Shown here: one piece after another, positions 1 to 64,000 of the stretch | Position numbering within the stretch: the stretch's first letter is position 1 | Layout: each line of letters opens with the position of its first letter | Origin: Malacoraja senta | Lineage: Eukaryota | Direction of reading: 5' to 3' | Length of the DNA stretch: 64,000 bases | Assembly: GCA_038087875.1 (NCBI GenBank) | Contig: CM075981.1 | Location: 65,968,001-66,032,000, forward strand | The notes under the pieces: model-generated | What the model was told of the DNA's origin: nothing | Database searches by the model: none | What the model saw: the letters and a program-made list of their open reading frames with translations, nothing else | Position numbers and translations under genes: made by a program

Positions 1-213
1 CAATGGACCAGTTGTGTAATTGTGCTAACAGAAGGGTAATCTTGGAAATTATAAATGTGTGGGAGATTGGAGGTGGAATTGCTGTGCAGCTGGGCATATT
101 ATATATGATTTACCGCTAATCCAGTCGCAGCTCAGTCAAAAGGGAGTGGGTTTAAGCTATGTTCCAGGCTATATTCTAGGAGGACTGAGGGAGTACAGCA
201 CTATCAAAGTACT

Positions 214-1724
214 ACCACTCCCCAGGTACCTTCCCCTGTAATCGCAGGAGATGCAACACCTGTCCCTATACCTCCTCCCTCGACTCTGTCCAGCGACCCG
301 AAAGTCCTTTCAGGTTAGGCAGAGGCTCATTTGGACCTCCTCCAACCTCATCTACTGTATCCATTGTTCAAGATGTGGACTCCGCGAAACCAATAATACA
401 CTGGGTGATCATTGCGCTGAACACCTTCACACCTGAACTTACCTGATCTTCTGGTTGCTAAACACTTTTATGCACCTGTCCCACTTAGGAAACCTGAACG
501 GAAACCTCTGGAGACCTTGCGCCCCACCCAACGTTTCCGTGAGGTTCCCGGAGGTTTTGGTCACTCTCCCTAATGGTGGAAAGTGGTTTCCGCATAGTCG
601 AGGCTTCTTCTATGTTCCTGCGATAATTACCAAAAAAACAAAACCGGCCTCGACTAAAAATAGGTTGCCGTTTGGTCGAAGCCAGTGGAGTGGGGTTGCT
701 ATTTACTTACAGGCAGTCAAAGTCAATCTCCTTCGCTGACCGGCCATTTTGATTGGCTCATTGGAGTTTTCAGCAAAGAGCCTCTAGGATTTTTGTGTTT
801 TCAGGACCTAGAAGATCCGCCGGAAGGTAAAATGCCCGCTAACTTTATTAAACTTCTTTAAACTGTCTCCACTCCTTCTCCCCCCCCCTTCTCTCCCCTT
901 CTCCCCCATTCTCTCTCCCCTTCTCTCCCCTTCCCTTCCCCTTCTCTCTCCCCTTCTCTGTCCTTCTCTGTCCTTCTTTCCCCTTCTCTCCCTCCCTCCC
1001 ACCCTCTCTACAGGACTTACCGTGCTCTGTGGCAGCCGTTTACCTTCCTCTTTATCGCGCAGACAGCGCTCCGCTGTCCCTGGCCCCCACCTTCGCGATG
1101 TGTTTGTGTGTGTGTGTGTGTGCGGTCGGTAGCAAAGATCCTGTAGGATCTTTGGACAGTAGATGCAGCTCACGCTTCGGTCGAGGCTTTCCAGGCAAGT
1201 GACCAAAACCTCTGGCGACTCATGGAAACCTTGGGTGGGGCGCAAGGTCACCAGAGGTTTCCGTTCAGGTTTCCTAAGTGGGACAGGGGCATAATTCTCC
1301 TTCCCATTTCCACATAGACCTCTCTGTCCTGGTTCTCCTCCATTGAGTGAGGCTAAACGCAAATTGGAGGAACAGCATCTCATATTTCTCTTGGGCAGCT
1401 TACAGCCCAGTGGTATGAATGTTGATTTCTCTAACGTCAGGTAGCATCAGCATCCCCTCTCTCTCTATCCCTCCCTCACCCAAGTTGCACTAGCTTTTCA
1501 TTTTCACCCAACAAACAGCTGACAATGGCCTGTTTCCTTTATCATCGTTACTTTTTTGCGTATCTTTCATTCATTGTTCTTTATCTCTCTCCATCGTCTA
1601 TTTCTCTCGTTTCCCTTATCCCTAACCAGTCTGAAGAAGTGTCTCGACCCAAAACATCACCCATTCCTTGTCTCCAGAGATGCTGCCTGGCCCGCTGAGT
1701 TACTCCAGCTTTTTGTGCCTATCT
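214..1724 (+). mobile_element. Penelope-like element (PLE) 3' fragment: GIY-YIG region plus pLTR, split by a MITE at 471-1291
   Basis: Encodes PGTFPCNRRRCNTCP and SFQVRQR..TSSNLIYCIHCSRCGL, homologous to the PLE at 35035-35870; ends in pLTR with CTGAAGA motif (1631) and GCTGAGTTACTCCAGC. Confidence 0.85.
471..1291. mobile_element. PIF/Harbinger-like MITE (~820 bp)
   Basis: Termini TGCACCTGTCCCACTTAGGAAACCTGAACGGAAACCTCTGG / CCAGAGGTTTCCGTTCAGGTTTCCTAAGTGGGACAGGGGCA form a long inverted repeat; flanks TTA/TAA; no credible ORF; internal CT-rich tract ~870-1010. Confidence 0.8.
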
Positions 1725-1729
1725 AAGAT

Positions 1730-2290
1730 CTACTGGATATCCAGTTGCTAACCTTTTTAACTCCCTTGCCCATTCCCACACTGACCTTTCTGTCCTGGGC
1801 TTCCTCCATTGCCAGAGTGAGGCCACATGCAAACTGGAGGGACAGCACTGCATATTCCACTTGGGCAGCTTACAACCCAACGATATTAACATTGAATTCT
1901 CCAGTTTTAGATTAACTAACGACCACCCTCCCCTTTTCTACCCGAAACACCCCTTCCTCTCCTCTTCCACCCCCCTTCCCTCCCTGGACTCCCACCTATT
2001 TCTACCCTCCACTACTTTCCTCCAGCTGGATTTACAATCCACAACTCTTCAAACCTGTCACACATTTTCTGTTCTTTTCTCTGGTTCTGTTCCAACCCCC
2101 CTTTGCCGAAGTGAAACTATTACCTGACGCGCTTTGTCCTGTCTCTCCGCTTTCCAGCTTTCTTTTCCTTCTTCTCCCTCACTACAATCAGCCTGAATAC
2201 GGGTCTTGAACCGAAATGTCGCTTATCCAGGTTCTTCAGACATGTTGCCTGAGTTACTCCTGCTGTGTTACTCCAGCAGTTTGTTTCCTT
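1730..2290 (+). mobile_element. Second, older PLE 3' fragment/pLTR in tandem
   Basis: Repeats the motifs of 1295-1720 (CTGTCCTGGGC..GAGTGAGGCCACATGCAAACTGGAGG..TTGGGCAGCTTACA); degenerate hammerhead motif at 2193-2220. Confidence 0.75.
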
Positions 2291-3091
2291 TTGTGACATT
2301 CTCTCACATTGCTGTTTGTTGAATTGTTCTGTGCCAACAATGATTGCGCTTCTAAATTAAAATAACAGATTAGAAAGCAATTTGGTCATTCTAAAGCCAT
2401 GAAAGGTAATGAGCAAAAACATTTACTTTCACCGCAAAATGAAATGAAGAAAATAAAATTCTGATGTCTGTAGTGGTTTAAATGCTGCAGGCACAGGATA
2501 TGGTTTGTTGCTGATGGTTTCAATCTGAAGTAGAAAGAAGTTTAATGTTAAAAATATCAGTGGAAAATCGCTTGAAAATTATGGTGTTGCAGTTCTCGAT
2601 TTCTGACGCCAAGAGGTGCTGCAGGATGGTCACAGCTCACTAACAGCCTGCACTGTCAGTGTTAAGCATGCTTTGTTAGTGTTCTCAGTGGGTAAGTATG
2701 CCACTGCATGGCTCACTGACGTTATCCATTTGGTAACAGGGTTTAGCACGATTTTTGTCTCATGACATACTGTATGTCACAGGTAGTCACTGTGTTCTTA
2801 GAATTACAGAGGGGAGTTCAGCATGTGCACGGAATCATAAAAACTGTAGAGCACATGAAGAATCTATTTGGCCCTCATATCTGTTGATCCCTTTTGGTAG
2901 TGTGTTTGTGGTTGTCATGCTGTCGTTTCTGGCTACAAGGCAAAAGCATACTTAAGGAGACTGTTTTGACACATTGTCACAGGACATAAGACGGATGTTT
3001 TTATGTTATGTGTGTTGAGTGAGTATGTTCCTCTGTTGTTGCTGGAAGCAAGAATTTCATTGTAAAGATTTTCATTGTACAAGATTTTCAT

Positions 3092-3412
3092 TGTACGAGA
3101 TAATTCACGAGTTCTCCCGAGTTTTCCCCTGATTCGAACTCGGAGAATGTCCTTAGCGGGTCCGTAGGAATTCATGGATGTCTCGTAGCGGCTTGTACGA
3201 GTAAAAAATAACAATTTTTTTACTCGTGGACATTTTTTGTGATGAAAAAACGTCACGAGTTTATCGGATTCCCCGAGTACCTACGTTAACATTACGAGCC
3301 ACTACGAGACATCCACGAACTCCTATGGACCCGCTACGGACATTCGCCGAGTTCGAATCAGGGGAAAACTCGGGAGAACTCTTGAATTACCTCGTACAGT
3401 GGGACAGGGGCT
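3092..3412. mobile_element. PIF/Harbinger-like MITE with left terminus lost
   Basis: Right end AGTGGGACAGGGGCT followed by TAA; long subterminal inverted repeats (TGTACGAG.TAATTCA.GAGTTCTCCCGAGTTTTCCCCTGATTCGAACTCGG vs its reverse complement at ~3346-3398); sits in an old Rex1-type 3' tail. Confidence 0.75.
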
Positions 3413-3476
3413 TAACTGTACCTCACCATTCTTGTGCATATGCAATTAACTCATCTTGACCTGCAGCACAACAGAA

Positions 3477-6400
3477 AATCTTCAAATATAGTATTTCTGA
3501 GCTCACCTGTATCAAAGAATCTGCAGAAATCAACGATGTAAGTAGCGAACTGCTAACGCATTTAAATGCATTAGCACTACTGCGCACTCCCGAAGATTGC
3601 GACTGTAAGGGAATCCCTGATCTCAGGGGAATCCCAGACCTCGCGGAGACTCGCAAGTACTGTACCTTTAAACACCGAGGAGGGCTTCATGGAGTACAGA
3701 AACGTGGCCGTCGGGCAGGACTACAAGTAAGACTGAAGCGTAGGGGACTTCGGCCCCCTCTCCCTACCATCCTACTGGCCAATGTGCAGTCACTAGAAAA
3801 CAAAGTGAAGGACTTAAGGTCAAGGCTGCTTTACCAAAGGGAGCTGAGGGAATGCTCTGTGTTCTGTTTCACAGAAACATGGCTCACCCCCAGCTCCCCA
3901 GGCTCAGCGGTCCAGCCTGAAGGGTTCTCCATCCACCGTATGGACCATACGCAGGCATCTGGGAAAGGGAGAAGAGGGGGCCTGCCTCATGGTCAACTCC
4001 TCGTGGTGCTCAGACGTGGCAGTCCTATTCCAACTCCTGCTCTCCACACCTCGAACATCTGGCGGTGAAGTGCCGTCCCTTCTACCTATCGAGGGAATTC
4101 TCCATCATCGTGACCGCAATCTACATCTCACCCCAGGCAGACGTCCTTCTGGCACTGGAGAAGCTGCATGCCGTGGTCAACAAGCACCGGACGGCTTACC
4201 CCGAGGCATTTACCACCGTAGCCGGGGACTTCAACCAAGCCAACCTGAAGAAATCGCTCCCTAACTTCCACCATGTCTCCTGCAGCACCAGAGGATCAAA
4301 CACCCTTGACCACTGCTACACGACCATCAAAGACGCCTATCGCTCTATCCCTCGCTCTCACTTCGGAAAATCCGACCATTCAGCAGTGCTGCTTCTTCCT
4401 GCATACAGGCAGCAACTGAAGAAAGCATCCCCAGAGGTGAGGACTGTACAGAGCTGGTTGGGGGAGGGGGGGGGGGGGGCAGAGGAACAATTCCAGGACT
4501 GCTTGGAGTCTGTAGACTGGGCAATATTCAGGGACTCGGCAAAAGACCTGAATGAATACGCCACAGTTGTTACAGACTTCATAAGTAAATGTGTGGAGGA
4601 CTGCGTTACAACAAAAACCTTCTGAGAGTTTCCTAACCAGAAGCCTTGGATGAACCATGAGATCCTCATTCTTCTGAGAGCAAGATCACGGACATTCAGG
4701 TCTGGCGATGCAGTGGTCTATAAGAAGTCCAGATACGACCTTGGTAAGGCCATCAAAAAGGCCAAAAGAGACTTTTGCTCTAAGCTGGAGGATGAGACAG
4801 ATGTTCGTCAACTGTGGCAGGGCTTGAATGCCATCAACTTCTACAAGGCAAAATCAGTAGGCGACTCAAATGACAGCGTAGCATTACTCCCTGACGAGCT
4901 CAATGCGTTCTATGCACGGTTCAATAGGGAGAACACTAATGTGCCTTCCCGAGCCGCTATTCGCCCTGACGGTGTTACAGTCATAGTCACAGAGGCCGAC
5001 GTCAGAAGATCCTTCAGGGAGGTGAACCCTCGGAATGCGCCTGGACCTGGTGGTATACCCAGCCGTGTTCTAAAAACCTGTGTGGACCAACTGGCTGGAG
5101 TTTTTACGGACATTTTCAACCTCTCACTTTAAGAGGGCATCAATAATACCGGTGCCCAAGAAGAGTAAGGTGAGGTGCCTCAATGATTATCGACCAGTGG
5201 CACTAACATCTGTGGTGATGAAGTGCTTTGAGAGGTTGGTTATGGTGCACATCAACTCCTACCTCTTCAAGAACCTCGACCAACTACAGTTCGCATACTG
5301 CCACAACAGGTCAATGGTAGATGCAATTCCACTGGCTCTCGACTCCGCACTGGACGACTTGGACAATAAAAACACCTACGTCAGGCTGTTGTTTATAGAC
5401 TACAGCTCGGCGTTTAATACCATCATCCCTTCCAAGCTGGTTACCAAGCTCACGGAACTGGGCCTCTGCGCATCCCTCTGCAATTGGATCCTCAACGTCC
5501 TCATCTACAGACCACAGTCTGTTCGAATTGGAGGAACCACTTCATCCTCAGTAACAATTAATACGGGAGCACCTCAAGGCTGCGTGCTCAGCCCCCTGCT
5601 TTACTCACTCTATACCCATGATGGCGTAGCCGGTCATAGTGCGAAGTCCATCATCAAGTTCGCCGATTACACCACTGTGGTTGGACGAATCACAGATGGG
5701 GACGAGTCAGAGATCGACCGACTGACCAAATGGTGCCAGCACAACAACCTGGCTCTCAACATCAGTAAGACCAAGGAACTGATTGTGGACTTTAGTAGGG
5801 GAAGGATGAGGACCCACAATCCTGTTTATATCAATGGGACGATCGTGGAGAGGGTCAATAACTTCAAATTCCTGGGCGTGCATATATCAGAAGATCTTTC
5901 CTGGACCCAGCACACTGATGCAATTGTAAAGAAGGCACATCAGCGACTCTACTTCCTGAGAAGATTACGGAAATTCGGCATGTCAAGGATTCTCCTAAAC
6001 TTCGACAGGTGCACGGTAAAGAGCATTCTGACTGGTTGCATCATGGCCTGATTCGGCAACTTGAACGTCCAGGAGCAAAAGAGACTACAAAAAGTTTTGA
6101 CCACTGCCCTGTCCATCACCGGCTTTAACCTCCCCACCTTCGAAGGGATTTATCGTAGTCGCTGCCTCAAAAAGGCAGCCAAAATCATCAAGGACCCACA
6201 CCATCCTGGCCATACACTTATCTCATCACTGCCATCAGGAAGAAGGTACAGGAGCCTGAAGACTGTAACGTCCAGGTTCAGGAACAGCTCTTCCCCACAG
6301 TCATCAGGCTATTAAACACAACGAATAAGCTATGAGCTCTGAACTGCAAAATACTATATTATTATTTGTTATTTGCACTATATTTGTTATTTATTGAACT

Positions 6401-6520
6401 TTTTCTTTTTTTCCCGTTATATACAATGTTTACATATTCACATATTCTGTTGTGCTGCAGCAAGTAAGAATTTCATGGTCCCGTCCGGGACATATGACAA
6501 TAAAACACTCTTGACTCTTG
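3477..6520 (+). mobile_element. Rex1/Babar-clade LINE, near full length, frameshifted APE-RT
   Basis: APE motifs LANVQSL, CFTETW, VAGDFN, TLDHCY, SDH (3770-4400); RT motifs [35 protein letters not shown] for FADD (5080-6051); C-terminal SLPSGRRYRS; tail ATTTCAT..ATGACAATAAA + CTCTTGACTCTTG. 5' boundary approximate. Confidence 0.88.
5080..6051 (+). pseudogene. Rex1/Babar reverse transcriptase remnant (323 aa ORF, catalytic DD mutated to DY)
   Basis: ORF track protein carries non-LTR RT motifs; FADY replaces FADD. Confidence 0.85.
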
Positions 6521-6659
6521 CTTTCAGGTTAGCTGATACCACGGTAATCAGAACTAGCTACAGTATTCTAACTTACACTTAACGACAGATGAAAATAAAC
6601 ACCCAGGTTTGCTGGTATACGGAGCATGCTGACCTTTACCAGGACACATTTTAAAGACA

Positions 6660-7055
6660 CAGAGTGAGGACGAGGGGCGATCTTATGGAGATGTACAAAA
6701 TCAAGAGAAGAATGGATCGGGTAAATGCACAGATTATTTTACCTAGAGTAAGGGAATCAAGAACCAAAGGACCTAGGTTTAAGGTGAGGGGGGAAAGATT
6801 TAATAGGAACCTGAGGTAACTTTTCACGCAAAGGTTGGTAGGTGTAAGGAATGGGCTGCTGGAGGAGGTATTTGAGGCAGGTACTATCGCAAAATGTATG
6901 AAACATTTAGACAGGTACATGGGTAGGACAGATTTAGAGGGATATGGGCCAAATGCACGCTGGTGGGACTAGTGTAGATGGGAATAGTTGGCTGATGTGG
7001 GCAAGTTGGGCCGATGGGCTTGTTTCCAAGCTGTGAGATTCTATGACTCTATGAC
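6660..7055 (+). mobile_element. CR1 LINE 3' fragment
   Basis: RGDLMEMYKI-like C-terminus and CR1-type 3' UTR ending CTATGACTCTATGA. Confidence 0.75.
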
Positions 7056-7104
7056 AGTAAACAAATCATTCAGAGATTAGATAGAGTCTATAAAATCTAT
7101 ACTG

Positions 7105-7390
7105 ACACACCAGGTACAGTACTTCTGTCTTACAATTTAGATGTTAAACAGGAGCCCTATCTGCTCTCTCAGTGGAACTTGAAAGGTTGAATTAAGCATA
7201 ACATGGCCAATATCTAGCCCTTGTAAAGCATTAGTCAGTCAGCTGATTTGGTCGTTGCTGTATGTGGAACTTTGCTGTGCACAACTTGACTGTCTTCGCT
7301 TTATAACAACAGTAACATTTCAGAAAGTCCTTAATTATCTGTAAAGTTCTTTAGGACATTCTAATGATTTAAAAGTTCATACATAAATAG
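7105..7390 (+). mobile_element. Ancient Deu-domain SINE (SacSINE1-like), degraded
   Basis: GATGTTAAACAGGAGCCCTATCTGCTCTCTCAGTGG (Deu-like core) followed by TTGCTGTGCACAAC..ACAACAGT..CTGTAAAG tail; similarity recalled, not aligned. Confidence 0.5.
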
Positions 7391-10300
7391 TTATTTGTTA
7401 ATAAAATAAGAAGACAAAATAAGCTCTTACTCCATGGCTCACAAAATCTCCAGCAACATCAACCAAAAGCTTTCTATTCAGGAGCAGTACAAAGTTACCT
7501 GCACATCATACCCAGCTGAATGACTTATGGTGACTAAGTTATAGTCCAAAGGTCAGGTGATTTCATTCGCACCCTGGCATTACAGTTGCAATCATTCAAC
7601 GTGTTTTCATGGTTAGCAGGTTGAAATTATTGAGGATCAGCAAGGGGAAACAGCTCTGATATATAAATTCTTATTATGATGTTGTTTGGAACCATGTCTG
7701 ACCACATGAGATAAAAGCCTCAAAGGTTCAAAGGCAATATCAACACAGCTATTTGTGTGCAAGGTTGGAAGAGAAGATTCTTACTGTTTTCTGCTTATTG
7801 CCTTTTCATTTCACTAATTTTTTGTGAAGATGCATTGCAGTTTCAAAAAATGATTCTATGGTGCAGTTATTTGATTTGACTTCATCGGCTGTGTGCTCAG
7901 TTTATCAGCCCTTAACTTTTCTTTGTGAACCTCAGCACATCTCTAAGGTTTAAATTGCTTTTTAAAACCTATTTCTTTGACCAGGTCTTTGGTCACATCC
8001 AGATTTTTCATGTAGATTGATGTCAGGGTAACATTCTGTGAAGCCTTGACATATTTGAAAGGCTCTATGTAAGTTGTTGCTAAAAAAATGACCTCAAATT
8101 ATTTGAAGCTGTAAAAGGAAGAGAATGTTAATGGTTGCTCATTCTAAGCTAATATGTGAATCTCCTGCTGATTTCAGCTCAGATTTGACATTAATTGCAT
8201 GTGCCTGATATGCTGTCCCTCCCATGCCATAATAACTCCAATTATAAACTGTAGGTGTAGGGCAGGAGAAACATTCTCTTTATCTCTGCTAATCTAGCAT
8301 GTATGGATGTATTGTTGCAAATGGGAATCTAGAACCCCACATTGTAGTTGTGTCCCTTTTCTGTACCAATCAGCATAATTCTCTGTATTGTGATTTGCGT
8401 AGATATTTGTGTAAATGAGATCTCTGGCTGCTAATGGAAGCCGAGAACAGAAGGTTGCTTTTGTGCACTGATAGCTTGAAACGTTGATATTACTGTCATT
8501 AGTCTGGCACATGAGACTGCTGCTTAATGATGGATCAAATTCTTCCTTTATTTTCACATGGAAATGTATAAACTAATAACAGCTCTACCTCCTGCTGTAA
8601 GTAAACACAATTAGGGAGTACACAGTTTTGAACTCTTGCACAGAGTTGTCTGTTTCTAGTTACTATGAGTTTCAGGGAAGATACAGGGTAAGGGCCAATG
8701 GTTACATGGGAGCAGAGAGGAGTGTTTGGAAATAGTTAGAATGAAATCATTTGACTAATCGGAATCAAAAGGTCCCTTCTATTGATGTGTCCATGAATAT
8801 TGTGTCATATTTTGCGAAAGAGGTGTCTATAAAAAATGTAATTTGTAAATGTAAATATTCTTCCATAATTAGGCACAAGTATAAGCAGGCATTGAAGATG
8901 GAGCGGACTATTTTTAATCATATTCTCAAGCTCCCAACCAATTAGATTTCATGAACACATTGCATTTTTTTAAATCATTCAACCCCACCTCCCCAAACCC
9001 CATCCCGCATCCCCCTTCCTTGGTGGGAATTGGAATAATATCCACAGCAGCAGGTCCCATCTGGCATACGACCCACTGACTGCTGGTCACTAGTCACAGA
9101 ATATTGACAGCACAGCATTTGCCTTTTCACTGTTAATTTTGAAAATCTGGAATGTTTGCAGTTTGCATTCATGATGTGCAATAAATATTGCAATCAAAGA
9201 ATCAGATTTATCCACAAAAGAGCTTCATTTGGTCATTGATAAGATGAAAACACTTCATCAGAGTTCTCCAGTCCAATTATATTTCCCTACTCATTTGCTG
9301 CACATTCAAAAGCTCTGTCATCAAGAGTTTTCTTATGTAGATATTGTGATTGATTGTGCTTGAATGGTCACTGGTAGAAATGCCTTTCATATTCTAATTT
9401 CCCCCAATTGCATGTTGGATTTATTAGACGTAGGTAATATAATGGTCAAAGAATCAGACATTTCAGTACAAATGGAACAACGCAATGGCATTGCTGTACT
9501 CAGTGAATGTTGATAATAGGACAGGTAATCCGAGAGATTGCTGTCGCCATGATGTTGATGCTCCTGCTGTAACCCCAAGAGAAGTAAGAGGGAAGATCGG
9601 TAGGAGTGAAACTGACTCCATTTTTGTGATGTTTCAAAGCCAAATACATGTGCATGAGGAGAAGCAAATGGTTAAATTGGGCGTGGGGGGGGGGGGGGGT
9701 AGGTCCACTCTTCCGTGTTAATAGTACAGCAATAAAAGAGCTGATTTCAGTGAAAATGTCCAGGTTTTGTTTGGATAGGTAAATTGAATCAAATACAGGC
9801 AATCCCAATAATCCAGACTGGAAGAGTCTCAGTCATAGAGTCAAACAGCATGGAAACAGTCTTTCGGGTCACAGTGTCCACATCAACCATCAGGCGCCCA
9901 TCAACGGAAAGGTGTTGGAGAGTGTAACATACTTGACCAGATGCTTCCACAGGGTGAAGATGGGAAGTGCAATTTGACCACCGTCACCCAGGGTGCCATT
10001 TATTGTTGGATTGACATAACTCACACAAAGTGAATAGGATCCAAAGTCTTTTATTAGCAATTCAGCATAGGTAACTTCATTTCAACATGCAGCTCAAGAC
10101 TAAAAGAGAAAGGGAAAATAACTTTCTATTAAACCTGTTGGCGGAGCCACAGTATGACTCATAGTATGAGTGACACTGATCTACATTTATGAAATAGGAT
10201 AGGGTTGTTTTGGTGCGGTGGTTGTGCCAATCTCTTGGCTGCATTGACTTATGGGAAAGATGATGGTCACAGACCCTGAAAGCAATAACACATTCTTGGA

Positions 10301-10589
10301 CTTTGCTGGGTTGCAGAATGGTAGTGTGCATAAAGGGTAGTGGTTGTTTGGTTTGTAGTGAGCAAATAGGATGGGGAACTCGAAACTAGAATTCACTGGA
10401 ACTAGAAAATAGGATGGGAAAAACCTGTCAGAAATTCAGGTTGATATAGATGGGGAGGGAGAGAAACAGCAGGGACAGGATTGGGTGCCCTTGACTACCT
10501 AGTAAAACATTTGATGCTGTGGAGGAGTATAGTAAGGAAGTGATGATTGATTTTTGAGGATAAAATGCTTGTTATTTATTATTTCCTGG

Positions 10590-10930
10590 AATACTAAGAT
10601 GAAAGAATGGATTGACTGGGCTTATATTCACTGGAATTTAGAAGGGTGAGAGGGGATCTTATAAAATCGTATAAAATTCTTACGGGATTGGACAGGCTTG
10701 ATGCAGGGAAAATGTTCCCTATGTTGGGGGAGTCCAGAACTAGGGGTCACAGTTTAAGAATAAGGAGTAGGACATTTAGGACTGAGATGAAGAAAAACCT
10801 TTTCAGCCAGAGAGTTGTGAATCTGTGGAATTCTCTGCCACAGAAGGCAATAGAGGCCAATTCACTGGATGTATTCAAGAGAGGGTTAGATATAGCTCTT
10901 AGAGCGAACAGAATCAAGGGATATGGATAT
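10590..10930 (+). mobile_element. CR1 LINE 3' ORF2 fragment
   Basis: ORF 10646-10936 RGDLIKSYKILTGLDRLDAGKMFPMLGESRTRGHSLRIR..FSQRVVNLWNSLP. Confidence 0.85.
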
Positions 10931-11054
10931 TTTTGAGATGCAGGAAGTAATTGCAAACTCTTCCACTGGCAATTCAATAGGTCATAAATGCCATGGTAAA
11001 TAAGTTTGTATTTGTTCTTTATAAGGAATGTTTTCGATAGGTTCAAATACTCTC

Positions 11055-12720
11055 AGTCATGGAATTGTATAGCACAGAAATGGGCCTTTGGCCCACTGTA
11101 TCCATGCAGGCCCATCCACACAAATGCTGTTTGCCTGTATTAGATTAATTTTCATTTCAATCCTTAGAACCCCTTTTCGAGTTCTTCTCACCTTAAACAG
11201 CGACTCCCTTGCTTTTGATACCCCTGTAGGAAAAAGATTCTGACTATCTACCCGATTTAAGCCTCTCATAATCTTAAATACTATCAAGTCACCCTTCCTT
11301 CATTCCGAGAAAAATGTATCCCAGCGTACCAATCTCTCCCCATAACTAAAATTCTCCAATCCTGACAACATACCCTCTTGCACTCGATCCATCAAAATTA
11401 CGTCCTTTCTATAGTGTGGTGACCAGAGCTGTATAAGAGTACTGCATGTACAGTCCAGCCACTGTTTTGTAATGTTGCTACATAATATCCCAACGCGTAT
11501 ATTCTATGCCCTGATTTATGAAGGCAAACAGGATGTAAGGGCCTGTCCCACTTGACGATTTGTTCGGCGATTTTTGAACATTTCAAAATCCAGCGGTGAC
11601 AAAAAATGTTGCGACACTTGAGGAGACACCACGTGTCAATACGTCGTCACGCCGCGACTTTTTCGGTGACTTGATACGTCAGTCAATGATGCCGACAGTC
11701 GCCGAAAAAATCGCCAAGTGGGACAGGCCCTGTTGGCCTTTTTCACCTTATGTTGCCCTTATGTTGTTAACCATATATGTCCCACTCCTAGTAGATTTCC
11801 CAAAATGCATCACCTCACACTTGGCAGGATTAAATTCCATCTGCAATATTCTGTCCAGATTTCCGTCCAGTCTATATCCTGCAATAGCCTTCGACAACCT
11901 TCCTCGGTGTTTATGGCACCACCAATTTTCATGTCGTCTGCAAACTTACTGATCTACATCGCACCCAAGATGTTAACATATACCCTGAATAACAAAGGAT
12001 GCAGCACCAAACTGCGTGGAACACCACTGGTCACAGTCTTCCAATCAGAAAAGCATCCTTCCACAACCACCCTTTGCCTCCTTTCACCAAGCCAATTTAA
12101 AATACAATTAGCCAGATGGTTTTGAATCCCATGTGGATCTAGAATGACGATGAAAAAATCTCCGACAGAACCTCAGCTTTCTCCTCTTGCTTTCCGAAGC
12201 AGCCTGGGATAGATTTTCCAGCCCTGAGGATTTGCTGATCTTTATGCCTTCCATGATATCAAGCACCTCCATCTTCTTAATACTAACTTTCTTAAGACTA
12301 TCAACATAACCCTCACTGAACTCATTGTCCTCCATGTCCTTTTCCTTGACAAAAACATTTGAGAAGTATTCATATAGGACCGCCCACTTCCCCAGGCTCC
12401 ATATATAGATTACAGCTTTGATACCAAAGGGGACCTGCTCTTTCCCTGGCTATAATTTTGCTCCTGATATCAAAATTCTTGGGATTCTCCTTAATCGTAT
12501 TGCCAAGGATATTTCATAGCACATTTTTGCCATCCTAATTAATTTCTAAAATTCTCTCCTATAACCTCTATTCGACAAGAAACTTGCATGATTCCAGTTA
12601 CCTATACCTGTCATATGTTTCCTTTTCTTTTGATCAAACTTTAATGATCCTTTGTCATCCAATGTTCCATAATCTTTCACCCTTACCAGAACATACTAAC
12701 CCTAAACTCTTACTCAATCT
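11055..12720 (-). mobile_element. Old CR1 LINE RT/3' region, interrupted by a MITE
   Basis: Minus-strand remnants IMRGLNRVDSQNLFP and a GVPQ-like region near 12010; heavily degraded. Confidence 0.65.
11538..11731. mobile_element. Short PIF/Harbinger-like MITE (194 bp)
   Basis: TIRs AGGGCCTGTCCCACTTG / CAAGTGGGACAGGCCCT; flanks GTA/GTT; CpG-rich interior. Confidence 0.8.
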
Positions 12721-13014
12721 CTGTTAAAAGACACTCGCATATAGAGAAACTGATATGCAGGCAGATGGCAACATGAAAACAACAGGATTTTTAATTGTTT
12801 TAATGGGATATTTTAACTTCCCCAATTCCTCAAGAAGACACAAAGTGCTGGAGTAACCCTGCAGGTCCGACAGCATCGCTGGAGAACATGGAGACCGAGG
12901 GATGTGGCAAGGCAAGAATTCAGATGCCTTCCAGTGCATTCAATGCTTCCAATCCACAATGAGCAGTAGCAGCTGTTCCTAAGACGAGGTACTGACCATA
13001 TCTCATTCCAGGAT

Positions 13015-13340
13015 AACACAGTGATGTAGTGATGCCATGCTTCATAGCTCCAGAAACATAGGTTCGAGCTGCAACTTGGGTAGTGTCTATGTGAAGTTTA
13101 CACGTTCTCCCCATATATGCATGGGTTTCCCGCAGATATTTTGGTTTATTTCCATATATCAGAGCTGTGCTGGTTGGTAGGTTAATTGGCTACTAAATTT
13201 ACTTCTGGTATGGATGGGTGGTAAGCATATCAGGGAGGGGAGTTAATGAGGATGAAGGGAAAACATAGAATTAATATTAACAGATGCTTGATGGTTGGCA
13301 TAGTCTGGTGAGCCAAAAGGTCTGTGTCATTGCTCTGTGA
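13015..13340 (+). mobile_element. tRNA-derived V-SINE (HE1-like), degraded
   Basis: B-box-like GGTTCGAG, V-domain-like GTCTATGTGAAGTTTACACGTTCTCCCC..ATGGGTTTCC, and GGTAGGTTAATTGGC. Confidence 0.6.
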
Positions 13341-13749
13341 TGCTTTGACCTGGTTCTGATGCTCAAAGGCACAGGAGAATCAGACCTTCCTGACAGCCAT
13401 TCTGTATATTTCTGACACCAGTCTGAACTTCAACTGCCATTAGAGTTATTTAAGGTGTTGATGTGGCACCTTCCTTGAGTATCTGATGAAGTTTGAAGGA
13501 ACCTGGCTGTGGAGTAACTTAACTAAGGGAACATTGTGAACAGTCTTTGGACTTTTTTTCTATTTCTACCAAAATATAGATGTCTAGAAACTCTATTGCA
13601 TTCTACATGCCCACCATCTTATGACAAAGATCCACACACATTCCAAGCAGAGTCCAATGTACCTGGAGTATGAATGACAAAAAATGCATTGTGGTGTTCT
13701 CAATTGTGGCATCAAAAGGAAATATGTCAATCTCATTGCAATGAGTAGC

Positions 13750-13915
13750 CACCGAGTCAGAAGGTTATAAGTTCAAGGCCTGCTTAATTTACTTAAGTAT
13801 AACATGTTGGTGTTTGCTCCAGTACAGCACTGAGGTCATGGTGCAGATTTACAGATAATGACAAGAATGTCAGAGGCGCTGCCTTTTGGAAGAAGTTTTA
13901 AACCAAGATCCCATA
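13750..13915 (+). mobile_element. Deu-domain SINE 5' portion
   Basis: GAGTCAGAAGGTT..AGTTCAAG (tRNA-like head), CCAGTACAGCACTGAGG, GTCAGAGGCGCTGCCTTT..TTAAACCAAG. Confidence 0.45.
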
Positions 13916-13979
13916 TGTCATCTCATGTAAGAAACGTTTCTTTTTTGGCAGGGCTGGGCCAAACCTAATTGTTCCATTC

Positions 13980-14179
13980 NNNNNNNNNNNNNNNNNNNNN
14001 NNNNNNNNNNNNNNNNNNNNNNNNNNNNNNNNNNNNNNNNNNNNNNNNNNNNNNNNNNNNNNNNNNNNNNNNNNNNNNNNNNNNNNNNNNNNNNNNNNNN
14101 NNNNNNNNNNNNNNNNNNNNNNNNNNNNNNNNNNNNNNNNNNNNNNNNNNNNNNNNNNNNNNNNNNNNNNNNNNNNNNN
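13980..14179. other. Assembly gap (200 N)
   Basis: Run of exactly 200 N. Confidence 1.
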
Positions 14180-14944
14180 TGGGCCAAACCGAAATGTTTC
14201 CATTACATCACCAGAAATGGGCTGCGTTTCTCGTGTTAATATCGATGGGTTTGTTATATCTGTGCCTCTCAAATGTTTTGGAACTTTTGTGCCTATCTGT
14301 TTCGTATAGGAGTTTTTAAAATAGTTTATACGAGCACAAGGTTAAATTCAGTTTTCCAGAAATGCAACACATTCTAATTTAACATTTAAAAGCAACCCAT
14401 GTAGAATGTTACTTCATAAATAATATTAAGAAGCTAGGTTAGGAGTATGAAGTGTTAATTTAATTGGGGACTTCGGAAACCAGTTGCAATCAATCTGAGT
14501 GTTTAAATCCTTCAAATAAATTAGATTTTCATTCCATCTTTCATTCTTTGCGTGTTTGTTTCAGTGAGGTGATACACCAACACCTCGTGTTGCACCTAAG
14601 TACTACTGCAGAACACTGCAGTGTCATTTTCAAAAGAGTGAACAGTAAATTAGACTTTATGGATAATTGATTTTTTTATCGTACTGAAGTTCTGCAGTAA
14701 ATCGTTGAGATGGACGCTGACTAAAGAATGGTGACACGATCGAGCTGCTATATTTTACTTTATTGCTTGCTTTCAAGCACTCATTGCTGCAGATTTCTCA
14801 GAATATTGGAAGTTGCAAGGGTGATTTGCTCACTGCCAAGCCTGACTCATTGGAGATTTGGGGCTTTTCATCTTATTTGTGAATGATTTTTTTACCATAT
14901 TTAATATCTGGTAGTTTGCCTGTGCATGAAAATTAGTTTGTTTA

Positions 14945-15122
14945 TTTTAGTTTAGTTTAGATTATTGTCATGTGTACTGAGGTAGAATGAAGAGCTTTTG
15001 TTGCCTGCTAATCAGTCACCAGACAGACAATACATGATTACAATCGATCCATTTACAGTTTTTATATAAGGTAAAGCCAGCAAAGTCCGATCAAGGATAG
15101 TCCGAGGGTCATCAAAGAGGTA
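14945..15122 (-). mobile_element. Rex1-type LINE/SINE 3' tail
   Basis: (TTTAG)n next to TTATTGTCATGTGTACTGAGGTA, the reverse complement of the ..ATGACAATAA tail also seen at 50820-50880. Confidence 0.55.
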
Positions 15123-15560
15123 TATTAATGTTTGCAAGATCAGATCGAATCACACCAAAAATTATAAGACATGAGCAATCTCTCATTTAGCCATTTTGGA
15201 TTTTATTCTCCTGACAACTAATAGCCCTTGATCTTATTGATTCTGAAGTTGTGGCCTCTGTGTCAATCATTCTATTGTTTCCAACTATATAAATCAGTGA
15301 AAGCATTCAGCCTCATATGTCTTTAATTTTGGTATCTATTTGTCTTTCTTCCAGACCTACCATTTACAAGAAAAAGTATGATTCTATGGACTTCATAAGG
15401 GTGACACAGTAATACATAGCTGTAAGGAAGAGGGACTGGGTGTGCTGACTATGAAAACCTGTGGTATCCAGTCACATTTGGCAAGGATACCGCAAGGATA
15501 CTTCCTACTGATTGCCACCTACTGCCCTTAACTGATGAATCACTGCACCTCGAGAGTGAC

Positions 15561-18500
15561 ACAATAGACAATAGGTGCATTTGGCCCTTCGAGCCAGCAC
15601 CGCCATTCAATGTGATCATGGCTGATCATCCCCAATCAGTACCCCATTCCTGCCTTCTCCCCATATCCCCTGACTCCGCTATTTTTAAGAGCCCTATCTA
15701 GCTCTCTCTTGAAAGCATCCAGAGAACCTGCCTCCACCGCCCTCTGAGGCATAGAATTCCACAGACTCACCACTCTCTGTGAGAAAAAGTGTTTCCTCGA
15801 CTCTGTTCTAAATGGCTTACTCCTTATTCTCAAAACTGTGGCCCCTGGTTCTGGACTCCCCCAACATCGGGAACATGTTTCCTGCCTCTAGTGTGTCCAA
15901 GCCCTTAACAATCTTATATGTTTCAATGAGATCCCCTCTCATCCTTCTAAACTCCAGAGTGTACAAGTCCAGCTGCTCCATTCTCTCAGCATATGACAGT
16001 CCCGTCATCCCGGGAATTAACCTTGTAAACCTACGTGCACTCCCTCAATAGTAAGAATGTCCTTCCTCAAATTAAGGGACCAAAACTGCACACAATACTC
16101 CAGGTGTGGTCTCACTAGGGCTCTGTACAACTGCAGAAGGACCTCTTTGCTCCTATATTCAATTCCTCTTGTTATAAAGGCCAACATGCCATTCGCTTTC
16201 TTCACTGCCTGCTGTACCTGCATGCTTACTTTCATAGACTAATGTACAAGGACCCCCAGATCACGTTGTACTTCCGCTTTTCCCAACTTGACGCCATTTA
16301 GATAGTAATCTGTCTTCCTGTTTTTGCTACCAAAGTGGATAACCTCACATTTATCCGCATTAAACTTCATCTGCTATGCATCTGCCCACTCCCCCAAACT
16401 GTCCAAGTCACCCTGCATTCTCATAGCATCCTCCGCACAGTTCACACTGACACCCAGCTTTGTGTCATCTGCAAATTTGCTAATATTACTTTGAATCCCT
16501 TCATCCAAATCATTGATGTATATTGTAAATAGCTGCGGTCCCAGCACCGAGCCTTGCGGTACCCCACTAGTCACTGCCTGCCATTCTGAAAGGGACCCGT
16601 TATTCCCTACTCTTTGTTTCCTGCTGCCAACCACTTCTCTATCCATGTCAGCACTCTACCCCCAATACCATGTGCCCTAATTTTGCCCACTAATCTTCTA
16701 TGTGGGACCTTACCAAATGCTTTCTGAAAGTCCAGGTACACTACATCCACTGGCTCTCCCTTGTCCATTATCCTAGTTACATCTTCAAAATATTCCAGAA
16801 GATTAGTGAAGCATGATTTCCCCTTCGTAAATCCATGCAGACTCGGACCAATCCTGTTACTTCTATCCAAATGTTCAGCTATCTCATCTTTATAATTGAC
16901 TCCAGCATCTTCCCCACCACCGATGTCAGGCTAACTGGTCTATAATTCCCTGTTTTCTCTCTCCCACCTTTCTTAAAAAGTGGGATAACATTAGCTACCC
17001 TCCAATCCACAGGAACTGATCCTGAGTCTATAGAACATTGCAAAATTATCACCAATGCATCCACGATTTCTGGAGCCACTTCCTTAAGTACCCTGGGAAG
17101 CAGACCATCAGGCCCAGGGGATTTATCAGCCTTCAGTCCCATCAGTCTATCCAACACAATTTCCTGCCCAATGTGGATTTCCTTCAGTTCCTCTGTCACC
17201 CCAGATCCTCTGGCCACTACTACATCAGGAAGATTGTTTGTGTCCTCCTTAGTGAAGACAGATCCAAAGTGCCTGTTCAATTCATCTGCCATTTCCTTGT
17301 TCCCCATAATAAATTCACCTTTTTCGGTCTTCAAGGGTCCAAACTTTGGTCTTAACTAATTTTTTCATCTTCACATACCTAAAGAAGCTTTTACTATCCT
17401 GCTTTATATACTTGGCTAGCTTACCTTTGTACCTCATCTATTCTCCCCGTATTGTCTTTTTGGTTATCTTCTGTTCTTTAAACATTACCCAATCCTCTTG
17501 CTTCCCGCTCATCTTTGCTACGTTGTACTTCTTCGCTTTAATTTTTATACTGCCCCTGATGTCCCTTGTCACCCATGGTCGTCCCTTTCGCCCCTTGGAA
17601 TCTTTCTTCCTCCTAGGAATGAACGGATCCTGCACCTGTATTATTCCTAGAAACACCTGCCATTTTTATTCCACTGTCATCCCTTCTAGTGTGTCTTTCC
17701 AGTCAACTTTGGCCAGCTCCTCCCTCATGGCCCCATAGTCCCCTTTATTCAACTGCAACACTGACAACTCCGATCTACTCTTCTCCCTCTCCAATTGTAG
17801 ATTAAACCTGACCATGTTGTCACTGCCTCCTAATGGCTCATTAACCTCGAGGTCCTTTATCAAATCCGGTTCATTACATAACACTAAATCCAGAATTGCC
17901 TTCTCCCTGGTCGGCTCCAATACAAGCTGTTCAAAGAATCCATCACGAAGGCACTCTACAAAGTCCCTTTCTTGGGGTCCAGTACCAACCTGATTTTCCC
18001 AGTCTACCTGCATGTTGAAATCTCCCATAACAACCACAGCATTACTTTTACTACATGCCAATTTAAACTCCTGATTCAACTTGCGCCCTATGTCCAGGCT
18101 ACTGTTTGGGGGCCTGTAGATTAGTCCCATTAAGGTATTTTTACCCTTACAATTCCTTAGTTCTATCCATACTGACTCCACATCTCCTGTTTCAATGTCA
18201 CCCCTTGCAAGGGACTGAATTTCATTCCTCACCAACAGGGCAACCGCACCACCTCTGCCCACCTGTCTGTCTTTTCGATAGGAGGTATACCCTTGAATAT
18301 TCAGTTCCCAGCCCTGGCCCTCTTGCAACCATGTCTCAGTAATTCCCACAACATCATACTTGCCAGTTTCTAACTGAGCCTCAAGCTCGTCCACTTTATT
18401 CCTTATACTTCGCGCATTCATACACAACACTTTGACCTCCGTATTCACTTCCCCCCTCGCAAATGGCCCTGACCTTACTCTGTTGTCCATTCTCAAGCTT

Positions 18501-18934
18501 TCCTTCCCATTAATTCGAGAATCTTTTGTAATTTTTCCTGCAGCCACTTCCCCTTCAACCATCCTTATACTCCCAATTTGTCAATCCCTCCCCCCCACTA
18601 TTTAGTTTAAACCCACACGTGTAGCCTTAGCAAACCTGCCTGCCAGAATGTCGGTCCCCCTCCAGTTAAGGTGTAACCCGTCCCTTTTGGACAGGTCACC
18701 CCTACCCCAGAAGAGATCCCAGTGGTCTATAAATCTAAATCCTTGCTCTCTGCACCAGCCCCTCAGCCACACATTCAGATCCCCTATCTCCCTGTTCCTG
18801 TCCTCACTAGCACGAGGTACTGGAAGCAATCCAGAGATAACCACCCTAGAAGTCCCGCATTTCAGTCTTCTTCCCAACTCTCTGAAGTCATGTTGGAGAA
18901 CCCCCTTCCACTTCTTCCCGATGTCGTTTGTACC
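15561..18934 (-). mobile_element. CR1 (HER1-like) LINE, 5'-truncated in ORF1, whole ORF2 span but frameshifted
   Basis: ORF1 SGNH esterase GTNDIG..VVISGLLP..DGLHLN (18602-18934); APE NARSIRNK, GITETW, YRPP, MGDFN (17666-18562); [33 protein letters not shown]; tail (CTATTGT)n. Confidence 0.93.
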
Positions 18935-20149
18935 TTTGGAAGGAGCACAGAAATGCAAGGACTTAGAAAGTACTATAGATAGAAGACTTAATTGTCTATA
19001 CTTTGGAGTTGCCCGATAATGACCATCTTCAACCAAAAGTGTTAAGCAGCCATTTTTCACACTAAAGATGGCACACTTACTTTGGCAAGAAGTACCTGAT
19101 CTGCAACCGATGTCATTTAACAAAAAACATTTTATTTTGTCTCAGCCATTTCATGCAGCTGGTGTTCACGCCTTTTAAATCCAATATTTCTAATCGCTTA
19201 GGTAATGAAGCTGAGCAGTAATATGGTGATAGGCTCATGTTCATAGGTACTAATTATTTCTGTGTACCAGTTCAATACGGACTTGTATCTGAACTCAGGC
19301 CCAATTACTCATGTGGGACCAACATGGTTTCCTGATCCTGAGGCCACTCTGTTCGTTGATCTAATACTGTTTGAGGTTAGTGATTCATTGTGGTCTAGCA
19401 TTCCCCATGGATTCCACATGCTTTTGCCAGATGACATTACGGGTTGGGCTTTTTATTGAGTTGAGGTTGTCCTGGGCAGTCTTGGGAACAATTGGCAAGT
19501 CAGCAGTTGGTTCATCTACTGGGCCAGGCAGACAGATGTGAAGAAGCAGATCTCGTGCAATTGCTGGTGTGACAAGTGCTCACCAAGCACACAGATCCAA
19601 CCTGGGGGTGTGAATGGGGGTGGTGGGTGGTGGTAATAGATCCAGCACATGGCTGTAGATTCAATAAAGTGCAACGGCTACATGGAGCATTGACATGGCA
19701 GGTATGGTAGATGGAGCACAGACATGGCAGGTATTGATAATTTCACAGACTCACAAAATGCTTATGGAAAGGAAAAATGTTATTTGGCCCATCATTTCCG
19801 AATCATCTTGATTTAAGACTAATCCAGCTAGGTCTGCTTCCCTGTTCTTTCACCTTTTTCTTTTTTATGAAGAATGTTGTGCCAGAAGTCCACAAAATAA
19901 GCAAGTAATAAACACCGGAAGTGTTTTGTTTTTAATTGCATTAATTCAGATCAGGCTAGATATTTTTTCTTCTCATTGAGTTATAGAAGAAAGATTATAG
20001 AAGAAAAATGTATTACTCTTGAGAACTTATGACGACGATCACGATATATCAAGGCTGGTTCTAGTGTTGTGAGCTGCGTAGGGAATTTGTTTTTGTTTTT
20101 ATATTAACCATGGAATTTTAAACACTGTTTCAATGAAGCTCAATGGAAT

Positions 20150-20585
20150 CCAGAGGAGTATCACCTTATCTTGTGTGGTCATGCGTTACAAGCTTACAGA
20201 CCCAACATCAAATTCAAGAATTTTAAGATTAATTACTGCTATTTAAATTTTGGACAGACTGGTAATAATCCTGATATTGCCATTCATACCTCCATTCAAT
20301 CTTTCTTTTATCTCTTTTCGTGTCCATCCAATCTCTTTGCCTTGTACCATTATGATCTTTTTCACTTCAGCCATTCCTGCCTTTAACTCAATCACAAATC
20401 TCTCCTCTTTGCTCCCCAGCTCTTCGGCAGGATCTGACACATAGAACACATGATTGTGTGCATGCTTGCATCTCAAATTACTTCTTATTCTGTTGAAAGA
20501 GCAGTTCACTAACCTGAAACATTGACACTGGTTCTCTCCTCACAGATACAGCCCAACCAGTTGAGTACATCTTCATGTTCTGGTT
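20150..20585 (+). mobile_element. Very old PLE 3'/pLTR remnant
   Basis: GAGGAGTATCACCTTATCTT..TTACAAGC..AACATCAAATTCAAGAATTT resembles the PLE 3' end; CTGAAACATTGAC..CAGATACAGCC resembles the pLTR. Confidence 0.4.
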
Positions 20586-21400
20586 TAATTTGGGTTCCTA
20601 CCATATGGATTACCCTGTTTCATTATAAATGGAGGTTAACTTGTACTTTACTTGACCTTTGCATTCAATCTATGAACAAATGCAGTATCTCAAATTACAG
20701 TCGTACTAATATTTTGCATCCATCATGATAAAATATCAATTACGAACTTCAGAAAAATAAGTCATATGAAAATGATTTGCAAGACCTGGAGGTACGCTAT
20801 AAAGTACAAAGTACATTTTGGTTTTATTCATGATTAAAATTTCATATTTTTAATGCATCAGAGACTGCACAGAAAAAAAAATCAAAGATAAATCATTTAA
20901 TGTATTATGTTGTCTGAATCATAAATCATGGCATGTAAGTTCCAAGATAATTTTGACTGCTAGATATAAACTCATTTAATAAATGTAAGAAAGTCCCCTG
21001 TACAGTTATAATCTGCATTCTCTTGCTCCGTATCAACTTTCTTTGTGTGCAACTAAACCAAGGTTCCAATCTTATAAAACGTAGTTGTCAAAAATCTATA
21101 GCAAAATATTCACTTCTCCTTATTTGCTATACTCCTGTGACATAGAGGTGTATAAGCTCATTATTTATTTAGAAGTTAATAAGTTTGTTGAAATTAGCTG
21201 AAAAGAAAGTAAAATAAGCAGGTCGTATTTAAAATCCCGAGTATGCAGTCCATAATCACAGCTATTTGCAGTATTCTCTCTGTGCGTTAAAAGACTTGAG
21301 TGTAAAAATCAAAACTGAATTTGACTGAAGAAGAGTGGAGATGTTGCCTTTCTTTTGTGATATTAAACCAAGACCTAACTGCTTTCTATTAGAGATGTAA

Positions 21401-22908
21401 TTTTCAACCTCTCACTTCTGAGGTTCCCACCTGTTTTAAAAGGGCATCAATTATACCAGTGCCCAAGAAGAGAAAGGTGATGTGCCTCAATGACTATCAA
21501 CCAGTGGCACTAACGTCGGTGGTGATGAAGTGCTTTTAGAGGTTGCTCATGGTGCAAATCAACTCCTACCTAGACAAAAACCTGGACCCACTGCAGTTCG
21601 CTTACGGCCACAACAGATCAACGGTGGATGCGATCTCACTGGCTCTCCATTCGCTCTGGACCACTTGGACAACAAAAACTCATATGTCAGGCTGTTATTC
21701 ATTGACTACAGCTCGGCATTTAACACAATCATCCCCTCCAAGCTGGTTACCAAACTCTCAGAACTGGGTCTCTGCGCATCCCTCTGCAATTGGATCCTCG
21801 ACTTCCTCATTCACAGACCAGTCTGTCCGTATTGGTGGAAATGTGTCAGCCTCGATAACAATCAGCACAGGAGCACCTCAAGGCTGCGTGCTCGGCTGTA
21901 CTCACTCTATACTCATGACTTAGTAGCCGGCCATAGTGCGAACTCCATCGTCAAGTTCGCTGATGACACCACTGCTGTGGGACATATCACTGATGGAGAT
22001 GAGTCAGAGTATAGAAGTGAGATCGACCGTTTGACCAAATGATGCCAGCACAATAACCTGGCTCTCAACACCAGCAAAACCAAGGAACTGATTGTGGACT
22101 TTGGAAGGTGTAGGATGGGAACCCATAGTCCCGTTTATATCAACGGGTCAATGGTGGAGAGGGTCAAGAGCTTCAAATTCCTGGGCGTGCACATCTCTGA
22201 AGATCTCTCCTGGTCCGAGAACACGGATGCAATTATAAAGAAAGCACATCAGCGCCTCTACTGCCTGACAAGATTACGGAGAGTCGGTATGTCAAGGAGG
22301 ACTCTCTCGAACTTCTACAGGTGCACAGTAGACAGCATTCTGACCCCCGTGGCTTGGTTCGTCAACTTGAGCGCCCAGGAGCGGAAAAGACATAAAGTTG
22401 TAAACACTGCCCAGTCCATCATCGGCTCTGACCTCCCTACCATCGAGGGGACCTACCGCAGTCGCTGCCTCAAAAAGGCTGCCAGCATCATCAAGGACCC
22501 ACACCATCCTGGCCACTCACTCATCTCCCCGCTGCCCTCAGGTAGAAGGTACAGGAGCCTGAAATCTGCAACATCCAGATTCAGGAATAGCTGCTTCCCC
22601 ACAGCCATCAGGCTATTAAACTCAACTCAATCAAAACTCTGAACATTAATATCTCATTGCACTTTATCTGCTTATTTATTTATGTGTGTATAACCATATA
22701 ACCATATAACCATTACAGCACGGAAACAGGCCATCTCGGCCCTTCAAGTCCGTGCCGAACATTATTATTATTATGTGTATATATATATTCAATGGTATAT
22801 GGACACATTGATCTGTATTTATGCCTACTATATTCTGTTGTGCTGAAGCAAAGCAAGAATTTCATTGTCCTATCTGGGCACATGACAATAAACTATCTTG
22901 AATCTTGA
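21401..22908 (+). mobile_element. Rex1/Babar LINE, 5'-truncated (RT plus 3' tail)
   Basis: [35 protein letters not shown]; tail ATGACAATAAACTATCTTGAATCTTGA; 6-bp TSD ATGTAA at 21395-21400 and 22909-22914. Confidence 0.9.
22691..22763 (-). mobile_element. Ultra-short (~73 bp) CR1 3'-end insertion within the Rex1 tail
   Basis: TAACCATATAACCATATAACCATTACAGCACGGAAACAGGCCATCTCGGCCCTTCAAGTCCGTGCCGAACATT is identical to the CR1 3' end at ~46151-46223. Confidence 0.85.
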
Positions 22909-25900
22909 ATGTAAAAGACTGCAGCTCTGATTTAATGAGCAACAGTGGAGTTTGGCTCAGTGCCGTAACTGATGTTTATCCATCAATCAAAATTATTAAG
23001 AACAAATTATTATTAAGTATCAAATTGTACTTGTGGGAGCTCCTTTATCTAAAATGGCTGCCAATTGACCTGCGCAACAACAGTGCCAAAAACTGGTACT
23101 TTAAAAAGTGCTGTGGGTCCTGGTGAAGTTGTAAAAACTCACAACAACCCCCCCCCCCCCCATTCTGTTATTCTGTTTCTGCTGTCACAATCCTACACAA
23201 AGGAAGTAACCATCTAACCTTTCAATCCAAACACCATTGAGATGTAGGAGGAAATTAGTACACTCGGGGGAAAACTCCACGCAGACTGGAGAAGATGTCA
23301 GGATTCAACCTGGGCAACCAAAGGCTGCTGTAGGGTGTCACTCTAAACAACAACTGATTTATTAGATACTGTAATGTGTATTTCTGTAATGTGTATTAGG
23401 ATCTGTAGACAAAAAAGATTGCAAGAAGCTGGGGGTTGGGGAGGGGGGGTTGGTGAAATTCATCCTCGGTTGCTCAGGGGAGCATAAACTATGCTCATGA
23501 CTGTGGGTTATAATCCACTTCTGAAATGCAATTCCATGGATTCCATTGGAATTGAATTTCAGATGTAGAGTACTAGATGCAGCTGCTATGGTCGTGCATG
23601 TTGATTGCTGCAATTGAGGATGAATTGTTGTGCCCAGGGATATGGGAAAGTGATTCGATTTTAACAGCATTAAAGAAAAATAGAATCGCATTAAGTGCAT
23701 TTTTGAAAATGTTTGAATTTTGAACTAGCATTCTATTGCGTGTTAAAAATTGACTGACAGATTAAATATTATTAAAATTTTATTAACTCATAATCTCTGC
23801 CAATACCTATATAGATTGTCCTCTGTTACTATATTCTCTGAAGGAAGTGCAATTGATTAATTCCTGAACCAGTTCTGGTGAAATTGATTGAAAATTTGAC
23901 CTAAATAACAATTTGATTTTTGAACGATTTGGGACTTGTCATGGTGGTATTCTGAGCTTCCAAGGATTAGTCAGTCCTTCTATTCAGGTGAAATTTTATA
24001 GGATCTTTCAAATACGTTCTCTTTTAGATATGTCCAGGTTAAAATGACTTCACCTGTTCTCATAATTTAAAATAAAATAATTTATTTTTAAGCAAGGGGG
24101 AGTTTGCACAGATCATGCTGCAGAATGATGGCCCGAGGTCACAATTAGTATTTTACATATAAGATGTTGTACTACATAGAGCATTAAACTTGGCACACAA
24201 TTAGAAAGTGTTGCAGGTTTGACTTATCAATTTAAAGTAGAACCAATGTATTGAATGACAGAGAGGCCTCTGTTAGAAGAGGCTCGTGGGAATTACTATG
24301 AAGGTTCAGTGAAATTAGCAGAGAATTAGCAGTAGATTCATGACAATTGTTGTTATGGAAACGGCTATTGAGGTTCAGTTCTTTATAAACCTGACACCAA
24401 GATTTATTTTGATAGCTGAGTTGAAAAACTCTTAAGGGGGATATGATTTTATTTTTTGTAAGGACGGTGTTAGAATTAAACAGTTTTTTAATTCTGCAGT
24501 TTTCCATGAGGTAATATATTGATTAAAAATTCATTTGTCCTGAGAGAAAGAGTGGAAGACAGTTTGAGGCAGGAGATTGGTTTATAATAACCATTGATAT
24601 TGTTGACTTGTTTGGACACAGTAAGAACTGTGGCAGCAGTGTATGATGATGATGATACTATTTTTCTTTTTTGCTCCATTGCAAATGAAAGAAATACTTG
24701 TGACAGAATAGAGAGCATTAACTATTGAAATTGTTGGTGTGTTTGAAAGTGAATCTTTAGTTTTGATTTTTTCTCCAATTCATAATCATGCCATGTCCTG
24801 TTTACCCATCAGCCTAACACTTGATCTACTATTGATCTAAGTCCACCTTAATTTCAATGTTAAAATTCTACTGCTTGTATTATATTCCTTCAGAAGATTT
24901 TTCCCTCATACTATCTTTGAAACTTCTGAGTCCTGCAACTCTAAGAGATTATTTATACTCCTGTTTTTCACCTCTTGTGAATCCACTATTTTAATTCCTC
25001 CAGCCTGTGATCCTAGGCTCTGGAATGCTCTTTCTAAATCTGTCCACCTCTCAATGTCTCCTTGCTCTATGAATCTTCTTCTTCCTTTTCAAACACTACT
25101 CAAATCAAACCGTTTGGTCATCCACTTAATTTCCCCTTTTCTGCTTTCTTCTTTGTTAATATTTCTATAAAGCGCCATGGGATGGTTTTTTACGGCATCA
25201 AAGGAGCTATATAAATCAAGTTGTCCTCTGACTTGAACAATCTGTTAATGAGCAATTCCATGAAACTATTATTGTTTAAATTATTGTACTGTTCAGAGAA
25301 TCATACAAGTAAAATGTATCTATGGTATTAAACGATTAAAGTATAAAGCTCCATTCCATTACTTAGCTGACAGTACATTTCTATATGAAATATAAGGTTA
25401 TGGGTGGGTGTTCCTTTGGATTGTGACTTGCTATTGAACAATTGTGACTCTCCTGTCTAGTATTGAGGCAATGCAATAAAAATGAATTAAACCTCGACCC
25501 TGCCTGCAATCTCGGGGGACATTATTTAAAATGAGACCAGGGCCCTGACTATAACTTATCAATAAATATACCCAACGTTAATAGACTAACAAATCATCAT
25601 CCTATTTTGTTCATGAGTACTTACTATGAGCAAATTGGCTGCTGCAATTTCTTCACTAAGTGATTGCAGATGCAGGATAAGCTATTGACTTTCAAGTGCT
25701 TTAAGGAATCCTGAGGTCTTGGAAGGCATGACATATCAGGAACTGTAATATAGTGGCTAAATTACTGCTCCGGTATTCCAGTGGCATTGACAAAAGGTCC
25801 AGGGAATGGGTTCACCATTCCAGCAGGAGAATTTCAACATAGTTAATTAAATAATTTCAAAATTAAAAATAGTCGTGTTGATACTAAATGAGGTGAATTT

Positions 25901-25926
25901 AGAACAGATTTTGAGTTACTCTGGAT

Positions 25927-26521
25927 CATAGAAACATAGAAAATAGGTACAGGAGTAGGCCATTCGGCCCTTCGAGCCTGCACCGCCATTCAATATGATC
26001 ATGGCTGATCATCCAACTCAGTATCCTGTACCTGCCTTCTCTCCATACCCCCTGATCCCTTTAGCCACAAGGGCCACATCTAACTTCCTCTTAAATATAG
26101 CCAATGAACTGGCCTCAACTACCTTCTGTGGCAGAGAATTCCACAGATTCACCGCTCTCTGTGTAAAAAATGATTTTCTCATCTTGGTCCTAAAAGACTT
26201 CCCCCTTATCCTTAAACTGTGACCCCTTGTTCTGGACTTCCCCAACATCGGGAATAATCTTCCTGCATCTAGCCTGTCCAACTCCTTAAGAATTTTGTAA
26301 GTTTCTATAAGATCCCCCCTCAATCTTCTAAATTCTAGCGAGTACAAGCCGAGTCTATCCAGTCTTTCTTCATATGAAAGTCCTGCCATCCCAGGAATCA
26401 GTCTGGTGAACCTTCTCTGTACTCCCTCTATGGCAAGAATGTCTTTCCTCAGATTAGGAGACAAAAACTGTACGCAATACTCCAGGTGTGGTCTCACCAA
26501 GACCCTGTACAACTGCAGTAG
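25927..26521 (-). mobile_element. CR1 LINE 3' fragment, (TTTCTATG)n tail family
   Basis: ORF 26018-26536 LVRPHLEYCVQF..QRRFTRLIPG..RGDLIETYKI; tail CATAGAAACATAGAAA on + strand. Confidence 0.9.
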
Positions 26522-26599
26522 GATCATCAGTACCATTAGTTAAATTGCTGTGCAATCTCATGCACATCGTATATTCTTATCCAGCATTTATTGTCAAAG

Positions 26600-27700
26600 A
26601 GTGATACAGTGTGGAAACAGGCACTTCGGCCCAACTTGCCACACCGTCCAACATGTCCCAGCTGCACTAGTCCCACCTGCCTGTGCTTGGTCCATATCCC
26701 TCGAAACCTGTCCTATCCATGTACCTGTCTAACTGTTTCTTAACCGTTGGGATAGTCCCAGCCTCAACTACCTCATTTGGCAGCTTGTTCCATACACCCA
26801 CCACCCTTTATGTGAACAAGTTATCCCTCAGGTTCCTATTAAATGTTTTCTCCTTCACCTTGAACCTATGTCCTCTGGTCCTAGATTACCCTACTCTGGG
26901 CAAGAGACTGTGCATCTACTCGATCTATTCCTCTCATGATTTTCTACACCTCTATAAGATCACCCCTCATCCTTCTGCACTTCGAGGAATAGAGACCCAG
27001 CCTATTCAACCTCTGCCTATAGCTCACACCGTCTAGTCCTGGCATCATCCTCGTAAATCTTCTCTGAACCCTCTCAAGCTTGACAATATCTTTCCTGTAA
27101 CATGGTGCCCAGAACTGAACATAATATTCTAAATGCAGTCACACCAACGTCTTATACAACTGCAACATGACCTCCCAACTATACTCTGACTGATGAAGGC
27201 CAATGTGCCAAAAGCCTTTTTGACCACCTTATCTACCTACGACTCGACCTTCAAGGAACCATGCACCTGCACTCTTAGATCCCTCTGCTCTACACCACTC
27301 CCCAGAGGCCTACCATTCACTGTATAGGTCCTGCCCTTGTTAGACATCCCAAAATGCAATTCCATCAACCGTTCCTCAGCCCACCTGGTCAATCGATCCA
27401 GATCCTGCTGCAATCTTTCACAACCATCTTCGCTATCTGCAAAACCTTGCCCTGTATGTTTTCATCCAAATAATTGATGTAGATGACAAACAGTAACGGG
27501 CCCAGCACCGAACCCTGAGGCGCACCACTAGTCACAGGCCTCCTTCCATGGAGCCAATTTGCTATCCATTCAGCTATTTCTCCTTGGATCCCATGCAATC
27601 TAACCTTCCAGAGCAACCTACCATGCAGAGCCTTGTCAAATGCCTTACTGAAATCCATGTATACAACATCTACAGCTCTGCCCTCATTGACCTTTTTGGT
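26600..27700 (-). mobile_element. CR1 LINE RT/3' fragment with internal deletions
   Basis: [12 protein letters not shown] and [18 protein letters not shown] (ORF 27389-27736); CR1-type 3' UTR near 26600. Confidence 0.82.
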
Positions 27701-28009
27701 CAAAATATGCATGAGTATTGTGAAGTACTGGTACAATGAAATAACTTGTTTGCATTAGATGTACCTAAAAGTGAAATGCCATCTTGACAAAGCATAGATA
27801 CATACTATAAGCAGGGTTGAATAAAAAGTCTAACTGATCCCACAATCCAATCCATAAGATCAAATTCATAAATTTCTTCACACCGAATAGTGAATAGGTT
27901 GTGGACAGCTAGGTATAATGGAAGGAAGATGTTCTAAGGATTACCGTATTGGACGAATGCTGAAGAATTTGCAAACATCATTTGCCATAAGTGGTGAATG
28001 AATGATCCA

Positions 28010-28390
28010 AAGATAGACACAATGTGCTGGAGTAAGCCAGCGGGTCAGGCTGCATCTCTGGAAAAAAAGATGGGTGATGATTTGGACTTCTTAAGACTGA
28101 AAGTAGAGGTGGGGCGGGACGGGGACGTGGGACGGGGAGAAACGGGACGACTGAAGATAGGAAAAGACCAAAACAAATCAGGGTCGGCATCAGATAACCA
28201 AGGACGGGTGGAGTCCATAATGGCTTCTTGTTGGCTGGGGAAGAGGTGATAATGAAGGGATATAGGGATGCGAACAGTGGAATTAGTTAGGTGACTAGGG
28301 TGCGGAAAGGTGGAAGGAGGGAATGCAGGGGTTACTTGAAATTAGAGATATCAACATTCATACCGCTGGGTTGTAAGCTGCCCAAGCGAA
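28010..28390 (-). mobile_element. PLE pLTR/3' fragment
   Basis: AGATAGACACAATGTGCTGGAGTAAGCCAGCGGGTCAGGC..GGGTTGTAAGCTGCCCAAG is the reverse complement of the PLE end at ~1390-1720. Confidence 0.75.
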
Positions 28391-28532
28391 AAAAAAGTAA
28401 ATGGATGATCCATCTCAGCTTGTGGTCACTTAATAAGCAAAGCCTCTCAAGCCACTTTAATTCACTCTATGTGTCAGAAAATGATTGCCCATTGGATGCA
28501 CCAAAGTTCATGAGATCAGAGAACATGCCTGT

Positions 28533-30980
28533 TAGAAACATAGAAACATAGAAATTAGGTGCAGGAGTAGGCCATTCGGCCCTTCGAGCCTGCACCGCCA
28601 TTCAATATGATCATGGCTGATCATCCAACTCAGTATCCCGTACCTGCCTTCTCTCCATACCCTCTGATCCCTTTAGCCACAAGGGCCACATCTAACTCCC
28701 TCTTAAATATAGCCAATGAACTGGCCTCGACTACCCTCTGTGGCAGATAGTTCCAAAGATTCACCACTCTCTGTGTGAAAAAAGTTCTTCTCATCTCGGT
28801 TTTAAAGGATTTCCCCCTTATCCTTAAGCTGTGACCCCTTGTCCTGGACTTCCCCAACATCGGCAGCAATCTTCCTGCATCTAGCCTGTCCAACCTCTTA
28901 AGAATTTTGTAAGTTTCTATGATCCCCTCTCAATCTCCTAAATTCTAGAGAGTATAAACCAAGTCTATCCAGTCTTTCTTCATAAGACAGTCCTGACATC
29001 TCAGGAATCAGTCTGGTGAACCTTCTCTGCACCCCCTCTATGGCAATAATGTCCTTCCTCAGATTTGGAGACCAAAACTGTACGCAATACTCCAGGTGTG
29101 GTCTCACCAAGACCCTGTACAACTGCAGTAGAACCTCCCTGCTCCTATACTCAAATCCTTTTGCTATGAAAGCTAACATACCATTGGCTTTCTTCACTGC
29201 CTGCTGCACCTGCATGCCTACTTTCAATGACTGGTGTACCATGACACCCAGGTCTCGCTGCATCTCCCCATTTCCTAATCGGCCACCATTTAGATAATAG
29301 TCTGCTTTCCTGTTTTTGCCACCAAAGTGGATAACCTCACATTTATCCACATTATACTGCATCTGCCAAACATTTGCCCACTCACCCAGCCTATCCAAGT
29401 CACCTTGCAGTCTCCTAGCATCCTCCTCACAGCTAACACTGCCCCCCAGCTTAGTGTCATCCGCAAACTTGGAGATATTGCCTTCAATTCCCTCATCCAG
29501 ATCATTAATATATATTGTAAATAGCTGGGGTCCCAGCACTGACCCTTGCGGTACCCCACTAGTCACTGCCTGCCATTGTGAAAAGGACCCGTTTACTCCT
29601 ACTCTTTGCTTCCTGTTTGCCAGCCAGTTCTCTATCCACATCAATACTGAACCCCCAATGCCATGTGCTTTAAGTTTGTATACTAATCTTTTATGTGGGA
29701 CCTTGTCGAAAGCCTTCTGGAAGTCCAGATACACCACATCCACTGGTTCTCCCCTATCCACGCTACTAGTTACATCCTCGAAAAATTCTATAAGATTCGT
29801 CAGACATGATTTACCTTTCGTAAACCCATGCTGACTTTGTCCAATGATTTCACTACTTTCCAAATGTGCTGCTATCCCATCTTTAATAACTGACTCTAGC
29901 AGTTTCCCCACTACCGATGTTAGACTAACTGGTCTGTAATTCCCCGTTTTCTCTCTCCCTCCCTTCTTAAAAAGTGGGGTTACGTTTGCTACCCGCCAAT
30001 CCTCAGGAACTACTCCAGAATCTAAAGAGTTTTGAAAGATTATTACTAATGCATCCACTATTTCTGGAGCTACTTCCTTAAGTACTCTGGGATGCAGCCT
30101 ATCTGGCCCTGGGGATTTATCGGCCTTTAATCCATTCAATTTACCCAACACCACTTCTCGACTAACCTGGATTTCACTCAATTCCTCCAACTCCTTTGAC
30201 CCGCGGTCCCCTGCTATTTCCGGCAGATTATTTATGTCTTCGTTAGTGAGGACGGAACCAAAGTAGTTATTCAATTGGTCCGCCATACCCTTGTTCCCCA
30301 TGATCAACTCACCTGTTTCTGACTGCAAGGGACCTACATTTGTTTTAACTAATCTCTTTCTTTTCAGATATCTATAAAAACTTTTGCAGTCAGTTTTTAT
30401 GTTCCCTGCCAGTTTTCTTTCATAATCTATTTTTCCTTTCCTAATTAAGCCCTTTGTCCTCCTCTGTTGGTCTCTGAATTTCTCCCAGTCCTCCGGTATG
30501 CTGCTTTTTCTGGCTAATTTGTACGCATCATCCTTCGCTTTGATACCATCCCTGATTTCCCTTGTTTGTAGTTCATCCATGCAGTCTTTAAATGTCTTCC
30601 ATTGCATATCCACCGTCAACCCTTTTAGAATTAATTGCCAGTCAATCTTGGCCAATTCACATCTCATACCCTCAAAGTTACCTTTCTTTAAGTTCAGAAC
30701 CATTGTTTCTGAATTAACAATGTCACTCTCCATCCTAATGAAGAACTCAACCATATTATGGTCACTCTTGCCCAAGGGGGCACGTACAACAAGACTGCTA
30801 ACTAACCCTTCCTCATTACTCAATACCCAGTCTAAAGTAGCCTGCTCTCTCGTTGGTTCCTCTACATGTTGATTTAGATAACTATCCCGCATACATTCCA
30901 AGAAATCCTCTTCCTCAGCACCCCTGCCAATTTGATTCACCCAATCTATATGTAGATTGAAGTCACCCATTATAACTGTT
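28533..30980 (-). mobile_element. Young CR1 LINE, 5'-truncated within APE, long open RT frame
   Basis: ORF 28898-31132 from IMGDFN through [30 protein letters not shown] and KFADDTK to RGD; tail (TTTCTATG)n. Confidence 0.93.
28898..30980 (-). pseudogene. CR1 ORF2 remnant (partial APE plus intact RT motifs; in-frame internal deletion; C-terminal frameshift)
   Basis: 744-aa ORF whose first ~50 aa are flanking DNA; linker deletion at DCMDELQ|TREIRDG (~30566); frameshift near 28920. Confidence 0.85.
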
Positions 30981-31442
30981 GTGGTGTTGAAGAATAATGA
31001 TCTAAAACTAAAGTCCGTGGGAACAAAAGAGAGGATTCTCCACACTATAGTCATACTTTGCATAAAGTTGTGGTTGTTGGAAGCCAATTGTTTCAGCTCA
31101 AAACATAACTGCAGGCAGTATTCCAGACTCAACCATTTTCAGCTACTTCATCAATGTCTGATCAGAAGTGAGTATGTTCACTAATGATTTAATTCCATTC
31201 ACAGCTTTTCAAGTAGTGGTACAGAATATGCCTGTATGCAGCAAGATGGGGAAAGTTCAGGCAAGTGCATGTGTGGCAAATAACAGTCATATCACACAAG
31301 GGACTGTGGTGACAATGGTTAACCACCTTGTTTTGAAGCTTTGCTGGTTTATCATCGCTGAGTTCCTCAGCCATGAACATTGTGTCCAGAGTTGTAAGTG
31401 GACCAACCACAGGTCAAAGGGTGGGTATCTTGTGGTGAGTGA

Positions 31443-32171
31443 TGGGACTGTCCAACTTAGGCGATTTTTCAGCGGACTGCCGGCAACTGTCAAGTTGCCG
31501 GCAGTCGCCTGAAAAACTGGCAACTGGAACAGCGACTGTCAGAGTGGAACACACACACACACAAACACATCGCTTCCTTCACCAGCCCGTTATGCAGGCG
31601 GGGGACAGGGCAAGCGGGGGAGTGCTGTCTAAAAAATTCACATGGTGCAAAGCCAAGGTGATACAGACACACACCACGATGAATAGGAAGGTTGGCGCTG
31701 TAAAAAGACGGCTAAAGCACAGTAAGGGGGGAGAAGGAGACATCTTTTAAGAAGCCAAGGATGCACGGCTGTGAATCTCGGCAGACATTTTACATTATCG
31801 GTCAGTTATCCATGGTTCTGAAAACTACTGCTTACCTTTTTTCTCCCAATGAGCCAATGAAATTCACCGGTCTGCACCGGCTACAACCTACGAGAACCTC
31901 CGAGAACCTTCGACCTCCTGGCAAACCACCTACGGCTCGAGAATTCTCGCTACTCTCCATGGCGGCTTCATTCTAGTCGCCGCAAATTTTTCAACATGTT
32001 GAAAAATTCACGGCGTCCATAATGAGGCCGCGACTAGTTCCCAGAATGCAGGAACTCCTCACGACCATGAAGGTGACTCCCTGGCAACCACCCGCGAACA
32101 TGTGGTGACTATGTGGTGACTGCATAGTCTCCTGCAGTCGCCTAAAAAGTCATCTAAGTAGGACAGGCCCA
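31443..32171. mobile_element. PIF/Harbinger-like MITE (729 bp), same family as 56135-56858 in opposite orientation
   Basis: TIRs TGGGACTGTCCAACTTAG / CTAAGTAGGACAGGCCCA; TSD TGA at 31440-31442 and 32172-32174. Confidence 0.85.
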
Positions 32172-32174
32172 TGA

Positions 32175-32650
32175 CTCACCCCCTTGCTCGCAGATCCTTT
32201 CTACTATCTTTAAGAGCATACTCAGAAGTGTGATGGAAGTCAGTCCACCTGCCTGGATTAACAATACTTAGAACCCTCAACATGTTTGAAGATAGAACAT
32301 CCTCCTGATTGGTTTTGCACCCACCATTCTAAGGAGTCATTCTCTCCACTGCTAGTGCACAGTGGCTACAGTGTGTGGCATCTACAAGTTGCAGTGCAGT
32401 TACTCACTAAGTTGACTTTGATATCAAATCCGCAATCAAGATGGCCATCGAGGAGCAGAAGCATAGGAGTGCCAGTTCTTGAAGGTTCTTCTCAACATTG
32501 TATGCTATCCTGACTTTTAAATACATAGCTTTTCCTTCATAGTCACTGGGTCAAAATCCTGGAACTCTATCCACACCCGCATTACGAGAGCATGTTTACC
32601 AGAAAGACTGGAGCATTCCAAGAGGAATTAGGTATGGACGAATAATGCCA
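32175..32650 (+). mobile_element. Ancient non-LTR retrotransposon 3' remnant (clade uncertain)
   Basis: CACTGGGTCAAAATCCTGGAACTC (W-N-S motif) ..GAATTAGG.ATGG..AATAATGC resembles LINE 3' ends; very degraded. Confidence 0.4.
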
Positions 32651-34585
32651 TTATCCCATGAATATAATTGAAATGAGAAGAAATGTGCATCTTCCTCTTT
32701 TCTTATGGTCCTGTCTGAGATGGTTAAGCTGTGAAGGTATGTGCAGGAACTGGAGGTAATTTGGATAGCTAGGTTGTGAAAGTTATTGTTGGAATGAAGG
32801 CAGTCGAGAAGGGTATAATTGAAAGCTTAGAGTCCCATCAACTTAATAGCAGGAAGAAACATGCTTACGGGTATAATTTAATAAGCTGTGATTGCAGGCC
32901 TGGTTAAAACACTCAGTAAAGGATAGGCAGATTGTACATTTTAATTGAGTTCGAGGGATTTGATCTCAATGCAAAGGCATGAGGAGAGGAAAGTGTTCTG
33001 AGTGAGTTTTCAACACTGATCTAAATAACTAGACGGTTAAATTGAACCTTTCCCATTTCTCCAAGCAAGGTTCCCAGGGCATGAGATAAAATTAACAAGA
33101 TTCAAATAAGATCTTGTGCTAGGAATTTCATCCTTCCTTCAAAAGTAATGAATCTGAAATTGACCTCCAACTATAAATAATTAGTGCTGTGTCAACTATT
33201 ACTCTTTCTAACAAAAGGATGATTATTTGATGAGAAATTGCTTTAAGGCTTGTGAAAATGAACACACACTAAGATAATTGAATGATGTTTCTTTCACATC
33301 TGCTGAGAATTCAGAAACCAGATATTGATGAAGCAAATTGGACTAAGTTTGCATAATGTGGCCAGAAGTTTCAGATTAATGTTTCAAAGTTTTTCATAAC
33401 TTTGGAAACTAAAGAGAAGCACACCAGAATTTCCCTCCACAATAATATGGCTGAATTTCGAAACTTGTCTTGAGAAACATTCTGCATAAGCTTTAAAGCA
33501 TGGTAAGTTCCATACAATTGATGAAGTGTCAGTCAGGTGAGTTTTCACTAACTTAGCAATACTCCATCAAGTGAGTTTGCACTGTGAAGTTATCAGTTTA
33601 GAAAGTTTGTTTCAGTTTGAAAAATTATTCTGGTGTTTTTTTGTTCCTTTATTTGTTCCCACTTGTATCAAAATAATAAATTGTATATGTTAACATGGAT
33701 GTGGTGGGCCAAAAGGACGTTTTCTTTGACATACGACTCTATGACTAAATTTGGAACCATTTATTCCATGTTACTGGAATATATAAGTGGGATCATTCCT
33801 TAGCAAGGTTTAAGACATGCAGTGAGATGGTTTGTGAAAGGATAAGAATACGAAATACAGAGGGAAAGGGTAACGTAAGAGTACGTGCATTTCCATAATA
33901 AAGAATTGATTAAGGATTCACTCACAAACCAAGAGATGACAAAATATGCAAATCACACAGGAACTGGAGCAGGCCATTCAGCCCATCAAGTCTGTTCCAA
34001 AAGTAAACTACCAACGATGCCTGAAAAATGAAATATAATCAGAAGCTACTGTTAGTACTCAGCAGATTAGGCAGGATCAGCAGAGAGGAAGCAGTGAAAA
34101 CGCGTTTCAATGATCTTCCATCAGAATCGGACCTGCTGAGCAATTCCCAGATATTTTTCAAATTTTCAATTTGTTTCCAAGGTTGTTCTGATCTTTAATT
34201 TGATCTCTGTCTCATTTCTGCCCTCAACTAACACTAATCCATCAAGAGTCTTGAACATTTCAAATAAGCTTGAAGCCACAGTCATTGTATAAGAGTTCCA
34301 TAATTTCACTACCCTTGCATGAAACTTTAATGTTGTGTTCATTTGTTATGGATGCATTTTGGGAGAACTAATAATGTTAGCACAGATACAGTGAATGATG
34401 AGGCCGTAGGGAGTACTGAGCAACAGAGGGACTTCAGTGTACGTCAAAGGATGCCACACAGTGACAGCACGGGTAGATAAGACAATGAAGAAAACAGATA
34501 GGATACTTGACTTTATTAACTAACTAGACTAGAGCATAAAATATGGAAATGTATAATACACCCTTGGTTAGGTCAGAACTGGTTA

Positions 34586-34914
34586 CAGCGCTGCCAACTC
34601 TCACGCATTGAGCATGAGACTCACGCATTTCACGCAATTCTCACGCTGATCACAGAATTTGACGTTTTCAGTTGTCGCTGACAAGGTCGTAGCTTGTCGT
34701 ATTTTATCGCGGGTGGACGTAAGTTGACTTCGGTTGTCGTAGGTTGTCGCCTGTGTGATTGTAGGTTGACGTCCCAATTCACGAGGAATTGTGTCGCCGG
34801 TCGAAGTAGCTTGTAGTAGCTTGACGTCGACTAGGTGGTAGCTTGCCGTAGACATTGTCGTAGGGTGGGTCCAGATTTCTCACTCTCAACTCTCACCCAA
34901 TGTTGGCAGCCCTG
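34586..34914. mobile_element. Non-autonomous DNA transposon with hAT (Tip100-like) termini
   Basis: TIRs CAGCGCTGCCAAC / GTTGGCAGCCCTG; direct repeat TGGTTA at 34580-34585 and 34915-34920. Confidence 0.7.
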
Positions 34915-35034
34915 TGGTTACTGTATGCAGTTTCAATCACCAGACTACAGGAAGGACATGATTGTATTGGAAATTCACCAAGATGTTGCCTAGTGTGGAG
35001 GATATCAATTATGAGGAGTGATTGGATTGACTGG

Positions 35035-35870
35035 AAGGTACACAAAAATGCTGGAGAAACTCAGCGGGTGCAGCAGCATCTATGGAGCGAAGGAAACAGG
35101 CAACGTTTCGGGCCGAAACCCTTCTTCAGACTGATAGGGGGTGGGGAGAAGAAAGGAAAAAAGGCGGAGGAGGAGCCCGAGGGCTGGGGGAGGGGAGGAG
35201 ACAACCAGAGGGCTGATGAAGGGGAGGGGACAGCAAGGGCTAGCAGAATTTGGAGAATTCAATGTTCAAGCCCCCAGGATGTAGACTGCCTAAGCGGAAT
35301 ATGAGGTGCATTTCCTCCAATTTCCGGTGTTGCTCGCTGTGGCCATGGAGGAGACCCAGGACAGAGAGGTCAGATACGGAATGGGAGGGGGAGTTGAAGT
35401 GCTGAGCCACCGGGAGGTCAGGTTGGTTATTGCGGACCGACCGGAGGTGTTCGGCGAAACGATCGCCTTGGTCTCACCGATGTAGATCAGCTGGCATCTA
35501 GAGCAGCGGATGCAATAGATGAGGTTGGAGGAGATGCAGGTGAACCTCTGTCGCACCTGGAACGACTGCTTAGGTCCTTGAATGGAGTCGAGGGGGGAGG
35601 TGAAGGGACAAGTGTTGCATCTCTTGCGGTTGCAAGGGAAAGTACCCGGGGAGGGGGTGGTACAGGAGGGAAGGGAAGAATTGACAAGGGAGTTACGGAG
35701 GGAGTGGTCTTTGCGGAAGGCAGACATGGGGGGAGATGGGAAGATGTGGCGAATGGTGGGGTCACGTTGGAGGTGGCGAAACTGACGGAGCATCACTTGT
35801 TGTATGTGACGGCTGGTGGGGTGAAAGGTGAGGACTAGGGGGACTCTGCCCTTGTTGTGAGTGGGGGGTT
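35035..35870 (-). mobile_element. Penelope-like element, 5'-truncated: GIY-YIG endonuclease remnant plus pLTR
   Basis: ORF 35290-35796 PGTFPCNRKRCNTCPF..NLIYCIRCSRCQLIYIGETK (GIY-YIG with Cys-rich linker); 10-bp TSD GATTGACTGG at 35025-35034 and 35871-35880. Confidence 0.9.
35098..35134 (-). ncRNA. Minimal type-I hammerhead ribozyme motif in PLE pLTR
   Basis: Minus strand reads CAGU-CUGAAGA-A-GGGU(UUCG)GCCC-GAA-ACGU-U: both core boxes intact, helix II closed by a UUCG loop, palindromic helix III, GUU cleavage triplet. Confidence 0.75.
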
Positions 35871-36664
35871 GATTGACTGGGTTCGTTTTCCATATAGCAG
35901 AGGAGAATCTGATTATAGTTTACATAATTATGAGAGACGTGGAACAGGAAGATATTAAGAAGCTTTTCTCATGACAGTAATGTATAAAGTCAGAGGACAC
36001 GTTTAAGGTAAGAGATAGTTCTAATCGGGATCTGAGGAAGAGTCTTTTCACCAGACGTGGTTGGAATGTGTACGCACTACCTGAGTTGATGGTGATGGCA
36101 GGTACTCTCACAACATTTAAGCACTTATTATGGATGGGTCTTGAACAAGGTGGGCTGAAGGGTCAGTTGCATGCTATATAATTCTATAAGAACATAATTT
36201 ATCTGCATCCACTCTACTTTCCATTATCATTTCCTAGATTCCTTAAATACAGATTTCTGCAGCCTGTTTCTTAATCTAACCTTTCACACTTGTAAACCTA
36301 TATCGTGCCACCTTCAAGGCTAACTCTAGACAAGTCTGACGAAAGTCAATATTCTCGTTGTCTCTTTGCTTGCTTTTTCTGCTTATCTATCCATTGGTTT
36401 TTATTGATTTATTTAAGAATAAATTCTCATTCTCCTCCACAGTCTCCACTTTATCAAACTAAACTGCGAGGAATAAAATAAATAAAATGAATAAAGGGTA
36501 GATTTAAACATTTTTATCAGCTTTGGGTGAGATTAGGCACATCCAAATGAGGCCGGAAGGTTAGAGCTCCCTTCACATTGCAGAGGGACTAGAGAGAGAA
36601 CGCTTTTTTATTTTTGGACCCTGATTTTGGCCTGAATTCAATTTGTAACCACAATGCTTGAGTG

Positions 36665-37290
36665 AAATCGAATATAGGAGCAAAGAGGTCCTTCTGCAGT
36701 TGTTTAGAGCCCTAGTGAGACCACACCTAGAGTATTGTGTGCAGTTTTGATCCCCTAATTTGAGGAAGGACATTCTTGCTATTGAGGGAGTGCAGCGTAG
36801 GTTTACAAGCTTAATTCCCGGGATGGCGGGACTGTCAAATGCTGAGAGAATGGAGCAGCTGGGCTTGTACACTCTGGAGTTTAGAAGGATGAGAGGGAAT
36901 CTCATTGAAACGTATAAGATTGTTAAGAGCTTGGACACACTAGAGGCAGGAAACATGTTCATGATGTTGGGGGAGTCCAGAACCAGGGGCCACAGTTTAA
37001 GAATAAGGAGTAAGCCATTTAGAACGGAGACGAGGAAACACTTTTTCTCACAGAGAGTGGTGAGTCTGTGGAATTCTCTGCTTCAGAGGGCGGTGGATGC
37101 AGGTTCTCTGGATGCTTTCAAGAGAGAGCTAGATAACGCCCTTAAAAATAGCGGAGTCAGGGGATATGGGGAGAAGGCAGGAACGGGGTACTGATTGGGG
37201 ATGATCAGCCATGATCACATTGAATGGCGGTGCTGGCTCGAAGGGCCAAATGGCCTACTCCTGCACCTATTGTCTATTGTCTATTGTTTA
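36665..37290 (+). mobile_element. CR1 LINE 3' fragment, (CTATTGT)n family
   Basis: ORF 36760-37194; near-identical to the reverse complement of 15561-16160; tail CTATTGTCTATTGTCTATTGT. Confidence 0.9.
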
Positions 37291-39079
37291 TTGAAATAGA
37301 GGTGTATATATAAGTTAAGTATGAAGCAATTGGCTAAGAGCAATGGCCCAGGTTACCAGCTAATAACAGTTGCTGAATCATTTTTCCCCTTGCTTTCTTA
37401 ATCTTGGTTCCATTTGGCTCCTCTTGAGAACAAATCTTTTCTTGTGTGGAGTCCTGTCAGTGTTAATCATGAATGTAATCAAAGATCATAGCTCAAGTGT
37501 CAAGAGAAATTATTTATTTATAGTTAATTAATCAGTTGAAAAATCCCACCTCTCTATTTAATGAAGCTAAACCCACAGTGGATTGCCCTAACACACAATA
37601 ATAGCAAGCATTGCCACAGAAGGATTTATAGTCTGCGAGAATAAAAGAGCAAAAAACCTCACAGGGATATCATGAGGCAACTTTAGTAACAAGTTGCAAT
37701 TTTTATGAATAGAAAATGCTGAGTTTGGCAGGGGCATAAAAATATCAAAGATTCTTGGTGGAATAACAATTTTAATAATGGATAAAACGTTAATATTTAA
37801 TGTTATAAAGTGGATAACTGATTTTCATTTTGCTTTTTAATAATCTGATTTAATGAGTAGGAGGCACCTTAGCACTTATATTCATCAAGTATTCAGACAC
37901 CCATCCATGGCTGATGAGCTGCACAGACCCAATGGCAATATGATTGGAATACAGAGGGAACAAAACCCTCTTTAACATCCTTATTTTGCGGTTACACGGT
38001 ACATTAATGATTTTAATCAAAGAAGATGTCAATAATAAAAAACCCTGTAACTGCCTTGGCTGCAAGCAATGTCGACTGCAAACAAATGATGGGTTTGGAA
38101 CTTTGAACCATGAATGTTACACCTGAGACATTGTTTCACATAAAAAGGTAATATCATGGTTCGGAGTTACAGCATTTATTCCTCATGCGTACCACAGGGG
38201 ATAGTCAAATACTGTGCTTGTCAGAATCATCCCTTTTCCTTCCTATTCTTTTCTCTTGCATTCATTACCCTCTCCCATTTTGTAATAACCTTTTTTTCTC
38301 TTCCTCTCCTTTATGCTTAATGTTTTTTTATTTGTTTCTGCTAATAGTGGCAGAAACAAAGATTCATCATCAATTCCCTGAACTTAAGCTATGATGTTTG
38401 AAGGTTATTTTTTCCAGAAATTATTATCAAAGCATTCCTCATGTGCATGCCAAGCAGAAAAGTACATCATTAGTCAAAGATTATATCAACCTAATCTTCC
38501 TCTTCAGACATATTCTCACACAAGAACTGATATAATTCACTCGAATTAAAAAATCCTGATTACTTTATAAATTGCGATTTGCAATGATTTTTTTGTAGCA
38601 TTATTATGTAGATTTCTACATAATCTCTGAGATGTAGGTTGGAGTCATAGTGTTGGTACAGAAACTGGCTCTTTTATCCACCACACTGATCATTTCCCCA
38701 TCCACCTAAATCCCATTTGGTATCCTATGCCTATTCAAGTGCCTGTCTGAATGCCCTTTAAATGTAATTATTGTATCTGATTCCACCACCTCCTTTGGCA
38801 GTGAATTCATATTGGCTACTCCATTTAAATGCAGACTGCTGGAAAGTATTTGGGATTGGAAATACAGTGCCCTCCAGAATGTTTGGGACAAAGACCCATC
38901 ATTTATTTATTTGCCTCTGTACTCGACAATTTAAGTTTGGTGATAGAAAAAAAAATCACATGTGGTTAAAGTGCACATTGTCAGATTTTATTAAAGGCCA
39001 TTTTTGGACATTTTGGTTTCACAATGTAGAAATTACAGCAGTGTTTATACATAGTCCTTTTGCATAGTGCAAAAATAGG

Positions 39080-39708
39080 ATGGCCAGGTTACAGTTTGCC
39101 AAGAAGTACTTAAAAGAGCAACCGCAGTTCTGGAAAAATGTCTTGTGGACAGATGAGACGAAGATTAACTTATATCAGAGTGATGGCAAGAGCAAAGTAT
39201 GGAGGAGAGAAGGAACTGCCCAAAATGCAAAGCATGCCATCTCATCTGTGAAACACGATGGTGGGGGTGTTATGGCCTGGGCATGTCTGGCTGCTGAAGG
39301 TACTGGCTCACTTATCTTCATTGATGATGCAACTGCTGATGGTAGTAGCATAAGGAATTCTGAAGTGTATAGACACATCCTATCTGCTCAAGTTCAAACA
39401 AATGCCTCAAAACTCATTGGCCGGTGGTTCATTCTACAGCAAGACAATGATCCCAAACATACTGCTAAAGCAACAAAGGAGTTTTTCAAAGCTAAAATAT
39501 GGTCAATTCTTGAGTCAATCACCTGATCTGAACCCAATTGAGCATGCCTTTTATATGCTGAAGAGAAAACTGAAGGGTACTATCCTCCAAAACAAGCATA
39601 GCTTGCAAAGATGGCTGTAATACAGGCCTGGCAGAGCATCACCAGAGAAGACACCCAGCAACTGGTGATGTCCATGAATCGCAGACTTCAAGCAGTTGTT
39701 GCATGCAA
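39080..39708 (+). pseudogene. Tc1 DD34E transposase remnant
   Basis: VLWTDETK, GGGVMAW, LQQDNDPKH, then frameshifted SPDLNPIEH; C-terminus ..AVVACNGYATKY resumes at 40182 after the CR1; N-terminal DNA-binding domain deleted. Confidence 0.88.
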
Positions 39709-40181
39709 CAAAGTCCTGGGATGTCAGGACTTTCATATGAAGAAAGACTGGATAGACTCGGCTTGTACTCGCTAGAATTTAGAAGATTGCGGGGGGATCT
39801 TATAGAAACTTACAAAATTCTTAAGGGGTTGGACAGGCTAGATGCAGGAAGATTGTTCCCGATGTTGGGGAAGTCCAGCACAAGGGGGTCACAGTTTAAG
39901 GATAAAGGGGAAATCTTTTAGGACTGAGATGAGAAAAACATTTTTTACACAGAGAGTGGTGAATATCTGGAATTCTCTGTCACAGAATGTAGTTGAGGCC
40001 AGTTCATTGGCTATATTTAAGAGGGAGTTAGATGTGGCCCTTGTGGCTAAAGGGATCAGGGGGTATGGAGAGAAAGCAGGTACAGGATACTGAGTTGGAT
40101 GATCAGCCATGATCATATTGAATGGCGGTGCAGGCTCGAAGGGCTGAATGGCCTACTCCTGCACCTATTTTCTATGTTTCT
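39709..40181 (+). mobile_element. CR1 3' fragment, (TTTCTATG)n family, inserted in Tc1
   Basis: PGMSGLSYEERLDRLGLYSLEFRR; TSD ATGCAA at 39703-39708 and 40182-40187. Confidence 0.9.
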
Positions 40182-40693
40182 ATGCAATGGATATGCTACA
40201 AAATACAAAACATGACTACTTTCATTTACATGACATTGCTGTGTCCCAAACATTATGGTGCCCTGAAATGGGGGGACTGTATAAACACTGCTGTAATTTC
40301 TACATGGTGAAACCGAATAAAAATGGCCTTTATTAAAATCTGACAATGTGCACTTTAACCACATGTGATCTTTTCTATCACAAATCTCAAATTGTGGAGT
40401 ACAGAGACAAATAAATAAAAGATAGGTCTTTGTCCCAAATATTATGGAGGGCAATGTAAAGGCAGACTTTAAATAATATGATTGTGAATCATAACTTTGG
40501 AACAACTATAAATACACAGATCATGTCCAGTTGTTGAACCAAGCCTCATTTGTTATTTCAGGTGAGAGTAAATAGCACTAGTTGAAGCACTATTTATAAA
40601 TAGAAGCAGAGGCGATATCCCATGTCCTGGTAGTGTTTACTTTTCAATTTATCTCGCTAAAATAGATTGTCCAGTCATTATCAGATAACTGTT

Positions 40694-40908
40694 AAAGAAG
40701 GAACTGCAGATGCTGGAAAATCGAAGGTACACAAAAATGCTGGAGAAACTCAGCGGGTGCAGCAGCATCTATGGAGCGAAGGAAATAGGCAACGTTTCGG
40801 GCCGAAACCCTTCTTCAGAAGACGGGTTTCGGCCCGAAACGTTGCCTATTTCCTTCGCTCCATAGATGCTGCTGCACCCGCTGAGTTTCTCCAGCATTTT
40901 TGTGTACC
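40694..40908. mobile_element. Fold-back PLE pLTR insertion (215 bp) carrying a hammerhead core
   Basis: 91-bp arms 40726-40816 and 40818-40908 with one mismatch; 14-bp TSD ATCAGATAACTGTT at 40680-40693 and 40909-40922; arm almost identical to the pLTR at 35037-35127. Confidence 0.9.
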
Positions 40909-41372
40909 ATCAGATAACTGTTTGTGGGCGTGGCTGAGTTCACATTTGTGAAAGCATTTGCTGCACATTTAATGGTGACCACAGTTCAGAATTTCTTCAT
41001 TGGTTGTAAATTGGTTGTAAGGGAAAAAAAGCTCTAGGAATGTGAGTCCTATTCTTCTATAGTTTTTATTGGCTGCCTGAAGTGATGAGGAAGATAACCT
41101 TGGTAGGTGGCCTTGATAGCCTTGACTTGCATTTTGTTTTGTGAAGTCAGATGGTAAAAATTGTGGTATCAATTAATTTATACCATCTCTAAGTCATATA
41201 TGGTTATAATTCTTTGACATCAAATATTTTAATCCATTATTACTCTAATAGCGTTTCAACGATCTGACTTCCCCATTAATCTTTGCAATATTTTTTCCAT
41301 TGAGGGTGATGCTGATACCACACACGTTGTTAATGCACTTTTATGAAGCCCAGTTCCCAGTGGCTTCCTTGC

Positions 41373-41497
41373 AATAATATCCTACCGATTTTCTAGCAAA
41401 GGGAACAAATATCTGATCAACCCAACCCAAATTTGTGATTTGGGTTGGGTTGATCACATATTTGTTTCTTTTGCGAGAAAATTGGCAGGATATTATT
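41373..41497. repeat. Isolated 125-bp hairpin (60-bp arms, 5-nt loop)
   Basis: AATAATATCCTACCGATTTTCTAGCAAAGGGAACAAATATCTGATCAACCCAACCCAAAT, loop TTGTG, then its reverse complement with 6 mismatches. Confidence 0.9.
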
Positions 41498-42674
41498 CAT
41501 TATATTTTATATTATTTTCAGCCTTGAATTCTCACTCGAGTTTCTTGGTGATTTTTCCTGAATTACTAAATGTTATACCATGCTATATTCTGAGTTTGCA
41601 GCTTTGTGACAAAAGATTTATGCACATTTTAAAACCTTGCAATTTCATATCAGAACTCACTCAGTAAAACAATGAAACAGCAGATTGCATTTTCTTCTGT
41701 CATCAGACCTGAATTTTTCCATGAGGTTAGGATTTATTTAGAGATTTAGAGATTTATTTAAACAAGTTCACTCATCTCATGTATCTTAATTTCCGAAAGT
41801 GTTGTTTGATAGATGCTGCTTCATTCATTTCATTTGGCAACAAGTGCAGTTTTTCAGTTGATTCCATTATTAAACCAAAACACTCTAATTTGTAAATTGT
41901 AAACATTAAAGTATAATTAGAAGAGTTTGGGTATTTAATTTTTTTGCTATTTGGTCGTTCAGGAGAAAGGCTAATGCTGAAGAATGCCAAATGTCACTGA
42001 GGTTAAAAAAACGGCAGAAATGATGAGAACCGAGAAATAATTGTATTTGTATGTACCTTTCACAACCACTATGTCCCAACGTTGCAGACTATTTTCAAAT
42101 CAATCATAGGGTTATAGTAATGCGAGATTTTAACTTTCCCAGTATTGACTGAGATTGCTCTATGCCAAAGGGCTTAGATGGGATAGAAATTGTTAAGTGC
42201 AGTCAGGAATTTTTTTTGAGGCATTGTGTATGTGAACAGGCCCTTCAGCCCAAATTGTCCATGCTAACCGAGGTGCCTTCCCTGGCCAGTCCCATTTGCC
42301 TGCATTTGGCGCATGGTCCTCTTAAAACCACTTATGGATTTAAAAGGGTAAATCAGGAGATGTGGCTGAAGTACTAAATTAATAATTCTCACCTGTATTC
42401 ACGAAGGAGAAAACATGGAAGAGAGTGGGTTCAGGGAGAGATATATAGATATGCAATCGCCTCCTATGTTTTCCATAATATCCTGAGACAGATCTCACCC
42501 AGCCCTGGGGCCTTATCATCCATTACGTGTTCTGTGAGATTTAACACCTCCTTCTTAATGCTGAGCTGCTTTAGGCAGCGTACCTCTACCTGAACCCCCC
42601 TCTCTTCCGTGTCTGTTTCCTTGGTGAATACAGATGAGTTATTCATTTAGGACCTTGCCCACATCTCCTGACAC

Positions 42675-42790
42675 CACACACAGTGGCACAGTGGCAGAGT
42701 TGCTGCCTAACAGAACCAGAGACCCAGGCTCAATCCTGATCTTGGATGCTGTCTGTGTGGAGTTTGTATGTTTTTCCTGTGACCACATGG
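42675..42790 (+). mobile_element. V-SINE 5' fragment between CR1 remnants (~42230-43060)
   Basis: CAGTGGCACAGTGGCAGAGTTGCTGCC..CCAGAGACCCAGGCTCAATCCTG..GTCTGTGTGGAGTTTGTATGTT; neighbouring GIQQGLVLAPLLFLIYINDLD..FAD is CR1 RT. Confidence 0.6.
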
Positions 42791-43129
42791 TAAGGTTCCA
42801 CATGGTAAGCTGCTCCTCAAGGTTAAGGCATGTGGGATCCAAGTGGAGCTGGCTAATTCGGCCCAAAATTGGAGGGTGTTTTGAAAAATTGTTATATGAG
42901 AGGAAATCTGTGACTCATGGTATACAACAGGGATTGGTGCTTGCACCCTTGTTGTTTTTGATATACATTAATGATTTGGATGTGGTTGTAGAAGGTATGA
43001 TTAGTACGTTTGCAGATAACGCGTGAATTGCTTGTGGATAGCAAGGCAGGTTGTCGAAGGTTGAAGCAGCAGCTCATCTGCTTCCTTAGATCAGCACTAT
43101 CGGACTTCAGCACTATCAGTTTCTGCTCA

Positions 43130-43490
43130 ATAATCAGGAAGGAGCATCGCCAGAGATTCCTGTGAGTCAATGATGGTATTACATTTTTCAAGAAGGCTTT
43201 GAGTACCTTCTTACACCTTTCCCTAATAATCTTTTCATGAGAGAGAGCTGAGAATAGAGTGCCTGTTCCAGGAATGTGGTGTTGGTCATGCAAACAATGT
43301 GACTTGTCCAACAAAGCTGACTATGCGATTAGGACATTGACACTCAGGATATTAGACTGAGAAATACTCTGACACTGGTTAGCCTCTCCTTCCATTGTAG
43401 TTGAAAGATTTTGCAATGGTGGAATTAGTGATATTTCCCCTTCAGTTACCTGCTGTAGAAAGTCAAGTTCTCATAAGCATAGAGAAGGGC
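43130..43490 (-). mobile_element. RTE-clade LINE remnant
   Basis: Minus strand translates approximately QLCWTSHIVCMTNTTFLEQALYSQL, resembling the RTE C-terminal LRW.GH..RM...R.PKQ.LY.EL motif. Confidence 0.5.
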
Positions 43491-43845
43491 AGGTGGACTT
43501 AATTTTGTTCTTGGTTTGAGGTTCTGATTTTCCTCAATTAAACAAAATTTGTGTGATGGGGCCTTGAGGGAGATGGTGAATCCACTTATTGATGTCTGCC
43601 ATCATGGAGCTTGTTCCTGAGACATGACATTTCTGGTCAATGTTCAGTTGATTATGGACATATTAAATCCAAATTGGCTGGTACATTTCATTTATTAGAA
43701 TTGTCATATTGTGATTCTGACTGTAACAAAAACTGAAATCCAAAAGAATTCAGTGGGTCAAGTAACATCTGTGAAGGCAGAAGGTGCAAGTCAACCTTTC
43801 AGCTTCAAAGGTTTCAAAGGTCTTTTATTGTCACGTACCAATTTA

Positions 43846-44386
43846 AGGGGCTGTCCCACTTGGGCGACCTAATTGGCGAGTTTAGAAGAGTTTGAAAAAA
43901 TGACATGTTGAAGACCTCCTTCGACTATGTAGAAGACCTCCTTCGACCTCCTTTGACTATGTTGAAGACCAGCTTCGACTAGCTATGACTAACTTCGGGA
44001 AAATTGGACACCGAATAGTGGAGAGTGAAGACGACCTCCTTCGACCTCCCTTCGACTATGATGAAGACTATCTACGACTACCTTCGACTACCCTCGATTA
44101 CCTACGACTAACATGCCGACCTACTACGACCTACTATGACTAAACCTACGAGTAAAAAAAGTATCGATTTTTTCCATGGCGACATTTTTTTACTCGCGGG
44201 CATTTTTTAACATATTGAAAAAACGCCGCGACCTAGCTGAGGCCTCGAGTACGCGGAGACCACTCTCGAGCATGAAGGAGAGTTGCGAAGACCTCCTACG
44301 ACCTCGTGTCGACCATGCTGCGAGTATGAATCGAGGGCAAACTCGCCAGAACTCGCGGATTAGGTCACCCAAGTGGGACAGGCCCT
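43846..44386. mobile_element. PIF/Harbinger-like MITE (541 bp)
   Basis: TIRs AGGGGCTGTCCCACTTGGG / CCCAAGTGGGACAGGCCCT; flanks TTA/TAA; internal CTTCGAC/CTACGAC array; paralog at 55308-55851. Confidence 0.88.
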
Positions 44387-46143
44387 TAAGGTACAGTGAT
44401 ATGCGAATTAGCCTGAGACCCTGCATCAGGACTGTGATGCAATTGAAAAGATTGCCGTTATATAACAATATGGAAGCAGGTGGGATAGAAGCTGATAGAT
44501 AATAGGTGGAACCAGAGGGAGAGGATGATGGGCAGATTGAGGCTACATCGGCCTCTCACCATTCCTCTCCTCCACTTAGTTCCATGTACCCACTATCCAC
44601 TCCTCATCTCATTTCATCTGTGAAGTACCAGGCACTGTCCCATCCTTTTCCCATCTGGTTTCATTTGTGCATCATCCCTCCCCACCAGTGTCTATCTAGC
44701 ATCTATAGCCTCTATTCCTTCCCCCCCAAATTTTACTATAAATTGAAAACCTTTCTTGTCTTCTCTCAGTCCCGATTCAGGATCTCAACCCGAAACATTA
44801 ACTTGCACCTTTTGACTCCACGGCCACTGCTTGACTCGCTCAGTTTTTCCAATATTCTGTTTTTGTTCCAGATTCCAGCAACTGCATTCGCTTTGGTTAT
44901 GTCAGTCTGACTATTGACCTAGCTATCACAATTCACCAAGCCCTGTCCTGTGAAAGAATGATTAACTTTGATGGATGGACTCTAGAACAGATTTCACAAT
45001 GTGTCTTTGTAATTGACTGTTGAAAGCAGTCTGAAATGTGCAGAATGATGCTTTATAGTCCTAAGTCTCCATGTTCTTGGTTACAGCATATTTGAACAGT
45101 GTTCCTGTGAAAGTCCACAAGACATTCTGAAGATCCAGTTCGGTCTTTATTGTCATTGTATATTTTATTATCTATTATTAAATCGTTGAAAACATTAGCG
45201 ACGCAGTGGTGCTGGTTTACTATCCATTAAAGATAGCAAGGATAAAGGAGCCTTTAAAAATGTCTGTTATTGGTTGTTACCAAAAGCAGTTTAAATGTTT
45301 GAAACTATGTGATATGTTTTCAAATCGAAATAGGAACTGTCTTACAGGTCTATAAAATAATGAAAAGATTGACAGATTGGTGCAGAGAAGAATATCTCCT
45401 TGGCCCCAGGAGTGTTCAAAACTAGGAACTATAAATATATGATTGTTATTAATAAATGTAATAAGGAATTCAGCATAAACTTATCGGTCTTGGGATTGGT
45501 TAGAAACAACGAGCCAATTTTTAGTGCTGGGTAACTAAAGACTCTGTGATCCTACCAACCATTCCCTTAGTGTTCTGATGCACCCTCCATTTCATGCATA
45601 AATCATGCAGTTTCTGAGAAGTGGAAAGTCTGGATTTTAAAAAATGCCAATTCAGGAGGAAAGATGATCTGTAATATTCCTCCTTGCCCTTTTTGCGGCA
45701 ATAACAGGTAAAGGAGATGATTTTATCTCTGACTAACATTATATGCTGCCTGCTTATCCAATATGGTAATCTTTGCCCCAGTCATGTCTGTTTCACAAAC
45801 AAAATAATTCAGCCAGGCAGCTTCTATTGTGCATGCTGGCAAACTGTTTCAGATACTCAATCGGTAAAGAATCACCTTCTGGTATCCAATTTAGAACGGG
45901 CCACTCACAACTTTAGTTTCAGGTCATACAGCATGGAAACTAGCCCTCTAGCCCAACTTGTCCACGCCAACCAGAATGCCCATCTACCCATAGCTGGCCC
46001 ATATTCTCCTAAACCTTTCCTGTCATGTACCTGTCCAAATGTCTTTCCTGTGGTTTTATTTTGAGATTAACCATCCTTTAAAATATATACAATACAGAAA
46101 TAAGCTATGGAGCTTATTGTTCAGTTTAATTTACTTTAGAGAT

Positions 46144-48158
46144 AACCATATAACCATATAACCATATAACCATTACAGCACGGAAACAGGCCATCTCGGC
46201 CCTTCAAGTCCGTGCCGAACATTAAAAAAAAATTTAAAAATAAATACTTCCCCCTAGTCCCATCTACCTGCACTCAGACCATAACCCTCCATTCCTTTCC
46301 CGTCCATATACCCATCCAATCTATTTTTAAAGGATAAAATCGAACCAGCCTGCACCACTTCCACTGGAAGCTCATTCCACACAGCTACCACTCTCTGAGT
46401 AAAGAAGTTCCCCCTAATGTTACCCCTAAACTTCTGTCCCTTAATTCTCAAGTCATGTCCCCTTGTTTGAATCTTCCCTACTCTCAATGGAAAAAGCTTA
46501 TCCACGTCAACTCTGTCTAACCCGCTCATAATTTTAAAGACCTCTATCAAGTCCCCTCTTAACCTTCTGCGCTCCAAAGAATAAAGACCTAACTTGTTCA
46601 ACCTTTCTCTGTAACTAAGTTGCTGAAACCCAGGCAACATTCTAGTAAATCTCCTCTGTACTCCTTCTATTTTGTTGACATCCTTCCTATAATTAGGCGA
46701 CCAAAATTGTACTCCATACTCCAGAATTGGCCTCACCAATGCCTTGTACAATTTTAACATTACATCCCAACTTCTATATTCAATGCTCTGATTTATAAAG
46801 GCCAGCACCCCAAAAGCTTTCTTTACCACCCTATCTACATGAGATTCCACCTTCAGGGAACTATGCACAGTTATTCCTAGATCCCTCTGTTCAACTGCAT
46901 TCCTCAATTCTCTACCATTTACCATGTACGTCCTATTTTGATTCGTCCTGCCGAGATGTAGTACCTCACATTTATCAGCATTAAACTCCATCTGCCATCT
47001 TTCAGCCCACTCTTCCAAATGGCCTAAATCTCTCTGTAGACTTTGAAAATCTACTTCATTATCCACCACACCACCTATCTTAGTATCATCTGCATACTAA
47101 TCCAATTTTCCACACCATCATCCAGATCATTGATGTAAATGACAAACAACAGTGGACCCAACACAGACCCCTGAGGCACCCCACTAGTCACCGGCCTCCA
47201 ACCTGACAAACAGCCATCCACCATTACTCTCTGGCATCTCCCATTCAGCCACTGTTGAATCCATCTTGCTACTCCACCATTAATACCCAACAATTGAATC
47301 TTCTTAACCAACCTTCCATGAGGAACCTTGTCAAAGGCCTTACTGAAGTCCATATAGACAACATCCACTGCTTTACCCTCATCAATTTCCCTAGTAACGT
47401 CTTCGAAAAATTCTAGAAGATTAGTCAAACATGACCTTCCAGGCACAAATCCATGTTGACTGTTCCTAATCAGACCCTGCTTATCCAGATGCTTATATAT
47501 ATTATCTTTAAGTATCCTTTCCATTAATTTGCCCACCACTGACGTCAAACTAACAGGTCTATAATTGCTAGGTTTACTCTTAGAACCCTTTTTAAACAAC
47601 GGAACAACATGTGCAGTACGCCAATCCTCCGGCACTATTGCCGTTTCTAATGACATTTGAAATATTTCTGTCATAGCCCCTGCTATTTCTACACTAACTT
47701 CCCTCAATGTCCTCAGGAATATCCTGTCAGGACCTGGAGACTTATCCGTTTTCATCCTTTTCAAAAGTGTCCGCACCTCCTCTTCTTTGAATCTCATAGT
47801 TTCCATTGCTACTCTGCTTGTTTCCCTTACCTCACATAATTCCATATCCTTCTCCTTGGTGAATACCGAAGAAAAGAAATTGTTCAGTATCTCCCCCATC
47901 TCTTTTGGCTCTGCAGATAGCTGTCCACTCTGACTCTCTAATGGACCAATTTTATTCCTTGTTATCCTTTTGCTATTAATATAGCTGTAGAAACCCTTTG
48001 GATTTACTTTCACCTTACTTGCCAAAGCAACCTCATATCTTCTTTTAGCTTTTCTAATTTATTTCTTAATATTCTTTTTACATTCTTTATACTCCTCAAG
48101 CACCTCATTTACTCCATGCTGCCTATAATTATTGTAGATCTCTCTCTTTTTCCGAACC
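46144..48158 (-). mobile_element. CR1 LINE, non-inverted 3' part (linker, RT, 3' UTR, (TATGGTTA)n tail)
   Basis: ORFs 47075-48025 ([30 protein letters not shown]) and 46254-47069 (C-terminus). Confidence 0.93.
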
Positions 48159-49832
48159 GCATGTACTCCTGTTTGAGTACTGTTGCGGGGGACAGCCTTT
48201 CTGGGGGTAGCGACAGAGGCCGGGCCTCCGGCTCAGAGACCGGCCCTATTACTCAGAAGGGTAGGGAAAAGAAGAGAAGGGCAATAGTAATAGGGGACTC
48301 TATGGTTAGGGGGTCGGATAGGCGATTCTGTGGACGCAGTCAGGAGACCCGGATGGTAGTGTGCCTCCCAGGGTCAGGGATGTGTCTGAACGTGTCCAAG
48401 AGATCCTGAAATTGGAGGGAGAGGAGCCTGAGGTTGTGGTACATATAGGTACCAATGACATAGGCAGAAAAAGAGAAGAGGTCCTGAAAGGAGAATTTAG
48501 GGAGTTGGGAGGAGAGTTAAGGAGAACGTCCGCAAAGGTAATAATCTCAGGATTACTACCTGTGCCACGCGACAGTGAGAGCAGGAACGAAATGAGGTGG
48601 AGGATAAATGCGTGGCTGAGGAACTGGTGCAGCGAGCAGGGATTCAAATTTCTGGATCATTGGGACCTCTTTTGGGGAAGGTGTGACCTGTACAGAAAGG
48701 ACGGGTTGCACTTGAACCCGAGGGGAACCAATATCCTGGCGGGGAGATTTGCAAAGGCTACTGGGCAGACTTTAAACTAGAACGGTTGGGGGGGGGGACT
48801 CAAATAGAGAAAGATGGTAGAAAATGTAGGAGGCAGGAGGCAGAGAAGGGAAGCACTCTGACCCAAAATGTAGGGGAGAAAGAAGAAAAAGATAATAAAC
48901 AGAGAATAAGTGGTGGTGGGTTTCTTAAATGTGTATATTTTAATGCTAGGAGCATTGTAAGAAAGGTGGATGAGCTTAGAGTCTGGATTGACACCTGGAA
49001 GTATGATGTTGTGGCGATCAGTGAAACATGGTTGCAGGAGGGCTGTGATTGGAAACTAAATATTCCAGGATTTTGTTGCTTCAGGGGTGATAGAATTGGA
49101 GGGGCAAGAGGTGGGGGTGTTGCATTGCTTGTCAAGGAAGATATTACAGCAGTGCTTTGGCAGGATAGATTAGAGGGCTCGTCTAGGGAGGCTATTTGGG
49201 TGGAGCTGAGAAATGGGAAAGGTGTAGCAACACTTATAGGGGTGTATTATAGACCGCCAAATGGGGAGCGAGAATTGGAAGAGCAAATATGTAAGGAGAT
49301 AGCAGATATTAGTAGTAAGCACAAGGTAGTGATTGTGGGAGATTTCAGTTTTCCACACATAGACTGGGAAACACATTCTGTAAAAGGGCTGGATGGTTTG
49401 GAGTTTGTAAAATGTGTGCAGGATAGTTTTTTGCAGCAATACATAGAGGTACCTACTAGAGAAGGGGCAGTGCTGGACCTCCTGTTAGCAAATGAGACCG
49501 GGCAGGTGGCGGAGGTAAGCGTTGGGGAGCACTTCGGGTCCAGTGATCACAATACCATTAGTTTCAATATAATTATGGAGAGGGTCAGAACTGGACCTAG
49601 GGTTGAGATTTTTAATTGGAGAAAGGCTAACTTTGAGGAGATGCGAAAGGATTTAAAAGGAGTGAATTGGGACATGTTGTTTTATGGGAAGGATGTAGAA
49701 GAGAAATGGAGGACATTTAAAGGTGAAATTTTAAGAGTACAGAATCTTTATGTACCTGTTCGGTTGAAAGGAAATAGTAAAAATTGGAAAGAGCCATGGT
49801 TTTCAAGGGAAATTGGACATTTGGTTCGGAAA
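48159..49832 (+). mobile_element. Inverted 5' part of the same CR1 (ORF1 esterase plus ORF2 APE)
   Basis: AIVIGDSMVR, HIGTNDIG, DGLHLN (ORF1); FNARSI, AISETW, YYRPP, VGDF, SDH..EPWFSREIGHLVRK (APE); ends in GGTTCGGAAA, the 10-mer that also begins the minus-strand part. Confidence 0.9.
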
Positions 49833-49949
49833 CAGCATGGAAACAAGCCCTTTGGACAACCAAGTCCACGCTGACCATCAATCACTTGTTCACACTAGTG
49901 TTATGTCGCCCACTTTCTCATCCACTCCCTACGCACTGACAAGACGGAG

Positions 49950-50880
49950 TAGAGGAGGAAATAAAAAACTAGTGACATGGTGTTAGGACAATAACCTCTC
50001 CCTCAATGTCAGCAAGATGAAGGAGCTAGTTATGACCTTCAGGAAGCATGACCCAATTAGCATCAATGGTGTGGAACTGTTTGAGAGCTTAATGTTCCTT
50101 GCCATTAATATTACCAATGATGTGTCATAGACCAGCCACAATGATGCGACTGCCAAGAAGGCACATCAACGCGCTACTTCCTGAGGAGATCGAGGAACTT
50201 CAGCATGTCTTCAGTGACTCTTACAAACTTTTACTGATGATCCATGGAAAGCATACTGTCAAGTTGCTTCAGAAGTAGCTTTCCATGGATCATCTGTTCA
50301 GGAATAGGTCTGCCCAAGACTGCAAGAAATTACTGAGAGTTGTAGGTGTAGCTCAGTCCATTACTCCGACCAGCCTTACCACCAATGACTACATCTATAC
50401 TACAGTCCTTCCATAAGCTAGGGTACTGTTCAATTCACCTCTGTCCCAATGAGGACATTGGAATGTGTCCAAGGAACTAATCTGCTACAATGCTGAGAAT
50501 TATATTCTGCACTCCGTATCTTTCCCTTTATTCTATCCATTGTACTTGAGTTTGAACTAATCGTATCTAGGAAGAGTATATCTGATCTGTGTAGAAAGAA
50601 ACTGCAGATGCTGGTTTATACTGAAGAAAGGCACAAAGTGCTGGAGTAACTCAGCGAGCAATATCTCTGGAAGAAAAGGATGGGTCGGTTTGGGTAGGTT
50701 GAGTCTGAAGAAGGGTTCTGACCCGAAGCATCACCCATCCTTTTTCTCCCGTGATGCTCCCTGACCCACTGAGTTACTCCAGCACTTTGTGTACATCTGA
50801 TTGATTTGGATAGCACACAAAACAAAGCTTTTCACTATACCTCGGTACATGTGACAATAATAAACATAAATTTAAACCTA
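49950..50880 (+). mobile_element. Old Rex1/Babar 3' fragment and tail
   Basis: DNNLSLNVSKMKEL and KKAHQR-like motifs; tail CTCGGTACATGTGACAATAATAAAC. Confidence 0.65.
50587..50794. mobile_element. Older fold-back PLE pLTR insertion
   Basis: 23-bp perfect IR CACAAAGTGCTGGAGTAACTCAG (50632-50654 / 50769-50791); degenerate hammerhead at 50705-50732; candidate TSD ATCTGAT. Confidence 0.75.
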
Positions 50881-51889
50881 ACTCAGGTAGGCAACCTGTC
50901 GGCATGGATGAGTTGGCCTGTTTCCTTGCTATATAACTCTGACTCTAAGGTTACTTTGCACCTCTACATCATCAATTATCCTGCTGTTTATTGCATACTA
51001 CTTTGTCTTGTTCCATGTCGCACATACATTACTTTGCACTTATCGGGATTAAATTCTATTTGCCTCTGATCTACCCATCTGACCAGGCCACCTCCACCTT
51101 CCTGTGGTTTCGGGCATTCCTTCTCACTGACAACCCTGCTGCCATTTTTTATCTGAAACGTTTTAATCATCTTTCTTAATGTAAATCTAAATCATTAATG
51201 TTTATTTTTGAAAGCGAGAATGAAAATTGTGGCTTAGCTGATGTCCTTCTTTATCCACACCGCCTGTAAGTGTTGGCACTGTTTGAGGAAGAGAAAATCA
51301 CTTAAAGATTCTGGATATTAGAGTACCTAATGTCTAACTTTAGAATTTAAACTGTCAAAACAGAAATAAAATAATATATTAAACTCTTCATTGCTGTTTA
51401 TTTAATTTTTATAAATCATTTGGTTGGCTAATTCCTAAACGTAATAGAGCATTAATGATAATAGATACTGTCCAAGGAAGATAAGTGATTCTATTTGTAA
51501 ATATCTTCGTCACAGTTTTCTGATATCGCAATCTATCATCCCATCGAATTCTGGCAGGTGCCGTGGTAAGCTGATATGCAGAACTGCTGCGTGGTTCATA
51601 TACACTGGATCAGCCAAGTGATTGGATGGCCCGAGTGATGCACAGGGGTTGTTAGAATTACTGTCCTTGCCAGTGTCCAGCAATTTATCACAGAAATACT
51701 CCTAAAGCCAAGTACTGGGTGATGAACAGGCAATAGGCTTCACTATTTTCTTTTCACACGTAAACAAAAATGATTTTCTTACTGCAGTGTTAACAAATTT
51801 TAAGTCGCTACAAAATCACATTTGCATGTCCATTGAAGGTCTGGCCACTTGGTGCACCTTGAATCTGGAGCTTTCATAAAGTAGTTCCA

Positions 51890-52286
51890 GGGTTGAAAAT
51901 GACCTGGAGCGGGGCCTTACATCGCCCGGCGCGGCTTTAAATGGCCGCGGGACTTGCTAGCGCCCGCCGGGGGCTCCAACATCAAGACCCGGAGCGTGGC
52001 CTTGCATCGCCCGGCGCGGCTTTAATGGCCGCGGGACTTATTTACCATCGCCCACCGGGGGCTTTGACTCTGACATCGGGAGGAGAATGGGGAGTGCAGG
52101 GGAGAGATAAGAGTTTGCCTTCCATCACAGCGAGGAGGAGATTCGCTGTGATGGATGTTTGTGTAAATTGTGTTGTGTCTTGGTTCTTCTACTTGTTTGT
52201 ATGACTGCAGAAACCAAATTTTGTTTGAACCTCAATGAGGTTCAAATGACAACAAATAAATTGTATCATTGTATTGTATCATTGTA
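51890..52286 (+). mobile_element. GC-rich non-autonomous retroelement (SINE-like) with Rex1-type 3' tail
   Basis: Two ~85-bp tandem units (51901, 51986), hairpins CCATCACAGCGA..TCGCTGTGATGG and TTTGAACCTC-AAT-GAGGTTCAAA, then ATGACAA..AATAAA and (ATTGT)-type repeats. Confidence 0.6.
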
Positions 52287-53614
52287 ATGAGGTGGCAGCA
52301 AGTGCAGGATCAGCATTTCCCATGGTGGCTGAATTGCTTTGCAACGGGGCTATTTCTGTACATTTCTTGGCTGGTTAATTTTTTTAGGAGGGAGACAGGT
52401 ATTGGCTATAGAATTGAGAAAAGGACATAATTTTGTAGTAGGCAGAACAGAGAGAGAGAAGCAATTTTCGAAGTACTTTTGCAATGTAGAGAATGTGCGG
52501 GCAATTTATTTAGAAATTGGGACAGCGTTGCTTCTCACATCAAGTATTTACTAGTTGAGGCCTGTCCTTGTTACTGAAAAACCTTCCAAGTGGTGAATTA
52601 CTTATTGTGGACCTTAATGTATTTTAATATAAAGGTCCTCTGTTTACCAATTCTTTATGCGCATAACAACTTTACTATTACTACAGACACATAGTTTTTT
52701 GTATCCACGTTGGTATGTGTGCATTTACATTCTAAGAGACCAATAGTAGCAATAGCTATGAATGAACTGACCAGTGATCTTGTGATGTGGGTGGACAATT
52801 AATAAGATGTATGTATGACAAACATGTAATTGGTAAGCAGTAGAGGGGCCACCTGATGGAAGTACATTTTCCCCAAGCCGTGTCCATACCCTCTTTTAAC
52901 CCCTATAAACTATTTTCACTTATTGATGTTGGTTCATGATCTAGCCAACTCATTATCTTTAAACTTCTCTTCTTCATACTGAACACTGCCCATCGCCCCA
53001 GACCTTTCTCTTTAATCACCTTCTGACCTACAATCCTCAGAACTCCAATTTTAGCATCTTCATCCTCTCTGATTCTAATCACTCCATCCATTTGCTGATT
53101 TTTTTCAGCTACCTAAGATTTAGCCACTGGAATATTTTCTTTAAACCCCTCTCCCTTTCCAATTCTCTCTGCCCTTTTATACTGCTTAAAATCTACCGAT
53201 TTAAATACATTTTTGGTCAGATGCTTTAATTTCTGCCTGTGTGATTCAGTCAGATTATTGCCCTGGAATGGACATATTTCCATTCTATATATCTATGTAA
53301 AGCACATGAATATAATTTTGCATGTGTTTTTACACAAATGCATCAATTTCTGGCTATGGTTTATTCCATCAAGAAATTAGATAAGACTACCTGTCTCATT
53401 CACCTTACTGCGAATGACATTTCCTTAGTGTCATTTAGTTTTTAATGATACAGTCGGTGTCTGTAATGTCTGGGGCAAAATGTGCAAGTTACACACGCTG
53501 TCAAACAAGGAAGATACCACACATTATGTTGCCAACGATGTAAATGTACTATAATAGCTGTGGCATGGATGTACTGCTCGCTCATTGTGGCTACCTGACT
53601 GATCCCTGAGAAAT

Positions 53615-54090
53615 AAAAAGGAATTGCAAATGCTGGCTTATACCAATGGATGTGATAAGACACATGGGAGAAGTGGAAGATAGACACAAAACGCTGGAGT
53701 AACTCAGCGGGTCAGGCAGCACCCCAGGAGAAAATGGATAGGTGACGTTTTGGGTCAGGACCCTTCTTCAGACTGATTGTAGTAGGGAGAGCAGGGGGAA
53801 AAAAACTGGAACCAAATAGAGGCAGAACAAATCAGAACAAAACAGATGACCTCAGGTGAGGAGGTTCACTGATAGACGAAGTGTTGGATAGAGACAGGTG
53901 TGAGCCCAAACGGGATACATAGTTGTGAACTGTGAAGCTTGTTAATGGACTATTAGTGCTGGGGGGGGGGGGGGGGGCTGGTGTAAGGTCAGCCAATGTT
54001 ATGGGGAAGGGAGTGGGGAGGGGTGTTGACGGGGAGAAAGGAGAGGCAGGTGGGAGGAGTTTGTAGAAGTTATCTAAAATTGGGGAATTC
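53615..54090 (-). mobile_element. PLE pLTR fragment with mutated hammerhead motif
   Basis: Reverse complement of 53744-53771 is CTGAAGAAGGGTCCTGACCCAAAACGTC (GAAA box changed to AAAA). Confidence 0.75.
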
Positions 54091-55307
54091 AAGGCTTCTG
54101 TACCTTCTGGCTGATAGTAATAGTGAGAAAAGGGCATGAAGGTGCTGGGGATCCTTGATTATAGATGCTCCTTTCCTGAGGCAGTGCCTCATATAGATCA
54201 TTGCAAATAAGTGCAGATCCCAGAAAACTAAAATAAAAAACAAAATCACTAGAAATACTCAGCTGATCAAGCCATATATGTGGGAGGATAAACAAAGTTA
54301 ATATTTTGGGCTAAACAAAAGGTTTTTTGACCTGAAATGTTAACTCAATTTCTTTTCCCACAGATGTGGCCTGACCTGCAGAGTATTTACTATAATTTCT
54401 GCCTTTATTTTGTTAAACATATTCGGTAGATCTTCCATGACTATCTTCAGGTCGTAAATCTGCCGTATTTCACAGACTCGTTTTGGAAAAGTTATGTAAG
54501 AAGTCGCTGCTGGCTGTTTATATGTTCTTATGATTTTATCCTGTGCAGATACATGAAAGCTAGCTAATAAGGAAAAATCTTTTCAAAGCTGTCAAGTAGT
54601 TAATCAATGTAGTTGAGGATTATTTTATTTTCAAATTGTTAGTTTGCACCCCAGCCGAGAGTGCGCAGGAGTCAATTATCTAACTTGTGGTAGAGTGGGA
54701 AGAATGAATAATTTTCTTCTGTGCCCTGGCTTCACGTTCTCAGACCCACCCTTACCGTCAAGTGTGGCATCACTGATTTACAAGTTTTATTGGGTTCAGA
54801 GTGGGGCAGTGTCTGTGCTGAATATCTAAGCTCTAATTCTCCCAAGTGCCAACTTTGCCATGTGTTCCATTTCATTCTGATTAATTTGAGCTCTTGTGCT
54901 TTCATTATTCAATCTAATTCTTATTGTATCATTTACCAGATATTGAAATAATGAAAATTATCTATAATGAGAGCAGTAAAGCAAACAGTCGTCCATTATT
55001 TGTTAATACCAGAAATGGTTAAAGGCATGCAGTCAATCTTACATACTGTAGCTGTTTACAGCTAACTGGAGGTACATTTATTTATATTGGTGCTGGGTAA
55101 CTTTAGGAGCTGAAAAGAAACTGAAACCTTCTCAGGTTTGCATCCAAATGTGGATGTTTGAAAGGGCACATACAGGGAACGTAGAGAAAGCCATTGTGTT
55201 TGATTATTCCTGGTGGTAGTTGTGAACAAGATCAAAGTTGTGTTGATATTCCTTTTGGTGATATGTATCATGGGATTGTCAGACATGAACACTGAAGACT
55301 AGTGTTA

Positions 55308-55851
55308 AGGGGCTGTCCCACTTGGGCGACCTAATTGGCGAGTTTAGAAGAGTTTGAAAAAAATGGCATGTTGAAGACCTCCTTCGACTATGTAGAAGAC
55401 CTCCTTCGACCTCCTTCGAGTATGTTGAAGACCAGCTTCGACTAGCTACGACTAACTTCGGGAAAATTGGACACCGGTTAGTGGAAAGTGAAGACGACCT
55501 CCTTCGACCTCCCTTCGACTATGATGAAGACTATCTACGACTACCTTCGACTACCCTCGATTACGTACGACTAACATGCCGACCTACTGCAACCTACTAC
55601 GACTAAACCTACGAGTAAAAAAAGTGTCGATTTTTTTCCATGGCGGCATTATTTTACTCGCGGGCATTTTTTAACATATTGAAAAAAACACCACGATCTA
55701 GCTGAGGCCTCGAGTACGTGGAGACCACTCTTGAGCATGAAGGAGAGTTATGAAGACCTCCTACGACCTCGTGTCGACCATGCTGCGAGTATGAGTCGAG
55801 GGCAAACTCGCCAGAACTTGTGGATTAGGTCGTCCAAGTGGGACAGGCCCT
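55308..55851. mobile_element. PIF/Harbinger-like MITE (544 bp), paralog of 43846-44386
   Basis: Same TIRs and interior; TSD TTA at 55305-55307 and 55852-55854. Confidence 0.9.
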
Positions 55852-56039
55852 TTATGCCCCTGTTTTCCAGTAGGATGGACAGTGCTCAGACAAACAATGT
55901 TTCCAGTTCCTGAAACTTGTTCCTGACAACATGTACTGGTGAATTGAATGTCTTTCGCCTCCCCTCTTAAAATAACAGCCACTCACAGAACATTGATTAA
56001 TCCACATCTATAAGACCAGTGAAGGAAATTGCAGGTGAA

Positions 56040-57045
56040 ACAAGTGAGATGCTGGAAGACTTGGAGGGTGGAAAATGTTGTGCCTCTATTTAAGAAGGGT
56101 TGCAGGGAAAACGCTGGAAACTACAGGCCAGTAATGGGCCTGTCCCACTTAGGCGACTTTTTAGGCGACTGCAGGAGACTATGCAGTCGCCACATGGTCG
56201 CCACATGTTCGCGGGTGGTTGCCGGGGAGTCGCCTTCGTGGTCGTAAGGAGTTCCCGCATTCTGGGAACTAGTCACGGCCTCATTATGGTCGCCGTGAAT
56301 TTTTCAACATGTTGAAAAATTAGCGGCGACCAGAATGAAGCCGCCATGGAGACTAGTGAGAATTCACGTGCCGTAGGTGGGTCGCCAGGAGGTCCTAGTG
56401 TGTTTCCAAGAGGTCGAAGGTTCTCATAGGTTCTCGTAGGTTGTAGCTGGTTCTGACCGGTGAATTTCATTGGCTCATTGGGAAAAAAAATGTAAGCAGT
56501 AGTTTGGTAGAACCAAGGATAACCGACCGGTAGTGTTAAATGTCCGCCGAGCTTCACAGCCGTGTATCTCTGGCTTATTAAAAGTTGTCTCCACTCCTTC
56601 TCCACCCCCTCCCCCCTCTTTTAAAGGACTTACCATACACTGTGCTTTGGCCATCTTAATTACAGCGCCAACCTTCCTGTTCATCGTGGTGTGTCTGTAT
56701 CACATTCGCTTTGCACCGTGTGAATTTCACTCAGACAGCGCTCCTCCTGCCAGCCCTGTCCCCCGCCTGCATAACGGGCTGGTGAAGGAAGCGATGTGTG
56801 TGTGTGTGTGTTCCACTCTGACAGTCGCCGCTCCAGTCACCTATGTGGGACAGGCCCATAAGCCTAACATCTGTGGTCGGAATGTTACTAGAGAGTATTC
56901 TGAGGGATAAGATATATGTGCATTTAGATGTAGAAGGCCTGATTAAAAATAATCAGTATCATACGTGGGAGGACGTGTCTCACACAATTTGATAGAGTCT
57001 TTTGAAGATGTGACCAGAAAGGTTGATGAGGGCAGAGTTGGAGAC
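56040..57045 (+). mobile_element. Old CR1 RT fragment split by a MITE
   Basis: [19 protein letters not shown]|SLTS resumes after 56861. Confidence 0.7.
56135..56858. mobile_element. PIF/Harbinger-like MITE (724 bp)
   Basis: TIRs TGGGCCTGTCCCAC / GTGGGACAGGCCCA; TSD TAA at 56132-56134 and 56859-56861; removing it restores the CR1 codons NYRPVSLTS. Confidence 0.92.
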
Positions 57046-57262
57046 ACTGTGGAATTCTCTGCCTCAGAGGGTGGTGGAGGCCGGTTCTCTGGATACTTTC
57101 AAGAGAGAGCTAGATAGGGCTCTTAAAGATAGCGGAGTCAGGGGATATGGGGAGGAGGCAGGAACGGGGTACTGATCAGCCATGATCACATTGAATGGAG
57201 GTGCTGGCTCGAAGGGCCGAATGGCCTACTCCTGCACCTATTGTCTATTGTCTATTGTCTAT
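57046..57262 (+). mobile_element. Short CR1 3' end, (CTATTGT)n family
   Basis: CTGTGGAATTCTCTGCC..TCCTGCACCTATTGTCTATTGTCTATTGTC; matches 37066-37285. Confidence 0.85.
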
Positions 57263-58579
57263 TAAAATTAACTGAGCTTCCTCGACCTTAACTTTGCTCA
57301 TATCTTCATCAGTTCGGTGGCTCCCTGTTTTTCTGCCTGTATCAGAGTGTTTTGTTTTAAAGAATGGACGAAATTATAGAAATTTATAATATAAATGGAA
57401 CCGAGAAAGTAAAATACCATATGCTAGCACACCTGGAATGCATTTCTGCTACCCATCTGAACCTCTTGCCCTAAACCCTTTCCCCAAAAAAGATATAAAA
57501 TGAGTGTTTAATAATGTCAGAAAGGCTTTGAAGTCTTTGATCTTTTATCTGAACATTTTATTGGTTTTGTTGAATCATAGATGTAATGATAACATAAATA
57601 TGTGTACTGATTTTACTTCAGAGAACCATGCAGGTCAGCTTTCAACCTGAAATGTAAGCAGACTATTTATTTAGAAATATAAATGGTAATGGATTTTCTG
57701 GAGATCACTATAATTTGACAACACAGCATGTTACGTGTTCCAAAATGACATTTCTTAAGCTCAGGATGGTACCTGATTTTGCAAAAAATGAACTGGTAAA
57801 AATAAGTACGTAACCAGTCCTTCTCTTATGGTGATACACATATAGACTTGAGTATAGACAACATAGAGAAGTGATCTGCTTGCAGAGGGAATTTAGATCC
57901 AGGTAAAACCGAAAAATTGAATTAGGAATTTAAAAGAGGCATCTTCACTCTGACCCATAAAGATTAGAATGTGGAATTTGCCGCCACATAGAGTAGATAA
58001 GGAGACAATGAAATGAAAACTGAGAGGGAGAAAGGAAGGAAGATATGCAGCGATTGTGAGATGAAATAGTCGATTTGCGGGCATTTCTGGAATATAACAA
58101 TCAACATAAACTTATTGTCTCACTGCATTATAAACTCTAAGCAACACAAAGCCTATTATTCAGATGTGGAGGGATTAGATCCCAATGAAATAATACAATT
58201 CTGGCAGGTAGATTAAATGATGTTGCATTTTAGCATTATGCCTTCTGAACTTATTTTTATATTTCTATTATACATTTCTTTAAATGCTAAGAGAATGGAT
58301 ACATGGGTAAACTTGATGCATATTAATTATGTCCCTCTAAACAAAAAATTAAAAATCAACAAGATGCCTGACGTAAGTCTTGGCATCCCATCACTTGCTT
58401 CCACCCCTCACCCAGTACTGATAGATTTATGACCTTCATTCTTGATGGCCCAAAATACCACGATGATGTTGCTAACATGGCTGATTTGCACAAGGTGGGT
58501 GGGAGGGCCTTCTTCCATGCTGTATAGCTCTGTGACTCTATGTTCCCAGATTCCTTATTATTACAAAAGGTCAAAAATA

Positions 58580-59220
58580 AACAATAGGTGCTGGATTAGG
58601 CCATTCGGCCCTTCGAGCTAGCACCACCATTCAATGTGATGTTGGCTGATCATCCACAATCGGTATCCCATTCCTGCCTTCTCCCCATATCCGCTAACTC
58701 CATTATCTTAAAGAGGCCTATCTAGCTCTCTCTTGAAAGTATCCAGAGAACCGGCCTCAACCACCCTCTGAGGCAGAGAATTCCACAGACTCACAACTCT
58801 CTGTGTGAAAAAGTGTTTCCTCATCTCTGTTCTAAAGGGCTTACCGTTTATTCTTAAACTGTGGCCCCTGGTTCTGGACCCCCCCCCCCCCCAACATCGG
58901 GAACATGCCTCTAGCGTGTCCTTCCTGTTTTTGCTACCAAAGTGGATAACCTCACATTTATCCACATTAAACTGCATCTGCCATGCATCTGCCCACTCAC
59001 CCAACCTGTCCAAGTCACCCTGCATTCTCATAGCAGCCTCCTCACGGTTCACACTGCCACCCAGCTTTGTGTCATCTGCAAATTTTCTAATGTTACTTTG
59101 AATCCCTTCATCTAAATCATTGATGTATATTATAAATAGCTGGGCCCAGCACCGAGCCTTGCAGTACCCCACTAGTCACTGCCTCCCATTCTGAAAGGGA
59201 CCCGTTAATCCCTACTCTTT
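58580..59220 (-). mobile_element. CR1 RT/3' fragment with internal deletion
   Basis: ORF 58708-59172 KFADDTK..KNRK|DTLEA joins two segments about 410 bp apart in the 15561-18934 copy. Confidence 0.85.
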
Positions 59221-60269
59221 TATGCATATAGAAGCAGATACCCAGACCCTGAGCTAACTGGAGCAGGCTTCATGTTTCCTTCTCCACTGGCAACAGTGTA
59301 ACAGGTAACATGTATGTGAAATGTGATTGTGTTTTGCAGCATTTGTTCAGATCGATGGAACTAATAGAAAGGTTAACTAATGTCTATGTATATATATTTT
59401 TTAAATGGCACACCATCCAATGCATCCTGTATTTTCATTTGCAAAGATTTTTTTAATGTCTCATTTCTTCATCATTTCAATTGTTATATCAGTGTCTACC
59501 TGTTTTATTTGATAAACCATTCTCATTTCAACGAAGTCTGCTATATATGACTGACTTTGAATTCAGCCTTGCATTTTTTGTTAACGTTATAGAGGTGTCA
59601 TAGTTAATATCCTTAAAGTTGTAGGCTTCAAAGTCTAAGTTTATTCAAAAGACTGAGCTTTGATGGATTTGTTTTTAGAATTACAGAGAAGGTTCTTTTG
59701 ACGATTTGTTTGAAATTAAAACCAAAATACTGTTTATAAAATAGATTCTATGAGACATGATTATGAAAAAAATATTGAGCAATTTGGACATAAAGAATTT
59801 TATATATACATGATTTGAAACTCAGAATTCTAACTAATTTTAATTGAAATCTATATTTATTAACAGACTCAGCAAATTCACTGAAGAGCAATGATGCATC
59901 CACAGCCCAAGCTTTTCCATTAGTTAATTTTAAAAGACAGTAAATTTATCCTTGAATGCTTTAGCATTGTCCTGCAAGGGTAGAAACGTAGTGAAAGAAA
60001 GGCGAGCAGGAGATTACAATTAACCAAGGCATGTGGGCTGGTAGATGGAACTATAATTGTAGATTTGTTTCTTAAGGAGCAAATGATAGTTTAGATTCTG
60101 TTGAGTTCTCCCAGGGCTTTACAGATGCTGCGACCCTCTGCATTGCTGATAATTATCACTGTTAAAATCATGCTGTAATGCTCCCAGCATAATGGATAAT
60201 ATCATCGAAGATCTTGTAATCTGTGTAACTAAGGTCATGTCAATGAATCAAATTGGCCCATTTAGTTGG

Positions 60270-60580
60270 TTCAGTGAATTATTCTCTTGCCTTGGAGGAG
60301 ATCTGGTAGGCAGACCAATTCCAGAGGCTAGAATATATAATCAAGACTGACTGCCATTCCCCATGCATAATGGTGAGAGTTCAATTTACCCATGCACAAC
60401 CGAGAGAATACAGGAGATGCCATTTTACAGATGGGTTGTTAAACAAGATCCCACCATCCCTCTCAGATGGATATAAAAGATAGTTGTGCACAAGTGAGTG
60501 GAAAGATATGCTTTTCTTCCAGACTTTTGACCAATATTAATACCTGAACAATGCAATGGACAATTGTTTCTGTTTCTGTT
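60270..60580 (+). mobile_element. Deu-domain SINE, degraded
   Basis: GGAGATGCCATTTTACAGATGGGTTGTTAAACAAGATCCCACCATCCCTCTCAGATGGATATAAAAGA resembles the Deu core. Confidence 0.45.
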
Positions 60581-60712
60581 ATTCACTGATTACTTTGATA
60601 TACAATTAACTCTTGTTTTATCAGACTCCTTTTTAACGGATTTTGGTAATAGCGGACGGACTCCGACACACCGTTTCCCCGACCACTTAGAGCGTGGGCT
60701 TCAGAGGGCCCC

Positions 60713-61092
60713 TGACAAGATGCTCTTGGTCACCGTTGTTCTCCCTCTCCTCTCACCAGCAAACCCTTCTTCACCCACCACAATTCTTCATGGTCCAGCC
60801 AAGCGGCTGTTGTTGCAGCTTATGCTGTAGCTCCTGGGGACAGCATTTTCTTCAGGACGCTGCCACTGAGAGGACATTCTCGGTCCTCTCGGTCACCATA
60901 GGGCTCTCTCTCCTCTCACCACCTGCCTTTGGCTTGTCTGCTCAATCGCCGCCGCCGGCTTCTCCCCCAATCTTTCCACTCGCCTCTTCCCCTCCCCCCA
61001 CCTTTCCACCGGAGTCGCTGACATACTACGCCTTGGAAGTGGCGGCTGGTGAGAGGAGAGGGAGCACCCCGGTGACCAAGAGCATCTTGTCA
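60713..61092. repeat. 48-bp inverted repeat pair in a GC-rich patch
   Basis: TGACAAGATGCTCTTGGTCACCG..CTCCCTCTCCTCTCACCAGC (60713-60760) vs its reverse complement at 61045-61092; third degenerate copy at ~60886-60921. Confidence 0.8.
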
Positions 61093-61209
61093 AGGCAGCG
61101 GCCTAAAGAAAAAGCTGTCCCCAAGGACAACAATGCGGGCTGCAACAATAGCCGTGTGAACCGATCAATAAGGGCTCGCTGGTGCAGCGGTGCTTCGTTT
61201 TAAGGTGAA

Positions 61210-61336
61210 ACGACACAAAGTGCCGGAGTAACTCAGCATACTGAATCAGTCTGAAGAAGGGTTAAGATGTCACCGATGTATGTTCTCCAGCGATGCTGCC
61301 TCACTCATTGAGTTACTCCTGCACTATGTGTCCTTT
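61210..61336. mobile_element. Degenerate fold-back PLE pLTR
   Basis: GACACAAAGTGCCGGAGTAACTCA ... TGAGTTACTCCTGCACTATGTGTC, with CTGAAGAAGGG at 61251. Confidence 0.65.
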
Positions 61337-61339
61337 CTT

Positions 61340-62040
61340 AGGGTATAATTCCAGATATCCCTTAAAGTGGCAGCATGGTTATATTGGGAGGTGAAGAAGG
61401 CAATATAAGATGCTTGCTTTCCTCAGTCTTGGCAGAGAATACAAGGGTTACGACATCATGTTACAACTTTATGAAACATTGGTTTGGCCCCACCTGGAAT
61501 CTTGTTTATAATTCTTGTCACACTTTAGGAAGGATGCGATTATGCTGGAAAGAGTGGATTTTAGTTTAGTTTAGAGATACAGCATGAAAATAAGCCCTTC
61601 TGCCCACCAAGTCCACGCTGACCAGTGATCACCCATACACCATTTCTATCCTACACAGAGGAGATTCACCAGGATGTTGCCTGGTTTAGAACATTTCAGT
61701 TATGAGGAATTGTATAGGTCACATTTTTTTTCCCGATACCGAGGAGGCTGAAGGGGGAACCTTGATAAAGGTATACAAAATTAGGAGAGAATACATAAGA
61801 AGAATCTTTTCCTCACGGTGTGGTTGTGTAAAAGAAAAAGGTAGAGGTTTAAAGTGAGAGATACGAGGTTTAATGGGGGTCAGGTATTTTTCATTCTGAG
61901 TGTGGTTGGAATCTGGAACACGCTGCTTGAAGAGGGGGTGGAAGCAGGTACTCTTGAAACATTTGAGAAGCAGCTAGACAAGCACTTGAATCACCAAGGC
62001 ATAGAGGGCTACAGACTCAATGTGGGTAAATGGGACATAC
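61340..62040 (+). mobile_element. Old CR1 3' region with a nested SINE tail (61560-61655, minus)
   Basis: GATTCACCAGGATGTTGCCTGG and VVGIWNTL motifs; TTAGTTTAGTTTAGAGATACAGCATG tail. Confidence 0.6.
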
Positions 62041-62409
62041 AGATAATTATTACTTTATAATAATACATTATTTTATTTCACAAAACGGCATTTGCTAGAG
62101 ATGAAAGAAGGACATCTGTGAAGAAAAATAGGAAAGAACATTAACAAAAGAGGAAAACACACACAATTACAGAATGGAAAATAATACTAGAATATAATCA
62201 TTCAGATTGTGTGAGATTGTTGGCATACTGTTCAGGCAAACAAATCTCAATGTTTGTCCACTAAATTGAAAAGTCTTCTGTTGTAAGCGTGCTAAGATTT
62301 CACCCCAACAATCAGTACTTTTTACATTTGTCACACTAATACATCTTGACACTCTTGCTCTTTAGTTCAATAAGTGTACAGTGCATTCCCTAAAGAGAGT
62401 GATCAGTTA

Positions 62410-62700
62410 GGCGGCACAGTGGTACAGGAGTTGTTTCCTTACAGTGCCAAGGCCTGGGTTTAACTGGCTACAAGCAGATGTTTGTATGTTCTCCCGATGA
62501 CTGCATATGTGTGTTCCAGTTTCTACACACATTCCGAAGACGTACAGGTTTGTAGGTTAATTGGCTTCTGTAAATTGTCCCTAGTGTGTTGGATAAAAAT
62601 ACTGTACGGGTGAAAGAAGGGAATATAATCTGGGATTAGTCTGGATGGATGCTTGATGGTCGGCAGGGACTCAATTGCCCCGTGAACTGATCCTGTAAAA
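62410..62700 (+). mobile_element. V-SINE (HE1-like), degraded
   Basis: GGCGGCACAGTGG head, TTTGTATGTTCTCCC, GACGTACAGGTTTGTAGGTTAATTGGCTTCTGTAAATTGTCCCTAGTGTG. Confidence 0.65.
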
Positions 62701-64000
62701 ATTGGCCAGAACATTAGTGAGAATTCTCTTGCTTTTTAAAAACAAAATCATGCCCTTGATCTTTTATGTTCTCCTTCGGGGGAAGCAGAATAATTAAGAA
62801 TTAATTCAAAAACTGAGAACTGCAATAGTGCAGTGCTCCTCCAACAATGTGCTCAGATTGGTACCCTAGATTTTGTGCTCAAGTCTGTAGTGGAACTTGA
62901 ACCCTTCTGCAATTTTCCATTGGACTATTCTGTATTAACAAATCTGACAATATATTTATTCCATTTGTTCTATGTGGTCAGTCATCAACATTTGAAATTA
63001 TCAAATTTTATTATTATGGCTGCATGCCTCCTGACTCTTCTCATTTATTCCATCTGGAACTCAGGCATACCAGCAAGACATTCGCATGTAGTACTGTAAA
63101 TAGGGGTCAATTCTATTGGTTCTATAAAATTAGTTCTTGTTATGATGACAGTGCTGAAGGTGTCCCAGTTGTGAATTCAAGGTTGCTGATGCATTAAGCT
63201 GCTGCATTGTTACATATCAGCAAGTCCTTCACTTTGCTGAAAGTTGCTGGCTTAGCTCAACATCTCTGCTTCGTAATCGGAATATCTGTCATGATATTGA
63301 ATACACTGGGATTAAAATTAGAGAGGAGATTGTCAGAATTGTTTTCTCCCACTTTTTGAATGAAACAATATATAGGTTACTTATGTGTGTGTGTGTTTCT
63401 TTTCAAATTAACAGAGTTTCAACCAATGCGGAGGTGCGTGATGTATTTCTTGTAGAGGGCACTGTGTTAAATTACCAGCTCCACATCTTAATTCACCAAG
63501 TATCGATTCCACAATAGATGCTGCACGTCTGTAATTAGGCAGTTTGAATTCCAGCTGATTGAAAAGCATTTAACCTTTAGGTTAATGACGTTTTGTGTCA
63601 CTGAAGAGTGCCTTACAGACACCGTTAGCTTGAATAGATTGTTCAAGTGCAAAATCTCCAATCAATCTAGTTTTCAGGGCACAATGAAACTTTCTTTTGT
63701 GTCAAATTTGTCTTGCCAAAGAATGTTAGCTTTCAAAATGTGAATCAATATTATATTTAAGATTTATACACCTGTAATTATAGGATATTATTTATTCCAA
63801 ATGGAATAGCGTCCATTTTAGATATTTATTGAAAATAAAAGCCCGGTCAGCTCTGATTCAATTGTACACATAATGACTCTGCTTCTACTGTGCCTCAGTC
63901 CAATTGCAGGAGAGTGTCCTAACAGGCTCAGTATGGCCTTTTATAATTACTATTCACGCTGTGCATATACAGTGCTTGTTTTGTAACTATGTGGTTATTT

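What the first reader, a model, noticed from the sequence alone, without database searches (positions are those of the whole stretch)
46144..49832. CR1 LINE with a twin-priming-type 5' inversion
Seen: the two oppositely oriented CR1 pieces are consecutive parts of one element. The + piece (ORF1 esterase, APE) ends in GGTTCGGAAA (49823-49832). The - piece starts with the same 10-mer (reverse complement at 48149-48158) and carries on through RT to the tail. The outer ends rejoin into one SINE tail, TTTAGAGAT|ACAGCATGGAAACAAGCCC (compare the uninterrupted copy at ~61570), with essentially no TSD, and a few filler bases lie at the inner junction. Established: this geometry (internal point X at the outer junction, 5'-most point joined back to X) is the signature of twin priming, described mainly for mammalian L1. 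Inference: a CR1-clade element in a chondrichthyan used twin priming or an equivalent co-insertional inversion.
Basis: partly seen in the sequence, partly recalled or inferred. Interest (0 to 1): 0.7.

Follow-up and report, generated by a model that had tools for sequence, protein, structure and literature searches.

The report
CR1-like LINE inserted with inverted 5' half
One young CR1-type jumping gene in this ray- or skate-like genome went in with its front half flipped, the scar that "twin priming" leaves on mammalian L1 elements, which is a modest surprise because lab work on the related L2-clade element ZfL2-1 saw no such flips.

Summary
Window 46144-48158 (- strand) is the RT-to-tail part of a young CR1-like LINE. 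Window 48159-49832 (+ strand) is the ORF1-esterase and endonuclease part just upstream of it.

Canonical copies of the same family, two contiguous relatives (L001, L002) and three ray proteins all read straight through GGTTCGGAAA. The two pieces are therefore consecutive and share exactly 10 nt. The outer flanks rejoin into one retroposon tail, (GTTTA)n-GAGAT|ACAGCATGG, with 0-1 nt of target duplication or loss. Both halves carry the same lineage-specific letters and are each under 1% from the family majority.

The best reading is one co-insertional 5' inversion of the twin-priming type (confidence about 0.7). It differs from L1 cases in three ways: no target-site duplication, at most 1 nt of microhomology at the outer junction, and a microsatellite tail instead of poly(A).

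Not tested: read support across the three junctions (only unitigs of about 110-150 nt were available), an empty allele, and genome-wide frequency.

The scan's first readers noted one other CR1 case and five L1/Tx1 cases on other pieces of this genome. All are unchecked.

This is a new member of a known kind, of moderate interest.

The parts
46095..46143 (-). Left flank: tail of the older target retroposon (degenerate GTTTA-type repeats ending in GAGAT). Its last base, T46143, is the base that precedes ACAGC in intact copies.
   Evidence: Matches the tail of the uninterrupted copy at 61560-61578.
46144..46173 (-). LINE 3' microsatellite tail, 3.75 units of ATATGGTT on the sense (-) strand. The AT at 46142-46143 could belong to the target or to the tail (2-nt microhomology).
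   Evidence: family D2. The same tail with one unit fewer is seen in the tail-only copy at 22689-22764.
46174..46253 (-). LINE 3' UTR. It holds the ~47-nt terminal motif shared with other CR1-type elements and SINE-like copies, including the target itself.
   Evidence: Alignment A1. Positions 46149-46224 are 100% identical to 22689-22764.
46144..48158 (-). 3' piece of the LINE (2,015 nt), from element point X to the tail. It holds the RT domain and C-terminal part of ORF2. It has one in-frame TAA (48059-48061) and a small deletion/frameshift near 47095.
   Evidence: Pfam RVT_1; maps to L001 nt 1851-3626; P0002 residues 369-538; lesions seen.
48149..48158 (-). Copy 1 of the duplicated 10-mer GGTTCGGAAA. 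This is the 5' end of the 3' piece (point X).
48159..48162 (.). Inner (inversion) junction. GCAT is 0-4 nt of filler or unresolved microhomology.
   Evidence: A family unitig aligns only from 48163 (record 21). Codon-level homology to L001 ORF1 starts at about 48161-48164.
48163..49832 (+). Inverted 5' piece of the LINE (about 1,670 nt), from point Z inside ORF1 to point Y.
   Evidence: Maps to L001 nt ~197-1860; P0002 residues 20-371.
48163..48780 (+). ORF1, truncated at its N-terminal side, with a GDSL/SGNH esterase domain. There is one frameshift near 48370-48373. The stop is at 48778-48780.
   Evidence: Pfam Lipase_GDSL_2; tblastn with L001 ORF1 hits in two frames.
48786..49832 (+). ORF2 N-terminal part (349 codons, open): apurinic-type endonuclease plus the linker up to ...HLVRK.
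   Evidence: Pfam Exo_endo_phos; ray homologues at 66-77% identity.
49823..49832 (+). Copy 2 of the 10-mer, at the outer (5') junction (point Y). A49832 could equally be the first base of the target's ACAGC (1-nt microhomology).
49833..49930 (-). Right flank: body of the same older, 5'-truncated target retroposon 3' end.
   Evidence: 82% identical to 61576-61632; alignment A1.

Best explanation
A single retrotransposition of a CR1-like LINE RNA (ORF1 esterase, endonuclease-RT ORF2, ATATGGTT-repeat tail) into the tail of an older retroposon produced a 5'-inverted copy by twin priming.

Inferred steps:
1. The window's + strand was nicked after ...GAGAT (46143). Its 3'-OH primed cDNA 1 on the RNA's terminal repeats. 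cDNA 1 ran 2,015 nt, to point X (the first G of GGTTCGGAAA).
2. The opposite strand was cut directly across, giving a blunt break. Its 3' end ...CCATGCTG(T) started cDNA 2 inside the same RNA at point Y, in the A-run that ends the 10-mer. cDNA 2 ran about 1,670 nt back to point Z inside ORF1.
3. cDNA 1 displaced the first 10 nt of cDNA 2 before stopping, so the 10-mer was copied twice.
4. The two cDNA 3' ends were joined with 0-4 extra bases, and the gaps were filled.

Shown: the anatomy. The pieces are consecutive, they overlap by 10 nt, their orientations are opposite, there is a single reconstructable target, and both halves match in subfamily and low divergence.

Inferred: that the second cDNA was primed by the top-strand end, and the order of the steps.
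For: - Contiguity and the exact 10-nt overlap: read joints and loose ends in four runs; DNA relatives L001 and L002; three read-through proteins.
- An independently placed fragment would end within 10 nt of X only about 0.4-0.6% of the time.
- The flanks rejoin to GAGAT|ACAGCATGG exactly as in the intact copy at 61560-61597 and in the motif alignment. So the inverted block contains no flank.
- Both halves carry organism-E majority letters where organisms A and B differ: 46416, 47405, 47843, 47956 in one half and 49086, 49115, 49135, 49676 in the other.
- Visible private differences are 3.0-4.5 per kb versus 5.4-9.0 per kb, not significantly different.
- Identities to outgroup proteins are equal on both sides: 74.3/75.3, 69.7/67.4 and 61.5/56.4 %.
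- There is no second half of the element elsewhere in the window and no inverted duplication of flank.
- Small duplications, deletions or insertions at the inversion junction are typical of L1 5' inversions (PMC5668948).
Against: - There is no TSD, and at most 1 nt of microhomology at the outer junction. L1 5' inversions have 10-20-nt TSDs (PMC4245944) and the highest microhomology frequency at the 5' junction among L1 insertion classes (PMC2912911).
- The L2-clade element ZfL2-1 gave no 5' inversion in HeLa or DT40 cells. Its short overhang was argued to be too short to prime (PMC4245944).
- The junctions are not confirmed by locus-spanning reads.
- No empty allele was seen.
- This is a single case.
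Confidence: 0.7

Rival explanations
1. A co-insertional inversion by another route. The second segment was not primed by the top-strand end. For example, the RT jumped templates, or end-joining repair captured a second cDNA made in the same RNP at the 5' junction.
For: The break is blunt and the outer junction has at most 1 nt of homology. The possible 4-nt filler at the inner junction looks more like end-joining or template-jump products than annealing-driven twin priming. PMC4245944 argues that short overhangs cannot prime.
Against: [quoted passage not shown] The start of the inverted piece coincides with the end of the other piece to within 10 nt. Both are direct predictions of top-strand priming on the same RNA. 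Random capture would give an arbitrary end point.
Confidence: 0.12
2. An assembly artefact: the inversion does not exist in the animal.
For: The family is extremely abundant. No locus-specific contig bridging any junction was shown.
Against: Repeat-driven misjoins occur inside shared sequence. Here both internal joins lie where the two sides share no homology: X against Z with GCAT between them, and Y against the target. The flanks also rejoin to the base. The nearest gap (N run 13980-14179) is more than 30 kb away.
Confidence: 0.06
3. A later chromosomal inversion of the 5' part of an ordinary - oriented insertion, by staggered breaks that duplicated 10 nt.
For: Staggered-break inversions can leave inverted duplications at their ends (own knowledge). 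The arrangement A-d | B'-d' | C is formally compatible.
Against: One breakpoint would have to fall exactly, to within 1 nt, on the element/target boundary, because no flank is inverted and the target rejoins perfectly. There is no inverted flank repeat.
Confidence: 0.04
4. A daughter of an already inverted master copy that was transcribed and retrotransposed as a unit.
For: Any RNA ending in the family's 3' motif and tail could be mobilised.
Against: The daughter's 5' end would have to coincide exactly with the master's outer junction (Y = X+9). The inner-junction 24-mer was not found elsewhere, but only JGI metagenome contigs could be scanned, which is a weak test.
Confidence: 0.03
5. Two unrelated fragments that lie side by side by chance.
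For: The window holds about 14 CR1-type fragments.
Against: A + piece without a 3' tail cannot arise by ordinary TPRT. The end points coincide to 10 nt (chance about 0.5%). The subfamily letters are the same. The target rejoins as a single site.
Confidence: 0.02

Closest known systems
Twin-priming 5' inversions of mammalian L1 (Ostertag and Kazazian 2001, as cited in PMC5668948, PMC2912911 and PMC4245944)
   Same: The 3' piece carries the tail and the adjoining upstream piece is inverted. An internal point lies at the outer junction. There is a small duplication at the inversion point and a few extra bases or microhomology at the inner junction. The inverted piece is 5'-truncated.
   Different: The LINE is CR1-like, not L1. 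The tail is a microsatellite, not poly(A). The target has 0-1 nt of duplication instead of 10-20 nt. Microhomology at the outer junction is at most 1 nt. The host is a cartilaginous fish.
De novo inserts of zebrafish ZfL2-1 (CR1-1_DR, L2 clade) in HeLa-RC and DT40 cells (PMC4245944)
   Same: A related LINE superclade with ORF1 and ORF2 and with short or no TSDs. Extra nucleotides at 5' junctions are reported for the related element ZfL2-2 (PMC4245944).
   Different: No 5' inversion was seen among those inserts. Here a natural insert has one.
Single 5'-inverted Nimb-2_DR insert in DT40 cells (PMC4245944)
   Same: A rare 5' inversion of a non-L1 LINE in a non-mammalian setting.
   Different: A different clade. 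That family has TSDs of about 12 bp. It was an experimental insert.
Elasmobranch HE1 SINE / HER1 LINE pair sharing 3' ends (recalled from memory, Ogiwara et al. 1999; not checked here)
   Same: The young LINE and the SINE-like target share a ~47-nt 3' motif followed by family-specific short repeats.
   Different: Identity with HE1/HER1 was not tested. No reference sequences were available.

Membership tests
Twin-priming-type 5'-inverted LINE insertion | Two segments of one element in opposite orientation, with the 3' segment carrying the element's tail. | tested here: met
Twin-priming-type 5'-inverted LINE insertion | The inverted segment is the part immediately upstream of the 3' segment, with only a small deletion or duplication at the break. 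| tested here: met
   A 10-nt duplication, seen in read joints, in L001 and L002 coordinates and in the proteins.
Twin-priming-type 5'-inverted LINE insertion | The whole structure occupies one target site, so the pre-insertion sequence can be reconstructed. | tested here: met
   The flanks rejoin as in the paralogous intact copy at 61560-61597. No true empty allele was seen.
Twin-priming-type 5'-inverted LINE insertion | A target-site duplication flanks the whole insertion (10-20 nt in L1). | tested here: not met
   0-1 nt. Short or absent TSDs are, however, usual for CR1 and L2 clades (PMC4245944, citing Ichiyanagi and Okada 2008).
Twin-priming-type 5'-inverted LINE insertion | Microhomology at the outer 5' junction and at the inversion junction. 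| tested here: inconclusive
   Outer junction: 1 nt (A49832). Inner junction: 0-4 nt of filler or unresolved microhomology, because the family's own sequence upstream of Z is unknown.
Twin-priming-type 5'-inverted LINE insertion | Both halves are of the same subfamily and age. | tested here: met
   Shared lineage-specific letters. Private differences are not significantly different. Identities to outgroups are equal. The list of differences was truncated, so this is approximate.
Twin-priming-type 5'-inverted LINE insertion | The junctions are present in single DNA molecules of the organism. | not tested
CR1-clade LINE (broad sense, CR1/L2 group) | ORF2 with an N-terminal apurinic-type endonuclease and an RT domain. 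| tested here: met
   Pfam PF03372/PF14529 and PF00078.
CR1-clade LINE (broad sense, CR1/L2 group) | ORF1 with an esterase (GDSL/SGNH) domain, as in many CR1 and L2 elements (own knowledge). | tested here: met
   PF13472, E = 2e-14.
CR1-clade LINE (broad sense, CR1/L2 group) | No poly(A). The 3' end is a conserved motif followed by a few short tandem repeats. | tested here: met
   ATATGGTT x 3.75 after a motif shared by six copies.
CR1-clade LINE (broad sense, CR1/L2 group) | The RT groups with CR1 proper rather than L2, Rex1 or others in a phylogeny. | not tested
   No reference RT set was available. The hits are unnamed ray proteins.

The most novel reading that the evidence does not exclude
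The RT of a CR1-clade LINE can start a second cDNA from a blunt, virtually homology-free top-strand end. If so, 5' inversion is not restricted to L1 with 10-20-nt overhangs as the cell-culture work suggested. Together with the unchecked notes of L1 and CR1 inversions elsewhere in this genome, this would make cartilaginous fishes a natural system in which the host permits twin priming for several LINE clades.
Probability: 0.45. Interest if true: 0.5.

Novelty: new member of a known kind. Interest (0 to 1): 0.4.

Why it matters
5' inversion is treated as a hallmark of L1 in mammalian cells. The one systematic comparison I could read found none for an L2-clade element and explained this by its short target overhang (PMC4245944).

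A clean natural example in a CR1-like element with a blunt target argues that a long overhang is not strictly needed. It also gives a concrete signature (X/Y coupling, 10-nt duplication, no TSD) to count genome-wide.

If such copies are common in rays and skates, this bears on how the second half of LINE integration works outside mammals. It also bears on repeat annotation, because inverted halves are otherwise scored as two separate insertions. As a single locus it changes little by itself.

Tried and rejected
- Reads: one run search and one lay were allowed. They settled contiguity and subfamily but gave only short unitigs, so junction support and an empty site stayed open.
- Fetching the Hypanus sabinus locus of P0002 failed because the file was too large. 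The ENA scaffolds L001 and L002 served instead.
- Scans of JGI metagenome contigs for the inner-junction 24-mer and for the ORF1 context of point Z found nothing (one search got no answer). This is uninformative.
- Rfam found nothing in 44000-52000.
- Papers: Ostertag and Kazazian 2001, Ichiyanagi et al. 2007 and Ichiyanagi and Okada 2008 are not held. So I could not check whether genomic CR1 or L2 5' inversions were tabulated there.
- Two searches were too unspecific to help.
- No held paper couples twin priming with CR1 or L2 inversions.
- Rejected: a template-switch scar with duplicated flank, because there is no inverted flank repeat.
- Rejected: homologous recombination between the LINE's 3' motif and the target's, because both motif copies are complete.
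- Rejected: the second half of a + oriented element lying nearby, because there is none in the window.
The pieces were always searched separately.
Full report
**What is there**

Window 46144-49832 holds two oppositely oriented pieces of one young LINE.

- The - strand piece (46144-48158) carries an RVT_1 reverse-transcriptase domain and the rest of ORF2. It also has a 3' UTR and a tail of 3.75 ATATGGTT units.
- The + strand piece (48159-49832) carries an N-terminally truncated ORF1 with a GDSL esterase domain. It also has the first 349 codons of ORF2 with an Exo_endo_phos endonuclease.
- The nearest database proteins are unnamed predicted proteins of rays (Hypanus sabinus, Narcine bancroftii, Mobula hypostoma) at 66-77% identity. 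This fits a cartilaginous-fish genome.

**Are the pieces consecutive?**

Yes, by four independent lines.

1. Reads. I laid Logan contigs of four runs from three differently labelled organisms on 45700-50200. The family is enormously repeated. Other copies produce 'opposite strands' joints 48148<->49832 (10 letters fit both sides) and 48157<->49823 (9 letters). The loose ends behind 49832 read AAGAGAGAGATCTACAATA, the reverse complement of 48130-48148. Those behind 48158 read the reverse complement of the letters before 49823. So ordinary copies run straight through GGTTCGGAAA.
2. DNA relatives. L001 and L002 are contiguous scaffolds from ENA metagenomes, about 74% identical. The + piece projects to end at L001 nt 1860 and the - piece to start at nt 1851. 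In L002 the figures are 1271 and 1262.
3. Proteins. P0002, P0005 and P0008 align up to the last base of the + piece and continue from base 2 of the - piece, sharing three residues.
4. Reading frame. It is continuous...HLVRK then VRKKREIY....

The 10-mer itself is not statistically special, since nine inverted 10-mers are shared by chance. Its position at both piece ends, and its mapping to one element coordinate, is what counts. An independently placed fragment would end within 10 nt of that point in about 0.5% of cases.

**Same family and age?**

- Both halves carry the letters that predominate in organism E (the best holder of the stretch) where organisms A and B have another letter. These are 46416, 47405, 47843 and 47956 in one half, and 49086, 49115, 49135 and 49676 in the other.
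- Among the differences shown, letters private to this copy number 6-9 in 2,015 nt and 9-15 in 1,674 nt. The difference is not significant (p = 0.10-0.30). The list was truncated, so this is approximate.
- Identities to outgroup proteins are equal on the two sides: 74.3/75.3, 69.7/67.4 and 61.5/56.4 %.
- Each half has light damage. The - piece has one TAA (48059-48061) and a small deletion near 47095. The + piece has one frameshift near 48370.

**Target site**

- The left flank ends ...GTTTAATTTACTTTAGAGAT. The right flank begins ACAGCATGGAAACAAGCCC.
- An intact copy at 61560-61597 reads ...GTTTAGTTTAGAGAT-ACAGCATGAAAATAAGCCC.
- A six-copy alignment shows T-ACAGC as the start of a shared ~47-nt retroposon 3' motif.
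- The target therefore gained or lost 0-1 nt.
- AT at 46142-46143 and A at 49832 are ambiguous between the element and the target, giving 2-nt and 1-nt microhomologies.
- No flank sequence is inverted or duplicated.

**Inner junction**

- After ...TTTCCGAACC come GCAT and then ORF1 codons that align with L001 ORF1 from about residue 66-68.
- A family unitig aligns only from 48163. So 0-4 nt are filler or unresolved microhomology.
- The inverted piece starts inside ORF1, at least about 200 nt from the element's 5' end. It is therefore also 5'-truncated.

**Mechanism**

The polarity of the strands is what twin priming predicts.

- On the window's + strand, antisense cDNA from tail to X is attached to the left flank's 3' end.
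- On the - strand, antisense cDNA from Y to Z is attached to the right flank's 3' end.
- The two cDNA 3' ends meet at the inner junction.
- The 10-nt overlap is explained if cDNA 1 displaced the first 10 nt of cDNA 2.
- Small duplications, deletions or insertions at L1 inversion junctions are well known (PMC5668948).

I rate this at 0.70.

Rivals:

- Other co-insertional routes, such as a template jump or capture of a second cDNA by end joining, get 0.12. The blunt break and near-absent homology look more like end joining. However, they do not predict the X/Y coupling.
- A later inversion (0.04) needs a breakpoint exactly on the element/target boundary.
- Misassembly (0.06) is unlikely because neither internal join lies in shared sequence. 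But no bridging read was seen.
- An inverted master copy gets 0.03.
- Chance adjacency gets 0.02.

**Comparison with the literature**

- In the held library, all the twin-priming papers listed by my searches (the top 40 of 106) concern mammalian L1 or engineered R2. None describes CR1 or L2 5' inversions.
- Yamaguchi et al. 2014 (PMC4245944) found 5' inversions only with human L1 in human cells, plus one Nimb-2_DR insert in DT40. They found none with ZfL2-1 (CR1-1_DR). They argued that a ~5-nt overhang is too short to prime, and that L1 inversions go with 10-20-nt TSDs.
- Kojima 2010 (PMC2912911) found that microhomology is most frequent at the 5' junction of inverted L1.
- The present copy has the L1-type geometry but lacks both the TSD and the microhomology.
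- I could not read Ichiyanagi and Okada 2008, which may tabulate genomic CR1 and L2 junctions. The novelty claim is therefore limited to 'not found in what I could search'.

**Other scan notes**

First readers flagged one more CR1 with twin-priming geometry (s1-206974) and five L1/Tx1 cases on other pieces of this genome. All are unchecked, and I could not read those sequences. In this window, only this one of about 14 CR1-type fragments flips orientation with abutting coordinates.

- Read laying was given 4,501 letters.
- The N run at 13980-14179 was left alone.

**Verdict**

This is a new member of a known kind, of moderate interest, pending read support and a genome-wide count.

Noticed in passing
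window 22689-22764: A tail-only copy (76 nt) of the same LINE family, 100% identical to 46149-46224, with one tail repeat fewer and no obvious TSD. It suggests very recent activity and extreme 5' truncation.
   Followed up: partly
window 48771-48780 and 48786 onward: ORF1 ends with the slippery heptamer T_TTA_AAC right before its TAG stop. ORF2 is open in the -1 frame.
   Followed up: partly
window 46143/46144 and 49832/49833, compared with 46173/46174: The LINE landed exactly between the target retroposon's short-repeat tail and its conserved 3' motif (GAGAT|ACAGC). In the LINE's own 3' end, this is the point where its motif meets its repeats (AACCATT|ACAGC). The two motifs are homologous. 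This may be coincidence, or it may hint that the RNP is guided to related 3' ends. Only a genome-wide count could tell.
   Followed up: no
window 46222-46250: An A-rich ~29-nt stretch in the 3' UTR replaces about 10-15 different letters found in most family copies (loose ends at 46221 and 46251 in all four runs). The tail-only copy at 22689 shares its first letters, so this may mark a sub-lineage.
   Followed up: no
Read laying on window 45700-50200: The same LINE family, at 90-100% likeness, is hugely abundant in runs labelled as at least three organisms (A, B, E), with lineage-specific majority letters. The unique left flank 45700-45850 is also covered in all four runs.
   Followed up: partly
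protein P0001 (Hypanus sabinus): This predicted protein has a direct tandem duplication of roughly 100 residues (MRRDLERVDW...KAKRRYE). It spans the same endonuclease-RT linker in which the inversion point lies here.
   Followed up: no
window 15762-18934 (-) and 28756-30979 (-): Older CR1-type copies, 40-70% identical at protein level to L001. They are colinear from ORF1 or the endonuclease to the RT. They are ordinary uninverted copies that serve as in-window controls.
   Followed up: partly
window 50632-50654 / 50769-50791: A perfect 23-nt inverted repeat with 114 nt between the arms, just right of the locus. Its nature is unknown.
   Followed up: no
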